NCBI GenBank assembly: GCA_963810935.1
Contig: CAWEPK010000012.1
Span: 320,001 to 384,000 of the forward strand
Origin: an uncultured delta proteobacterium
GTDB lineage: Bacteria > Desulfobacterota > Syntrophorhabdia > Syntrophorhabdales > WCHB1-27
Length of the DNA: 64,000 bases
Direction of reading: 5' to 3'
Each line of letters opens with the position of its first letter. Position 1 is the stretch's first letter. The translations under genes were made by a program, and so were the position numbers. A model generated the notes under the pieces. That model saw only the letters and a list, made by a program, of their open reading frames with translations. It did no database searches and was not told the DNA's origin. Positions 1 through 64,000 of this stretch are shown here, piece after piece.

Positions 1-515
1 ATCCCGTACATGAGCATCCCGCCGGCTTCCGGCAGGGCCTCGAATATCGTCGCATGGAAGCCGAGGCGCGCGAGGTGGTAGGCGGCTGATAAGCCCGCGG
101 GCCCGCTGCCGATAATTGCCACCCTTTCCTTCCTGATTGCAGCGGGGCGCGGCAAAGCCACGTGGCCCTGGTCCGCAAGGAACCGCTCGAAACCACGGAT
201 ATTGATTGCGCTGTCCATTTCCTTCCGGTTGCAGGCGGGCTCGCACGGGTGGTAGCAAACCCTCCCGCAGACGCCCGGCAGCGGGTTCTCTTCCCGGAAG
301 ACAGCCAGGGCCTCGTCGATGCGCCCCTTCGAGGCCAGGGCGAAGGCCCGGGCGATATCGTTCCCTATCGGGCAGCCCTGCCTGCACGGCGACGTCTTTT
401 CAACCCAGGCGGGCTTGCCCGCGCTCCATTGGCCGGTCAGGAATATCTCCGTCGATCCCCTCGAAAACGGGATGATCGGCTCGATGTCCTTTATTGTGAT
501 GTCCCGGTAAGCCAT
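1..515 (-). CDS. GltD/DsrL-like FAD/NAD(P)-dependent Fe-S oxidoreductase, N-terminal part (runs off the window edge)
   Basis: Manual translation from ATG at 515: MAYRDITIK...SPCRQGCPIGND...PGVCGRVCYHPCEPACNR...VAIIGSGPAGLSAAYHLA...GGMLMYG (Fer4_20 cysteines plus Rossmann motif). Confidence 0.85.
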   Translation of the reverse strand, partial: MAYRDITIKDIEPIIPFSRGSTEIFLTGQWSAGKPAWVEKTSPCRQGCPIGNDIARAFALASKGRIDEALAVFREENPLPGVCGRVCYHPCEPACNRKEMDSAINIRGFERFLADQGHVALPRPAAIRKERVAIIGSGPAGLSAAYHLARLGFHATIFEALPEAGGMLMYG

Positions 516-520
516 CTCGT

Positions 521-1069
521 CTAGCTCCTTTTCACCATGCGGGTCAGCTCATAGGCGCGCTTTGCTGCGGCGATATTCTCCGCCACCTTGGCGGGCACGG
601 TCTCGCTTATCGCCTTTTCCAGGTGCTCCAAAGATACTGCGCCCGTTGCTTTCGCGTATGCGCCGAGGATGGCCGTGTTGATCGTGGTCCCCAGGCCCGC
701 CTCTTCCGACACGGCCAGCGCGTCGACAACTGCCACGCGGGACGCGGCGAGGCCCGTGAAATCGGTATCGGTAAGTGCGTTATTAATAAGGATGAGGCCG
801 CCCGCCTTGATCGTGGACGCCACTTCATTGGCCTCGACGAGGTCGGGGGCCAGATAAATCAGCTCGTCCGCCTGCCTGATCTCGCACTTCAGGTAGATCT
901 TCTTGTCGTCAACGCGCAGGAAGCTCGCCACAGGCGCGCCCCGCCTCTCCCCTCCGAACACGGAGAAGCACTGGGGGTACTTCCCCATCAGGAAGTATAC
1001 CTTTGCGAGGATCTGGGACGCGATTACCGCGCCCTGCCCTCCTCTTCCGATGAATTTTATCTCCGTCAT
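521..1069 (-). CDS. 2-oxoacid:acceptor oxidoreductase gamma subunit (PorC-like)
   Basis: EIKFIGRGGQGAV, FGGERRGAPV and NTAILGA motifs. Confidence 0.92.
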   Translation of the reverse strand: MTEIKFIGRGGQGAVIASQILAKVYFLMGKYPQCFSVFGGERRGAPVASFLRVDDKKIYLKCEIRQADELIYLAPDLVEANEVASTIKAGGLILINNALTDTDFTGLAASRVAVVDALAVSEEAGLGTTINTAILGAYAKATGAVSLEHLEKAISETVPAKVAENIAAAKRAYELTRMVKRS

Positions 1070-1376
1070 TGGTCTGATCCGACCTCCTGTCGTTCGATTA
1101 ACTGCCTGTCCGTCGCGCCTTAATTCTTAATACATTGCATCCGTGCATACTGTACCCCAGGCCAAAAAGGTTGTCAATCGCTTTTCCGGGCATCCAGGGA
1201 TGGTGTATTACACGCCTACAAAGCGGTGTAATACATTTTTGTCGGCCCCTGCCGCCCGGCTGTTATCCTCCTGTGCCTTAGACAGTAACCTGTTATTACA
1301 CATACTTAGACAGGCAGAGGGCTGTCTTTCGGACGGTGCCTCCCTTCCCCCACAAAACAATACTTATGCTTTTGCC

Positions 1377-1405
1377 TTGACAGTCCGATAACAGAGTTAT
1401 ATATT
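1377..1405 (+). promoter_or_regulatory. sigma70-type promoter for the VPLPA-CTERM gene
   Basis: TTGACA-N17-TATATT, upstream of a GGAGG RBS and ATG 1453. Confidence 0.55.
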
Positions 1406-1452
1406 GTAATACAGTACGGGCGCCCAGAGGGGAGCCCCAAGGAGGAAAGGAC

Positions 1453-2400
1453 ATGAAGGCTCTTCCAACCAGCAGGATTTTAATCGGCATAGCGTTGCTT
1501 CTGGGCATCTTCACCCTAACGGGCACTGCGTCAGCCGCCCTTTTCACGGACGTCAACCTGGGGACCGCCGGTTCTTCCGGACTCAACCTGGGCGTCTTCG
1601 TTACGGGTGGTACGACGGTCAGCGGCACCAACTACTCGACGATCAACACCAACCTCGGTTTGTCGAGCGGATCGAATACGAACCTCTCGGGCATGGGCAC
1701 CCTGAGCGGCACGATATATAAGGACCCGGGCGCCAGCGTCCAGAACAACCTCAGCACGTCGTTCAACGTGACTGGCGGAGTAACCTCGCAGAGCCTGTCG
1801 GCTGCATTGACCAGCGCCCAAAGCGCAGCGTCGAATGCCCTCTCGCTGAGCGCCAACCAGACCTATAGCACAGGCATCGACTCCTCGACCACCATCACGA
1901 ACTCCGGCGGCACGCTCAACACCCTGGGCGGCTACGATAAGGTGGTCAACATTACCGGCAATATCGCATTGAGCGGCTCGTCTGCTGCACTTACGATCTC
2001 CGGCGGGGCGAACGACTACTTCATAGTCAACATAACAGGGCTCGTATCCGTCACCAGCGGCGCCGACATCATCACTACCGGGGGCATCACGGCCGGCCAC
2101 ATCCTCTTTAACATAGAGGGGACCGGCAGCAGCCTTACCGTTAGCGGCACCGGGTCCGTCATAGACGGCACCTTCCTGGCCGTAAACTCCGGCCAGACCA
2201 TGACCGTCTCTTCCGGTACGGTCAACGGCGGCATGATGGGCTACCAGATCCAGACGGGCGCATCGGGCACGACGACCATAAACGGCCAGCTCTACCAAGG
2301 CCCGCCCTCGGCAGTCCCGCTGCCTCCGTCGCTCCTGATGCTGGCTCCCGGACTCTTCGGACTCGCCGTTTTGCGCAAGCGCTTCACCGTTAAAGATTAG
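1453..2400 (+). CDS. Secreted Ser/Thr/Gly-rich surface protein with ice-binding-like (DUF3494-type) beta-solenoid and VPLPA-CTERM sorting signal
   Basis: Signal peptide; LTISGGANDYFIVNI...HILFNI...GTFLA pattern; C-terminal AVPLPPSLLMLAPGLFGLAVLRKR. Confidence 0.75.
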   Translation: MKALPTSRILIGIALLLGIFTLTGTASAALFTDVNLGTAGSSGLNLGVFVTGGTTVSGTNYSTINTNLGLSSGSNTNLSGMGTLSGTIYKDPGASVQNNLSTSFNVTGGVTSQSLSAALTSAQSAASNALSLSANQTYSTGIDSSTTITNSGGTLNTLGGYDKVVNITGNIALSGSSAALTISGGANDYFIVNITGLVSVTSGADIITTGGITAGHILFNIEGTGSSLTVSGTGSVIDGTFLAVNSGQTMTVSSGTVNGGMMGYQIQTGASGTTTINGQLYQGPPSAVPLPPSLLMLAPGLFGLAVLRKRFTVKD

Positions 2401-2635
2401 CCGTCAACTGTCCCGCCTGCCGGGCACCCGCGCAACGCGGGTCTCCCGGCAAGGCCAGGGGCTTTCCCTTGGAGGGGCGAACTTTTTCGCTTGGGGAAAC
2501 GGGGCGTTTTTTTTCAACACGGGGCCTTCTGCGGGTGCGGAAGGCCCCGTTTTTGTATTGTTAATGGGGGGCGGGACGTCCGTTGCTCTTACCCGCCCTC
2601 TTATAGTCAACCGCAGCATCTTTACGCCATGCTGC

Positions 2636-5600
2636 TCACTTTCCGCAACACTTCTTGTATTTTTTTCCACTCCCGCACGGACAAGGGTCATTTCGTCCGA
2701 CTTTCCCGGTTTGGCGTATTAGCGTTCGGTCCTCGGTGAACTCTTCCAATTTAATGTGCGGTTTCAAATCCTCCGGCAGGCCGTCATAAATGTTTTGGCA
2801 CGTCTTTCTGAATTTATTCAGTCCGAGAATCGCGCGGACTCGGCTGATAGATCCGGCAGCGTCGCTCTTGTCCACACCCATACTCTCTCGAATACCATAA
2901 GATTTAAGGAAACACTCTAAAGCCGCAGGAAAATGTTTTCGTGAGTGCCAGACGTGGCCCATATTATAAAGCGATATGGCTATGCCCTCCTTGTCACCTA
3001 TTTCCTCTTTAATCTTCAAACTCTCTCTGTGCTGCTCCATTGCACCGGGTAGATTGCCCTGGTCCTGAAGAACTAAGCCTATATTGTTAAGGGAAGCGGC
3101 GATGCCCTCCTTGTCGCCTATTTCCTCTTGGATCTTCAGGCTCCCTCTGTACTGCGTCAATGCACCGGACAGGTCGCCCTGTTTCCCAAGAACCAGGCCC
3201 ATATTGTTAAGGCAAACGGCTATGCCTGCCTTGTCGCCTATTTCCTCTCTAATTCTTAGACTCTCTCCGCACTGCTTCAGCGCACCGGACAGGTCGCCCT
3301 GTTTCCCAAGAACCAGGCCCATATTGTTAAGGCAAACGGCTATGCCTGCCTTGTCGCCTATTTCCTCATGGATCTTCAGGCTCCCTCTGTACTGCGTCAA
3401 TGCACCGGACAGGTCGCCCTGTTTCCCAAGAATCAAGCCTATATTGTTAAGGGAAGTCGCAATGCCTGCATTGTCGCCAATGGCTTTGCGAATATCCAAA
3501 CTTTGGCTCAGCCACTGTTCGGCGCTCTGAAAATTACCAAAGAACTGAAATGCCAAGCCTATGTCGTTTGCACTTCGCCCTTGTTCTTTCTTATAGTTAT
3601 ATTGTTTGCAACGCTCGTAAGCATCTTCAAAATACTTGAGCGCTTCCCGTACTTCCCCTTTTCGATATAGCATCTCGCCGAATCTTATGTATGCCTCAGC
3701 GGTTACTCTGTCATCGGCCGCTTCAAAGGAAAATGCCTCCTCGAAATGCCTCGATGCCTCGCCCCATTCACCCCTCAACTGGGCTACGTCCCCCAGGAAT
3801 ATCCGGTATTCAGGTCTGTCCAAACCCCGTGCCCGCGCTTTGGCGATCATTTCAAGAAGAGAATTTGTGTGTCCGGAAAGGACGAACTTTTCTCCAGTGT
3901 TGCTTATGAAATTTGCTAATCTGGCTGGGTCATTGCCTCCTGCGATATGATAAAAGATCTCTTCTTCAAGGAAAGGGTCAAATCGAGTTGATCTCCTTGC
4001 CTCATAGTATGAAGCGGCTTTCCCATGCGCTGCCTGCTTGCTCGAAAGCCTTTGATAACAGAACTCCCGAATCAGCGGGTGCGTCCTATACAAACCACTC
4101 GTCACTGAAAGCATCTTTTTATCGATAAGTTTGTACAAGGTGGCGCTTACGTCCTTCATATCAAAAAGAAAAGAAATACCGCTTTTATCGATTTCGGACC
4201 TAAACACTGAGAAGTTGAGCAAGAAATCTTTTTCCTCATCCGTGCTCCTCGGATGGTTGAACACTTCATCGAGAAGCCGCGCACTCAAATCCCTGCTTTT
4301 GTCCCCTGCCCTAACTATTTTTTCAATGATATCCTTTGGAGGTTCTCCGTAACTGAGAAGCTGTAATGCTAATTCTATGGCAAGCGGATGCCCGCCGAGC
4401 TTTTCACTGATATTAGACAGGTCCGCGTCACTCACTTCTAAACTTGCGTAATACTCCTGCCTGAGCTTCTGCGCATAACGCAGCGCTGCATCACCTAGGC
4501 CGTGTAGCTCGATCGGCGCAAACCTTACCCCGAAAGTCGGATGTTCACGTGAGACGAGTACGATCCTTGCTTTATGGAGTCTTCTTTCCGCAAACTTCAG
4601 CAACCTCTCGAATGAATTGCTTGAAAGGACATGGAAATTATCGAGAAATATGCTCTTCTCGTCTCTTTCGATCAGATCGATGAACCCGCTATACTTAGCA
4701 AGCTCGGTCTTGCTTTCCCCTTTCAACACCTCCGGGTATCCGGATAAACCTATAAGGGCATCGATCTCTGAATCAGGCAGACACTCGAACCAGACAGTCT
4801 TTTCCTTCGGCAGAAACTCCTCAATGCATTTCAAGGCAAATTCTGTCTTCCCAACCCCGCCGAGGCCCTCGACAGAGATCAGGTTCGATTTTGCGAGAAG
4901 TTCCCTAAACTCAGCTTTCTTTTGTTCCATGCCCGTAAAGAGTCTCGTCGGTTCAGGCACGGAGACAGAAGGCACTGTGACGCTTAATGCAACAGGAGCG
5001 GAAGGCGCCATCTTCCCCAACAATCTTTTTAGCTCTGCAAAAACATCCGAGGGCAAAGACCTTTTCCCGCAGGATTCGTCTATCAACACGGTAAAGTCAA
5101 TCTGATCATTGAGATGCAAAATACCTTCCGACCCGGCCCGCAAATATGGGTTTATTCTTCTTATTTGCTCAACGAGCTTCGTTTCAAGCAATTCTTTAAC
5201 GAGGGGGACATATTCGTCACAATTTGCGGGATATCTGAGTGTTATTTTGACGCTATTTTTGGATATTTCAATGTAATCTACATAATGATGCTTATACCAG
5301 TGGACCTGCGAATGTACGGAAAGATTGAATTTCGAAGTTTCGGAAAAATCGATCCTCTTGCACTGAAGATCAAGCTCGTCTGCGATTAAAAGAAGGGCGG
5401 CAAGTAATTGACCTCTGAAGGGCCGGCCCTTGGGCGTATAAGCGCCGCCGGCGAGTTTCACTATAACCTCTGGAAAATAATCGGTCGAATGCCCTTTGCA
5501 AACAAAGGCAATAGGCGCTATATATTCCTCGTCTATTGAAGCGGGCAGATGAAAATCATCCCTTCCTACGCTCTCAGCCACACGTTTAAGGATTATCTCG

Positions 5601-5967
5601 CTGCTTAACTCGGCATGTCTTGTTCGTATCTCGTCGTACTCCTTCTCAGTTAGTTTCTCTATTGGGAAATCCGGCCATTTCAAAAACTGCATACCCACGT
5701 CATGCAGGTAAGCCGACGCAAGGAGCACAAACAGTTCGTGTTTGTTGGGAAATAGCTTGGTGCTACCTTCTAAAGGGCTGAGGAGTGGCCTAGTATATAG
5801 ATAATTTCTTTCGAATGAGCAGGGCCGTGGTCTGTAAACCATGGCAGGAGGTTGCTTATCCACACACCATCGCAGAACTTCTCTATGTCCTGCAAAGTGC
5901 TGAAAAGCTGCCCGTCCATCGACTTCAGTTTTTCGACTAGCGCCAACTCCCCTTCATCGCCAATCAT
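2636..5967 (-). CDS. HD-domain + NB-ARC/STAND NTPase + TPR + SEC-C protein; 1-nt frameshift near 5787
   Basis: ORF 5770-5967 ([11 protein letters not shown]) joins ORF 2636-5863 ([37 protein letters not shown]; 40-aa TPRs; [18 protein letters not shown]). Confidence 0.8.
2956..3480. repeat. 120-bp tandem repeats encoding TPR units (about 4.5 copies)
   Basis: 3181-3240 is identical to 3301-3360; 3121-3180 matches 3361-3420 at 59/60. Confidence 0.95.
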
Positions 5968-6353
5968 TTATCAACCCCCTCCACACATCCAAAGCCGTAT
6001 GATCCGCTCTGTAGGACGATACCACTGAAATCTTCCTTCATGCACATCATGCCATTACAGAGGCCGATTGTGCAACAACAAAACCAATGACGCCATAAAG
6101 GCAATAATTGCGGCAGAATTAAGATGAGGGGTCCTCAGTTACGGAGAGGAAACGGAAGTCGAGCACCGTATGTTTTACGGCGGCTAAAAGCACCGGGGCC
6201 GGTATCCCGTATAAATATTTATTCTTCTTGACAGCGTTCGGGATTTTTAGAGACGTTGTTTCCTAATGTTTATTACTGTCGCCTTCTTTTTTCCTCCGGC
6301 TACCTTCTACAAAACAAATCACATTAGGCAACAACGTCCCCGATGTTGGTAAA

Positions 6354-6701
6354 TTATGCCCCGGCTTCCTTATTACCCGGCGCTTTTTCGTCGGCAATGG
6401 ATGAGAAGTTAGTAATCTTCACGGCCCCGTCGGGGAAACAGGCAACGATATCCAAGGTGCCGCCCATGGCCTCGATAGCAGCCCGCAATGTCGAAACATA
6501 GATATCTGTGCGTTTTTCCAGTTTGGCTACGTTAGGCTGTTTGATGTGCAGCTCTTTAGCAAGCGTTTCCTGGGACATACCGCGAGCCCTTCTCAGCTCA
6601 TGCAGTGGCATTTTCGTAAGCATTTTCCGATAGCGCTTGTCCGAGCGGGCAATCGCCTCGGGCGACATTTTGGCTTCCAGCTCAACAAACTTACGAGCCA
6701 T
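6354..6701 (-). CDS. XRE/HTH antitoxin (HigA-like)
   Basis: LHELRRARGMSQETLAKELHIKQPNVAKLEKRTDIYVSTL; overlaps the toxin stop. Confidence 0.88.
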   Translation of the reverse strand: MARKFVELEAKMSPEAIARSDKRYRKMLTKMPLHELRRARGMSQETLAKELHIKQPNVAKLEKRTDIYVSTLRAAIEAMGGTLDIVACFPDGAVKITNFSSIADEKAPGNKEAGA

Positions 6702-7059
6702 CTTTTAAGCCCTCCTTTCGCAATGTCTTCAAATGTTCGTCATAAAGTCGGTCCGCTTTGGGCGCGTATTCCTCGTACCAGCGATCATTTCCGGTCTTCT
6801 CTCCGCCGATCAGCAGGATGGCGCATCGACGAGGATCGAACGCATAGAGCACACGATAGGGTCGGCCGGCATGTTAAATCCTGAGTTCGCGCATGTTGCC
6901 GTGCTTTGATATCCCCACACCGCTGGAATGAGGGAACGGGAGATTGGGTCCAAAGTCGCCCAGGAGCTTAACGCTTGCACGCACCGATTCCTGCTCTGTT
7001 TCCTTCAGGCCCGCCCACCAATCGCCGAACTCATCGGTATATTCGATGTCCCATTCCAC
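6691..7059 (-). pseudogene. RelE/HigB (Gp49-like) toxin with an internal TAA at 6874-6876
   Basis: VEWDIEYTDEF...GPNLPFPHSS...MRELRI*HAGRPYRVLYAFDPRRCAILLIGGEKTG; the same frame continues past the stop. Confidence 0.85.
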
Positions 7060-7185
7060 GTTTAATAATATACCCCGCAGGATATATACTGTCAAGGGTA
7101 TAATGTCTCATGGTGATAGGGAATTTATTGGTGATTATTTACTTGACAAAGATTGGGTATAATGATAGACTGAAAGAATGATAGA

Positions 7186-7323
7186 TTACTTTTCGGTTTT
7201 CTTCTTTTCTTCCGACAACTTATCAACGAGTTTGCGCATGTGCTTAGCCACCTTGGGGTGGAAGACGTGCGCGATAACCTCATCGGCTGTCATCTCTTTC
7301 GCTGGCTTCTTCTTCTCTTTCAT
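7186..7323 (-). CDS. Small basic hypothetical protein (45 aa), divergent from the transposase
   Basis: MKEKKKPAKEMTADEVIAHVFHPKVAKHMRKLVDKLSEEKKKTEK with an AAGGAG RBS. Confidence 0.5.
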   Translation of the reverse strand: MKEKKKPAKEMTADEVIAHVFHPKVAKHMRKLVDKLSEEKKKTEK

Positions 7324-7334
7324 GGAGGCTCCTT

Positions 7335-8234
7335 ATGGATACTAATTTAATTGATCTCGTGGCAGAGTTCAACGGCAACGAAGATAAATGTAAAAGCCAC
7401 CTTGAGGAGCTAAGATGGCCGGACGGCCTAAAATGCCCGCGCTGTGAATCTGCCAAAGTATCTCCTGTCAAAGAAGGCAGTCATATCTTCGATTGCCTTA
7501 CCTGCGGGTATCAGTTCACAGTTACCGCCAATACAATCTTCCATGATACTCACTTGCCTCTTTGGAAGTGGTTTTTGGCGGTCTATCTCATGACAGAAAG
7601 CAAAAAGGGTATATCGGCCAACCAACTCAAAAGAACGCTGAAAATCAGCTATAAGACAGCTTGGTATCTCTGCCACAGAATTAGGAAGGCGATGGAAGAA
7701 GCTGCGCCTGGCCCGAAGCTCAACGGAACAGTTGAAGTCGATGAGACATACGTGGGCGGGAGATACGACAAGAGGCGGAAACGGCACGCATACGAGAAAC
7801 AAGCGGTCCTGGGGATGATTGAGCGGAAAGGCAAGCTCGAAGTCAAGGCGGTTCGGGGAACGGGCAACAAGATTATCATCCCGATTATCGAAGATCGGGT
7901 AAACAAAGACGCAAGGGTTATGACAGACGACTATGTGGGCTATACGAGACTCGACAAGGACGGCTACCACCGTGATGTCATCGACCACAAGCACGATGAA
8001 TGGGTAAAGGGCGACGTCTACACCAACACTATTGAAAACGCCTGGAGCCTGTTTAAGCGGTCGATAGTTGGTTCTTTCCATCACATCAGCACCAAGCACG
8101 TTGAAGCATATCTTGACGAATTCGAATGGAGATTCAACGAGCGCAAGAACCCGCACCTATACCGGGATACCATGATAAGGCTCTTGAACGCGCCTAAGAT
8201 GGAGTTTAAGGAATTGATAGAGAAAGAAGCATAA
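7335..8234 (+). CDS. IS1595-family (ISXO2-like) transposase
   Basis: Zn ribbon RWPDGLKCPRC...CLTC; VEVDETY, MTDD, TNTIENAWSLFKR, YLDEFEWRFN. Confidence 0.95.
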   Translation: MDTNLIDLVAEFNGNEDKCKSHLEELRWPDGLKCPRCESAKVSPVKEGSHIFDCLTCGYQFTVTANTIFHDTHLPLWKWFLAVYLMTESKKGISANQLKRTLKISYKTAWYLCHRIRKAMEEAAPGPKLNGTVEVDETYVGGRYDKRRKRHAYEKQAVLGMIERKGKLEVKAVRGTGNKIIIPIIEDRVNKDARVMTDDYVGYTRLDKDGYHRDVIDHKHDEWVKGDVYTNTIENAWSLFKRSIVGSFHHISTKHVEAYLDEFEWRFNERKNPHLYRDTMIRLLNAPKMEFKELIEKEA

Positions 8235-8328
8235 ATCAGCAATACTCTTCCCATAAGACTCCAATTACGCATATAATAACTACTAAACAGAAGAGAACTA
8301 TAAAAACCCTTGCGGCGGTGATATCGTC

Positions 8329-8919
8329 TTGGGTTATTTTGTCTACGCTCTCAAATTTGTTGACTCGCATAACGGAGGAGTCGCTGCTCTTGCCACTATA
8401 GTAATCGCCGTCTTCACGGTTCTTTTGTGGCGGTCCACTCATAAGATGTGGAGAGCCACCAGTGATACTGCTAAGGCCGCAAGAGACAGCGCCGATGCTC
8501 TCCGCGCAACAGAGAGAGCCTATGTTCACGCGGGGGCTGCGTTTGGTGGCGTCAAAACGGAAGGAAGCGCGTATGTCATTCAAACAAATTTTGCAATAGC
8601 GAAGTATGGCAAAACACCGGCGGTTATTAACGGAATTAAGATATTGTGGAACCTTGAGCCTAAAATACCGGACGGTCAAGAAATGGATGTTTTTCCCCGG
8701 CAACACACTGCCACCATACTTGATAAAGACCCGATTACCGATGGCGTCGGTGTTCCGGTTAAAGGGGAAGACTGGAAGGACATTCTGGCATTGAAAAAAC
8801 AACTTTTTTTCTTGGTAAGAGTTGAGTACCAAGATGTTTTTGATGAGTCCTATATTAAAGACTTCTGGTGGGTGTTCAAACCCACTGACCGTGTTTGGAG
8901 CATATATAAGAACACATAA
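8329..8919 (+). CDS. Membrane-anchored hypothetical protein (IS passenger)
   Basis: TM helix ALATIVIAVFTVLLW followed by a coiled linker and ERAYV motif. Confidence 0.7.
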   Translation: MGYFVYALKFVDSHNGGVAALATIVIAVFTVLLWRSTHKMWRATSDTAKAARDSADALRATERAYVHAGAAFGGVKTEGSAYVIQTNFAIAKYGKTPAVINGIKILWNLEPKIPDGQEMDVFPRQHTATILDKDPITDGVGVPVKGEDWKDILALKKQLFFLVRVEYQDVFDESYIKDFWWVFKPTDRVWSIYKNT

Positions 8920-9145
8920 GCCGCTCAATAACGGTGTGATTAGTATTAATTTGTAGAATTTTACTAACGAACCTTGACGCAAGCAAACCCTCCGTGATAG
9001 AATAGACTTGCCTATTCCGGCGGGCTTCTTAGGGCTTGATAGCCAAGGTAGGGCCAAAGCTGTCAGGACCAACTAAGTCGATCTATAAAAACCCACTACA
9101 ACAAAAAAATATTACTCCCCTGTCACGGGGATGTCAAGAAAGGGG

Positions 9146-9556
9146 TCACTTATGGTTGGCTGGTTTTACGATCTCGCCCCCGTCCAACGGGTTCTGCTTC
9201 CCCTCATTGTGGCCGGTTGGTTGATTGTGGTCTTGATGTGGCTGAATATCCGACGCAGGCAAAAAAGGCTTGAAGAACTTCTCGATGTTGGGAATCGCGG
9301 CCGCGAGAAGGGTAAAAGCGGTAATGATTAAAACCGCTATCGTCATGTTTCTAATCTGTCTTTGGATTCTCAGGTTCTCCTTTTCTGCTATCCTTCGCTG
9401 TGTATTAAGGGAGTTTTCCCTTTCTAGTTCCTTGAGCCTTAGCCATTCCTGAACGTGGTCAACGGTCAAAGTTCCTGGATAGCCAAAGTCCCCATTAGCA
9501 AGACGTTTTCTGACTTCAACTTCTCCCCATTTTTCAAGCTCATCCAATAAAGCCAT
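9146..9556 (-). CDS. Hypothetical membrane protein (IS passenger)
   Basis: 136-aa ORF with coiled coil and TM segment MTIAVLIITAFTLLAAAI; directly behind a promoter-like motif in the right TIR. Confidence 0.6.
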   Translation of the reverse strand: MALLDELEKWGEVEVRKRLANGDFGYPGTLTVDHVQEWLRLKELERENSLNTQRRIAEKENLRIQRQIRNMTIAVLIITAFTLLAAAIPNIEKFFKPFLPASDIQPHQDHNQPTGHNEGKQNPLDGGEIVKPANHK

Positions 9557-9725
9557 TCTTCATCATACCATGCACCCTTATCTTTGTGAAGTGAATAATC
9601 ACCAATTTATTCTCTTGACAAGCCCCCAGAACGTATTGTACCCATTATACGGTACCCATGAAGCAGTATTAACGTGACGCACTGTGTCCGCAAAAAGGTT
9701 TTAGGCAAAATTAGGATAGATATTC

Positions 9726-10385
9726 ATGCTGATGCGTAAAATTGAGAAGCAGCCGCCTTTGCGGAAGATTGTTTATGAACAGTTGAAGACCAGCATTCTC
9801 GATGGCGCGATCCCTAAGGGAGCTAAGCTTTACGAGACAAAGATCTCGGAGGAAATGGGGATCAGCCGGACGCCTGTTAGAGAGGCGCTTCATGCGCTTG
9901 AGAGAGAGTACCTTATCAAGGGCATCGATAAAGTCGGATACAGGATAGTCGATATGGAATCGGACGACCTCGAAGAGATTTCGGAGATCAGGAAGTCGGT
10001 CGAGGCGCTGGCCGTGAAACGTGGAATAGAACGGATCGGGGTGAAGGAGATAAAAGAGCTCGATGACAACCTCGGTAAGTCGGCAAGCTTGATAGCCCAG
10101 GGCAAGCATGAGCGGTTTGTCCAATTAGACGCCGAGTTTCATCGTCTGCTTTGCTCCCTGAGTCAGAGCGAGAGGCTGATAAGAATGGCCGATGGTCTGC
10201 GCAAGGAGATGACTGGATTCAGAAACAGTCTGAAAAACAATCGGGCCTTGGCCGAGGTTTCCCTTGAATATCACCGGAAAATAGTCGCCTGCATCAAGAA
10301 GAAGGATGCCTCGGGCGCTAGTAGCGCCCTCAATGAGCATATAGACGATATCAGGAAAGAACGTGAAAAACTCATCCCGAAATAA
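9726..10385 (+). CDS. GntR-family (FCD) transcriptional regulator
   Basis: ISRTPVREAL HTH; DAEFH in the FCD domain. Confidence 0.95.
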   Translation: MLMRKIEKQPPLRKIVYEQLKTSILDGAIPKGAKLYETKISEEMGISRTPVREALHALEREYLIKGIDKVGYRIVDMESDDLEEISEIRKSVEALAVKRGIERIGVKEIKELDDNLGKSASLIAQGKHERFVQLDAEFHRLLCSLSQSERLIRMADGLRKEMTGFRNSLKNNRALAEVSLEYHRKIVACIKKKDASGASSALNEHIDDIRKEREKLIPK

Positions 10386-10502
10386 CATTTTTTTGCGCGG
10401 ACAGCTTGGGTACGGTGCCCAACCGCTATGCTATCCATACTTTCGGCCGGCATGCGGCGATCGGGGTTCCGTGCCTGATCATGCTGATTTGAGGGAGGAC
10501 CA

Positions 10503-11054
10503 ATGAAGGAAATTCGGTTTCATGGAAGGGGAGGACAGGGTGTCGTTATGGGGGCGGAGATGCTTGCCTATGCCTTTGTCCTCGAAGGCAAGTTTGCCTC
10601 GTCGTTCCCCACGTTCGGGGCTGAGAGGAGGGGTGCGCCCGTGGCGGCGTTCTTGAGGTTCGACGACAAGCCGGTCAGGGAGACGCACCAGATCTACGAG
10701 CCGGATTGCGTAATGTGCCTGGACCCCTTCATAGGGCGTCAGGAGACGATCTTCACCGGCCTTAAGGGAGACGGCATAACGATCATAAATACTCCTAAAG
10801 AAAGCCTCGCTGCCTGGCCGCGGGCATTGAAGAAACTCGGGCTGATCGACGCCACGGCGCTGGCACTGGAAGAGATCGGAAGGGCGATAGTCAACACCTG
10901 TATGCTGGGAGTGATCGCAAAGGTCACCGGCTGGGTCAGGCTGGAATCCGTGCTGGCAAGCCTCGACATGAATTTCGAGGGGAAGCTGCTCGATAAGAAT
11001 GCTGAGCTCGTGCGGCGCGGCTACGAGGGCGTCAGGATGCACGAGAAGGAGTGA
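10503..11054 (+). CDS. 2-oxoacid oxidoreductase gamma subunit (PadE-like)
   Basis: EIRFHGRGGQG, FGAERRGAPV. Confidence 0.92.
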   Translation: MKEIRFHGRGGQGVVMGAEMLAYAFVLEGKFASSFPTFGAERRGAPVAAFLRFDDKPVRETHQIYEPDCVMCLDPFIGRQETIFTGLKGDGITIINTPKESLAAWPRALKKLGLIDATALALEEIGRAIVNTCMLGVIAKVTGWVRLESVLASLDMNFEGKLLDKNAELVRRGYEGVRMHEKE

Positions 11055-11060
11055 TAGATA

Positions 11061-11327
11061 ATGAAATTCATCAGCGAATTTGAAGGACCGTGGTCAACGC
11101 CCAGGCTGCCGCTCGATGTGAAGACAGGCGAGTGGCGTTCGCAGCGGCCGGTTACGAAGAAAGAAAAATGCCGCCAGTGCGGCTGGTGCTTCATCTACTG
11201 TCCGGCAGGATGCGTGCAGGAAAAGGTGAACCATTTTTCCGCAGACCTCGACTACTGCAAGGGCTGCGGGGTCTGCGCCAGGGTCTGCCCGGCCAAGGCT
11301 ATCATGCTGGTAAGGGAGGATATCTGA
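11061..11327 (+). CDS. 2-oxoacid oxidoreductase delta subunit, 2x[4Fe-4S] (PadF-like)
   Basis: TGEWRSQRP, CRQCGWCFIYCP, CKGCGVCARVCP. Confidence 0.92.
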   Translation: MKFISEFEGPWSTPRLPLDVKTGEWRSQRPVTKKEKCRQCGWCFIYCPAGCVQEKVNHFSADLDYCKGCGVCARVCPAKAIMLVREDI

Positions 11328-12532
11328 TGTCAAGTCTCGATTTGAGAGGTCAAACCAGGGTGCTCGACGGAAACAGGGCGGGCGCCTTCGGAATACTGCT
11401 TTCCAGGCCGGACGTGATCTCCTCCTACCCCATCACTCCCCAGACGCCTATGCTGGAAACGCTCTACAAGTTCGAAGCGGAGGGTCTGTTCGACCCGGAG
11501 ATGATCGAGCCGGAGGGAGAGAACTCGGCCATGGGAGTGCTGCTGGGCGCGTGCGCGGCAGGCGGCCGCACGTTCACGGCAACTTCTTCCCAGGGGCTTT
11601 CCTTCATGGGAGATGCCTACCTGCTTGCCTCGGGAAATCGGTTCCCAATCGTCATGGCCTTAGGCATGCGGGAACAGGTCAGCCCTCACGGCGTGTTTGC
11701 GGGGCAGCAGGACGCCATCCTCGTGAAGGACCACGGCTGGATACAGATCTTCACCGAGTCCTGCCAGGAGATACTCGACTCGCTCATCATGGCCTACAGG
11801 CTCGCCGAGGATTCGGACGTGCTCCTGCCCGTAAACGTCTGCTACGAAGGGTTCTACCTTTCCCATAATTCACAGAAAGTCGTCATACCCACGCAGGAGC
11901 AGGCTGACGAGTTCCTCGCACCGCTCACACAGATGAAGAGGCCGAAGTGGACGCTGGAAGACCCGATGGTCTTTTCGAGCTACACGGTGCCCGCCGAGCT
12001 TTTTACCGAATACCGGTACAAGATGTGCGCAGCGCACCAGCGTGCAAAGGGGAAGCTCGACGAGATCGATAAAGAGTTCGGGAAGCAGCTCGGCCGGAGC
12101 TACGGGGGCCAGATTGAAGAATACAGGACGGAAGACGCCGAGTTTGTCATAGTCACGATGGGCTGCTCCACGGGGACGGCAAAGGTGGTAGTCGACAGGA
12201 AGCGCGACGAAGGGATGAAGGTGGGCCTCGTGAAGATACGGATGTTCCGGCCGAGCCCCACAGAGCGCCTGATTAAGGCCCTGAACGGGAAGAAGGCCAT
12301 CGGCGTCGTGGACAGGAACGTCAACTACGCCTGGAACTGCGGACATAATTTCGTGGAATTGAAGACCCTCCTGAGCGACCTCGACACACCCGCGCCGAAG
12401 CTGCTCGATTTCATAGTTGGACTCGGCGGAGGCGATATCACGGACCATCACATAGAAAGGGTAATCGACGGCACCTGTGCGGCATCCAAAGGAAAAGAGC
12501 AGCCGGCCGTGACATGGCTGACTCTGGAATAG
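11327..12532 (+). CDS. 2-oxoacid oxidoreductase alpha subunit (PadG-like)
   Basis: YPITPQT, TATSSQG; ATG overlaps the delta-subunit stop (TGATG). Confidence 0.92.
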   Translation: MSSLDLRGQTRVLDGNRAGAFGILLSRPDVISSYPITPQTPMLETLYKFEAEGLFDPEMIEPEGENSAMGVLLGACAAGGRTFTATSSQGLSFMGDAYLLASGNRFPIVMALGMREQVSPHGVFAGQQDAILVKDHGWIQIFTESCQEILDSLIMAYRLAEDSDVLLPVNVCYEGFYLSHNSQKVVIPTQEQADEFLAPLTQMKRPKWTLEDPMVFSSYTVPAELFTEYRYKMCAAHQRAKGKLDEIDKEFGKQLGRSYGGQIEEYRTEDAEFVIVTMGCSTGTAKVVVDRKRDEGMKVGLVKIRMFRPSPTERLIKALNGKKAIGVVDRNVNYAWNCGHNFVELKTLLSDLDTPAPKLLDFIVGLGGGDITDHHIERVIDGTCAASKGKEQPAVTWLTLE

Positions 12533-12549
12533 GGTAACAGGAGGGGGAT

Positions 12550-13809
12550 TTGAATAAGAGAAAACAGATAATCATCGGGTCCGGCACAGCGGCGATATGC
12601 GCACTCAAGCAGATCAGGAAAGCGGGCTGCGACGACAGGGTCACCGTCCTGACGATGGAAAACTACCTACCCTATTCGCCCATGTCGCTCCCCTACGTTA
12701 TTTCCGGGCGGGCAACCCTGCCCGCAATTCAGATGGCGCCCGACAACTTCTTCGACCTTATGGACGCCGCTTTATTGAAGGAAGCAAAAGTTACGGGCAT
12801 CGACCCTTCCGGAAAAAAGGTCTTTCTCGGCGGCGGCAAAAGCATCGACTATGACCGGCTCCTGATTGCCGCCGGGTCCGACCCGATTGTCCCCGATGCA
12901 GTTAAAAAAGTCGGGGGCATGGGTTTCCATGTGATGGACGATTGCCTGGCCCTGCTGGCGCAATTGGATGGAAGGAAGAAGGTCGCCGTTCTCGGCGCGG
13001 GCCTCGTCGCCATGGAAACGGCGGCGGCCTTGAGGGAGAAGGACCATGAGGTCGTCGTAATTGCGCCGAGGGAGAGGATCTTGAGAAACTACTTCGACAT
13101 CGAGGCAAGCGGCCGCATAATCGGCCTCTTTGAAAGCCAGGGTGTTGCCGTTAACCTCAACTGCGGCGAGCTTGCGGACGCAGAACGCGCAGGCGGCAGC
13201 ATACGCATGCGCTTCGCCGGCGGCCGGACAGTCGAGGCCGATATCCTTCTCGCCTGCATGGGAGTGAAGGCACGGACGTCCTTTCTGGCCGGCAGCGGTA
13301 TAGCAATCGGCCAGGGCGTGAAAGTCGACAGGCAGATGAAGACGAACGTCCCCGATATCTTTGCGGCGGGGGACGTGGCCGAGGCAGCCGACTTTTTCTC
13401 CGGCCGCCAGGGCGTCAACCCCATATTGCCCAGTGCCGTGGGCCAGGGCAAAACAGCAGGCATCAACATGGCAGACGAAGAATCGGTGTACGAGGGATGG
13501 CTGCCGATGAATACGTTCAATTTTTTCGGCCATCTCGCTGTCTCCGTCGGGAAGGCAATGCCCGATGAAAGCGATGACGTGCTGGCGGCGAAGGACGGGA
13601 GCTACCGGAAGATCATTTCCAGGGAAGGAAAGCTGCTCGGCGCGGCGTTCCTAGACACGGATATCGACGCCGGAGTGATCCAATACCTGATCAGGCGGCG
13701 GATCGATTTGGGCAGGTATAAAGATGCGCTCCTCGAAGCGCCGCGCGAGGTCGCTTTCCATCTCATGCAGGAAGCGGAAAAGGCAGACACGGTCACGAAA
13801 GAAGAATAG
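12550..13809 (+). CDS. FAD-dependent pyridine-nucleotide oxidoreductase (PadH-like epsilon subunit)
   Basis: IIIGSGTAA, VLGAGLVA, IFAAGDVA; sits between alpha and beta subunits. Confidence 0.88.
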   Translation: MNKRKQIIIGSGTAAICALKQIRKAGCDDRVTVLTMENYLPYSPMSLPYVISGRATLPAIQMAPDNFFDLMDAALLKEAKVTGIDPSGKKVFLGGGKSIDYDRLLIAAGSDPIVPDAVKKVGGMGFHVMDDCLALLAQLDGRKKVAVLGAGLVAMETAAALREKDHEVVVIAPRERILRNYFDIEASGRIIGLFESQGVAVNLNCGELADAERAGGSIRMRFAGGRTVEADILLACMGVKARTSFLAGSGIAIGQGVKVDRQMKTNVPDIFAAGDVAEAADFFSGRQGVNPILPSAVGQGKTAGINMADEESVYEGWLPMNTFNFFGHLAVSVGKAMPDESDDVLAAKDGSYRKIISREGKLLGAAFLDTDIDAGVIQYLIRRRIDLGRYKDALLEAPREVAFHLMQEAEKADTVTKEE

Positions 13810-13815
13810 GACAGG

Positions 13816-15147
13816 GTGAGGATGGAGATGAAGACCTTTTACCAAACGTTAAAGATAGACGATGACATGTGTCCTCCAGGCTGCGACATATGCAGCGTGA
13901 AGTGCAGGGAAGTGAAGAGCGGCAAGGGTTACGGCGGGTCGGGCATCAGGACGGCCCACATCCCGGAGTTGAACGCGCACGCGGCCTACGCGTGCAACCA
14001 GTGCTCGGAGCCTGCCTGCCTGGACGGCTGTCCCACCGGAGCGATTACCAGGAGTCCGGGGGACGGAGTGGTCAGGATAGATGAGGGCAAATGCCTAGGA
14101 TGCGGACTCTGCGACCTCGCCTGCCCGTACGGCGGAATCGACTATCACGCAGGCTCTAAAAAATCGTCGAAATGCGATCTCTGCGACGGCGACCCCGAGT
14201 GCGCGAAAGTTTGCCCGGTCCAGGCTATTTCCTCGATGAAGGCACGGCCCATTGTGGAAAGCTTTCACGAGGACCCGCTTTTGTGCGGCTCTTCATTGTG
14301 CGTCGGCTGTCCTGCGGAAACTACGCTCAGGTTCGTCCTGCGGGTTATGGGCAAGGATACCTACCTGTTCGGAGCGCCCGGCTGCGGCACAAACATGTTC
14401 AACGGAATGGGCGTCAGGACGATGATCAACATCCCCGCCCACATGTCCAATATGACGAGCGTCCCCTCGACGATGACCGGCGTGAAAAGGTACTGGAAAA
14501 AGATGGGAAAAGACGTAAGGTGCGTCGCCTTCGTGGGCGACGGCTGCGCCACCGACGTAGGTTTTCAGCCGCTCTCCGGGGCCGCGGAGAGGAACGAGAA
14601 TATCATCTTCATGTGCTACGACAACGAAGGCTACATGAACACAGGCGTCCAGAGGAGCAGCACGACGCCCTTCGGCGGATGGACCACGACGACCCCTGCG
14701 ATGGGGCGGAGAAAGGGCAAGACAATGTCCTCCAAAAACGTGCCCCTGATCATGGCCGCCCACGACATTGCCTACGTGGCTACGGCAGCCGTCGCTTATC
14801 CCGAGGATTTCCTGATGAAGTTGCAGAAGGCCAAGGCAGTGCGCGACGGCATGGTCTACATACATATCCTTTGCCCCTGCATCCTCGGATGGGGATACGC
14901 CATCCCTGCCTCGTTAGACGTGATGCAGGCTGCCGTCGAGACGAACTATTTCCCGCTCTGGGAATTCGAAGGGGGGAAGTACCGGATAACGCGCCCGGTG
15001 GGCAATCCGAAGCCGATCACCGAGTATACGAAGCTTTTGAAGAAATTCGCGCACCTGGAGAAGGACGATTTGGCAGAGCTACAGGCTATCGTGGAGAAGC
15101 GGTTTCACCACATCGAAGCCCTGACAAGGATGGAGGAGACGGTGTAA
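13816..15147 (+). CDS. Ferredoxin-fused 2-oxoacid oxidoreductase beta subunit (PadI-like)
   Basis: N-terminal CNQCSEPACLDGCP, CLGCGLCDLACP and CDLC clusters; TPP motif GDG...DNEGYMNTG. Confidence 0.9.
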   Translation: MRMEMKTFYQTLKIDDDMCPPGCDICSVKCREVKSGKGYGGSGIRTAHIPELNAHAAYACNQCSEPACLDGCPTGAITRSPGDGVVRIDEGKCLGCGLCDLACPYGGIDYHAGSKKSSKCDLCDGDPECAKVCPVQAISSMKARPIVESFHEDPLLCGSSLCVGCPAETTLRFVLRVMGKDTYLFGAPGCGTNMFNGMGVRTMINIPAHMSNMTSVPSTMTGVKRYWKKMGKDVRCVAFVGDGCATDVGFQPLSGAAERNENIIFMCYDNEGYMNTGVQRSSTTPFGGWTTTTPAMGRRKGKTMSSKNVPLIMAAHDIAYVATAAVAYPEDFLMKLQKAKAVRDGMVYIHILCPCILGWGYAIPASLDVMQAAVETNYFPLWEFEGGKYRITRPVGNPKPITEYTKLLKKFAHLEKDDLAELQAIVEKRFHHIEALTRMEETV

Positions 15148-15179
15148 AGGGATACGCCCGCGGGGCGAGATTACTCTGC

Positions 15180-15530
15180 TCATTCCTCCCGGGCCTTCGG
15201 CCTGAGGTCGAGACCGACCAGGATTTTCTCCGTGTCGGCCAGATCGCCGATGAATTTTCTCAGGGGAGGCGGAAGCTCTTTAACCAGAGTGGGAGCGGCA
15301 ATGATCTGCTCCCCTTCTGCCAGAGTCGGCTGCTGGTAGATGTCGATGACCTCCAGTTTATAGCGGCCCTTGAGGTGCTCTTCGCATATCTTCTTGAGGT
15401 TGTCGATGGCGCGGGTAGATTTGGCCGAGGTGCCGGCAATATAAAGGCGGAGAAGATACTGCTTACTGCGTGAGTCTTTGATCGCTTTCTCGAAGATTTC
15501 AACGCTGTCTTTAGGTGCTTCTTTCACCAT
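15180..15530 (-). CDS. kaiB: KaiB-family protein
   Basis: [29 protein letters not shown]. Confidence 0.93.
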
Positions 15531-15873
15531 TGCTCACTTCCAGCTTTAGGTTTCCGGGCTTAATATCAAGCCCGACGAGCACGCGCTCCGTGTTAGACAG
15601 GTCCCCTATGACTTTTCTTATTGGAGGTGGCAGCTTCCGGACCAGAGTTGGGACAGCGACGATCTGGTCGCCCTGGGCGAGTTGAGGGTTCTTCGATAAG
15701 TCGATGATTTCTATACGATAACGACCGGAAAGATGCTCCTCACAGAGGTTTGTGAGGTTTTGAAATGCCGCGATCGCCTTGGGGGTTTGTCCCGCCACGT
15801 ACAGCCGCAGCTCCCAAATCTCGCCGTCCGCCTCCAACGTTTTGCCCGCCTGCTCTCCTTTTTTTGCGGTCAT
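15511..15873 (-). CDS. kaiB: KaiB-family protein
   Basis: [32 protein letters not shown]. Confidence 0.93.
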
Positions 15874-17585
15874 AGGGACACCTTCGCGTCTGCCTTGCGA
15901 AGATGCGCCATCTGCTTGCGCTGCTCGTCTTCAGCCTTCTTTCGCTTCTCTCCCTGCCGGGCGATCTTCTTCATTTCCGCCTTGTCGGCGTCGATGCCCG
16001 CCCGTATGGCGGCGATCTGCGCCTCCGCGAGGGTCCGCCTGTGCTCAAGCTCCCGCCGTTTCCGGTCGAGGTCATCCTTCATCTCCGCATCGGCCATGCG
16101 TTCTTTCGCCTCCTGCGCAGCGCGCGCCGAGCCAGTCAGGACCCCGTATGGCCCGAGGTAGACATCCTGGAGCTCGATACCGTGGTCCGTGAGAAGGAAC
16201 TCGCGTATCTGGTTCGAGTGGGCCATGCCGCGCGACTTGGGGATCATCAGGCCGCGGTTCCTCTCGCCGTTGCTTTCCAGGTCGCGGAGGACCATCCAGG
16301 TGTCCATCAGCGAGGATATGCCTGCTTCCGTCTTTTCGAGACTCCTGCCGCCTTGTGTGAGGCTGGTGAACAGGGCCGTGACACGCTCCGTCTTGAGATA
16401 GTCGATGAGGCGCGTGAGCATCGATTTCACCTCTTGCTCGCCGCCCGCAGTTATCAGATTGGTAATGGGATCGATCACGGCCACGCTCGGCTTGAAGGTA
16501 TCGACAGCCTTATGCATGGTCGCAAGATGCGTTTCGAGACCGAAGACCGTCGGGCGTGACGCCTTGAACAGTAACAAGCCCTTGTCTATGAACGGCTGGA
16601 GGTCGATGCCTATAGATTTCATGTTGCGCACGATCTGGCTCTCCGACTCCTCGAAGGCGAAGTATAGGACCCTCTCCTTCCGCTGGCAGGCAGACCTTGC
16701 AAAGACAGCGGCTACGCTCGACTTTCCGGTGCCTGCCGTCCCTGACAGGAGAATGGTGCTTCCCCGGAAATAGCCTTTGCCCGAAAGCATGGCGTCGAGG
16801 CGGGGAATGCCCGTCGGGATGCGCTCCTTCGAGGCAGCGTGCCTGAGGCCGAGAGAGGTGACGGGCAGGACGCTTATGCCGTTGGCGCCGATGAGGAAGG
16901 GGTATTCGTTCGTGCCGTGAGAGGAGCCGCGGTACTTGACGACTCGCAAGCGCCTGGTCGAGAGCTGCTCGGTCACGCGGTGGTCGAGGACGATCACGCA
17001 GTCTGCGACGTACTCTTCAAGCCCATGGCGGGTCAGCGTACCTGCCCCTCTCTCGCCGGTAATGACCGCCGTCACCCCCTTCTCTTTCAGCCACCGGAAA
17101 AGGCGCCTTAGCTCTGCCCTGAGTATGGCCTCATTGGGGAGGCTTGCGAAAAGCACCTCTATCGTGTCGAGGACTACACGCTTCGCCTTTATCGAATCGA
17201 TGGCCGAGCCGAGTCTAATGAAGAGGCCGGACAGGTCGTACTCCCCCGTCTCCTCGATCTCGCTTCGCTCGATATAGACATAGTCGAGCGCGATTTTCTT
17301 CTCGTGGGCGAGCTTTTTCAGATCGAAGCCTAAAGACTTGACGTTGCTGGTCATCTCCTCCGAGGTTTCCTCGAATGCCATGAACACGCCCGGCTCGTTG
17401 TACTCCAGTGCGCCGTGGACGAGAAACTCCATGGCGAGTAAGGTCTTGCCGGAACCAGCAGCGCCGGCTATCAGCGTTGGCCTGCCCTTCGGCAAACCGC
17501 CATTCGTGACCTCGTCGAGCCCTTTGATTCCTGTCGGCGCTTTCTCAAGAACGCCTTCAGGTTGACCTTTGCGAGATTTATTCAT
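15870..17585 (-). CDS. kaiC: KaiC double-domain ATPase
   Basis: Two RecA-like domains ([16 protein letters not shown]), [22 protein letters not shown]. Confidence 0.96.
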
Positions 17586-17712
17586 TTTACCCCCCCACCC
17601 CCGAATTTACGGCAGGGGCGATAGGCCGGTTATTTTAAAAGCGTTATAGGAGTGCAAAATCGGTGGAGCTATTAAGTCAATACTGCACGGAACAGGCGAA
17701 GTCAAGGTGTAT

Positions 17713-20016
17713 CTATGCCGCACCCGTATTATTCCGGCCGCTCTTTTCTGCGTCCAGCACACGGCGAACGGTTTTCGCCATTTCCCGCCTTGTAATGGGC
17801 TTCATGACGAATGCGCGGATGCCCGCTGCTTTTGCGTCTGCGGGCAACACCGTTTCGCTGTAGCCGGTGAAGAGGATAATCGGAAGCTCTTTTCTTGCCT
17901 CCAGCATCCTTTCGGCAAGGTCGATACCCGTAATGCCGGGCATGGTCTGGTCGGTAATTACGAGGTCGAAGCCGGAGGGCTGGGCGAGGAATATCTCCAG
18001 CGCCTCGGACCCGCTCGCAGCCTTGGTTACTTCATAGCCCAGGTTCACGAGCATCTGAGAGGTCATTTCTACGATGGACTCCTCATCATCGACCAGGAGT
18101 ATCCGCTCCCTGCCGTGCGGCATGCGGCCTTTCACACTTGTCTTCTCTTCTTCAGCCTGCTCCTCCGCATGGGGAAAAAAGACGCTGAAGACGGACCCTT
18201 TGTCCGGCTCGCTCTCGACGGTGATTGCACCCCCGCTGTTTTTTACGATGCCGTAAACTACGGCAAGACCCATACCGGTCCCCTGACCCGCAGGCTTCGT
18301 GGTAAAGAAAGGCTCGAATATTCTTCCTTTGACATTCTCGCTCATACCTTCTCCCGTATCGCTCACCGTCAGCTTCACGTAGACCCCGGGAGGCGTTTCA
18401 GGGTCAGGCAACGGCCCGCCCTGCCTCAAAACGACGTGCGAAAGGTTGATTACCAGAACGCCCTTGTCGCCCATCGCGTGGGCCGCATTTGTGGCAAGGT
18501 TCATAAGGATCTGCTGGATTTGCGTCGGGTCGGCCGTTACCGTGTCCGATTCGGTCTCTATGTTGAGCTTGATCGTTATGGTAGAAGGCAATGACCCGCG
18601 CAGGAGATTATGCGTCTCCTTGATCAAAGGCGCCAGTCTCAAGGGGTTATTTCCGGCATCGGTTTTTCTGCTGAAGGTGAGGATCTGCTTGACGAGTTCT
18701 GCTGCGCGCCTGGACGCCTTGACTACCTGTTCGATACTCCGCTTTGCCCCCTGGTTGCCGTCGAGGTCATCGAGAACGAGCTCGGCGTTACCCATGATGA
18801 CGGCAAGCATGTTGTTGAAGTCGTGGGCAATCCCACCGGCGAGCGTGCCGATGGCTTCCATTTTTTGGGACTGCCTGAGCTGCTCTTCAAGACGCGCCTT
18901 ATCTTCCGTTGCCCGCCTCTCGGCGGTAATGTCCTGCACGACCGTAATGACCCCCTCCACCCGTTTCTCGCTGTCGAATATGGGGTTCGCTGAAATCCGC
19001 CGGTAGAAGACCTCGCCGGTCTTTCTGTTGCGGACGGCCATTTCCAGCCCGCGAAACGGTTTCCCCTGAAATACCTGCAAAAACGGCTTCATTTCAAGGG
19101 GTGCTCCGCCCGGGACGGACATGTCTACTTGTGGGAGGAACGCGGACCACGGGGACTTAAGGAGGGCATCGGGGTCTATCCCCACTTCCGCAGCCTGTAA
19201 CCTTGCGACGGAGTTGGCAAGCGCAATACGGCCATCAGCGTGAGCAAGCCATACTCCCTCATTCATGCTGTCGATAAGCGTCATGAGACGGTCGCGCTCG
19301 CGCTTGGCCAGCATTGCCTCCATCCGCGAGGACTCCTCCGCTGATTTCAGATCGGAGATGTCGGTGATAACGATGCACGTCCTATCTATGCCGTAGGCCG
19401 CCTGGCTGTTTCCCGCCAGTCTGACAAAGAGCTTGTCCTCGCGGCGCCTTATGGCGATCTCCTGGGTGGTATTCTCCACCTCGCCGGCTTTCCGCACAAA
19501 ATCGTGGAACAAAGGCAGGTCTTCAGGGACGACCAGGTCTGTGAAGGAAGAGCCGAGCAGGTTCTGAAGGGGAATGCCGGTCATCTTTGAGAACGCGCCG
19601 TTGGAATAAAAAATGATGCCCTGTTCATTGATGGTGACGGCGCCGGCGTTCATCGTCTCGACGATGTTGCGGTACGGGTGGTCCGGACCTTCGAGGGTAT
19701 ATATGCTGCTCCCCTCCCCACCCGATGCGACGACTACCGCGTCAACGTCGCCCCTGCGGATCGCCTCTATGGTCTCTTCCGCCTCCTCAAGGCGTTTTTG
19801 CAGGTCTTCCATGCGGGCGGCATGCTCCGCGACCTCCCTCTCCAGCTCGCGGCAATGCGCCTCGAGCCCGACGTGGTGGACAAAAAGCTTGCGATGAAGT
19901 TCTTCCACGTCCTGCCTGTGAGAGATGCGGGAGACCCTTCCCCCGTCCTCTGCAGGCAGTTTTTCGGCTGCTTTCCTAAGCTCGCTGAATTTGTCGCCGG
20001 GTCCCTGCTTGGCCAT
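17713..20016 (-). CDS. PAS-domain hybrid sensor histidine kinase/response regulator
   Basis: PAS domains, GGIAHDFNN, FFTTK..GTGMGL, C-terminal receiver; start placed at MAKQG (20016). Confidence 0.92.
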   Translation of the reverse strand: MAKQGPGDKFSELRKAAEKLPAEDGGRVSRISHRQDVEELHRKLFVHHVGLEAHCRELEREVAEHAARMEDLQKRLEEAEETIEAIRRGDVDAVVVASGGEGSSIYTLEGPDHPYRNIVETMNAGAVTINEQGIIFYSNGAFSKMTGIPLQNLLGSSFTDLVVPEDLPLFHDFVRKAGEVENTTQEIAIRRREDKLFVRLAGNSQAAYGIDRTCIVITDISDLKSAEESSRMEAMLAKRERDRLMTLIDSMNEGVWLAHADGRIALANSVARLQAAEVGIDPDALLKSPWSAFLPQVDMSVPGGAPLEMKPFLQVFQGKPFRGLEMAVRNRKTGEVFYRRISANPIFDSEKRVEGVITVVQDITAERRATEDKARLEEQLRQSQKMEAIGTLAGGIAHDFNNMLAVIMGNAELVLDDLDGNQGAKRSIEQVVKASRRAAELVKQILTFSRKTDAGNNPLRLAPLIKETHNLLRGSLPSTITIKLNIETESDTVTADPTQIQQILMNLATNAAHAMGDKGVLVINLSHVVLRQGGPLPDPETPPGVYVKLTVSDTGEGMSENVKGRIFEPFFTTKPAGQGTGMGLAVVYGIVKNSGGAITVESEPDKGSVFSVFFPHAEEQAEEEKTSVKGRMPHGRERILLVDDEESIVEMTSQMLVNLGYEVTKAASGSEALEIFLAQPSGFDLVITDQTMPGITGIDLAERMLEARKELPIILFTGYSETVLPADAKAAGIRAFVMKPITRREMAKTVRRVLDAEKSGRNNTGAA

Positions 20017-20216
20017 GCGTCCTCTCTTACCGATCGGCTTTGACCGATACTGATGCATGAATGAGTGTATACATACCATTATAACAGACCGCTTTTTCGG
20101 CTTAAAGGGGGTAAACGATGTGTTTCGGGCTTGCCGGGTACAGTAAGGAACGGGGCCGGAGCCGGCCGGAGAGATTTTTGACGGGGCACCCACCCGACGT
20201 GAGGAGGGGAGGGTCG

Positions 20217-20292
20217 TTCGCGTTGCTTTTCGAAGGCGGGCACCGCAGCGTACTACTGTACGTGAGGACGCACGCCGAGAAAACGACGCGAA
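20217..20292. repeat. Dispersed palindromic element, family A, copy 1
   Basis: TTCGCGTTGCTTTTCG...AGCGTAC-TACT-GTACGTGAGGAC...CGAGAAAACGACGCGAA; similar to 45385-45464. Confidence 0.75.
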
Positions 20293-20338
20293 AAGCGCAA
20301 AAAGAACCCGGCCGCCCCGGCCCCGCATGCCGTCCCGG

Positions 20339-21235
20339 CTATAAGTCCAGGCGGCGGAACTCCTCTTCGAATCTATCGTTAAACTTTTTGAGCACCCGGT
20401 TTTCGAGCTGGCGCACGCGCTCCCGCGATATCTTGAACGTCTCGCCGATGCCTTGCAGGGTCAGAGGCTCGTCGATCATGATGCGGTTCTCGAAGATGAA
20501 TAGCTCCTTCTCGTTCAGCATGCATTTGAACTCGCGTATCTTGCTCTCCAGTATCTCCTTCTTTTCCTTGGCGGCAACGGCCTCTTCTATGTTGTCGTCC
20601 GCCCTGATTACGTCGAGGAAGGTTTCTTCGCCGTCATCGTAGACGGGGTGCTCGAGCGATATATCCGCACAGGAGAGCCGCTTTTCCATCTCCTCCACCT
20701 CGTGCACCTTGACGTCGAGCGTGTGCGCGAGCAGGTGGGGCGCGGGATAGACGCCGACGTCCTCCAGCTTCTTCTTCTCCCTTTTCAGCCGGTAAAAGAT
20801 CCGCCTCTGGCTCTGCGTGGTCCCCACCTTGACGATGCTCCACGAGTCCATTATGTATTTGAGGATATAGGCCCTGATCCAAAACGACGAGTAGGTGGAG
20901 AAGCGCGTGCCCTTGTACGGGTTGTATTTCTTGACCGCGTGCACCAGGCCGACGTTCCCTTCCTGGATGAGGTCCAGTATGTTAAGGTACGTGTTGTAGT
21001 ATTCGAGTGCTATCTTCACGACAAGCCTCAGGTTCGAGGTGACAAGCCTCTGGCACGCCTCGCTGTCCTTGAAGCGATGCGCCCGCTCTGCGATCTCCGT
21101 CTCTTCTTCCCTTGAGAGTACTGAATGGCGCGATATTTCCGACAGGTACTTCTTGAGCGGATCGAACGGTACCGCTAACGTCTCTTCGTATGGCCTGGCC
21201 TGCTCTTTCCTTTCGTGAATCGTGTTTTGCAGCAA
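20339..21235 (-). CDS. RpoH/sigma32-like sigma factor
   Basis: NLRLVVKIA, DLIQEGNVGL, RpoH-box-like QRRIFYRLK, SRERVRQLE. Confidence 0.9.
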   Translation of the reverse strand: MLQNTIHERKEQARPYEETLAVPFDPLKKYLSEISRHSVLSREEETEIAERAHRFKDSEACQRLVTSNLRLVVKIALEYYNTYLNILDLIQEGNVGLVHAVKKYNPYKGTRFSTYSSFWIRAYILKYIMDSWSIVKVGTTQSQRRIFYRLKREKKKLEDVGVYPAPHLLAHTLDVKVHEVEEMEKRLSCADISLEHPVYDDGEETFLDVIRADDNIEEAVAAKEKKEILESKIREFKCMLNEKELFIFENRIMIDEPLTLQGIGETFKISRERVRQLENRVLKKFNDRFEEEFRRLDL

Positions 21236-21408
21236 CTTATGCCTCCCAATGCTGTGATTCCCGTTGCTTCGCGCAATCGGTGCGTCCTTTCGCGGTAGTC
21301 GGAAAAGCCCCTTCGGCTGAAATCCGGTCCCTTCCGAGCTGCCTTTCTCGGCGCGCCTATGCGTCCTTGTTGCGCGTTGTCCGGTTGCTTTTGTATAAGG
21401 GATAAGAG

Positions 21409-21424
21409 TACAAGAACTATGCCA
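21409..21424 (-). promoter_or_regulatory. sigma54-type -24/-12 promoter
   Basis: Minus strand TGGCAT-N5-TTGTA. Confidence 0.55.
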
Positions 21425-21785
21425 CCACGGAAGGCGGCACGAAACGACGCATTTAGCCAGTTATTACAGGGAGTTGCAGCGGCTCTCCTGCCGCTTCGTG
21501 TCTCGCCCGATGAGAAACTGTCTTACATGGGGATATATGTCTCACTGACCGAGACATGCGTACTTTGCAGCACCGGCGCGGCAAAACGGTCCTATGGACA
21601 GGAAATGGGCTGTAAATAAAGGCTTGTTCGTCTTCCTTACACAGCGGGGGGAAAGCTTACACCGGGCGAGGCTGCCTGGCGCTCTAGCCGGCCGGCGGGG
21701 CGCGAGGGGGAGGTCTTGCGCCCCGCCGGCTGATGGCTAGAACTTGCTGCGGGGAGGGGAGGTCATCTATATGTCCCTGCGCTGC

Positions 21786-22652
21786 TTACGACCAGGCCAT
21801 GCTCGCGCGCAGGTTCCGTGTCAGGTTCTTTGATATCTTCGTCTGGAGCTGCCTTATGCTTTCCCTGGATGTACTGAAGCGCTCGCCTATCTCGCGCAGG
21901 GTGATCGGGTCTTCCGCCATGATGCGGTGCTCCAGGATGTAGCGCTCCTTCTCGTCGAGCAGCTTCTTGAACTCGGCCATCTTTTCGCGGAGCATCTCCG
22001 TCCTCTGCTTTTCGGAGACCGTCTCCTCGACGTCCTCGCCGGAGGCTATCGTGTCAACCAGCTCGTCGCCGCCTTCATAGAGCGTCTCGTCGAGCGAGAC
22101 GTCGCCGTTGGTAAGCCTGATCTGCATGTCGTCGATGTCCGCCGCTGAGACATCGAGGTTCTCCGCCAGGACTTGCGAAGAGATGGCTACGCCATCCCGC
22201 TCCAGCTTATCCTTCGCCTTGTTGAGGGAGAAGAACAGCTTCCTCTGGCTGTCCTTGGTGCCGACCTTGACGATGCTCCACGAATCCATAAGGTACTTAA
22301 GGATGTAAGCGCGTATCCAGAAAGAGGCGTAGGTGGAGAAGCGCGTGCCCCTGTCGGGGTCGAACTTGCGGACTGCCCGCAAGAGGCCGACGTTGCCTTC
22401 CTGGATGAGGTCCATGACGTTGAGGTGATACCTGTGGTAGTCCATCGCTATCTTGACTACGAGCCTGAGGTTGCCCGTGACGAGCTTCTGCTCCGCCTGC
22501 TTGTCGCCGTGGCGCTTTATAGCCTGCGCAGTCTCTATCTCCTCGTCCTTGGTGAGGACGCGGCTCTTCGATATGTCGTAAAGGTACATTCTGAACGCGT
22601 CGTGGGATTGTAAATCATTCGAGCCGTTTACTGCCGCTGTCTGAGAAGTCAT
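21786..22652 (-). CDS. RpoH/sigma32-like sigma factor (second paralogue)
   Basis: NLRLVVKIA, FSTYASFWIRA, QRKLFFSLN. Confidence 0.9.
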   Translation of the reverse strand: MTSQTAAVNGSNDLQSHDAFRMYLYDISKSRVLTKDEEIETAQAIKRHGDKQAEQKLVTGNLRLVVKIAMDYHRYHLNVMDLIQEGNVGLLRAVRKFDPDRGTRFSTYASFWIRAYILKYLMDSWSIVKVGTKDSQRKLFFSLNKAKDKLERDGVAISSQVLAENLDVSAADIDDMQIRLTNGDVSLDETLYEGGDELVDTIASGEDVEETVSEKQRTEMLREKMAEFKKLLDEKERYILEHRIMAEDPITLREIGERFSTSRESIRQLQTKISKNLTRNLRASMAWS

Positions 22653-22695
22653 CTTCTCCTCCTTCGCTGATTTCCTTCACCCTGGAGGACTATAT

Positions 22696-22711
22696 ATCAA
22701 GAAGCGTGCCG
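22696..22711 (-). promoter_or_regulatory. sigma54-type -24/-12 promoter
   Basis: Minus strand CGGCAC-N5-TTGAT. Confidence 0.55.
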
Positions 22712-22861
22712 CGCAACAAACGGCCATTCAGCACGAGGCGAGAGAGGGACGCAGCGGCCGGATTCGGCCTGTTTATAGGGGAATTAGAAAGATTGGAGGC
22801 ACGGATGGGTTGCTGCTGTAGTATACAAAAAGAGTCCTGGAAACTGGATTAATCCTGGAAA

Positions 22862-22902
22862 CAGGACCGGCGGGGCCACCCGAAAAGGCCCCGCCGGTCC
22901 TG
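22862..22902 (-). terminator. Intrinsic terminator after the TpsA-like gene
   Basis: 16-bp perfect stem CAGGACCGGCGGGGCC/GGCCCCGCCGGTCCTG just past stop 22925. Confidence 0.75.
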
Positions 22903-22924
22903 AAATACGCATATGGTGCAAGGG

Positions 22925-25900
22925 TTATTTATTCGGCCCGCTTCCTCCACCCGCCGCACCCCCACCGCCCTGGCTGCCGCCTTCCAGGTCGAACTGCATG
23001 CCGTCTGCATTGATCGACTTTATGGTTGCCGAGTAGCCGGCCGAATCGGAGAAAACGATATGGTTATCCATCGTCCCGTTAACCGTCCCCGTGTTGGAGG
23101 GCGTAAAGCTGCCTATCTGGTTATTCAACCCCTGGCCGGTAGAATTGCTCCCCTGGCCGCTGAAGGAGGCCTGGCCGCCGGTCTGCTGGCCGTTGGACTC
23201 GAAATTGGCTTGCTGCTGCTGCGCCGCAAGCGCCGCCTGCTCCGCCGCAAGTGCGCGGCCTGCGATCACCTGGCCGATGGTGCCGTTGAGGTAATAATTA
23301 ATGTCACCAGTTTGAAAGTCCTTCGTGGTCAAGCCTTCGCTTCCCGATACCACGCCGTTGACCTTGCCGGCAGTGTACCCGCTGACATCATACAGCCCGG
23401 GATTGAGCTGGGAGTTGTAGTAGCTGTTGGTAATCGAGCCGCTCAGGACCACCGGTATTCATGCTTACGATGCCGCCCGTTAGCCCGGCGACCCCGGTGA
23501 TAAGGCCGTCGGAATAGCTGTTGGAAATGATGCCACTATTAGCTCCAGCAATCCCTCCGGTGTAGGACGTGGTCGCAAGGCCACTGACATTGCCGGTCGT
23601 GTAGGAACCGCTGATGGAGCCAATATTATTTCCCACCAAGCCGCCGGCCGTTGCCGCCGCGTTCGGTGATGCCGGATTTCCCAGTCCAGTCACGTTGCCC
23701 GTGGAGTAGGAGTTGATGATCTGGCCTTGATTGCTTCCGGCCAATCCCCCCATAGAGCCGGCCCCCGCAGTCACATTACCGGTAGCATAGGAGTTGGAGA
23801 TGACGCTTGACGAACTGCCGCCACCGCCAAGCAATCCACCAGTGCCCTGGCTATTGCCGGTCACATTGCCGGTAGCATGCGAACTGTTAATCGAGTAATT
23901 GCCGACGACATCCCCGACCAGCCCGCCGACATAGGCAATGGTGGTATTGACAGGCGTAGTGAAAACCACATCCCCTGTCGCATAGGAGTTGGTAACGGCG
24001 ACTGTTTGGGTTCCGGTGTTGTAGGCGTATCCGATCAGTCCGCCAATACCGGGATACGACGACATATCGGTGTTCTCGTAATTAGTCACCTTGCCGGTCG
24101 AATAGGAGTTGTTCACGATCCAGTTACCGGACAGATACCCGACAAGTCCTCCAAGGTCAGCTCCGCCACTCACATTGCCCTTGGCGAAGGAGTTTTGAAT
24201 GGTACAGCTACCAAGGACGCATCCTGCCTCCTGACCAATTAGGCCGCCGACGTAGGAGGCATATGTGATATTCGCCAAGGTGGCGTAAGCGCCGGTGGTG
24301 ACATTATCGACACCGGATAGAACCGTGCCGGTAGCGTAGGAGTTGTAAACGTTTGCGCTGTTGGCATACCCGATCAATCCGCCGACACTACCGCCGATCG
24401 TCGTAACATTGCCGCTGGAATCCGAGTTGTACAGGTTGATATACATCCCTCTACCGAACAGACCGGATCCTCCGATTACGGCAGCACTGGAGTAAACATT
24501 CGAGACGTTGAGGAACACCGTCGACGAACCGGTCAGGTAGCCAACCAACCCTCCGGCCGTCAGCGAGGATGAAGTCAGGGTGCCGGTGCTGTACGCGTTG
24601 CTGATATTGCCGTAGTCCATGCCGATCAGAATGCCGGCCGCGTACATCCCCTGCCCAGGGGAAAAGGTGCTCGTGACGTTGGCGTTGACGATCCCGATGT
24701 CGCGAATCGACGAGGCGCCGATCGTGGTGCTGGTGCCCAAGGTGCCGATCAGGCCGACGGTATTGTAAGGAGAGTTGAGCGTCAGGTTGCTGATCGTGTG
24801 ACCCAGGCCGGCGAAAGTCCCCGAAAAGTTCTGGACGAGCGAAGTGACGTAAGTCGAGCCAGAGGCATCCAGGTTGGACGCGAGGGCATAGTTGCCCGTG
24901 ACCACATAGGGAGAAGAAGTGTCGAACAATCCGGTGCTGGGATCGTAATAAATAGTGCTGTACGCGTATTGCGAGCTCAGGTGGTACGTTCCGGTTGTGG
25001 GGTCATAGTAGGATTTCGTGCTGCCGGCCGTCGTGTAATAGGGCATATCATACAGCTTCGTCGCATTATCGTAACAGACAGTGCTCCAAACGCCCGAATA
25101 TGACGAGCTCAGGTCGTATGTGATACCCGGCTTTGCCGGGTCGTAATACAGCGTCGAGCCTCCCGTTGAGTCCCTGCGTAACCATTATGTCGTATTTTTG
25201 AGTGGCAACATTCCACCAGAACGAGGTGCCAATGTTCGAGCCGTAGTAACCGCCGGTATAAGGAGTCATTATATCATACGACGAATCAGAATAATCCCAG
25301 TAGCACGTCGAGGCCCCGCAGTCGCTCTTGGCGGTGGTCCCCGTAACCGTCAGCGCTATGTCGTATGAATTCTTCTGGAAGTCGTAAGTGTATGTCGTGC
25401 CGTTGATCACCTGGGTTAAGGGTATGTCGTACGCCTTATTGAGGAAGTCGTAGACGTACGTCGTACCGTTGATCACTTTCGTTTGCGGTATGTCGTACGC
25501 CTGAGTGGCGACATCCCAATAATAGTACACGCCGTTGACGGTGCCGTAAATCGATTTCGAACCACTGATGTAGGAAAGTTGCGAATAAACAGGGATATCG
25601 TATGCCTGGGTTATGGGGTCCCAGAAGTACCCCGTGGGGCCGTTGCCGTAGTCGAGGCCGGCCAACTGGCCCAGGCTGTAAATGAGCGTATAGGTCGTGC
25701 CGTTTATCTTTAGGCCGCTGGTGTTGGCGCTGTTGGTAAAGGTGATGCTGCCGTAGACGCCTCCGCTAGTGTCCGTCTCTGCTACGGGGACGCCTTGAGC
25801 GTTCAGAACGGCCCCGGCATAAGAAGCAGGGGTCAGGATGTAGTAGCCCGTGCCTGCCGCCGGAGTTGTCACGTTAATGCCGTTGTAGCCTCCGTAGTTC

Positions 25901-28900
25901 AGGACGATGCCTGCGCTTGCCCCGTTGATAGTGATGGCGTTATTGATGTAGATGTTATTTAGTGCAGCGAGTGTCAGGGTGTTGTTGGAAGACCAGGCGA
26001 CCGAGTCGCTGACCGTAAGGTTCCCGCCGAGAGCGTTTAGGGCGAGGTTGCGCAGCGCCAGGTTGTTATCGACGAACGAGGCGGCCACGTTCCCGCTTGC
26101 GCCTATGGTGATGTTGGGCAGACTGTAAGACCACGTGCCGCTGTTGCCCGTGCCTAACTGGTAGCCGCTGCCCAGGGTAATGGCCGCACCGGCTGTCTCG
26201 ATGAGTCCGCCGTTAGTGGTTGTTCCCGCCACGTTAATGACGCCATTCAGAGTGGTAGTACCATCCAGTGAGGTGATTACGTAATTAGTCAGGCCGTTGG
26301 CCGCATTGGGATTGAGCGTCAGATTGTCCGCCGACACCAGAAGGACCTGGCCGTCAGGGGCGGTTAAGGTGCCCGAATTGGTGACGCCCTGGTTGCTTAC
26401 CAAGGCTATAAACCCGCCGTCGCTTGCAGTGATGCTGCCGTTGTTGACCACCGAACCGCTGCCGCCGGTGCTGTTGAACACGTAGCTGCCGGCGTTGAAG
26501 TTGGTGTCCGTGATGTTGAGGGTGCCGGCGAGGAAGGCGCTTGCGTTGACGCTGGAGCCCGCCCCGAACAAAATGCCGTTGGAGTTGATAAGGAAGATCC
26601 TGCCGTTAGACGTCAGGACGCCGTTGATCACGCTCTGCTCGTTGCCGATTACCCGGTTGAGGGCAATGGCCGTGGTGGAAGGCTGCGAGAAGTTGACCGT
26701 CTCGCCGGAGGCGATGCTGAAGCGCAGCCAGTCGATGATGGCGCTGGGTGTTGTCTGGTTAACCGTCAGGGTGCTCCCCGAGGAGGAGAAAGTAACCGTT
26801 CCGCTGGCTACCTGGCTGACTACCTGGTCGGCGCTCGTGACTGCAACGGTGCCCGTAGCGCCGGTCAGCGTGTAGTTGGGGTTATTGACCTTGAGGCCGC
26901 TCACGCTGGTAATCGCCTCGTTCCCTGTCGCTGCCGAGGCGATGGTGGCAGAGCCGCTGAACGTGACCGTATCGCCGGCGACGGCATTGCTTGCGATTAT
27001 ATTCGAGCCGGAGACCGTCGTGCTTCCGCCTGGTGCCTGGACCCCGCTCAGTTGCAGGACAAGGGGTGTAATCGAGGCCGTGGTGGTCGTAGTGGTGGCT
27101 ATCGTGTAGTTGCCTGCGCTGGAGCCCGTAAGAGAAAGCCCGGAAATTGTGACCGTCTTGCCCGTTCCCGCGTTGGCGTCGGAGAAGGCGCCCGTGGTTG
27201 GGGTGGTGCTCAGGGAGACGATGTCAGTGCCGATCACGCCGTTCAGGCTGACATAGGAGACGGCATCGGTGGTGGTGCCGTTATAGGTCTCGTTGGTGCC
27301 TGTGAAGCTGGCGGTTAGGGTCTTGGGCGTGATGTTCGCAGTCGTCGTGGCCGTACCCGACGTGGCCGGCGAGCCGTTAGTCAGCAGACCGCCGATGGTG
27401 TAATTGCTGGCCTTGCCTCCGTTGGCTCCATTAGACAGACCGGAGAAGGTGAGGCTGACCGATTTCCCGGTTCCCGCGCTCGAGCTCGAAAACACCGGAG
27501 AAGAGTACGTGATGTTGAGCGTCTGATTGCCGACAAGGCCAACCAGGCCGTTGTTGGTAACTCCTGTATTTAATGTTCCCGTAGTAGTGCCGTCATACGT
27601 TTTATTAGCGACCTCGCCTGAGATAGTCAACGATTTGGGAGTAACCGTGACGGTTCCCACAATGTTCTCGTACACGCTGGACGAGATAACGGTCTTGGCT
27701 GTCTGCACGCCGGCATCGACGTAGCCATTCGGGGCCACTACTGTGAATTCGCTCACGGTGGTATTGGTGGCAGGATTGTAAATACTGCTGTACGTATCGA
27801 GATTGGCGGTAAGGCCAGGTCCGCCCTGCAGGCCTCTGCTGGAGAGAGCCAGGGTACCGATGTCATTCGTCGCCAAGCCATAAACGGGCGACGAGCTTGT
27901 GGAAGTGTACACAATCAGGTTGCCCAGGATCGGGTTGCCCCACGTCGAGGCCGTCCAGATGCTCGGGTTGAAACCGTTGTAGCTGGAATACGTTGCTGCC
28001 TGGGCAGCGGTTAGATTCATCGCCGTCGTGGTGTCAGTCGGGACCGTCATGCCGCTTGCGGTATTTGCATACCAGTAAGCGTTCGTGAGCGTACCGGTAT
28101 TGGTGCAGGCAAAACCCCATAGCGAACCGGTCGTAACCGTGCCGGAATAATCCGTGGCGTAGGCGCTGCTGATTGTGCCGGCGTTGTTGTAAACGAACCC
28201 GGCAGTCCACGGATAAGAAGTCGATTTTGCGGCCGTGGCGCCTGTACTATATGCATAGGTCGAATACGCATTGGTTATCACGCCAGTCGCGGTGTTTTGC
28301 CAGACAAAACCCGCCAGATTTGGATTCGTACCGGCGCTGTAACCGTTTGTGTAACCGGTGGCCGCGTACGATTGATCGATTGTCCCGCTGTTCTGGCCGA
28401 CAAAGGCACCTGTGGTCGAGTACGCGTCATTCATCGTGATCACGCCGCTCGCATAGGACCGAGAAACTGACCCGTTATTGATACCCACCAGGCCGCCGGC
28501 ATAAGTCAAGGTCGTGGGATAGGTTGGAGTACTGCTCAACTGGGCTGCGTATAGCGAGTCCAGCGTCGAGCTGTCCAGGATTCTTCCGGTCGATTCATTG
28601 ACACCGACCAGTCCGCCCATAACGTTGGTTCCGTAAGCACTGCCGTTGAAGACGCTCTGGTCTATATAACCGTAGTTGTGGCCGACGAGGCCGCCCATGA
28701 TGGAAGCGGATGAGGTCGGGTAGCTGCTGTTCGCACCGTACAGTGTGCGGCTGCTGATGCTGTTAACAATGGTGCCGTAGTTAACGTTCGCCAGCCCACC
28801 AACCGCGCTTACGGGAGTCGCCGACGTGGACGGGTTCACCGTACCGTAAACTTTCAGATTGCTGATCAGTGCGTTGCTGCCGAGGGTATCGAAATAGCCG

Positions 28901-30432
28901 GTGGCGGTCGTGGTCCCGTTAAGATAGTGCCCTAGGCCATTAAACGTTCCCTGGAACGCGCCGTTGCTCGGCGTTGTGATGGGCGATGTGATGCTGCTGA
29001 TATTGGCGCCAAGCGCGTAGTACCCAGAAAGGTTACCGACAATGCTGGAGAGTCCCGCCGCGGTGGTAATAACCGTGTACGTATTGCCATTCATCGTCAA
29101 GGCGCCGGTGCCGCTAAAATTGACAATCCCGAGATACCCGACCGATGAGCCCTGCACGGTGTAAAGCCCCATGGGCGAGCCGTCGGAGTTAGTCCCGGTT
29201 CCGTAGTTAGCCGTCAGGCCGGCCGTGCCGCTGGCGGTCATCGTGTTATTGACGTAGATGTTATTGGTAGCATTAAGGGTAAGGGCATTGGCAGACCAGG
29301 TGACGGCGTCATTGACCCAGATGTTGCCGTCAGTGCTGCTGCCGCTGGTCGAGGCAATGGTGACGTTACCGTTCTTCAGCGCATTCGTCAGGGCGCCGCC
29401 TGTCATGTCCCCATTGCCACTGATAGTAAACCCGTCCGGGTCGATCAGCCATGTGCCGTTAGTACCGTACACCGATTTGGTGGTTACAATGGCGCTATCC
29501 GCTATGCTCACCTTGTTCCCGCTCGTCTCTATCAGCCCCCCATCCCCGCCGTTAGGGGCCGAGGCATCGAGCGTGCCGCGGCAGGTTGACCGTACCCCCA
29601 TCCGCATAGAGCTTTATGTTGCCTTTAAGGTCGTCTATGGTGCGCGCCTGGATCAGCCCTGAGTTATTCACCTGGGCGGATAGGAGGTCGTCTGCTGCTT
29701 TGGCGGTAAGGATTACCGTACCCCCGTCTGCATAGATGGCCTGCTTGTTCTCTACCAGGGCATTTAAGGCGCCCTGGTCTATCGTTACGTTAAGGAGGGA
29801 GTTGCCGTTGAAGTTTAAGGTTATCTGGTCGCCTGAGGCTAAGGCTACCGTCCCCTTGGTAGCTGCTATTACCCCCTGGTTGGATACCGTATTGCCTAGA
29901 AGGGCTACATACCCTCCGTTGTTGGCTGTTATAGTCCCCTGGTTTACTACGGAGCCTAAAGAGCCGTTGGCGTTGAATACGTAGTTGCCTGCGTTGAAGT
30001 CCGCATCCGTTATGTTCAGGGTACTGGCTAAGAAGCCCGAGGTATTTACACTAGACCCCTTGGTGAAGAGGATGCCGTTGGAGTTGATCAGGAAGACCCT
30101 GCCTGTGGCGTTAAGGGCCCCCTGGATGATACTGCTCTCATTGCCGACTACCCTGTTCAAGGTGATGGCGTAGATGCCAGGCTGGTTGAAGTTGACCGTC
30201 TCTGCCGGTGCGATGCTGAAGGTCTGCCAGTTTATGGAGGCCTTGTTCGTGGACTGGTTGATGTTCGTTGTATTGCCCGACTGGACTATGGCGGCGGTGC
30301 CGCTTGTGACTACGCCGCCCGTGGGGGCGGCCAGAAGAGGGCCTGCAAGGAGGCCATACAACCAAAGGCCGCCATAGTCAGGGATAACGTTTTTTTCATG
30401 AAGAACTTGCCCTGCCTGCATCTTGTGCGCAT
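22925..30432 (-). CDS. Large filamentous haemagglutinin-like (TpsA) exoprotein with two TPS domains, YDG and GLUG repeats; split by 4 or more frameshifts
   Basis: ORFs 29552-30556, 25066-29607, 23388-25046 and 22925-23452 join; INWQTFSI..NFNQP..LINSNGILF occurs twice; NKTYDGTT; VGGLVG repeats; start MRTRCRQGKFFMKKT with RBS at 30432. Confidence 0.85.
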
Positions 30433-30614
30433 CAGTTGTTCCCCCTTTGTCGTTGCCGGTTGCAGTCTTATGTAAAACGCCGCTTGATGATGGCCTATCG
30501 CTATTACTTGACATAATATAACGGTTATCGTTATATACCATTGAGCATAATGCCACGTCAACAAATTTGGCGAAAGTTTCTTCGGATTCCGGTGAGCGGG
30601 GGGCGTCCGGGCTC

Positions 30615-32024
30615 TTAAGGCACGGACGGGATGTTGTATTCCTTGAGGAGGGCGTAGAGGCGGGAGCGGGAGAGACCGGAGATGCGGCAGGCTTCCTTTA
30701 TCTCTCCCTTCGTCCTGAAAATCAGTGCCTGGAGGTACCGGCGCTCGGCAACCGCCCTGTACTCGGGCAGTGTGCCGAAGGGCGCCAGTGCTGGCTCGCT
30801 GCCTGCCGGAGCGCCTTCGGCTGGGTCGCCGCCTGCCGGCTCCTTGCGCACGGATGAGCGGGCGATCTTCACGCGTATGTCTATGGGCAGGTGCTTAGGG
30901 TAGAGGGTCGGCTCGTTGTAAGCGTCCGATACTGCGCGCTCGACTGCGCTGACCAGCTCGCGCACGTTGCCCGGCCAGTCATAGAGCATCAGGGCGTCGA
31001 AGAATTCCGGCGAGAAGCCTTTCGTCCCTATGCCGTAACGCTCGCAGACACGCGCCATGTGGTGCATGGCAAGCTCCTTGATATCTTCCGTGCGGGCGGA
31101 AAGCGGCGGCAGCTCGATGGTGATCGTGCGGAGGCGGAAAAGGAGGTCCGACCGGAATGCGTCTTCCCGCACCATCTTTTCCAGGTCCTTGTTCGTGGCG
31201 GCCAACAGCCGGAAATCGCTCTCTACCTCGTTCTTTGCGCCGACGGGCCTGAAGCGGTGCTCCTGGAGCACGCGCAGAAAGGCTTTCTGCAGCACAGGAG
31301 GAAGCTCGCCTATCTCATCGAGGAAGAGTGTGCCCCTGTGGGCCTGCTTTATGAGGCCGTCGGACGCCCTGTCCGCCCCGGTGAACGCGCCCTTCTCGTG
31401 GCCGAAGAGGACGCTCTCCACGAGCGTCTCCGGCAGGGCCGTGCAGTCGACGACTACGAAGTTGTTATCCTTCCGCCTGCTGTTCTCGTGAATGGCCCGC
31501 GCGAAGACTTCTTTGCCCGTGCCGGTCGGCCCGGTGACCAGCACGTTCGCCTCGCTGTGCGCAGCCTGCGCCAGGATATCGAAGCATGCCTTCATTTTCG
31601 GGCTGTTGCCTATGATGCCCGTCGTCTTCAGGGCAGCCATCGGCTTGCGCGCATTCTTCTCCTGCCTGTACTGGAGCGCCCGTGCCAGCGTGAGGGACAT
31701 CTCCTTCGTCGTCGAGGACTTCTGTATGTAGTCCCACGCGCCGTTCTTGATGGCAAGCTCCGCGCCGTCCGGGTCTCCGAGGCCCGTTATAATGATTACC
31801 TCCGGCGGGGCGGGCAGCTCGCGTATCCTGGGCAGGAGGTCGAGGCCGCTGCCGTCGGGCATCCTTATGTCGAGGAAGATTACGTCGAAGTCTTCGGAGG
31901 CGGCCCTTGCGAAGCCGTTCGCCAGGGTGCGGGCCGAAACTGCCGAATGGCCGATGTCCTCGACCATGAGGCAGAGCATCTCGCAGACAAGCTCGTCATC
32001 GTCTATAACAAGGACGTGTGCCAT
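30615..32024 (-). CDS. sigma54-dependent response regulator (NtrC family)
   Basis: Receiver domain, GPTGTGKE, GAFTGA, WPGNVREL, C-terminal HTH. Confidence 0.95.
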   Translation of the reverse strand: MAHVLVIDDDELVCEMLCLMVEDIGHSAVSARTLANGFARAASEDFDVIFLDIRMPDGSGLDLLPRIRELPAPPEVIIITGLGDPDGAELAIKNGAWDYIQKSSTTKEMSLTLARALQYRQEKNARKPMAALKTTGIIGNSPKMKACFDILAQAAHSEANVLVTGPTGTGKEVFARAIHENSRRKDNNFVVVDCTALPETLVESVLFGHEKGAFTGADRASDGLIKQAHRGTLFLDEIGELPPVLQKAFLRVLQEHRFRPVGAKNEVESDFRLLAATNKDLEKMVREDAFRSDLLFRLRTITIELPPLSARTEDIKELAMHHMARVCERYGIGTKGFSPEFFDALMLYDWPGNVRELVSAVERAVSDAYNEPTLYPKHLPIDIRVKIARSSVRKEPAGGDPAEGAPAGSEPALAPFGTLPEYRAVAERRYLQALIFRTKGEIKEACRISGLSRSRLYALLKEYNIPSVP

Positions 32025-32256
32025 GGCCGATTAATTTTACCCGATTTCCGCAGGATAAGAAAGGGGGGGAAACGCGGGGGCCGCGGAATAGTTATCCGCT
32101 GCCCCCGCGCCCTCGTAAGCGCGGCGGACTAGAACTCGATATTTAGCGGCTCGATTAACCGAATCTCTTTTGCAAGAAAGAAAGAGATTAAGCGGCCGTC
32201 CACCCTGCCCCCTACTTCACAAATTAATTTATCGTCACTATTATTTGTCGGGAGGC

Positions 32257-32466
32257 ATGGAAGAGATTATGAAGGGAATGAGACGGATAAAGGGTGGAAT
32301 CGCAACCGCGCTGCTCGTTGCAGCGGCGCTGCTCCCCGTCGCCTGCGCATCGGGAGGCAGGCAGGATACCGGGCAGTCGGACAGCTCGTACAGCGGGCGG
32401 CATGTCAGCAACCTTACGGAAAGGAACTTCGAGCGGGAAAAAGCGACAGCGAGCAACCCGGGCTGA
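32257..32466 (+). CDS. Small putative lipoprotein
   Basis: Basic N-region, hydrophobic core and LPVAC lipobox; GGAGG upstream. Confidence 0.5.
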   Translation: MEEIMKGMRRIKGGIATALLVAAALLPVACASGGRQDTGQSDSSYSGRHVSNLTERNFEREKATASNPG

Positions 32467-32492
32467 TAAGGGCCCCACCCTGCCGGTTGCCT

Positions 32493-33795
32493 CTATCCCA
32501 GAGCCTTCTCGATGCCTGCGCGCCATTCTGCGATGGCCGCGAGAGCGCCTGCCGCAACCTTGTCTTTCTTTCGCTTGTCGTATCCTTCGAGGAGGCCGAA
32601 GTTGACATTCATCGGTTGGAAGTCCTTGCGCTCCGTCCCGATGTAGCGGTAGAGCGCGCCCGTGCACGTAGTGGGAGGGGGCGGCACGAATTCCACGTTG
32701 CGAGTGAAACAAAGGGCGTCGATGCCGGCAAGTAACCCCATCGCCGTCGATTCTACGTAGCCCTCCACGCCGGTGATCTGCCCTGCGAAGATTATGCGGT
32801 TGTCGCCTTTCAGGTGCAGGCCGGAAAGCACGGCAGGCGCGTTGATGAAGGTGTTGCGGTGGATGCTGCCGTGCCTGAAGTAGCGCGCATTGCGGAGCGC
32901 AGGTATCAATCCGAATACCCTCTCCTGTTCGGGGTAGGTGAGCTTCGTCTGGAAGCCGACCATGTTGTACATCGTCCCTGCCGCGTCCTCGCGCCGCAAC
33001 TGCAAAACCGCGTGCGGGAATGCCCCGGTGCGGGGGTCGCGCAGGCCGACGGGCTTCATCGGGCCGAAAAGGAGCGTCTGTTTGCCTCTCTCCGCCATGA
33101 CCTCTATGGGCAGGCAGCCCTCGAAATAAGGGGTCCCTTCGAACTCCTTTGTTTCGACGCGCGCCGCGCTGCACAGGGCGTCGTAAAAGGCGTCGTACTC
33201 CTCGCGGGTCATCGGGCAGTTGAGGTAATCGCCGCCCTCCGCATCTTGCGCGACGTAGCGCGAAGCGAAAAAGGCCGACTGCATGTCGATGCTGTCTGAT
33301 TCGATGATAGGCGAGATTGCGTCGAAGAAATGGAGGTTCGCGCCGCCGGTCAGGACAGCGAGCTTTTCTGCCAGGGCAGGCGACGTGAGCGGGCCGGTGG
33401 CGACCACGATAACCCCCTCAGCCGGCAGGTCCGTTATCTCTTCGCGGACGACCCTTATGCGGGAGCTTTCGCGTATCGCTTCCGTGACGCTTCGCGCCGA
33501 AGGTCGTTCGGTCGACGACGAGCGCCTTGCCGCCTGGTATGGCGCAGCCGTCGGCAGCCTCCATAATGAGGGAGCCGAGCACCCGCAATTCCGCCTTAAG
33601 GAGGCCGTGCGCGTTCCCCGGCTCGTTCGACTTCAATGAGTTGGAGCAGACCATCTCGGCGAGGAGGTCCGTCTTATGGGCAGGCGTATTCGACGCGGGG
33701 CGCATCTCGTAGAGCACCGCGGACGCGCCCATGCGGGCTATCCGGAAAACGGCCTCGCTCCCTGCCAGGCCGCCGCCTATGACTGTGATTTCCAC
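32493..33795 (-). CDS. trmFO: tRNA (uracil-54) methyltransferase TrmFO; 1-nt frameshift near 33499
   Basis: VIGGGLAGSE, VCSNSLKS, FFDAISP, YFEGCLPIE, AGQITGVEGYVES, FQPMNVNFG. Confidence 0.93.
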
Positions 33796-36011
33796 CCGCA
33801 GCCCTTTCGCAGGCAGCTTGGCCCGCGTCCCCTGAATGTAAAAAGAACAGTCGCGCCGCACGCGGGGCACTCACCCTCTTTCGGCTGGAAGCTCGTTGCA
33901 AATGAGCAATCCGGGTAGCGCGAGCACCCGTAGAATTTCTTCCTCTTCTTTGAGATGCGCTCGACAAGCTCCCCCGTGCAACCTTCCTCCGGGCACTTGA
34001 GCCCCATGGTGAAGGGGCGCGTGTACTTGCATTCAGGGTAGTTGCTGCACGCGATGAAGCGGCCGAACTTGCCGCTTTTCTCGACGAGCGTGCCCGCGCA
34101 CTGCGGGCAGGTCCCGTGGGTGACCTCTTGAACCACCTCGATCTTGCCGTCCTTATCGACGAGTACGTTCTTCGTGTTCTTGCAGTCCGGGCGGCCGCTG
34201 CAAACGAGGTATTCACCGTTCTTGCCCCAGCGCAGGACCATGTTCTTCCCGCACTTCTCACATACGATCGAGGTCTCTTTCTCCTCGGCCTTCAGGTTCT
34301 TCATCTGCTTCTTAGCGGAGCCCATCTCCTCCTTGAAGACGCCGTAGAACTCATCGAGGGATGCGACCCAGTCTTTTTTGTCGTCTTCGATCCGGTCGAG
34401 CCCCTCTTCGAGGCGCGCCGTGAAATCGACGTCGATCACCCTGGGGAAGAATTCCGTAAGGAGCCCGTTGACCGTCCTGCCGAGGGGTACGGGGATAAGG
34501 CTACCCCGGTCCTTGTGGACGTAGCCGCGCTCCTGGATCGTGCTGACGGTGGTTGCGTACGTCGAGGGCCGGCCGATGCCCTTAGCCTCGAGCGTCTTGA
34601 TCAGCGTCGCCTCCGAGTAGCGCGGAGGGGGGCTGGTGAAGTGCTGGTCGGCATCCAGGTGCTTACAGATAAGGGCATCGCCCTGCGACATATCGGGGAG
34701 ATAGGTGCGCTCGTCTTCGCGCTTATCCGACTCGTAGACGCGCGTGAACCCGTCGAAGACGACCTTCGACCCGCGCGCGACGAACGTGTAAGGCGCGGCG
34801 CCCTTTTTGCCGCCTGCCGCTATCTCGGCGTTGCGCAGGTGGAGCCTCTCCCTCGCCATCTGGGACGCGATGAAGCGCCGCCAGATAATCTCGTAGAGGG
34901 CGAACATGTCTTTATCGAGGTGCGACTTCAGTTTCTCGGGGGTGAGCTTGACGTCCGTCGGCCGGATGGCCTCGTGCGCGTCCTGCGCCGTCTTGCTGTT
35001 CGAGAAGACGTTCGGCTTCGCAGGCAGGTAGGTCTCCCCGTAAGCGCCGGCGATGAGCTTCCTCGCGTCCGCCAGCGCCTCGCTCGATATGCGGACGGAG
35101 TCGGTCCGCATGTACGTGATGAGGCCCGTCACGGCCCCCTTGCCGACCTCGACGCCCTCGAAGAGCTTCTGCGCCAGCAGCATCGTCTTCTTCGGCGAGA
35201 AGCGAAGGCGCGCCGAAGCGTCCTGCTGCAGCGTGCTCGTTTTATAGGGCGGGTACGGCGTGGCGAAGCGCTCCTTCTCTTCGACGGAGGCAACCGTAAA
35301 TTTGCCGTCCTTCAGGGCGCTCCTGATTTTTTCCGCCTCTTCCTCCGTCCCTATGCGCGTCTTCGCGCCGTCGATCTTCTCTAATTTCGCCCTTATTTTT
35401 TCGCCGCTCGCAAGCGTAAGCTCCGCTTCGACGGTCCAGTATTCTTCCTTTACAAAGGCGTCTATCTCGTCTTCCCTTTCGCAGACGAGTTTCAGCGCGA
35501 CCGACTGCACCCTGCCCGCGGAAAGGCCGTACTTCACCCTCTCCCACAAAAGCGGGCTTATCTCGTACCCGACGAGCCTGTCAAGGATTCGCCTGGCCTT
35601 CTGGGCGTCGTACTTCGCCTCGTCGAGCTTCTGCGGCGATTTCATCGCCTCCAGCACCGCTTTTTTGGTGATCTCGTTGAAAAGGACCCTCTGCACGGGC
35701 GCGCCTTTCCCTTTAGCGATCTCCTCCGCCACGTGGAACGCAATGGCCTCCCCTTCCCTGTCGGGGTCCGACCCTATGAAGACCCTGTCCGCCTCCTTGC
35801 TCGCCTTCTTGATATCCGCGACGATCTTAGCCTTGCCCTTGACCACGGTGAAGTTCGGAGCAAAGCCGTTCTCCACGTCCACGCCCATCTTGCTCTTCGG
35901 CAGGTCTTTGATGTGCCCGTAGGTGGCCCTGATTATATAATCCTTCCCCAGGAATTTGGAGAGCGTCTTCATTTTCGTCGGGGATTCGACGACCAATAGG
36001 GATTTTGACAT
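33777..36011 (-). CDS. topA: DNA topoisomerase I
   Basis: VESPTK, DPDREGE, SAGRVQS, ITYMRTDS, Zn ribbons. Confidence 0.98.
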   Translation of the reverse strand: MSKSLLVVESPTKMKTLSKFLGKDYIIRATYGHIKDLPKSKMGVDVENGFAPNFTVVKGKAKIVADIKKASKEADRVFIGSDPDREGEAIAFHVAEEIAKGKGAPVQRVLFNEITKKAVLEAMKSPQKLDEAKYDAQKARRILDRLVGYEISPLLWERVKYGLSAGRVQSVALKLVCEREDEIDAFVKEEYWTVEAELTLASGEKIRAKLEKIDGAKTRIGTEEEAEKIRSALKDGKFTVASVEEKERFATPYPPYKTSTLQQDASARLRFSPKKTMLLAQKLFEGVEVGKGAVTGLITYMRTDSVRISSEALADARKLIAGAYGETYLPAKPNVFSNSKTAQDAHEAIRPTDVKLTPEKLKSHLDKDMFALYEIIWRRFIASQMARERLHLRNAEIAAGGKKGAAPYTFVARGSKVVFDGFTRVYESDKREDERTYLPDMSQGDALICKHLDADQHFTSPPPRYSEATLIKTLEAKGIGRPSTYATTVSTIQERGYVHKDRGSLIPVPLGRTVNGLLTEFFPRVIDVDFTARLEEGLDRIEDDKKDWVASLDEFYGVFKEEMGSAKKQMKNLKAEEKETSIVCEKCGKNMVLRWGKNGEYLVCSGRPDCKNTKNVLVDKDGKIEVVQEVTHGTCPQCAGTLVEKSGKFGRFIACSNYPECKYTRPFTMGLKCPEEGCTGELVERISKKRKKFYGCSRYPDCSFATSFQPKEGECPACGATVLFTFRGRGPSCLRKGCGWKSQS

Positions 36012-37087
36012 TAAACCTTCCTTATGTAGAATCCGCCGGGCATCGACTGCACGACGTTTTTCATCTCCAGCATAGTCAGGGCGGCCATGACGCGCCGCGT
36101 CTCGAAACCGGTCTGCTCTATTATCTCATCGACGTGGACCCGCCCCCGGCTCAACAACCTGAAAATATAATCCTCATCGCCCGTTAGATCAATAGCGGGG
36201 TCCTTTCCGGGCGCGCCGCTCTCTGCGATACGCGCAAGCTCCGGGAAGCAGCAGGAGAGGATATCGCCTACCTCCTCTACGAGCTGCGCGCCTTTTTTGA
36301 TGAGGTTATTCGCGCCCTGGTGCCCCTCTTCGAAGACGGCCCCCGGCACGGCCAGCACCTCGCGCCCGTATTCCAGGGCGAGCCGTGCGGTGATGAGGGA
36401 ACCGCTCCTGCGCGACGCCTCGACAACGAGCACGCCCTTCGAAAGCCCGGCAATGATCCGGTTCCTCTCCGGGAAGTTCGACGGGTACGGCCGCGTGCCC
36501 GGCGCGTATTCCGTGACTATCGCGCCCTCCCCTCCCATCGCGTCGAAAAGCGCCTTATTCTCAGAAGGATAGCAGATATCGACGCCGCAGCCAAGGACGC
36601 CTATGGTCTTGCCCTTTCCCTTCAGCGCGCCCCTGTGGGCCGCAGCGTCGATGCCCCTGGCAAGTCCGCTTATAACGCAGACACCCGCAGACGCAAGCGC
36701 TTCGCCGGCGTTTTCCGCGAGCGCCATCCCTTCGAAGCTCGCCTTCCTCGCGCCGACAATCGCAAACGCGTATTGCGGAAAGGGGAGCGGGCCTTTCTTG
36801 TACAGGACGACGGGCGCGTCGGGGGCCTGCGCCAGAAGCGGCGGATAGGCCGCGTCCTTTATCGTGAGAATCTCTACTCCCGACTTCCGTGAGGCGGCGA
36901 GGTCTTTCTCTATCGACGCGAAATTTTTGAAGGCCCCGATCGCGGCGTTGCAGGCCGCATCTTCCGTCCGCTCCCTGCCCTCGAATATTGCGGACAGGCG
37001 GGCCGTGTCTGCGGCAAGGGCCTTCTTCGTCGCTGCATGGATGCCCTTCACCCTCGACAGGGCGAGCAGCGCCGTGCGGCCGTCCAT
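36011..37087 (-). CDS. dprA: DNA-processing protein DprA
   Basis: SGLARGIDAAAH, FPERNRII, SGSLITA. Confidence 0.96.
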   Translation of the reverse strand: MDGRTALLALSRVKGIHAATKKALAADTARLSAIFEGRERTEDAACNAAIGAFKNFASIEKDLAASRKSGVEILTIKDAAYPPLLAQAPDAPVVLYKKGPLPFPQYAFAIVGARKASFEGMALAENAGEALASAGVCVISGLARGIDAAAHRGALKGKGKTIGVLGCGVDICYPSENKALFDAMGGEGAIVTEYAPGTRPYPSNFPERNRIIAGLSKGVLVVEASRRSGSLITARLALEYGREVLAVPGAVFEEGHQGANNLIKKGAQLVEEVGDILSCCFPELARIAESGAPGKDPAIDLTGDEDYIFRLLSRGRVHVDEIIEQTGFETRRVMAALTMLEMKNVVQSMPGGFYIRKV

Positions 37088-37088
37088 G

Positions 37089-37760
37089 TCAGCGGGCCGC
37101 CGGCTGCGGCGCCTTCGTTGAGTCCTCTTTGCTTCCCGTCATGCTCCTGCCCCAGAGCACGGCTGTCCTCAAAAGCTCTTTCTCCATCAACGTGCGCGAG
37201 AGGTCGTCGCGCCACCATTTGTCGAGCTTGAAATAGGAGACGCGGGCAGGCTTGATGAGGACTATCGGGTCGCCCGACTCCGTCGCGTAAAGCATCTGGA
37301 ATCGCTTCGAGGCGTAGTCCGGGGCAATGACGATCAGCTTTTTAACCCCCTGCTTCGCAAATGCCTGCCGCGCGGTGCGCGCCTTTGCAGCATCATCGCC
37401 CTCGAGGTCGATGCCGCGCACTGCGTTCGCGTCCTTGATGCCCCTCTCCTTCGCCATCCTCGCAACCATGTCCTTGATCGTAAAGCCGAAGACGCGGTCG
37501 TTTTCCACCCAGATGACCTTGGCGTTCCCCGCCCAATATTCCCTGAATGCCTCCGCGTAAAGCTCGCCGTCCTTGTCCTCTGCGAAGCGGGGCACGAAAA
37601 TCGCGTCGGAGCGCACTATCTTGTCTTCGTGCCGCAGGCGGCCCGCTATGATCTTGAGTGACAACGGATGGACCAGGGCGCCGGCGGCGATCATGCAGAA
37701 GACCAGCACAAACAGCAGGCACCCGCATCCCGCCTTCCCCTTCTGAGCCTTTCCCATCAA
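37089..37760 (-). CDS. Membrane-anchored YdcF/DUF218-like protein
   Basis: N-terminal TM, SDAIFV, KKLIVIAPDYASKR, KWWRD. Confidence 0.5.
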   Translation of the reverse strand: MMGKAQKGKAGCGCLLFVLVFCMIAAGALVHPLSLKIIAGRLRHEDKIVRSDAIFVPRFAEDKDGELYAEAFREYWAGNAKVIWVENDRVFGFTIKDMVARMAKERGIKDANAVRGIDLEGDDAAKARTARQAFAKQGVKKLIVIAPDYASKRFQMLYATESGDPIVLIKPARVSYFKLDKWWRDDLSRTLMEKELLRTAVLWGRSMTGSKEDSTKAPQPAAR

Positions 37761-37810
37761 TCCTCCTTCAGCGTAACTTGAACCTGCAACAACCCCGGCA
37801 CGGACGCCTG

Positions 37811-38251
37811 TCAGTCCTTAACCACCATCGTGCCTGCAATGAGGTCGTGCCCTGCCCGCCCGCCGGTGAAAAGCGCCATCCAGAACCCCATCATGAACGG
37901 GACGGCCGATACGATATACCCGACTGTCCGCGCGAACGCCCGGCACATGGAGAGAGGCTCGCCGTCTGCGCGCTTTACCACCTTGATCCCGAAGAGCATC
38001 TTCCCGATTGTCCTTTCATCGCCGGCGGTAAGGTACGTGAAATAGAAAAAGAAGAGGAAGAGCTTGAACAGGCCGACCAGCGGCACCAGGAAATACATGG
38101 AGGCAACCGTCTCGCCCCATGGCCTGCCTGGCTCCGTGCCGATGAACGCCCCGACAGCGCCCGCCGCAAATAAAAGGGCGGAGACGCATCCGAGGAAAAT
38201 GAGATCGACAAGAAGCGCGAGGAGCCTGGTTACGACGGATGCCTTTTTCAT
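37811..38251 (-). CDS. RDD-family membrane protein
   Basis: RLLALLVD, TIGKMLFGIKVV, HDLIAGT. Confidence 0.9.
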   Translation of the reverse strand: MKKASVVTRLLALLVDLIFLGCVSALLFAAGAVGAFIGTEPGRPWGETVASMYFLVPLVGLFKLFLFFFYFTYLTAGDERTIGKMLFGIKVVKRADGEPLSMCRAFARTVGYIVSAVPFMMGFWMALFTGGRAGHDLIAGTMVVKD

Positions 38252-38984
38252 CGCATGTTGAACTCGTAAAAGATTATCGAGAGGACCACGAGCGGCGTAG
38301 TCTCGCTCCGCAGTATATTCTCACCCAGCGTGCACGGGGTAAAGCCGTTCTCCGTGAACCACTGCACCTCTTCTTCTTCTATGCCGCCTTCGGGGCCGAT
38401 GGCAACGCAGACCTCGCCGTTCTTCTGCGTGCCGACCACGTCCTTCAGGGTCGTGCTCTTCTCGCGCTCGTAGAGCAGCCAGCGGCTTTCCGACCCGTTC
38501 ACGTACGGCAGGATGCCGCGCAGCGGCGTGGGAGGCCCGACTCCGGCACCGAGAACCTGCCAGACTGGCGGGAAGCCTCGATCATGATGCGCTTCCAGCG
38601 CTCGCACCGCTGTGACTCCTCGTCCTGGAACTTGACCACGGTCCTCCTGAAGATCGTAGGCAGGATGCGGTCCGCGCCCAGCTCCGTCGCCTTCTCGATC
38701 AGCCAGTCCATCCTCGGGCCCTTGATGGGGCTCACGAGGAGCGTGACCTTCGTCTTCTTTTCGTCGGGATGGTGAACGACGTCCACCACGTGCAGGTAGA
38801 TCTCCTTACCCTTAACGCTGTGCATGGTGCAGCGGTAGAGATACCCCTTGCCGTCCATGACGTCGAGGCGTTCTCCGGGCGTCTTCCTGAGGACGGTGAG
38901 GATATACTTGCAATTCGGCCCGGTCACCAGGACCATGCCGTTCTTCATCTTCAGCTTGTCAACGAAGACCCTTCTTACTTCCAT
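38248..38984 (-). CDS. rsmE: 16S rRNA m3U1498 methyltransferase RsmE; 1-nt frameshift near 38541
   Basis: IEKATELG and EASRQSGR in one frame; IGPEGG and LGENILRSET in the other. Confidence 0.92.
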
Positions 38985-38987
38985 GAA

Positions 38988-39944
38988 TCACCTTTCCGGA
39001 ATTTTGTAGAAGCGGGACTCGTAGAGCTTGTGGAATTGGCTCCATTTCTCGTCTTCCATGGCCGCCTCCATGTGCTCCTTCACCCCCATCGCCTTTGCGT
39101 CCAGGTTGTCGATATAGTGTACCACCAATGCCTCCACGCACATAGGCTTCTTGGGGGAGCCCCATTCGGCCACGCCATGGTGGGAAAGGATGATGTGCTT
39201 CATAACGTCGGACAGGTACGCGGGAAAGCCGTCAACGGCCGAGGCGAGGTCGTCTATCATCACAACCCCGAGGGTGATGTGGCCGAGGAGCCTTCCCTGG
39301 TCGGAATAACGGAAAGAACCTTCGGACAGCTCAAGCTCCACGGTCTTGCCTATGTCGTGGAGGAGGCCGCCCGCTGCTATGATGTCCGCGTCGCCCCCGG
39401 TGAACGCGGCCGCCTGCCTGCCCAGCTCCGCAACGGCAACGGAATGCTCGAGCAGCCCGCCGACTGCCATGTGGTGGACGCCCAACGATGCGGGGAAGAG
39501 AAAAAAGCGGTCGAGGACGTCCTGCTTCTTTTTAAGCTCTTCGAAAAAGCGGGCGAGATATGGATTGCGGATGCCCGCCGTGATTGCATGGAAGCGCTCC
39601 TTGAGGGGCGCGATGCCGGATGGCGTCTCCGGATAAAAATCCATAATGTCCGCGGGCGCGAGGCTGCGCGCTTCTTTCCTGATGCCCGTCACGCTGAGCT
39701 GGAGCGCGCCCTGGTAGCTTTTGGCTTTCGACTCGACGTAAACGATGTCGCTTTTTTCGAAGCAGGCGCAAAGCTCATCGACCCTGTCCCATATCCGCGC
39801 TTCTATCGACCCGGTCTTGTCCCTAAGGCGTATGCTCCCGTACTTCGCGCCGTTTTTGGCGGAGTATATCGCCTTTTTGACCACCAGGAAATAATCTTTT
39901 ACATCCGCGTTGTTGCCGATGTCGCTAATGAATGTGCGCTTCAA
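38988..39944 (-). CDS. yhaM: OB-fold + HD 3'-5' exoribonuclease (YhaM/CBF1 family)
   Basis: LRDKTGSIEARIW, HH..GGLLEH, LLHDIGK, SHHG. Confidence 0.88.
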   Translation of the reverse strand: MKRTFISDIGNNADVKDYFLVVKKAIYSAKNGAKYGSIRLRDKTGSIEARIWDRVDELCACFEKSDIVYVESKAKSYQGALQLSVTGIRKEARSLAPADIMDFYPETPSGIAPLKERFHAITAGIRNPYLARFFEELKKKQDVLDRFFLFPASLGVHHMAVGGLLEHSVAVAELGRQAAAFTGGDADIIAAGGLLHDIGKTVELELSEGSFRYSDQGRLLGHITLGVVMIDDLASAVDGFPAYLSDVMKHIILSHHGVAEWGSPKKPMCVEALVVHYIDNLDAKAMGVKEHMEAAMEDEKWSQFHKLYESRFYKIPER

Positions 39945-39969
39945 GAGGGCTGCCCCCTTCTTCTGCTGC

Positions 39970-41277
39970 TCATTTTGATTCGCGGGCCTTCCGCGCCTTG
40001 TCCAGGAATGTATTTATAGTTCTTTCGTATCCCCTGTCCGTAGGATGGTAGTATTGCTTCTCTTTCAGGGGGTCCGGCAGATAGGTCTGTCCGACGAGCC
40101 CGCCCTCGTGGTCGTGCGGGTAGAGGTAATCGCGGCCGTAGCCCAGGTCCTCCATGAGCTTCGTCGGGGCGTTGCGTATATGCATGGGGACGGGGTACTC
40201 GGGGAGCTTATGGACGTCGGACGCAGCGTGGGCGTAGGCCGTGTAGATCGCGTTGCTTTTTTCCGCGCACGCGAGGTAGACGGCCGCCTGCGCGAGCGCC
40301 AGGTAGCCCTCCGGGGCCCCAAGGAAATTGAACGACTGCATGGCCGCCATGGATACGGCGAGGGCCTGCGGGTCCGCGTTGCCTATGTCCTCCGACGCGA
40401 AGCGCACCATGCGCCGCGCGATATAAAGCGGATCTTCGCCGCCCTCGATCATGCGCGCGAGCCAGTAGAGCGCCGCGTCCGGGTCGGAACCCCTCAGGCT
40501 CTTGTGGAGCGCGCTTATCAGGTCGTAGTGCATCTCGCCTTTCTTGTCGTAGACGAGCACGCGTTTCTGGTAGGCCTCCTGCACGGCTGCGTGGTCGATG
40601 ACGGGTGCGGCGGCCTTGCGCCTCGTCGCTATCGCATGGGCAGCCTCAAGCAAATTGAGGGCCTTCCGCGCGTCGCCGGTGACGAGCGAGGCGATCTCTT
40701 GCAGCGCCTTGCCCGCCACAGCCGCGCGGGACGCTGCAAGCACCTCGTCGCGCTCCAGGGCGCTCGTAAGTATAGTCGCGATCTCCTCTTCGGTCAGCGG
40801 CGAGAGCGTGAGCACCTTCATCCGCGACAAAAGCGGCGATATGATCTCGAACGACGGGTTCTCCGTCGTCGCGCCGATAAGCACTATCTCCCCGTTCTCG
40901 ACGTAAGGCAGGAATGTGTCCTGCTGGAGCTTATTGAACCTGTGGAACTCGTCGATGAACAGGAGCGTCCTGCGCATCTTCGACTTCTGAATGACTTCTT
41001 TGACTTCCTTGATGCCGATCGTGACTGCGCTTAAGGAGACGAAAGGCAGGCCGAGGCGCCTGCCTATGAGCCAGCCGAGGCTCGTCTTGCCTACGCCGGA
41101 CGGCCCCCAGAAGATCATAGAGGGGACGTCCTTGCTTTCGAGCATTACGCGGAGGAACTTGCCTTCGCCGAGCAGGTGCTCCTGCCCTACGAAGTCTTCG
41201 AGCTTCCTGGGTCGCACCCTGTCCGCCAGAGGCTTTTTGACCCTGGGGCCAGTGTCTTCGGTGTTGAACAGTTCCAT
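39970..41277 (-). CDS. rarA: Replication-associated recombination protein A
   Basis: PLADRVRP, DEFHRFNKLQQD, ATTENP, ISALHKSLRGSD. Confidence 0.96.
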   Translation of the reverse strand: MELFNTEDTGPRVKKPLADRVRPRKLEDFVGQEHLLGEGKFLRVMLESKDVPSMIFWGPSGVGKTSLGWLIGRRLGLPFVSLSAVTIGIKEVKEVIQKSKMRRTLLFIDEFHRFNKLQQDTFLPYVENGEIVLIGATTENPSFEIISPLLSRMKVLTLSPLTEEEIATILTSALERDEVLAASRAAVAGKALQEIASLVTGDARKALNLLEAAHAIATRRKAAAPVIDHAAVQEAYQKRVLVYDKKGEMHYDLISALHKSLRGSDPDAALYWLARMIEGGEDPLYIARRMVRFASEDIGNADPQALAVSMAAMQSFNFLGAPEGYLALAQAAVYLACAEKSNAIYTAYAHAASDVHKLPEYPVPMHIRNAPTKLMEDLGYGRDYLYPHDHEGGLVGQTYLPDPLKEKQYYHPTDRGYERTINTFLDKARKARESK

Positions 41278-41569
41278 AGCGATATAACTATATCATCCAA
41301 GTCAGCCCTGTTCAATAAGGAGCGAGTTGTGCGGAGAAAGGGGGCCTTGGCTCTTTTCGCGTTCGACCCACGCACTCTGTTGTGCGTGGGTGCCCCGGCC
41401 TGTCCCTCAAAGCAGCACGTCCTAACATACAGAAGGAGTATGCTCCGGGTGGCGGCTCCTCGGTCACAGCGCCCCCAGCCTCCCCGGAACCGCCGGTAGA
41501 CTCGTTCCTAGTCCCTATACCGTTCCGGAGAATTGACTCCCGTTTGATGTCCGCCGGCTCCTTTTCCTC

Positions 41570-41648
41570 CGTCATACCGGCGAAAGCCGGTATCCAGGTA
41601 TTTTCCAGGCTTGGAACGGTCTAGACCCTGGCGTTCGCCAGGATGACG
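41570..41648. repeat. Bipartite palindromic repeat (CGTCATnCCGG...ATCCA...ATGACG), family B
   Basis: Two internal hairpins within an outer CGTCAT/ATGACG inverted repeat; related copies at 45167-45230 and 58058-58136. Confidence 0.8.
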
Positions 41649-41683
41649 GCCGAGGAAATCGGTATTTAATTTTGCAAAACGCT

Positions 41684-42109
41684 CTAATGATGGGGGCTCG
41701 TCTTCGAATGCTCGTTCAGCTTTTCGAGCAGCAGCTCGTAGAGGGCGAGCAGCTCGTCGCCGGGGCCCATAGGAGAAGACCAGATGGCCGCTACGGCTTC
41801 GTCGGGGACGCCGTGCTCGCGGCACAGCAGGCGCGCCTGGTGCCATGTGGGGAGCCAGACCAGCTTACGATGGATCTGGTCCACCCCTCCCAGGGCCCGC
41901 GCGAAGATGCTCAGGTTGAGGATAAAATAGACATTGTTGGGCAGAGGGGTAAAGTCGATGAGAACGCCGCCGGCGTCCCAGGCGAAGCAGCCGACGTGGA
42001 CGAACCAGCGAAGGCCCGCTTCCTTCAGCCGGGCCGCCATCTCGCAGTGGCGCCTGTCGAAAGGGGTCGGCGCGTAATCTCTACTCTCGTCGAAGGGCTC
42101 TGGATGCAC
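41684..42109 (-). CDS. Hypothetical protein
   Basis: 141-aa ORF with a plausible RBS; LVWLPTWHQAR segment. Confidence 0.65.
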   Translation of the reverse strand: MHPEPFDESRDYAPTPFDRRHCEMAARLKEAGLRWFVHVGCFAWDAGGVLIDFTPLPNNVYFILNLSIFARALGGVDQIHRKLVWLPTWHQARLLCREHGVPDEAVAAIWSSPMGPGDELLALYELLLEKLNEHSKTSPHH

Positions 42110-42230
42110 CGGTCTACCTCACCCTATATTCCCTCAAAACGTGATGGAAGTAAAGGCCGCTTGTCAAACGGGGCTCCGTGTGCAATGATTGACCGGGCGG
42201 TAAGCCCGCAATATGCGGAAAGGGGGACGG

Positions 42231-42680
42231 ATGAAACAGAAATTGTCGGTCAGGCTCCTGCTGGCGGTCCTGATAATCGCAGCCGGCCCGGTTTATGCCG
42301 CCGATAGGGCCGTTGTTTCGACCGATAAAGCGCCGAAGGCCATCGGCCCTTACTCACAGGCCATCCGGTACGGAGACATGCTTTATGTCTCCGGCATGAT
42401 CCCGATCGACCCGAAAACGAATGAAGTATCGAGGGGAGATATCACGGCCCAGACGACGCTCGTGCTGGAGAACATACGGGCCGTAGTCGAGGCGGCGGGC
42501 TTCAGCATGAAGAACGTGCTGAAGGCAGAGGTCTTCCTGAAAGACCTTAAGGACCTGGCGGCGTATAACGGCGTCTACGCGCGGTACTTTCCCGGCGACC
42601 CGCCCGCCCGTGTCACGGTGCAGGCGGCGGCATTGCCGAATAACGTCCTCATCGAGATATCCGTGACCTGCGGGAAATAG
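42231..42680 (+). CDS. RidA/YjgF-family protein with N-terminal signal peptide
   Basis: APKAIGPYSQA, VSGMIP, PPARVTV, IEI; MKQKLSVRLLLAVLIIAAGPVYA leader. Confidence 0.9.
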   Translation: MKQKLSVRLLLAVLIIAAGPVYAADRAVVSTDKAPKAIGPYSQAIRYGDMLYVSGMIPIDPKTNEVSRGDITAQTTLVLENIRAVVEAAGFSMKNVLKAEVFLKDLKDLAAYNGVYARYFPGDPPARVTVQAAALPNNVLIEISVTCGK

Positions 42681-42716
42681 GCCCGTTCTATCGATATGCG
42701 CTTGCCCCGCCGGGGC

Positions 42717-43015
42717 TTATTCCGGCTCCGTCTGGTAGCCGGCCTTGACCCGGTCATACCACGCGCCCCTTATGCCGCCCTTCAGATAGCGAACTTTCTC
42801 GTAGCCCGCCTTCTCCAAACCTTGCGCCAAACTGACGCTCGTCGAGTCGTTCACTCAAGCGCGATAGAGGACGATTGTCTCGTCCTTCGGGTACTTATTA
42901 ATCAAGCAGCCGAACTTCATGCCCTCTTCCCGCACGGCCCCTTTGATCTTCACCTTGCTCGTCCCAATCATGGCTCGCCCTTACGTCGATGACGATTACA
43001 TTGGGGTCGCCCTTC
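42717..43015 (-). pseudogene. Degraded rhodanese-related (seleno)protein with in-frame UGA and SECIS-like hairpin
   Basis: IVIDVRASHDW, frameshift, then KIKGAVRE...IVLYRA(TGA)VNDSTS...YLKGG; no intact start. Confidence 0.7.
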
Positions 43016-43367
43016 GAGTCACGCCCGGTCCTTCCTTCTACATCCCCCCTTTGCGCTGCCTCAAACCTGAATAGCCGCTGATTCGGCGGACAATCGTGTC
43101 CTGTTTCCAGGACACAGTCCTGTTTGCAGAACCGGTTCACCTCCATGAGAATCAGTAGACCGGCCGTAATTGCTTGAAAATGCTGGCCGATCTCGCCGCC
43201 TACCATTTTGGCACGCTTCTTGTTATGCACCCAACAGACCGAGCAAAACCAGGATATGAGCTGCACCATTAAACGAGGTCCTGATAGGGCATCAAGGACG
43301 ACGGCATAACTGTGGAGGCTGTGATATTGAAGCAAGACCAATCAAATCCAAACTATGGAGGTTCCTG

Positions 43368-43718
43368 ATGAAACGAGTAGTGTTGGCAGCCACGTTGTTC
43401 TTTTTCACATTGGGGTTCGTGGGACAGGTATTCGCGCAGGAGGCCAGCGGCGCAGAATGGAGCAAGCAGGAGTTCATGAACAAGCTCTCCGCCGCCAAAG
43501 AGATGAAACTGGACGGGACGGTCGTCAGCCACGACCCTGTGTGCCATTGCGTCGTCGTGAAGACGGCAAAGGGAGAGATCACCCTTCAAGACGACTATAC
43601 CAAGTTCATGCAGGACTATAATCAGGCGAAGGGGCTGAAGATAGGCGCCAAGGTAACGGGCATCTATAAAACGGTGAGCCATATCCACTATCTCACCAGC
43701 GTCGAGTACGCCATGTAG
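43368..43718 (+). CDS. Secreted hypothetical protein
   Basis: GGAGG RBS, signal peptide ending VFA, CHC motif. Confidence 0.75.
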   Translation: MKRVVLAATLFFFTLGFVGQVFAQEASGAEWSKQEFMNKLSAAKEMKLDGTVVSHDPVCHCVVVKTAKGEITLQDDYTKFMQDYNQAKGLKIGAKVTGIYKTVSHIHYLTSVEYAM

Positions 43719-43747
43719 CGGCCGCCCGGCCGGTATGCAGCGAGCTA

Positions 43748-43795
43748 TAGAGAGAGGGAGTACGCCTCCCCTCCCTCTCTCTGCTTTTCTTGTTT
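43748..43795 (+). terminator. Putative intrinsic terminator
   Basis: AGAGAGAGGGAG/CTCCCTCTCTCT stem followed by a T-rich tract. Confidence 0.6.
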
Positions 43796-43826
43796 CAGTT
43801 CCGGTCTTTTTTCGGCGACAGGCCCC

Positions 43827-45023
43827 TTAAACCGTGAATATCTCCCTTGGGGTCTTGTGCAGCCGCTTCGCCGCCCCTTTCCTGCCGATAAGGTAATTGT
43901 CCGAGTTGCAGACCCAGAGGCTCGCGGTAGCCACAGTGGGGTGGACCGATATATTCATGTTGGCCCGCATCTTCATCGGCTCGTCGTCCCTGATAGCGGG
44001 CCGCTCGACGACGTCATAGCCCTGGCCGTGGGCAAAGAGCCTCGTCTCCGGAAGCTTTCCCCTCTTTACGAGCAGCGCGTTGTTGGCGTCCCAGATCGCT
44101 TTCGGGTCCGTGCCGGGTATCAGGCGCTCCGCAGCCTGATCCTGGGCCTGCCCGGCAAGCTCGTTGGCGTCAAGCAATTCAGAAGGCGCTTTGCGGCCCA
44201 CGAAAAAGCAGCGGCCTATCTCCCCGTACATGCCGCCCGGGCCGTTCACGCCGACAAGCAAGCTGAACTGGTCGCCTTTCCGGACTACCCGGTTCTGGAA
44301 GTGGCGCGTGCGCACTGCTGCCGGTACCCCTGACGGCGCGGACGCGCCGAGCACAAGCTGTTCCTCGCTCCCCAGCTCGGTCGCCTTCCTTATCACGTCG
44401 GCGATGATCTCGAAGTCCCTCCTGCCCGGCTTGATGATTGTCCTCGCGTAAGCGATGACTTTATCCTGAAGCTCCACTGTCTTCATTATAAAATCGATCT
44501 CTTCCGCGCTCTTGACCGCCTTGATGTTGTCGACGAGCTCTGCCGCCTCGACAAAGCGCGCGCCCGGCAGGTCCTTCCGCAGGTAATAGACGAAGGCCGC
44601 GCTCGTCTGGACTGCGTTGACTACGCCGATCACGCCTTTCTCCCAGGGTTTCAGCGCGGTTGCCGCGAGATGCGCGTCATAGACGCCCGTATAGTAAAGG
44701 CTCGGAAAATATCCGATGCTGAGCCTTTGCTTCGTGCCCCTCACCGCCCACGCGGGAGGGCCGGGGTCGGTAGGCGGCGTGCCCCCGGAGGTGATGCTCG
44801 TCATCTCCGCGTCAAGGGGAAAGACCACCGTCCTGGGATACGAATTGCGCGCCGGGAAATCGGTGAACCACTGGACATACCCGCCCAGGAACTGGTCCCT
44901 GCTCTGCATAACCAGGGCGTCGATGCCCTGCGCCTCCATGGCCTTCCGGACGGCCTTCCAGCGTCTCCTAAGCTCCGCGTTGGACGCGCCCAGAGTCATG
45001 GTCTCTTTCGGGTCGAAGCTCAT
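43827..45023 (-). CDS. M24-family (Xaa-Pro peptidase/creatinase-like) protein
   Basis: IKAVKSAEEI, AHGQGYDVVERP, NISVHP. Confidence 0.8.
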   Translation of the reverse strand: MSFDPKETMTLGASNAELRRRWKAVRKAMEAQGIDALVMQSRDQFLGGYVQWFTDFPARNSYPRTVVFPLDAEMTSITSGGTPPTDPGPPAWAVRGTKQRLSIGYFPSLYYTGVYDAHLAATALKPWEKGVIGVVNAVQTSAAFVYYLRKDLPGARFVEAAELVDNIKAVKSAEEIDFIMKTVELQDKVIAYARTIIKPGRRDFEIIADVIRKATELGSEEQLVLGASAPSGVPAAVRTRHFQNRVVRKGDQFSLLVGVNGPGGMYGEIGRCFFVGRKAPSELLDANELAGQAQDQAAERLIPGTDPKAIWDANNALLVKRGKLPETRLFAHGQGYDVVERPAIRDDEPMKMRANMNISVHPTVATASLWVCNSDNYLIGRKGAAKRLHKTPREIFTV

Positions 45024-45166
45024 GCGATGTTCCCCCTTTATAGTCTCCACCGTCCGGCGATCACCCAACCGTCCGGCATTTCTCAGAAATGCTACCACAA
45101 ACACCCGGAAAAACAAAAGACAAAGAGCGGCAGCGGCAGCAAGCGGGCCGTCGTCTTGCCCTTATC

Positions 45167-45230
45167 CGTCATTCCGTGCCTGACACGGAATCCAGGTTTT
45201 TTCTGGATACCGGCCTTCGCCGGTATGACG
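45167..45230. repeat. Palindromic repeat family B, copy 2
   Basis: CGTCATTCCGTGCCTGACACGGAATCCAG...CTGGATACCGGCCTTCGCCGGTATGACG. Confidence 0.8.
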
Positions 45231-45384
45231 GAGGGTGGGGCCGGTATGAGGGACTGGTGGAGCCGTGCATGAGGACTGGCGGGGCCGTGCAGGACGGACC
45301 AAAGTCATTCAAACTCTTGGGGAACCGTGGTGGGCCGTTTATCCCAAGGGGGACCGGGGTGGGCCGGAGAGAGTTTCGATGGAA

Positions 45385-45464
45385 TTCGCGTTGCTTTTCG
45401 AGGAAGCGGGCCGGAGCATAAGTTTTATGCATGTGAGGACTCGCGCCCGAGGAAACGACGCGAA
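45385..45464. repeat. Palindromic element family A, copy 2
   Basis: TTCGCGTTGCTTTTCG...GTGAGGAC...GAAACGACGCGAA. Confidence 0.75.
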
Positions 45465-45580
45465 GGCCGCGTACGTCTCCCCCCGCGATTAGCTTTTCTA
45501 TATATCGCGGGGCAAAGATCCCGGCCCACGCCGCCCCCCCTCCCATTGAATTCGGCGGACCGTTACCATACACTGTATAC

Positions 45581-46972
45581 ATGAAACGCTACCTGATATT
45601 CGGCATGGTGGGGCTCGGCCTTCTCATGTCCTCCATCGATTCCACCGTGGTCGCCGTCGCCCTGCCCACCTTCATAAAAGACCTCCACACGAACGTCCTC
45701 TGGGCCGCGTGGACCATCTCCCTCTATTTCATCGCCATGACCATGGCGATGCCGCTCATGGGCAACATGAGCGATACTTTCGGCCGGAAGAAAGTCTATG
45801 TCTCCTGCCTGGTCCTCTTTACCGCAAGCTCGCTCGCGTGCGGCCTCGCGCCGAACATCTACGTGCTGATAATCTTTCGGCTTTTCCAGGGCCTGGGCGG
45901 GGCGGGCCTCCTGCCGACCGCATCAGGCATAGTGAGCGACTATTTCCCCGAGAACCGGGACAGGGCCATCGGCCTTTTCACCAGCATTTTCCCTATCGGC
46001 GGCATTATCGGGCCGAACCTCGGCGGATGGGTGGTAACCCGCTTCGGCTGGAGGGACATCTTCTTCATTAATATTCCCATAGGCATAGTCCTGATCGCCG
46101 CGTCCCTGATTATGCTGGAGGACGCGCCCGCCTCCTCCCGGAGCAAGGTCGATTTCAACGGGGCCTTCATGTTCAGCGGCGCGGTCCTCCTCCTCATGCT
46201 CGGGCTCAACTTCTTCGCGGAAAGCAGCCAGGCGGCGTACCACGTCCTGGGCGCGCTTTGCCTCGCGGCGAGCGTCTCCCTCGGCATCGCCTTCTTCTCG
46301 CATGAAAAGGGGCAGCAGAACCCCATCCTCGACCTTGCGCTCCTTCAATCCAAGCCTTTCCTGGCGGCCAATATCGTCAACCTGCTCATAGGGGCGGGGA
46401 TCCTCGGCGTCTTCTCCTTCATACCCCTCTACGCCACGTCCGTCTTCGGTCTCTCCACGATGGTGAGCGGCATGATACTGACGCCCCGATCGGTCGCCAC
46501 GATCGTCGTCTCCGCCATCACCTCCTTTATGCTCCGTCGCAGCGGGTACCGCAAGCCGATGGTCCTGGGGTTCAGCATCGCCACATTAGGCACGCTGCTC
46601 CTCGACGCGACCGGGTTCATCCGGCCCGCTCCCGCCACGATGCTGTCAATGCTGACGCTCCTCGCGGGCGCCGGGGCCGGCATGTCGTTCCCAGCCGCCA
46701 ACAACGCCTGCATCGAGCTTATGCCGGAAAGGGTCTCCACCATAGTCGGCCTTCGCGGCATGTGCAGGACGATAGGCGCGGCCCTCGGGGTCTCCCTTAT
46801 CACCTTCATCCTGCATTCCTCGCCCGACCGGCTGACCGGTTTCAGGATCAGCTTCATAGTCTGCACCGTCATACTCGCCGCCGCGATACCCCTTGTCTTC
46901 CTAATGCCTGCGGCCAAGGGCAACGGAGGGATCGCGCCGTCCGCCCGCCTGGCCGGAGCGCCCGACGCGTAG
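45581..46972 (+). CDS. MFS drug-resistance transporter (DHA2-like)
   Basis: DSTVVAVALP, SDTFGRKK, GPNLGG; many TM helices. Confidence 0.92.
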   Translation: MKRYLIFGMVGLGLLMSSIDSTVVAVALPTFIKDLHTNVLWAAWTISLYFIAMTMAMPLMGNMSDTFGRKKVYVSCLVLFTASSLACGLAPNIYVLIIFRLFQGLGGAGLLPTASGIVSDYFPENRDRAIGLFTSIFPIGGIIGPNLGGWVVTRFGWRDIFFINIPIGIVLIAASLIMLEDAPASSRSKVDFNGAFMFSGAVLLLMLGLNFFAESSQAAYHVLGALCLAASVSLGIAFFSHEKGQQNPILDLALLQSKPFLAANIVNLLIGAGILGVFSFIPLYATSVFGLSTMVSGMILTPRSVATIVVSAITSFMLRRSGYRKPMVLGFSIATLGTLLLDATGFIRPAPATMLSMLTLLAGAGAGMSFPAANNACIELMPERVSTIVGLRGMCRTIGAALGVSLITFILHSSPDRLTGFRISFIVCTVILAAAIPLVFLMPAAKGNGGIAPSARLAGAPDA

Positions 46973-47059
46973 CGCTGCAGGTGTTGAACTCCGATAATGA
47001 TAATTTCCTTGCATTTATACCCCCCGTCTGATGTATGATTTCCCCATAGGGGTTTAAAA

Positions 47060-48334
47060 TTGAATCTCGACATCGCCATTATAGTGCTCCTGTCTATTTA
47101 CGTGGCGCTGATGAGGTGGTACCTTTTCCCCATAAAGTGGCGGCGCCAGGGGCCCAGGCCCCAATACAGCCCTGCCTACGGGAACCTCACGGCGGCCGCA
47201 GCGGGACACGCCGCCTCGTATCCACACGTTGGGATGAGCATGCCCTCTTACGGGTTTGCCCGGCCTTCCGCGCCCGCCCACGCTTTCTGCGAGCGGCGGG
47301 AGGAGGACGATGACGCTCCGGACGAGCCGGAAAAGAGGGTGACGCGGCCGGCAACCCCTGAAAGACGGCCTGCCGAGGCGAAACCGCAGGCAAAACCGGA
47401 AGCCCCGGCGCAGCTCAAACCGCAAGCCCGGACGGAAGCAAAGCCGGAACCGGCCGCCGTAGCCGCGCCAAAACCTGTTCCGGCGCCTGTGAAGGCCGCT
47501 GCCGCACCTGTGAAAGCCTTCCCAACGAAGGCAGCCGGGCAAAAGGGCCTGCCTGCCGGCGTATCACCGCAGCAGTTGAAGGACAAGCTGGCAGTCCCGA
47601 AACCTGCCGGTCAACCCGTCAATGGAGCGTCCCGGCCAGCCAAGCCCGGCGCCCAACAGCCAAAACCTGCGGCGCAGCCGGTAAAGCCTGTATCTCAGCC
47701 TAAACCTGCGGTGCAGCCGATAAAAGTTGCACCTGCACCGAAGAGCACGCTCCTTCAGAAGAAACCGGCTGCAAAACCCCCTGTCACGAACGCAGCGCCG
47801 CAAAAGAAAGCCGCACCGCACTTAGCTAAACCGGCGCCCCGGCCCGCAAAGTCCGCGCCTGCGGTCAAGCTTGCTCGCCGGCCTGTTAAATCGGCTCCGC
47901 AGCCGGTCAAGCCCGCGCCTTCGGCAAAGGTCGCCCCGCCTCCAAAGGCCGCTGCGCCCGCCGCGCCCGCAAATGAAGCCGCGCAGGTCCAGGGCGTTTA
48001 TATCGACAAGCGGGAGGCCCTCAACCTGGCCGGACTCGTGGTCACCGCCATAACGAAGGGCGAGGCCGGAGAGGTATACGGCAGGATGGGCAGGACTTAC
48101 CGCGACGCAGTGACGGAGGACATCCTCGGGGCGATGATCGAGCAGATGAACGCAACCTACGGCGGATCGGCCGCCCGGTCCCCGGAGCGCGGCGAGGCCA
48201 TAGACAGCGGCGCACCCGACGCGGGCTTCACAATCCGTTACTCGGTACGCACAGGAAGCGGCACGTACCCCTTCTTCGTCCAGATAGCCCGCGAGGGCGA
48301 CAGGCTCGTCTGCTCCGATTTCTATTACGGCTGA
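47060..48334 (+). CDS. Membrane-anchored Pro/Ala/Lys-rich protein with a small C-terminal globular domain
   Basis: N-terminal TM, long PAK low-complexity linker. Confidence 0.65.
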   Translation: MNLDIAIIVLLSIYVALMRWYLFPIKWRRQGPRPQYSPAYGNLTAAAAGHAASYPHVGMSMPSYGFARPSAPAHAFCERREEDDDAPDEPEKRVTRPATPERRPAEAKPQAKPEAPAQLKPQARTEAKPEPAAVAAPKPVPAPVKAAAAPVKAFPTKAAGQKGLPAGVSPQQLKDKLAVPKPAGQPVNGASRPAKPGAQQPKPAAQPVKPVSQPKPAVQPIKVAPAPKSTLLQKKPAAKPPVTNAAPQKKAAPHLAKPAPRPAKSAPAVKLARRPVKSAPQPVKPAPSAKVAPPPKAAAPAAPANEAAQVQGVYIDKREALNLAGLVVTAITKGEAGEVYGRMGRTYRDAVTEDILGAMIEQMNATYGGSAARSPERGEAIDSGAPDAGFTIRYSVRTGSGTYPFFVQIAREGDRLVCSDFYYG

Positions 48335-48366
48335 TGCATTATTGGGGTTCAGCACCCCCTCCAGCA

Positions 48367-49015
48367 ATCATCTACCCCCGGCAAAGCCGGGGGTTTGTTA
48401 AAACCGTGAACCGCTCAAAGCGGTTAGTTGTGCGTTAGCTGCCTAAAGGCAGCTATTTGTCCTTCTCAAACAGTTTCATCTGGTCGAGCCTTCGATCTGT
48501 CTCTTCCTGGGCTTGGATGTACGCTCGTATGGCTTGCTCGTCCAACCCTATGGTCGATACGCAATAACCTCTGGCCCAAAAGCTCTGACCTACGAAGTTG
48601 CGTCTCCTGCCGCTCATCCGGGCTATGTAGATCGCGCTCTTCCCTTTGATAAAGCCTACCACCTGGGCAACGGCATACTTTGGGGGAACCGAGAGCAACA
48701 CGTGGACGTGGTCCACTACCAGTTTCCCCTCCAGCACCTCGCTCTCCTTCTGTCGCGCCAGCTCCTTGATGATGGGCCCTATCTCCTTCCTGAGATTTCC
48801 GTAGAGTACCTTTTTCCGGTACTTCGGAATCCACACCACATGATACTTGCAATCCCATACCGTATGACATAAGCTCTGAATATCTTCCACCGAAAGCCTC
48901 CTTAACTCTGCCGACCGCCTAAACGGTTCACGGATACAGGAGGCTTTCCTATATATTCCCGGAATTGTCAAACTCCGGGATTCCCCCGGCAGAGCCGGGG
49001 GTTTACCAGAAGGAA
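48367..49015 (-). mobile_element. IS200/IS605-family element (tnpA only); ends approximate
   Basis: Subterminal hairpins CCCCCGGCAAAGCCGGGGG (~48375) and CCCCCGGCAGAGCCGGGGG (~48983). Confidence 0.9.
48453..48890 (-). CDS. tnpA: IS200-type Y1 HUH transposase
   Basis: YHVVWIPKYR, DHVH, FWARGY, YIQAQ; GTG start with AAGGAGG RBS. Confidence 0.95.
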   Translation of the reverse strand: MEDIQSLCHTVWDCKYHVVWIPKYRKKVLYGNLRKEIGPIIKELARQKESEVLEGKLVVDHVHVLLSVPPKYAVAQVVGFIKGKSAIYIARMSGRRRNFVGQSFWARGYCVSTIGLDEQAIRAYIQAQEETDRRLDQMKLFEKDK

Positions 49016-49294
49016 ATTATTGGGGTTCAGCACCCCCTCACCGGGCAAAGCCCGGCGAGCCTCCCTGCTCGGCGCTGCGCATTCGCTTGCTTTATTACTG
49101 CCGCGCTCGGCACTCGCTCCGGCAGTAATCGGGTTCAACACCACCTCCGGGCGACTTTCCCTCCTTGCGTCGGGCGGGTGCCCCGGCCTTCCCCCGGCGC
49201 GGCGCTCGCATTCGCTCGCTTTATTGCCGCTGAGGTTCAGCGGTAATAATTGGGGTTCAGCACCCGTCGAGCACCAACGGCCCGGCCCTCCCTT

Positions 49295-49572
49295 CAGGGC
49301 AAGCGCATTTGGCAAACCCACTCCAAGGTTCGGAAGCGTACGACACCCTTCCTTAAGCGCATGTGGTGGAACGACCGCGAACCATCGTTGGCGTAGCATA
49401 GCGGTCCCGTAAGGGATGATGTGCGTGCTCGATCTGCCTTTAGCTCGTGCTGCGCCACGCACATCAAGCTATGCGAAGCCTTACGATGGTCGGGAGTGGA
49501 GCCTTTATGCGCGTAGGAACGGGTGTCGTGTGCTTCCGCGTGGGGGCAAAGTTTCCAATTGCGTTTGCCCTG
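49295..49572. mobile_element. 278-bp non-coding MITE-like element folding into a long rod
   Basis: TIRs CAGGGCAAGCGCATTTGGCAAAC / GTTTCCAATTGCGTTTGCCCTG; flanking near-direct repeats GCCCTCCCTT / GCCCTCCCCT; nested internal stems. Confidence 0.7.
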
Positions 49573-49628
49573 GCCCTCCCCTTAACCTTGTGAACGGCCG
49601 TCGAAAACATTATATTGGCATAAAGATC

Positions 49629-50411
49629 ATGCGTTCGATATGGTCAGGCGCCATCAGCTTCGGTCTTATCAACATCCCGGTCAAGCTCTATCCGGCAGTC
49701 GAGGAGCATGCCCTCGACTTCGACATGCTCCGCCGCCAGGACCTTTGCCCCATCCGCTACGCGCGCGTCTGCCGCGACACGGGCGAAGAAGTCCCTTACG
49801 ACGACATCGTCAAGGGATATGAGTACAGGAAGGGGGATTACGTCGTCCTGGAGGACACGGACTTCAAGGCGGCCGCTGCCGGGAAAAGCCAGACGATCGA
49901 TATAAACGAGTTCGTCAACGCGAGCGAGATCGACGCGAAGCTCTTCGAGAAGCCGTACTACCTGGAGCCGTCGAAACAGGCGCGGAACGCCTACGGCCTG
50001 CTGCGGGAGGCGCTAAAGAGAACGGGCAAGGTGGGCGTGGGCCGCTTCGTCCTGCGGAACAGGGAGCGCCCCGTAGCGGTAAGGCCGGAGGGCGACCTGC
50101 TCGTCCTGGAGCAGATGCGTTTTTTAAGTGAGATCAGGGAGCCTGCGGGCCTCGACCTGCCGGCAGCGGGCGACGTGAGCAAGAAGGAATTGGAGATCGC
50201 GATAAAGCTGGTCGACCAGCTCACGGAGGCCTTCGACCCGGAGCGCATGCACGATACGTACAGCGAGCAGCTAAAGAACGTGATCGACCGGAAGGCACAG
50301 GGCAAAAAACCGGAAGCAGCAAAAGAGGCGCCCATACCGGCCGCTGTGCCCGACCTCATGGCGAAGCTGCGCGAAAGCCTGGAACAGGCGAAAAAGCGGA
50401 AGACCGCCTGA
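49629..50411 (+). CDS. ku: NHEJ Ku protein
   Basis: MRSIWSGAISFGLINIPVKL, IVKGYE, KPYYL. Confidence 0.96.
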   Translation: MRSIWSGAISFGLINIPVKLYPAVEEHALDFDMLRRQDLCPIRYARVCRDTGEEVPYDDIVKGYEYRKGDYVVLEDTDFKAAAAGKSQTIDINEFVNASEIDAKLFEKPYYLEPSKQARNAYGLLREALKRTGKVGVGRFVLRNRERPVAVRPEGDLLVLEQMRFLSEIREPAGLDLPAAGDVSKKELEIAIKLVDQLTEAFDPERMHDTYSEQLKNVIDRKAQGKKPEAAKEAPIPAAVPDLMAKLRESLEQAKKRKTA

Positions 50412-50579
50412 CAGGGGGGCGCACCGCTTTTCACGCCTGGAACAGGCGAAAAAGCGAAAAACCGCCTGAAGCAAAGAGCCGGTGCGAGCCCCAGTACTTA
50501 ATGCCTCTTCCTTTTAATGAGGGGGTGGCTCCGCCGGCTGATGCCGGTGGAGGGGGCGACGCTAGCCCCAATAATTGTC

Positions 50580-53114
50580 ATGACGCTAAAGGAATACCGG
50601 AAGAAACGCGATTTCACCGCGACACCGGAACCGCCCGGCCGTGAGGCAAAGGACGGCGCGGCGCCGCTCTCGTTCGTCGTCCACAAGCACCTCGCCTCCC
50701 GCCTCCACTACGATTTGCGCCTTGAGGTTGACGGCGTGCTGAAGAGCTGGGCCGTGCCCAAGGGTCCGTCCCTCGACCCGGCGGACAGGAAGCTCGCAGT
50801 CATGGTGGAGGACCACCCCCTCGATTACGGGGCCTTCGAGGGCGTCATCCCCGAAGGCAATTACGGCGCGGGGCCGGTCATGATATGGGACAGGGGGACC
50901 ATGCACGCGGCAGGCCGTGAGGACCGCGCATCGAGCGAGGAGGCACTGCGAGCCGGACTCGCCAAGGGGCACATAAGCTTCATCCTCGACGGGAGCCGCC
51001 TGGCCGGCGAATTCGCCCTGGTGCGCCTGCGGAAAGCCGACGAAAAAGCGTGGCTCCTCATCAAGAAGCAGGACGAGTACGCGCGCCATCCGGGGGAGAT
51101 CGCAGAAGACACCTCGGTCGTCTCGGGCAGGACGGTCGAGGAGATCGCGCAGGCAGGCATGGAAGAGGCCGTCGATCTGACGGGTGCTCCCAAGTCTCCC
51201 GCGCCCGTCTTCATAGAGCCGATGAAGGCGACCCTTGTGGATGCGCCGTTCGACCGCAAGGGCTGGCTCTTCGAGATAAAATGGGACGGCTACAGGGCCA
51301 TAGCCGACAAAGGCAAGGACGGCGTCCGCCTCTATTCGCGCAACGACAAGACGATGAACGAGCAGTTCAAGCCGGTCGTCGATTCCCTGGGCCGCCTGCC
51401 TTTCGACGGCGTGCTCGACGGGGAGATCGTTGTCCTCGACAAATCGGGCAGGGCCGATTTCCAGTTGCTCCAGAACTACTTGCGCTCCGGCAGGGGCAGC
51501 CTGGTCTATTACGTCTTCGACATCCTCTACTACGCGGGGCGCGACCTGACGGGCCTGCCGCTCGCCCGCCGCAAGGAGATACTGCGCACGGTGCTTCCCG
51601 CGATACCGCACATCAAGCTCTCCGATTACGTGGAAACGATCGGGATGGACCTGTTCGCAGCAGCGAAGGAGAACGGCGTAGAGGGGATAGTGGCGAAGGA
51701 TGCGAAAAGTCCGTACAGGCCCGGCCGCCGAGGCAGGGAGTGGCTCAAAGTGAAGGCGCTCATGCAGCAGGAGGCAGTCATAGGCGGGTTCACGCACCCG
51801 AAGGGCAGCAGGGCAGGCTTCGGCTCCTTAGTCCTCGGCGCGTACGAAGACGGCAGGCTCGAATATATAGGCCACTCGGGAGGGGGCTTTACGGAGGCGC
51901 AGTTAAAAGAGCTGCACGCGCGCCTCAAAGGCCTTGCCGCGCCCGCCTCGCCCTTTGTCGGGCCGCAGCCTGCGTCCGACATGCCTGTGACGTGGGTCGA
52001 GCCGCGCCTCGTCTGCGAGATAAAGTTTACGGGCTGGACGGACGAGGGCCTGATGCGGCAGCCCGTTTTCCTGGGTTTGCGGGAAGACGTGGAGCCTTCG
52101 GAAGTGCAAAAGGAGAGGCCCGACCCCGTACCCGGCGGGCCGGTCGCAGTGCGGACGCCGGCTAAAGCCGCCGACGCCGTAAACGTCGGGAGGAAAAAGC
52201 GGGGCGCCCTCGCAGTCATCAACGACGTCAAGGTCGATCTTACGAACCTCGACAAGGTCTTCTGGCCGGAAGACGGATACACGAAAGGCGACATGATCGA
52301 CTACTACCGCAGCGTCGCGCCGTTTATCCTGCCTTATCTTTCAGGCCGCCCCGAATCGCTGCGGCGCAACCCGGACGGCATCGCGGGCGAGAGCTTTTTC
52401 CAGAAAAACGTGGAAGGCAAAGTGCCTGACTGGGTGGAGACGGTCAAAGTCCGCGCCGATAACGGCAGCGAAGAAACGACCTACCTTGTGTGCAGCGACG
52501 AGGCGAGCCTGGTTTACATGGCGAACCTCGGCTGCATAGAGATAAACCCCTGGCACTCGCGCACTGGCAGCCTGGAGCAACCCGATTACATGGTCCTGGA
52601 CCTCGACCCGCTGGAAATCGATTTCGCGGAAGTAGTAAGGACCGCGCGGGAGACGGAAGACGTGCTTGCCATGATCGGCGCGCGGGGCTATTGCAAGACC
52701 TCCGGGGCGACGGGCCTGCACGTATACGTGCCCCTCGGCGCGCGCTACACGCACAAGCAGGCCACGGAGTTCGCGCGCCTCGTCAACCTCCTGGTACAGC
52801 GCCGCCTGCCGGAAACGACAAGCCTGGAGCGCGAGCCCCGGAGGCGGCGCGGAAAGGTATACCTCGATTACCTCCAGAACGGCCGAAGCCAGACATTAGC
52901 TGCGGCATATTGCGTGCGGCCCGGCAAAGGCGCGCCTGTATCGACGCCGTTGGAATGGAAGGAGGTGGTCCCTACCCTCGACCCGATGCGATTCACGATC
53001 AAGACGACCATGGCGCGCCTCGCGAAGAAAGGCGATCTCTGGAAAGGCGTACTGGGGCCGGGGATAGATATGGAGAAATGTCTTGGGAAGATAGAAGCGT
53101 TGACGAAAAAATAG
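50580..53114 (+). CDS. ligD: DNA ligase D (phosphoesterase-ligase-polymerase)
   Basis: HYDLRLE, SWAVPKGPS, EIKWDGYR, EGIVAK, DLDP, KTSG..GLH. Confidence 0.96.
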   Translation: MTLKEYRKKRDFTATPEPPGREAKDGAAPLSFVVHKHLASRLHYDLRLEVDGVLKSWAVPKGPSLDPADRKLAVMVEDHPLDYGAFEGVIPEGNYGAGPVMIWDRGTMHAAGREDRASSEEALRAGLAKGHISFILDGSRLAGEFALVRLRKADEKAWLLIKKQDEYARHPGEIAEDTSVVSGRTVEEIAQAGMEEAVDLTGAPKSPAPVFIEPMKATLVDAPFDRKGWLFEIKWDGYRAIADKGKDGVRLYSRNDKTMNEQFKPVVDSLGRLPFDGVLDGEIVVLDKSGRADFQLLQNYLRSGRGSLVYYVFDILYYAGRDLTGLPLARRKEILRTVLPAIPHIKLSDYVETIGMDLFAAAKENGVEGIVAKDAKSPYRPGRRGREWLKVKALMQQEAVIGGFTHPKGSRAGFGSLVLGAYEDGRLEYIGHSGGGFTEAQLKELHARLKGLAAPASPFVGPQPASDMPVTWVEPRLVCEIKFTGWTDEGLMRQPVFLGLREDVEPSEVQKERPDPVPGGPVAVRTPAKAADAVNVGRKKRGALAVINDVKVDLTNLDKVFWPEDGYTKGDMIDYYRSVAPFILPYLSGRPESLRRNPDGIAGESFFQKNVEGKVPDWVETVKVRADNGSEETTYLVCSDEASLVYMANLGCIEINPWHSRTGSLEQPDYMVLDLDPLEIDFAEVVRTARETEDVLAMIGARGYCKTSGATGLHVYVPLGARYTHKQATEFARLVNLLVQRRLPETTSLEREPRRRRGKVYLDYLQNGRSQTLAAAYCVRPGKGAPVSTPLEWKEVVPTLDPMRFTIKTTMARLAKKGDLWKGVLGPGIDMEKCLGKIEALTKK

Positions 53115-53183
53115 CGGGCAATAGTTTCCGGGGGCCGGAGGACCCCGATTGAAATTATAGCCCTCCTTCATTAAACTTGTTTC

Positions 53184-53669
53184 ATGAAGGCGCTCTGGAC
53201 GATTGTCACCCTCCTGATTATGGCGGTAGGTCTTGCGGGGACGGTCCTGCCGATCGTTCCGGGCATTCTTCTTATCTACGCAGGTTATCTGCTCTATGGT
53301 TTTGCAACGGGTTGGCAGGCATACGGCCTGCCGGCGATTGTCGGTTGGTCCGTGGTTACCGGTTTCGTCCTGCTCCTGGACATTTACGCGGGAGCGATAG
53401 GCGCAAAAAGGTATGGTGCGTCACGGTCCGGGGCGCAAGGGTCTATCGTCGGCGGTCTGATAGGCGCGCTGGCAGCGGGATTTCCCGGCATCATCCTCGG
53501 ACCCTTTGCCGGTGCGGCGGCGGGAGAGCTGCTGAGAGGCAGATCCTATCGAGAGGCTTTTCGTTCCGGCTGGGGGACCCTCATAGGATTTGTGGTCGGC
53601 AGTGTCGTAAAGATCGCTATCGGGCTGGTCATGGTCGGCACGTTTATCTGGTGGGTGTTTATCACCTAA
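53184..53669 (+). CDS. DUF456-family membrane protein
   Basis: GTVLPIVPG, GAKRYGAS, GPFAGA. Confidence 0.8.
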   Translation: MKALWTIVTLLIMAVGLAGTVLPIVPGILLIYAGYLLYGFATGWQAYGLPAIVGWSVVTGFVLLLDIYAGAIGAKRYGASRSGAQGSIVGGLIGALAAGFPGIILGPFAGAAAGELLRGRSYREAFRSGWGTLIGFVVGSVVKIAIGLVMVGTFIWWVFIT

Positions 53670-53693
53670 GACCGATAACATTGCGTCACTTGT

Positions 53694-55205
53694 TTATTCC
53701 TGGAAGCCCTCCAGTCTCTTTCGCATTAACGGGTGTTTCAGCTTTCTCAGAGCCTTGGCCTCGATCTGACGGATACGTTCACGGGTAAGTCCAAAGACAT
53801 CACCCACTTCTTCCAAGGTAAAATCGGTCTTCTCCCCGACGCCGAGCCTCATCCTGACAATTTTCTCTTCTCTCGGAGTAAGGGTTGACAAGACTTTGTC
53901 TATCTCTTCCTTGAGCGAGGTGGCCACCAACTCCGTAAGAGGGGAAGAAGCTTTCGGGTCTGTTATGAAATCACCGAGTGTGGCTTCACCGTCTCCGATC
54001 GGGGTTTCCATTGATACGGCCCCACTTTCAACCCTCATGATCTTTCCGACTTTCTCCGGGGGGAGTCCGGCTTTGAGTGAAATTTCTTCGAGGTTCGGCT
54101 TTCTGCCCAACTCCTGAAAGAGGGCTACAGTAGCCCTGCTGATCTTGTTTTTGGTTTCAAGTACGTGGACCGGTACCCTGACAGTCCGTGCGCAATCTGC
54201 AATTGCCCGCGTTATGCTCTGTCTGATCCACCACGTTGAACATGTGGAGAACTTGTAACCCCTCTGATAATCATATTTTTCAGCAGCCTTCATGAGTCCC
54301 ATGTTGCCTTCCTGGATAAGGTCAAGGAATGACAGCCCACGGTTGAGGTATTTTTTGGCAATAGAAATCACAAGTCTCAGGTTTGCCTGAACGAGCCTGT
54401 TCCTGACGACCTTCAGTCCGTTTTCGATTTCGCGGAGTTCCATCAGTTTTCGTCTTATGATACGTGCCTCGCCGTCATTCATGGATTCCGTCTGCTGCGC
54501 GACCTTCCTGATGATTTCCAGGAGAAACTTCCTGTTGAATTTGAGATTAAGCAAGATCTTTTCTCTCTTGCCTTTAATCCTCTCCAGATCACCGGCAAGC
54601 TCCTCCCGGCTCTGTTTGTCGGTCCCCGGCAGTATTTTCTGGATTCCTTCCATTTTCTTGTGAAGACTTTTTATAGTATTGATGGAGGCCATAGTTCTCT
54701 TCGCATGGCTCTCTTCATCTTTTTGCGTACAGTCCATTTCATCGATATGGACCACATCTGCTATGTTTACGGTCCCTTCCTTCAACTGCCGGCCTATTTC
54801 CAAAAGCTCGTTGACTGCCTGAGGCAGGCTGAACAAGATGTTCATTTCCTTTCTTTCAGCTTCTTCAATCTGTTTCGCTATCTGATATTCTTCGGCAGAT
54901 GTGAGGAGTGCTACGCGTCCAATATCTTTTAAGTAGGCCCATATTGTGTTATCGGCTGTTTCTGAGGGTAACTTTTCGGCCTCTCCCCCGTCCGTCTCCT
55001 TTACCTTACGTGACTCGACTGTCTCCTGTATCATGTCGACTATGTCGATGTCGGATTCTGAAAGAAAGTCGAATGCATCTTCGACATCTTCGGGAGCACG
55101 GACTTCCCGGGGAAGAACTTCGCTTATTTCATCAGACGCAAGAGAGTCTTTCTCCGCTTCCCCGTTGACCAGGTCTTTTACCTTAATAGAACTATTTGTC
55201 GCCAT
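53694..55205 (-). CDS. RpoD-like sigma70 paralogue
   Basis: [50 protein letters not shown]. Confidence 0.9.
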
Positions 55206-55215
55206 TCTCAACCCC

Positions 55216-55250
55216 AAAAAGAAAAATGCCCTTCTTCCGCAAAGGGCATT
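55216..55250 (-). terminator. Terminator-like hairpin in the sigma-gene leader
   Basis: AATGCCCTT/AAGGGCATT stem followed by TTTCTTTTT on the minus strand. Confidence 0.55.
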
Positions 55251-55279
55251 CCCCTTTATATAACTAATCTATTAATATT

Positions 55280-55308
55280 ATTATACCTTTATTCTTGAGT
55301 ATTGTCAA
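55280..55308 (-). promoter_or_regulatory. Consensus sigma70 promoter
   Basis: TTGACA-N17-TATAAT on the minus strand. Confidence 0.75.
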
Positions 55309-55369
55309 CGGCTTGCAGCGAGGGTTACTACGTGAAAGCCGGTATCTGTCGCCATCGATGGCGTTTATG

Positions 55370-55789
55370 CTACCCCCTCGAAGCTTTCCCGGCAGCGAAA
55401 CGCCATGCTTTTTGTTCTATCTCCGGCATCCCGGATTCCAGATCGAATACAATGACGCCTGCACTTTTAGCTTCGGCGATAGCCCTCCGGGCATCTACGA
55501 TGGCGGTGTCCGGCGTAATATATCCCGAAGGCTTGCCTTCGCCTATTTTCCGGACGCGATCGACAGCTTTATCGGCATAGAAGCGTCTTGCCTTTTGCTC
55601 CAGTCCCGGTAATTGCGATCTCAGGCCGGATACGTCGGCGCCCGAAGTCCTGGCATCGGCGAAAGCCTCCCTGGCCTCTCTGATTACCGCGTTCGCGGTG
55701 CCATAGTTTTCGTCCTTGCCTTCTCCGAACTCCCTTACGCGGTCAACAGTTTGTTGAACTCGTGCAACGATATCCATGCCTCTGGCCAT
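55370..55789 (-). CDS. Hypothetical helical protein with an internal ~60-aa duplication
   Basis: VDRVREFGEGK...LEQKARRF and VDRVRKIGEGK...IEQKAWRF; GAGGGAG RBS. Confidence 0.65.
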   Translation of the reverse strand: MARGMDIVARVQQTVDRVREFGEGKDENYGTANAVIREAREAFADARTSGADVSGLRSQLPGLEQKARRFYADKAVDRVRKIGEGKPSGYITPDTAIVDARRAIAEAKSAGVIVFDLESGMPEIEQKAWRFAAGKASRG

Positions 55790-56025
55790 TATATGCTCTC
55801 CCTCATATTTGCCCGGAACCGTTCCCGCCTGCCCGCTGATGCCAACCGTATGAAGGTAACCGTACCAGGAGCGGTGTGTGCTGCAAAAAGCGGTTGAAGG
55901 TGGGTTGATCGGTGATAACCACCAGCGAACAAAATCTATTATGACACTATACCACGATTGCCACAGAAAAGGGCGTACCTCGAGATGCACCCTTCAGGCG
56001 AGACTTCCAGGAAGGAGCCCGCCCG

Positions 56026-57075
56026 TCAATAGCCTTCCGGCCTCAACGGGATGAACGGTTTTGCGACCGTGAACTGGCCTGAGCAGTCGCCGACGCGGTC
56101 GGGGTTTTTTATCAGGTCGAGCTTCTTCACAGGGGCGCCTTTTTTGAAGTCCAGCTCCCCGAGCCGCACCAACACAATGTTCAGCCTTGTGCTCGACTCG
56201 AAAAAGTAGACCAGGTTCGTCAGGTCCGCTACCGTCCGCCAGCGCGTTGCGCTTGCGTGCGGCCGGCCTGCGCTTGCCGTGATGAAGGGCTGGGCAACGT
56301 TCCGCATCACGCTCAACATGCCGGCGATGCACTCTCCGGAGTCCTTCGGCTTGGGGAGTTGGCTCACGTAGAATGCCGCCCTGGCGAAGCGGTCTGTCGC
56401 CTCCGTGCTGCCGGAAAGCAGCCTCTGGCCGCCGAAGCCCTTGTAATGCTGTAGCTCCTCAAGCTGCACGTCGAAAGGCGGGGAATTCGTCATCACCGTA
56501 TATTTCCGGTCGTGGTAAATCCTGGCCTTCCCGCCGATGTATTCGATTATGGCGGAGTCGCCGGTCGCGTCGGCCAGGGACAGGTGGAGGGTCGCCCTCT
56601 CCCCGCCGGGCATCGTCCCGGTTATGATCTGAAACGGTTTCTCCCTGGTAAAGGCGACCGCCTCATCGACCGTCCGGAAGTTGTCCAGGTAATATTGCGC
56701 CCAGAGCGCGGCGCTAAGGCCGGGGACCGTCTCGTCCCGCGCGCCGTAGTCGGCCTCCGAGAGCCAGAGCATCTCTGCGGCCAGCCCCTTCTCGTTCATC
56801 CCGTCGGATGCGCCCGGACCCGCGGCCACTACGGAGCCGTACCTGGCGGTCCATCGCAGAGTATTCGGTCCGGTCATGCCGTCGCGCCTGATGCCTCGCG
56901 GAAGTGCCCACAGATCGACGGGCATCGGATCGGGCCAATCCATATTGCGCCCTACGACTACGCCCGCGTCCCCGCAGTCGCCCACTACCCGCGAGCAGGC
57001 AAGGACCGGACAGACCCATAAAATGACGAGCAGCCCCGCTAAAAAAAGCGAGGCCGCCCGCAACGACCTTTGCAT
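56026..57075 (-). CDS. Secreted linear amide C-N hydrolase (choloylglycine hydrolase/penicillin V acylase family)
   Basis: Signal peptide then catalytic Cys (ACSR), GRNMDW, DGMNEKGL, MTNSP. Confidence 0.92.
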   Translation of the reverse strand: MQRSLRAASLFLAGLLVILWVCPVLACSRVVGDCGDAGVVVGRNMDWPDPMPVDLWALPRGIRRDGMTGPNTLRWTARYGSVVAAGPGASDGMNEKGLAAEMLWLSEADYGARDETVPGLSAALWAQYYLDNFRTVDEAVAFTREKPFQIITGTMPGGERATLHLSLADATGDSAIIEYIGGKARIYHDRKYTVMTNSPPFDVQLEELQHYKGFGGQRLLSGSTEATDRFARAAFYVSQLPKPKDSGECIAGMLSVMRNVAQPFITASAGRPHASATRWRTVADLTNLVYFFESSTRLNIVLVRLGELDFKKGAPVKKLDLIKNPDRVGDCSGQFTVAKPFIPLRPEGY

Positions 57076-57226
57076 ATAAACTCCTTATACCGATGCGCGC
57101 ACGCACGGCTTTATTGACCGCCTTTTCGCACATGATGTTATCATTTCTAGGGAAGCGGTGCAACCGGGGAAGGAATAATTGCGGCGCCCGGAAGCGATTA
57201 AGCCCCGGGCGCCTTTCAAGCCTGCT

Positions 57227-57904
57227 TTAGGCCTTTTTGGGATACCCGACCGACTGGGAGAACGTGATCGTCTGCTCGGGACGAAGCTTCAACGCCGCAG
57301 CGAGCGCGGGCTTGTCTATCAGCGCGCGCAGTACCGTCACGAGCCCTTCTCCCGCGCAGAAAATGTAGACGTTCTCCGCTATGACGCCCGAGTCGGCCCC
57401 CATCCAGAGCGCTACCTGATCGACGGGCCCCTTGTCCATCTTTGCCGTGTCAGCGACGTAGACGAGGTTGACCGCCGCATTCTTCACGTAGGGCTGAATG
57501 CCCGTGAGGCCCCGGATATCGCCCTCTATGATGGGTTTCAGCATGTTCCCTTTCGGCTCGTAAAGGTAAGCTCCTTCGGGCGCAGCCACGTAAATGTCCA
57601 TCTCCTGCTTGTTGCGCGCGGAAGGCGCAGTGCGCTTCCCGTCCTTGCGGTTGATGCCAAAAGCCGCCCAGAGCAGCCGGGAAAGCACAGCTACAGGCAA
57701 AGGCTGCGGAGAGAACTCCCGCGCGGACGATCTTTTCTCCAGCAGGCCCAGCGCCGGGTTCGCTCCGGCCGTTGCCGGTTTGGCAAGCTCAACGGGCGCC
57801 AGCGTCTTGGCGTAAGCGACCCCCGACAACACCTGGCTCGCGGGGATCAGAACGCCGGCGGCTGCCGAGCATTTAAGGAAATCTCTTCGGCTTATTGTCT
57901 TCAT
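57227..57904 (-). CDS. Tat-exported nitroreductase-family (SagB/ThcOx-like) protein
   Basis: SRRDFLK; RSSAREF, RTAPSARN. Confidence 0.85.
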   Translation of the reverse strand: MKTISRRDFLKCSAAAGVLIPASQVLSGVAYAKTLAPVELAKPATAGANPALGLLEKRSSAREFSPQPLPVAVLSRLLWAAFGINRKDGKRTAPSARNKQEMDIYVAAPEGAYLYEPKGNMLKPIIEGDIRGLTGIQPYVKNAAVNLVYVADTAKMDKGPVDQVALWMGADSGVIAENVYIFCAGEGLVTVLRALIDKPALAAALKLRPEQTITFSQSVGYPKKA

Positions 57905-58057
57905 TACGGCCCCCTTTAAGATGAGATTTATGCAGCGTAAAGGAAAATGTCTCCTGATTCGATAATAGCACAGGCACGATAGCCTCTCAAGGGAAAGACT
58001 TTCAGCGCATTACGCAAAAAGTCATTCCCGTTTGACGGCTGCGCGTTCCTCTTCTTT

Positions 58058-58136
58058 CGTCATGCCGGACTTGACCCGGAATCCATTTAGTTTCAAGCCC
58101 CAACCGCCTGGATGCCGGATCAAGTCCGGCATGACG
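58058..58136. repeat. Palindromic repeat family B, copy 3
   Basis: CGTCATGCCGGACTTGACCCGGAATCCA...TGGATGCCGGATCAAGTCCGGCATGACG. Confidence 0.8.
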
Positions 58137-58177
58137 GAGGGCAGTAATACCCTGCTGCTGGCGGCAGGGTCAATGCC

Positions 58178-59512
58178 TCACGTCCCAAGGTCCCTGCATC
58201 GCGTCTCCGTTAGAAGAATGCTTCCAAGGACGCCAAGGAGGCTCACGCCGAAGCAGACGAGGAAGGCGGTCCGGTATGCGTGCAGGGGGTAGACCCTGGC
58301 GCCGCCGAGAAGCACGCCGTCCCAACGCGTGTCGAGCACCTTGCCCATCACCACCTGGAGCACTGCGCTTCCGAGAAAGCCGCTCGTGTTGTTGTTTCCC
58401 ATCGCAATCCCGGAGAGCCTTAACGGGTTGACTTCCTTGGCGACGACGATGCTCAGGATAAAGCCCGCGCAGAAGAACCCCATGCCGAAACACAAGGGGT
58501 ACATCCAGGACAGGCTTGGCCGGCCCCCTCCCGCAAAACAGATGACAGCCCAGGCAGCCGCGTACGCAGAGGCGCACGCGATGTAAGGCGCACGCCTCCT
58601 CTTCAGAAGCTTGTCCGATACGAAACCCATGACCGGGCACCCTATGACCAGACCCACGGAAACCGCCATCACGTAGCGGGCCGCCTCCTGCGTCGACAGG
58701 GAGTAGACCTGCATCAGATACGGCATCCCCCACAGGCCGGCAAAACCCATAAGGGTCGAATAGAAGGCCAGGAATCCCATGAAAGGCGGCCACGTGCGCT
58801 TATTGCCCAGCACGGTAACAATGCCTTTAAGGACCGCCGGCCTGGGGCCGTCCGTGCCGCCCTTTCGCCCAGGCGGGGGCAGCCCGCAGTCGGCAGGCCG
58901 GTCACGCACCATGCCCCAGCAGACTACGCCGAGGAAGACCGAAAAGAAGCCGATGGAGACAAACGCAGTCCGCCATCCGATGGCTGCGGAGAGCGCAGCC
59001 AGGGGAGCGGTCGCCAGCAGGCCGCCGAGTCCGCCGAGGGCGGTCGTCCAGCCGTTCATCACGCCCATTTCGTCCGCCCTGTACCACTCTACGCAGACCC
59101 TCATGATATTGACCATGAAAACTGAGACGCCCAGGCCGACAAGGAACCTGCCAAGGCAGCACGCGATGAAGCTCCCGGAGAGGCCGAACAGGACGGAGCC
59201 GCCGCCCATGACGAGCGCGCCCGCCGCGAGCGTCCGCCTCGGCCCCAGCGTGTCCGAGAGTATGCCGGAAGGAATCTGCATGACTGCGTAAACATAGAAA
59301 TAGATCGAGGAGAGGACGCCGAGCACCGCGCCCGTCGTGTGGAAGGTGGACATGAGGTCGAGGGCTATCGCGCCGGGTGCGATGCGGTGGAAATAGCCGA
59401 CGATGAAGACTGTCATCGCCGCGCCCCACACCAGCCACCTGCGGCGGAGCGTCCGGTCCAAAAGCGTGAAATTGGATGGGTCCGGGCCGATGGGAGGCAA
59501 GGCAGCGGCCAC
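58178..59512 (-). CDS. MFS transporter
   Basis: YFHRIAPG, QIPSGILSDTLGPRR; about 12 TM helices; start uncertain. Confidence 0.9.
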   Translation of the reverse strand: MAAALPPIGPDPSNFTLLDRTLRRRWLVWGAAMTVFIVGYFHRIAPGAIALDLMSTFHTTGAVLGVLSSIYFYVYAVMQIPSGILSDTLGPRRTLAAGALVMGGGSVLFGLSGSFIACCLGRFLVGLGVSVFMVNIMRVCVEWYRADEMGVMNGWTTALGGLGGLLATAPLAALSAAIGWRTAFVSIGFFSVFLGVVCWGMVRDRPADCGLPPPGRKGGTDGPRPAVLKGIVTVLGNKRTWPPFMGFLAFYSTLMGFAGLWGMPYLMQVYSLSTQEAARYVMAVSVGLVIGCPVMGFVSDKLLKRRRAPYIACASAYAAAWAVICFAGGGRPSLSWMYPLCFGMGFFCAGFILSIVVAKEVNPLRLSGIAMGNNNTSGFLGSAVLQVVMGKVLDTRWDGVLLGGARVYPLHAYRTAFLVCFGVSLLGVLGSILLTETRCRDLGT

Positions 59513-61441
59513 TTACGTCACTGCTTCTATCTCGGCTGTTGTGCTGTAATAGGCCGCCATTTCGCCCGACGTGGAGACGCGGCATTCGGTAAGCTGGTTG
59601 ACCCCGCCGTTGTGCTTCATCCACGTGCCGTAATCTATCGCGATGATGTCCTCGCCCACGTCGTCAGAAAGGCGCACTTCCACGTCGAGCTCGCCGGCGC
59701 CTGTCCTTACGGTTGCGCGCGACCCGCTTTTCAGGCCTAGAGGGCCCGCAGCTTTCGTATGGAGAAGGGCCACCGGCACCTCCGGGTGCTCGTTCTCCAG
59801 GATGAGCGAGTTGAGCCACGTGTTGCTGAGTACGGAGAGCAGATGGAAAGGCCGGCCGCTTTCCTGCGCGGGTGGGAGCTTATCGACCAGTTCGAACCTG
59901 CCGGAAGGCGTCTTGAACGTCCCACCCTCGAAAGCAACCTGCGGCGCGACCGGGCAGCGGACGGGTGATTCCATGAGCTTTTCCACGGTCAGCCCCAGCC
60001 GTTCCATCGGCGACATCAGCCGTTTGAGCCATTCCCGGGTCGTGCCTGCCATCTCGTCTCCAAGCCCGCACCGGAGCGCCAGCTCCTGTACGATGCGCAG
60101 GTCCGATTTCGCCTCCCCGGGCGGCTCTATCGCGGCGTTGACCGGGCCGATCCAGTTGTGGCCCCATGAGACGACGACGTCGTCTTCCTCAAGGAACGTC
60201 GCGGCGGGAAGGAAGATGTCCGCAAGCTCGGCGGTGTCGGTCATGAAGTGATCGACGACTACCACGAAATCAAGCCCTTTAAGCGCCTTGATGACGCTGT
60301 GGGAATCGGGGCACGAGGCTGCGGGGTTCGTGCCGTTGATCCAGATCATGCGGACAGGCGGGTCTTTCGACTCGAGTATGCCGGGCCCCAGGCGCGGCTC
60401 GGAGATGAGCCGGTGGCTGCGGGCGATGGGGGCCATCACCTTCGGGTCGAAATGGCGCCTTGTCGCAAAACCGTGGTTGACTCCGCCTCCGGCCTTACCG
60501 ATGTTGCCCGTCAGGCAGCCGAGGGCATCGATCAGGCGGATCATATCAGGGCCGTGGACCCACTTGTTTATACCGTAGCCGAGGATGATGGACGCAGGCC
60601 GCGCGTTGCCGTAGAGTGCTGCGAGTGCCTCTATAGTCCGGCTGTCGATGCCGCAGCGTTCGCATATCTCATCCGTGCTTACGGACGCGGCCATTGCCTC
60701 GAACTTATCGTAGCCCGCGGCATGCTCTTCTATGAAGGCGCGGTCGGTAAGCCCGGTCCTGATAAGCTCCTTCGCTATGCCGAGGGCCAAAAACCCGTCG
60801 CTGCCTGCCTTCGGGGCGATGTACATATCGGCCAGGGCCGCAGTTTTCGTTTTTATGGGATCGACAAGGATAACCTTCGTCCCGTTCTTCTGCGCCTCCT
60901 TCAGAAATGGAACGATGTGGCGGCTCGACTTGACCGGGTCCTTGCCCCAGATGATAACGACCTTGCTGTTGACTACGTCGGACGGGTCGTTCCCGAGCCG
61001 CTCGCCCATGTCGGCCTTCTGCGCAGCCATTACGGAACCGGCGCAGAGCGAGCCCGTCTGCATCGTCACGTCGCCCAGGAGGTTGAAGAACCTCCTGACG
61101 AGGTGCTTCGACGCGCCCCACGAGGCGGAGCGCTGGAAGTGCATTATCGACGGCCAGCCGTATTCCTTGGCAAAAAAGGCGATCTTCGCCGCTATCGTAT
61201 CGAGCGCTTCATCCCACGAGATGCGCGCCCATCCGTCGGGCGTCTTCTTCATCGGGTGGAGCATCCTGTAAGGGCTGTAAATGCGCTGCGGGTATTTGTA
61301 GCCGCGCTTGCAAAGGTAGCCGCGCGTGAAGCCGTGGTCAGGGTTGCCCTTCACGGAGACGAGGCGGCCGTCCTCAACTTCGGCGATCATGCCGCAGTTG
61401 TCGGGGCAGTCGTCGGCGCAGGTAGTTATGATAGACTTCAT
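59513..61441 (-). CDS. Molybdopterin-dependent oxidoreductase
   Basis: CADDCPDNC...GYLC Fe-S motif, ISWDEALD, TDTAELADIFLP, molybdopterin dinucleotide domain. Confidence 0.92.
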   Translation of the reverse strand: MKSIITTCADDCPDNCGMIAEVEDGRLVSVKGNPDHGFTRGYLCKRGYKYPQRIYSPYRMLHPMKKTPDGWARISWDEALDTIAAKIAFFAKEYGWPSIMHFQRSASWGASKHLVRRFFNLLGDVTMQTGSLCAGSVMAAQKADMGERLGNDPSDVVNSKVVIIWGKDPVKSSRHIVPFLKEAQKNGTKVILVDPIKTKTAALADMYIAPKAGSDGFLALGIAKELIRTGLTDRAFIEEHAAGYDKFEAMAASVSTDEICERCGIDSRTIEALAALYGNARPASIILGYGINKWVHGPDMIRLIDALGCLTGNIGKAGGGVNHGFATRRHFDPKVMAPIARSHRLISEPRLGPGILESKDPPVRMIWINGTNPAASCPDSHSVIKALKGLDFVVVVDHFMTDTAELADIFLPAATFLEEDDVVVSWGHNWIGPVNAAIEPPGEAKSDLRIVQELALRCGLGDEMAGTTREWLKRLMSPMERLGLTVEKLMESPVRCPVAPQVAFEGGTFKTPSGRFELVDKLPPAQESGRPFHLLSVLSNTWLNSLILENEHPEVPVALLHTKAAGPLGLKSGSRATVRTGAGELDVEVRLSDDVGEDIIAIDYGTWMKHNGGVNQLTECRVSTSGEMAAYYSTTAEIEAVT

Positions 61442-61465
61442 GCGAACACCTCCGCGAATAAATAA

Positions 61466-62170
61466 CTATATCCCGATACCGAGGTAGCGGACGAGTATCT
61501 CCTTGCGCCCCTGCAATTCCTCACGCGTCGCGCTGTGCTCTATCCTGCCCTTCACCATGAAGTAGACGCGGTCCGATAGCGCCAGGGTAAAGGGCACCTT
61601 CTCTTCGATCAGCAGGATAGTCATGCCCAGCTCGTTGAGCTTCTTTATGATCCCCTTGAGACTCGACACGAAAAGCGGCATCAGGCCGGTAGTCGGCTCG
61701 TCCAGAAGGAGCACTTGCGGGTCTTTGACGATGGCCCGCGAGATGGCGAGGGCCTGCTGCTCCCCTCCGCTTAACGACCCCGCCTTTTGGCCCAGCCTGC
61801 CTTTCAGGTTGGGGAAGAGGTCGAAGACCTTGTCCAGCCCGTCGCCGGGACGCCTGCCGACCATGCCTGTTTTCAGGTTTTCGAGGACGGTCATCTTCGG
61901 GAAAAGGTGCCTTCCCTGCGGCACGTACGCTATGCCCTTCCGCGCGATCCTGTACGTCTCACGGCCCGCAATCTCCTCGCCGCCCAGAAGTATGCTCCCG
62001 GACTTGGACTTCACGAGGCCCATTATGGTGCCGAGGGTCGTCGTCTTCCCCGCCCCGTTCCGGCCCAGGAGCGACACGATCTCTCCCTTCTCCAGATCGA
62101 GCGAGACGCCCTGCAGGATATGGCTCTTGCCGTAATAGGTATGGATATCCCGGACGCTTAAGATGCTCAT
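61466..62170 (-). CDS. Branched-chain amino acid-type ABC ATPase (LivF-like)
   Basis: GRNGAGKTT, LSGGEQQ. Confidence 0.92.
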   Translation of the reverse strand: MSILSVRDIHTYYGKSHILQGVSLDLEKGEIVSLLGRNGAGKTTTLGTIMGLVKSKSGSILLGGEEIAGRETYRIARKGIAYVPQGRHLFPKMTVLENLKTGMVGRRPGDGLDKVFDLFPNLKGRLGQKAGSLSGGEQQALAISRAIVKDPQVLLLDEPTTGLMPLFVSSLKGIIKKLNELGMTILLIEEKVPFTLALSDRVYFMVKGRIEHSATREELQGRKEILVRYLGIGI

Positions 62171-62925
62171 TCCGTATCCCCGATGTAGAGCCGCTGCACC
62201 TCCGCGTTGCTGCCGATGATGTCGCAAGTGCCTTCAGCGATGACGCGGCCGAAACTCAGCACGGTGAGGTTGTGGCAGAGCCGCAAAATAAGGTCCATAT
62301 CGTGCTCTATGAGGAGTATGGACATGCTCTGCGACAGGCGCTCGATCAGCTCCACGATCGCATCGGCCTCGTTGGGCCCGACCCCCTGGGTAGGCTCGTC
62401 GAGGAGGAGCAGCGACGGCTGCGTGCTGAGGGCCATTGCGATCTCGAGGACCTTCTGGTCGCCGTAGGATAGGTTCGAGGCGAGGTCCTTCATCTTGTCC
62501 CGGAGGCCGACAAGGCTGCATATCTCCTCCGTCCTTTCCCGCGTTTTTTTCAGCTTGTCCGCTTTCGAGAAGAACAGGCTGCCTCCCTTCATCTGCGAAT
62601 AGACGCCGACCCACACGGAATCGAACACGCTCATGTCGGGGAATACGAAGGTAAGCTGGAATGTCCGGCCGAGCCCCTTGCGGCAGATGACGTGGGGCGG
62701 CAGGCCGGTTATCTCCTCCCCTTTGAGGAGTATGCGCCCGGAGCTGGCCTTCAGCTCCCCGGTGATAAGGTTGAAGAGCGTTGTCTTGCCCGCTCCGTTC
62801 GGGCCGATGACCCCCCTTATCTCGCCTTTCTTTATCGACGTCGTTACGCCGTCAACGGCCACCATGCCGCCGAAGTGGCGCGATACGTTGACGATCTCGA
62901 GGAGGGTTTCGCTTTCGGCCGTCAT
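62167..62925 (-). CDS. Branched-chain amino acid-type ABC ATPase (LivG-like)
   Basis: GPNGAGKTT, LSYGDQK, IEHDM. Confidence 0.92.
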   Translation of the reverse strand: MTAESETLLEIVNVSRHFGGMVAVDGVTTSIKKGEIRGVIGPNGAGKTTLFNLITGELKASSGRILLKGEEITGLPPHVICRKGLGRTFQLTFVFPDMSVFDSVWVGVYSQMKGGSLFFSKADKLKKTRERTEEICSLVGLRDKMKDLASNLSYGDQKVLEIAMALSTQPSLLLLDEPTQGVGPNEADAIVELIERLSQSMSILLIEHDMDLILRLCHNLTVLSFGRVIAEGTCDIIGSNAEVQRLYIGDTE

Positions 62926-63854
62926 TTTGCGCCCCTTTCAAGGATGTAGCCGAGGATCCCTTTTCTCGACACCTTCAGGATGACAAGCACGAGGATGCCG
63001 AAAAGCAAAAGGTAATAGGTGAACCACGCGCTCACGTAGTATTGGAAGAGCGACATGAGCACCGCGCCCAGCCACGGCCCTGCAAGCGTGCCGAGCCCGC
63101 CCACGAGGCACCAGACGACGGGCAGGACGGACCAATAGAAAGAGAAGTAATCGGCCGACGCGTACCGGAGCGTAAGGGCATAGAGGGCGCCTGCCAGCGA
63201 GACCATCCCCGCCGATATGACGAAAGCGATCAACTTGTACAGGAAGACGTCGTACCCGAGGAAGCGCACCCGCTTCTCGTTCTCCCTTATCGACACGAAT
63301 ATCTTGCCGAGGGGCGCACTCGCGATGCGCTCCAGGAAAAGATAGGCCAGCACCAAAAAAAGCAGCACGAAGTAGTAATTCGCGAACGGGTTGTAAAGGG
63401 AGAGCTTGACGCCGCCGAGCGCGAGCGGCGGCACGCTCACGGTCAGGCCGTCGTCGCCGCCGGTCAGCCACGTGAGGTCCATTGCGAGGAGGTGGAAGAC
63501 GGCCGATATAATGGCGGTCACTATGACGAAGTATGCCTCCGACAGCCTGACGCAGATAACGCCGACCAGCACCGCGAAGCAAAGCCCCGCCCCCACGCCG
63601 CATGCCAGCGATGCTATGAAGCCCACCTTGAGGTGCATTATCGCCAGGACGGTGCCGTACGCGCCGACGCCGAAAAAGATGGAATGGCCCAGGCTGCACT
63701 GCTGCGTCAGGCCCAGGCAGACGTCGTACCCCATCGCAAAGATGGAGAAGATCATCATCTGTATGACGAGCGAGCGCGCCCCGGCGGGCAGCAGTACCCC
63801 GAGGACCGTAAAGACCCCAAGGGCAATGAGTGCGAAGCTCCGCCGGTCGACCAT
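62922..63854 (-). CDS. ABC permease (LivM-like)
   Basis: SLGHSIFFGVGAY, TGGDDG, IRENEKR. Confidence 0.9.
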   Translation of the reverse strand: MVDRRSFALIALGVFTVLGVLLPAGARSLVIQMMIFSIFAMGYDVCLGLTQQCSLGHSIFFGVGAYGTVLAIMHLKVGFIASLACGVGAGLCFAVLVGVICVRLSEAYFVIVTAIISAVFHLLAMDLTWLTGGDDGLTVSVPPLALGGVKLSLYNPFANYYFVLLFLVLAYLFLERIASAPLGKIFVSIRENEKRVRFLGYDVFLYKLIAFVISAGMVSLAGALYALTLRYASADYFSFYWSVLPVVWCLVGGLGTLAGPWLGAVLMSLFQYYVSAWFTYYLLLFGILVLVILKVSRKGILGYILERGAK

Positions 63855-64000
63855 TACCGCTCTGCGCCTCCGAAGAGCCCCTTCGGCCTCACCATGAGGA
63901 CTGCGACCATGACGACAAAGATTGCTGCCTTCGATAGGGTGGGACTGAGGAAGCTGGTCATGACGCCCTCCAGGGAGCAAAGTCCGAGGGCGGCGATGAG
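63854..64000 (-). CDS. ABC permease (LivH-like), C-terminal fragment
   Basis: Minus frame ends ...FVVMVAVLMVRPKGLFGGAER*. Confidence 0.75.
   Translation of the reverse strand, partial: LIAALGLCSLEGVMTSFLSPTLSKAAIFVVMVAVLMVRPKGLFGGAER

Follow-up and report, generated by a model that had tools for sequence, protein, structure and literature searches.

Among the closest described systems are the Avs/AVAST receptors (Avs1-24; Lee et al. 2026, PMC13581612), which, in the accessible part of that report, are likewise encoded by a single gene with an effector-STAND-TPR layout and interchangeable effectors, and among which a receptor that incorporates a host factor (EF-Tu) sets a precedent. The same source puts the number of defence STAND families at 90 or more, most of them TPR-like, and requires of a defence clade that at least 50% of its representatives carry defence effector domains; statistical enrichment of defence genes within 5 kb is a further criterion there. 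The bNACHT proteins (Kibby et al., 10.1101/2022.07.19.500537, accessible part) share TIR, SIR2, HNH, HEPN, calcineurin-like, GT4 and peptidase heads with the clade described here, but the NTPase of our gene is not a NACHT: Pfam NACHT matched neither the protein encoded in the window (the whole stretch of 64,000 nucleotides analysed) nor the clade relatives scanned. The best structural match for the NOD-arm-TPR part of the window gene is PH0952 (PDB 6MFV) together with MalT. According to the available part of its description (PMC6468293), PH0952 takes a place between the clades of MalT and Apaf-1, and contacts made by its arm and TPR parts keep it autoinhibited; both PH0952 and MalT differ from the window gene in being transcription regulators with DNA-binding effectors, at 19% identity.

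The window gene was recorded in the ORF list as two frames, a 1075-codon frame (5863-2636) and a separate upstream frame from ATG 5967 that holds TDHGPAHS (Table 1). The first-pass annotation had described an HD-NB-ARC-TPR-SEC-C protein in a lower-GC setting, and all of the motifs that it named were found at the expected positions on the minus strand. The Pfam HD-CE profile (PF24391) matched with E 6.6e-20 and 72.3 bits, against a cut-off of 27, when the query frame without its first 60 residues was used, and Pfam also supported the TPR sensor (TPR_12, six stretches, E 9.5e-57) and the SEC-C zinc knuckle (E 9.8e-10). The GC content of the gene was 47.8% compared to 58.4% for the contig, in agreement with the lower-GC claim, and its GC3 was 52%, compared to 76-79% in four flanking housekeeping-type genes. 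The NB-ARC label held in part, as its motifs were present and STAND structures ranked at the top in Foldseek, but Pfam NB-ARC did not match the window protein at E<=0.01; on clade relatives this profile scored 19-41 bits, straddling its cut-off of 23.5. With the window protein, no NCBIfam family exceeded its cut-off, and PADLOC recognised the TPR and SEC-C pieces alone, with no system model that fits. The named Avs families of PADLOC 2.0 had no profile match in the window protein or in 16 clade members, and the gene further differs from Avs in a sensor of canonical 40-aa TPRs plus a SecA tail. The gene most likely encodes an intact bacterial immune receptor of the one-gene kind, in which a nucleotide-cutting enzyme is coupled to an ATPase switch and a repeat sensor, a reading against which the want of a PADLOC system model has to be counted.

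Table 1. Features of the window gene and of its surroundings, with positions in the window except where a contig of the assembly (G000) is given.
Feature	Position	Strand	Basis or remark
Whole gene, HD-CE - STAND - arm/TPR - SecA-type tail; 1110 aa once the lacking base is restored	2636..5967	-	ORFs, Pfam, run contigs
HD-CE phosphohydrolase domain; H-x3-H, HD, H, H, D ligands complete	5006..5967	-	Pfam, motifs, fold
STAND NOD module (Walker A, Walker B, GxP, HPL motif); PH0952/MalT/Apaf-1-like fold	4016..4963	-	Foldseek, motifs
Arm, TPR sensor, C-terminal helices	2700..4015	-	Pfam, predicted structure
TPR units in tandem, 120 nt (40 aa) each, DNA likeness 65-84%	2956..3555	-	repeat search
SEC-C / SecA-like metal-binding tail; near-identical to own genome's SecA tail	2639..2698	-	Pfam, comparison
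GGAGG ribosome-binding-like site, 10 nt ahead of ATG 5967	5978..5982	-	sequence
TDHGPAHS	5835-5812	-	frame from ATG 5967
YLHDVG	5710-5693	-	motif
ADELD	5383-5369	-	motif
GLGGVGKT	4867-4844	-	motif
IFLDNF	4651-4634	-	motif
GGHPLAI	4396-4376	-	motif
THPLIRE	4084-4064	-	motif
SEC-C	2698-2645	-	Pfam
One-base gap in assembly; extra base in runs X1, X2, X3	5785..5786		run contigs
Frameshifts, secA and three other genes	G000 C10 near 79135; C12 196371; C16 148593; C5 224758		residual indel errors
Terminator-like hairpin; likeness to same-genus G012 stops at 2575, the left edge of accessory DNA	2519..2575	+	genome comparison
Short repeated element, 18-nt inverted arms	6240..6416		repeat search
HigA-like HTH antitoxin, intact	6354..6701	-	Pfam
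RelE/HigB-like (Gp49-like) toxin with in-frame stop at 6876-6874	6703..7038	-	Pfam
IS1595-family element, 57-nt imperfect inverted ends, transposase 7335-8234	7118..9615		Pfam, NCBIfam, repeat search

A 1-nt deletion splitting the HD domain had been reported near 5787, and the comparison with sequencing runs confirmed it, placing it behind 5785. Contigs were obtained from four public runs of a single study, which may not represent the source sample of the window; X4 had no cover at 5785, while the three covering runs (one contig each; depth 3.7, 4.5 and 6.2) all carried an extra C. This base joins both frames into 1110 codons, and the joined product matches intact homologues at 70-78% identity. 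The secA gene is frameshifted in the same assembly, and 3 further gene breaks were seen among about 43 well-matched places. Since 3/3 covering runs carry the base and the assembly also breaks secA, the gap is probably an assembly error, so that error is favoured among the two options, sequencing error or effector inactivation, that had been proposed. A true pseudogene in this genome, whose effector was lost after acquisition as in the neighbouring toxin, is partly compatible with the receptor reading and agrees with the real stop in the adjacent toxin and with the truncated or split homologues known from L002, L005 and L008; a 100%-identical protein of another record (P0001) likewise starts downstream of the break and carries a second break of its own. 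The base in the run contigs and the frameshifts in the other genes of the assembly argue against it, and we consider it very improbable. The single study behind the runs, with a sample that may be another one, and the start of P0001 past the break also weigh against an intact receptor. Clustering of the indels at AGCT fitted the restored gene and secA, but was not borne out by the 3 other sites, which lack AGCT.

The structure of an intact homologue (P0002) was predicted with AlphaFold2 (pLDDT 82.6, pTM 0.48), and a Foldseek search with this model returned PH0952 (6MFV, E 1.9e-16) as the best match, with MalT and Apaf-1 also among the top structures. The NBD-HD-WHD fold of STAND NTPases was found with Walker A, Walker B, GxP and the WHD His motif, and Walker A was intact in 94/97 cases. 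For P0002, the ESM Atlas search yielded nothing beyond generic STAND-TPR clusters. Across 61 members, WHD and tail are 342 to 663 residues apart, in increments of 40, and in 153 TPR units the most variable positions were 8, 15, 18, 19, 24 and 37. It speaks against a defence receptor that the closest solved structures, PH0952 and MalT, are regulators and not defence proteins.

The HD-CE family was reportedly named by Nicastro et al. in 2023 as a predicted conflict effector, and we take it to be grouped with Calcineurin-CE among predicted nucleotide-targeting conflict effectors. H-x3-H ahead of HD is the pattern of class I phosphodiesterases, so that a phosphodiester or anhydride substrate is favoured without being named. 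The H-x3-H, the HD, two more His and the ADELD aspartates were kept in 73-78 of 78 aligned HD-CE domains, and the domain, which passes the gathering cut-off of the family and has an HD-superfamily fold with conserved metal ligands, is predicted to degrade nucleotides. In the predicted structure of the HD domain from L001 (pLDDT 93.9), the best fold match was the HD domain of PPX/GppA (Z 13.7, rmsd 4.1, 192 aligned), a score that the comparison tool's own note puts at the edge of chance level for helical folds and which to that extent weakens the receptor reading. PDE1B followed (Z 10.2, rmsd 5.3, 234 aligned), with class I phosphodiesterases at Z about 10, and HD-GYP, SpoT and SAMHD1 ranked lower; Foldseek with this model gave no match at E<=0.001, and the HD profile, run against PDB sequences, had no hit below E 0.028. 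No HD-CE activity assay was found in the literature searched, most subscription papers lying outside its coverage. Calcineurin-CE is a predicted nucleotide-targeting conflict effector in the accessible part of its source (10.64898/2026.01.15.699771).

Elsewhere, in 51 scanned regions drawn from 80 of 131 loci, HD-CE was found with NACHT, NB-ARC, nSTAND5, KAP, caspase, NUDIX, TPR and FGE-sulfatase partners. The window gene shares with this family the N-terminal placement on NTPase/repeat proteins and the Pfam match above cut-off, and is set apart by its distinct STAND-TPR clade and SecA-type tail. The combination had not been recognised as a named system, and no PADLOC system model matches it; because HD-CE is a curated family that occurs on several STAND types, the gene is better regarded as a member of a predicted class than as an unrecognised one. 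A second HD-CE protein of 989 aa (Pfam E 4.4e-41) is encoded in this genome beside an rRNA-like region (L081:8244-11213; G000 C18:35228-38209), and its middle part, which by eye resembles an HSP90-type ATPase, had no Pfam match at 1e-4. HD-CE genes that seem to stand alone or to be split, with 46-77% identity to the query, were seen at L003:10001-10924, L013:9980-11008 and L005:2276-5473.

Relatives were collected in an HD+STAND search (52 proteins, 39 with PF24391), a STAND-TPR search (best 120 of 1395 proteins used) and a search of 1.84 billion proteins with a STAND profile (105 representatives at E<=1e-30). As the clade we took the 68 representatives (50% clustering) that scored 185 bits or more and were covered nearly in full or N-terminally. 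Its heads, labelled by BLAST to labelled heads with subsets confirmed by Pfam/PADLOC, were TIR (17), HD (11), SIR2 (6), calcineurin-like (5), DUF4062-like (5), GT4 (2) and HNH (2), besides single cyclase-like, Toprim, HEPN, EAD8, EAD1-like and trypsin heads; 11 were unlabelled, with DUF4062, CHAT and EAD11 among them by Pfam/PADLOC, and 3 were truncated. Behind their different heads, P0072 (TIR) and P0078 (HD) share 90.9% identity along 798 aa, which by this comparison is a recent TIR/HD swap, and a quick tree of 88 rows, some of them truncated, requires 14 changes of the HD head. Two-way shuffling of heads and partners is typical of conflict systems, and the exchange of heads on this chassis is strong indirect evidence for a predicted role in defence. 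By our own labels, which are not the profile list of Lee et al., 33/65 non-truncated representatives bear TIR, SIR2, calcineurin-like, HNH, HEPN, Toprim or trypsin heads, so that the clade passes their 50% effector mark; further representatives carry HD, GT4, DUF4062, CHAT or EAD heads. The accessible text and 7 supplements of that study (PMC13581612) contain no HD or SEC-C wording, and its clade tables may include this clade.

The gene was absent from 21/21 other genomes of the family searched and from 400/400 phylum genomes searched; it is an accessory singleton, and its family is rare and patchy. The carriers include Deltaproteobacteria, Brocadiae-type Planctomycetota, Nitrospirota, Nitrospinota, Smithella and Armatimonadota records. 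A metagenome scan, the matches of which were dominated by the Walker A pattern, placed 2/78 loci in the clade, viral contigs gave 5 matches, all distant, and PLSDB plasmids and INPHARED phages gave none. Among the neighbours scanned at 14 nearer homologous loci (124 ORFs; L004 and, like it, L079 hold more distant STANDs), defence or TA genes were found beside 4, namely Wadjet and ParE (L002), TA pairs and GIY-YIG (L004), an Eco57I-type methylase (L005) and MNT-HEPN (L007), as a raw count with no background set. The other 10 loci, with neither kind of gene among the scanned neighbours, count against a defence receptor, and no partner gene recurs across the 14 loci. The island check on homologues gave a modest result and the neighbours lend weak support to defence; the effector-STAND-TPR defence reading put forward earlier is supported indirectly by the head swapping on the chassis. 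At L002:9346-18011, the gene of a 622-aa HD-STAND protein without TPRs follows ParE and immediately precedes a complete Wadjet operon.

Most homologous loci sit among housekeeping genes, as would be expected of a non-immune signalling STAND that responds to conditions inside the cell (stress in translation or secretion sensed by way of the SecA-type tail, or the metal/redox state of the Cys knuckle) and whose HD-CE removes a second messenger such as a cyclic nucleotide or (p)ppGpp. Phosphodiesterase and PPX/GppA/SpoT folds among the top HD matches, the regulators among the nearest STAND structures and the iron binding and proposed stress response of SecA-like metal-binding domains (10.1101/613315, accessible part) are consistent with such a role. 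It is nevertheless unlikely, given that the chassis also bears HNH, HEPN, Toprim, SIR2, TIR and trypsin heads, that its distribution is extremely patchy and that no partner gene is conserved.

We consider it probable that the gene is a one-gene NLR-like defence receptor in which trigger binding would lead, through ATP-driven oligomerisation and firing of HD-CE, to nucleotide loss and abortive infection. The observed part consists of the domain order, the intact catalytic and ATPase motifs, the STAND fold, the head exchange, the patchiness and the frame that is intact in the reads, and established STAND biology is the source of the proposed activation steps. At rest, the NOD would be closed on ADP and held through arm/TPR contacts. 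A foreign, probably phage, protein would bind in the TPR groove, whereupon ADP would be exchanged for ATP and the receptor would oligomerise. The clustered HD-CE domains would then hydrolyse a cellular nucleotide, most likely from a dNTP/NTP/NAD-type pool and less likely a cyclic messenger, at a phosphodiester or phosphoanhydride bond, and the infected cell would be arrested. As the least certain step, the SecA-type tail might dock the receptor on a partner of the SecA tail, the ribosome or, where present, SecB.

The tail of the window gene shows the CxCx8C(C/H) pattern with the conserved Ser and aromatic residue of SecA-like metal-binding domains, and the SecA of its own genome ends almost like it. 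In the accessible part of 10.1101/613315, the SecA domain, which binds SecB and ribosomes, and YecA/YchJ have the same CxCx8CC with conserved Ser and aromatic residue, and SecA-like domains bind iron with a proposed stress response; here, by comparison, the tail stands on an immune-type STAND, and part of the clade carries instead a Cys-free SecA tail that has no Pfam family. SEC-C scored in 29/54 long clade representatives compared to 2/55 long proteins ranked below the clade, and a cysteine-free end motif was found in 8 of the remaining 25. When the Cys-free stretch of P0147 was searched against 5.8 billion proteins (7 candidates scored), it matched only itself and two SecA proteins, at 58% and 49% identity (E 3.8e-4 and 0.077), the latter representing an Ignavibacteria/Kapabacteria cluster. 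A profile from 11 STAND Cys-free tails scored 50-61 bits on the C-termini of 13 SecA sequences (two clusters), whereas among the controls no score exceeded 8.6 bits for 54152 segments taken from this genome, and reversed SecA reached 2.1 bits; ESM Atlas had no usable match for the Cys-free tail. P0265 and P0266 show this Cys-free SecA C-terminal domain (Ignavibacteria/Kapabacteria), for which no Pfam family is listed.

Among 62 clade members, 49 have a SecA-type tail (38 Cys, 11 Cys-free) and 13 have none. On a quick tree of these 62 rows (51 long representatives and 11 earlier-search proteins; short fragments and three C-terminally truncated rows excluded), well-supported branches force at least 5 changes of the Cys-free label. 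Of 10 hosts searched, 9 had a SecA match, one of them cut off; where the SecA tail of a host of Cys-type members could be read, it was Cys-type in 8/8, 7 with the same last ligand, which is weak evidence because the Cys form is the common one. The hosts of Cys-free tails are labelled Bacteroidales and Leptospiraceae. SEC-C also occurs on two other non-SecA proteins of this genome and in several PADLOC models, so the tail may be a general tether rather than an immunity speciality.

The tail could be bait that mimics the SecA tail as the target of a phage or competitor protein, so that bait binding, and not the TPR groove, would fire the receptor. The presence of both natural SecA tail forms in the clade with the repeated changes of the Cys-free form, and the Cys-type SecA in the 8 readable hosts and in G000, would fit this proposal. 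We regard it as decidedly unlikely, since 13/62 members do without the tail, SEC-C is attached promiscuously to other proteins, in 1/8 the last ligand differs from that of the host SecA, and the variation of the TPR units falls on exposed positions, as expected of a surface that binds a ligand. We tentatively propose an undescribed prokaryotic NLR-like family in which the conserved part is the SecA C-terminal tail and not the effector, re-acquired several times in the form of the host SecA; the tail might tether the receptor to the ribosome or Sec pathway to inspect nascent phage proteins, or serve as decoy for phage proteins that target SecA, and would here fire HD-CE. The literature searched, in which subscription papers are thinly covered, contained no SEC-C-bearing STAND-TPR defence protein, no SecA-tail decoy and no description of an HD-CE-STAND-TPR antiviral system. 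The HD-CE-STAND-TPR layout is expected; the SecA-tail pattern across the clade is the new part and worth following, as it hints at an unexplored way to position or bait immune receptors. The gene is a compact test case for what HD-CE effectors destroy and for whether bacterial NLR-like proteins use host-derived tails for positioning or decoy, much as integrated domains are used by plant NLRs. With P0072 and P0078, which have the same sensor behind different heads, the well-understood output of TIR could serve to find the trigger, for later use with the HD-CE version.

The TA pair and IS noted beside the gene were recovered as a HigA-like/RelE-like pair and an IS1595 element, with the toxin interrupted by a stop; this stop looks real because a 562-nt contig of X2 matches it without difference. 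A promoter-like site (11/12) at 7095-7067 is directed toward the toxin, the antitoxin and the STAND gene. The IS1595 element, possibly a cargo-carrying IS, encloses two ORFs (8329-8919 and 9146-9556), neither with a family match. Further copies of the short repeated element were found at G000 C12:436273-436377 and in G012 and G013, with loose ends in runs X1 and X3, and Rfam matched nothing within 2300-10500. G012 was considered as an empty insertion site, but while the left flank is common, it continues into a YfbR-like gene and not into the right flank. Also common to G012 is a secreted protein at 1453-2400 (+) that is ice-binding-like (PF11999, E 4.2e-05, below cut-off) and has a sorting-like segment at its C-terminus. 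On the minus strand at 15180-17585 lie what we take by eye to be a KaiC-like and two KaiB-like ORFs adjoining a hybrid histidine kinase. At 9878, the 3/3 covering runs show a synonymous third-position difference (T>G) in a GntR gene.
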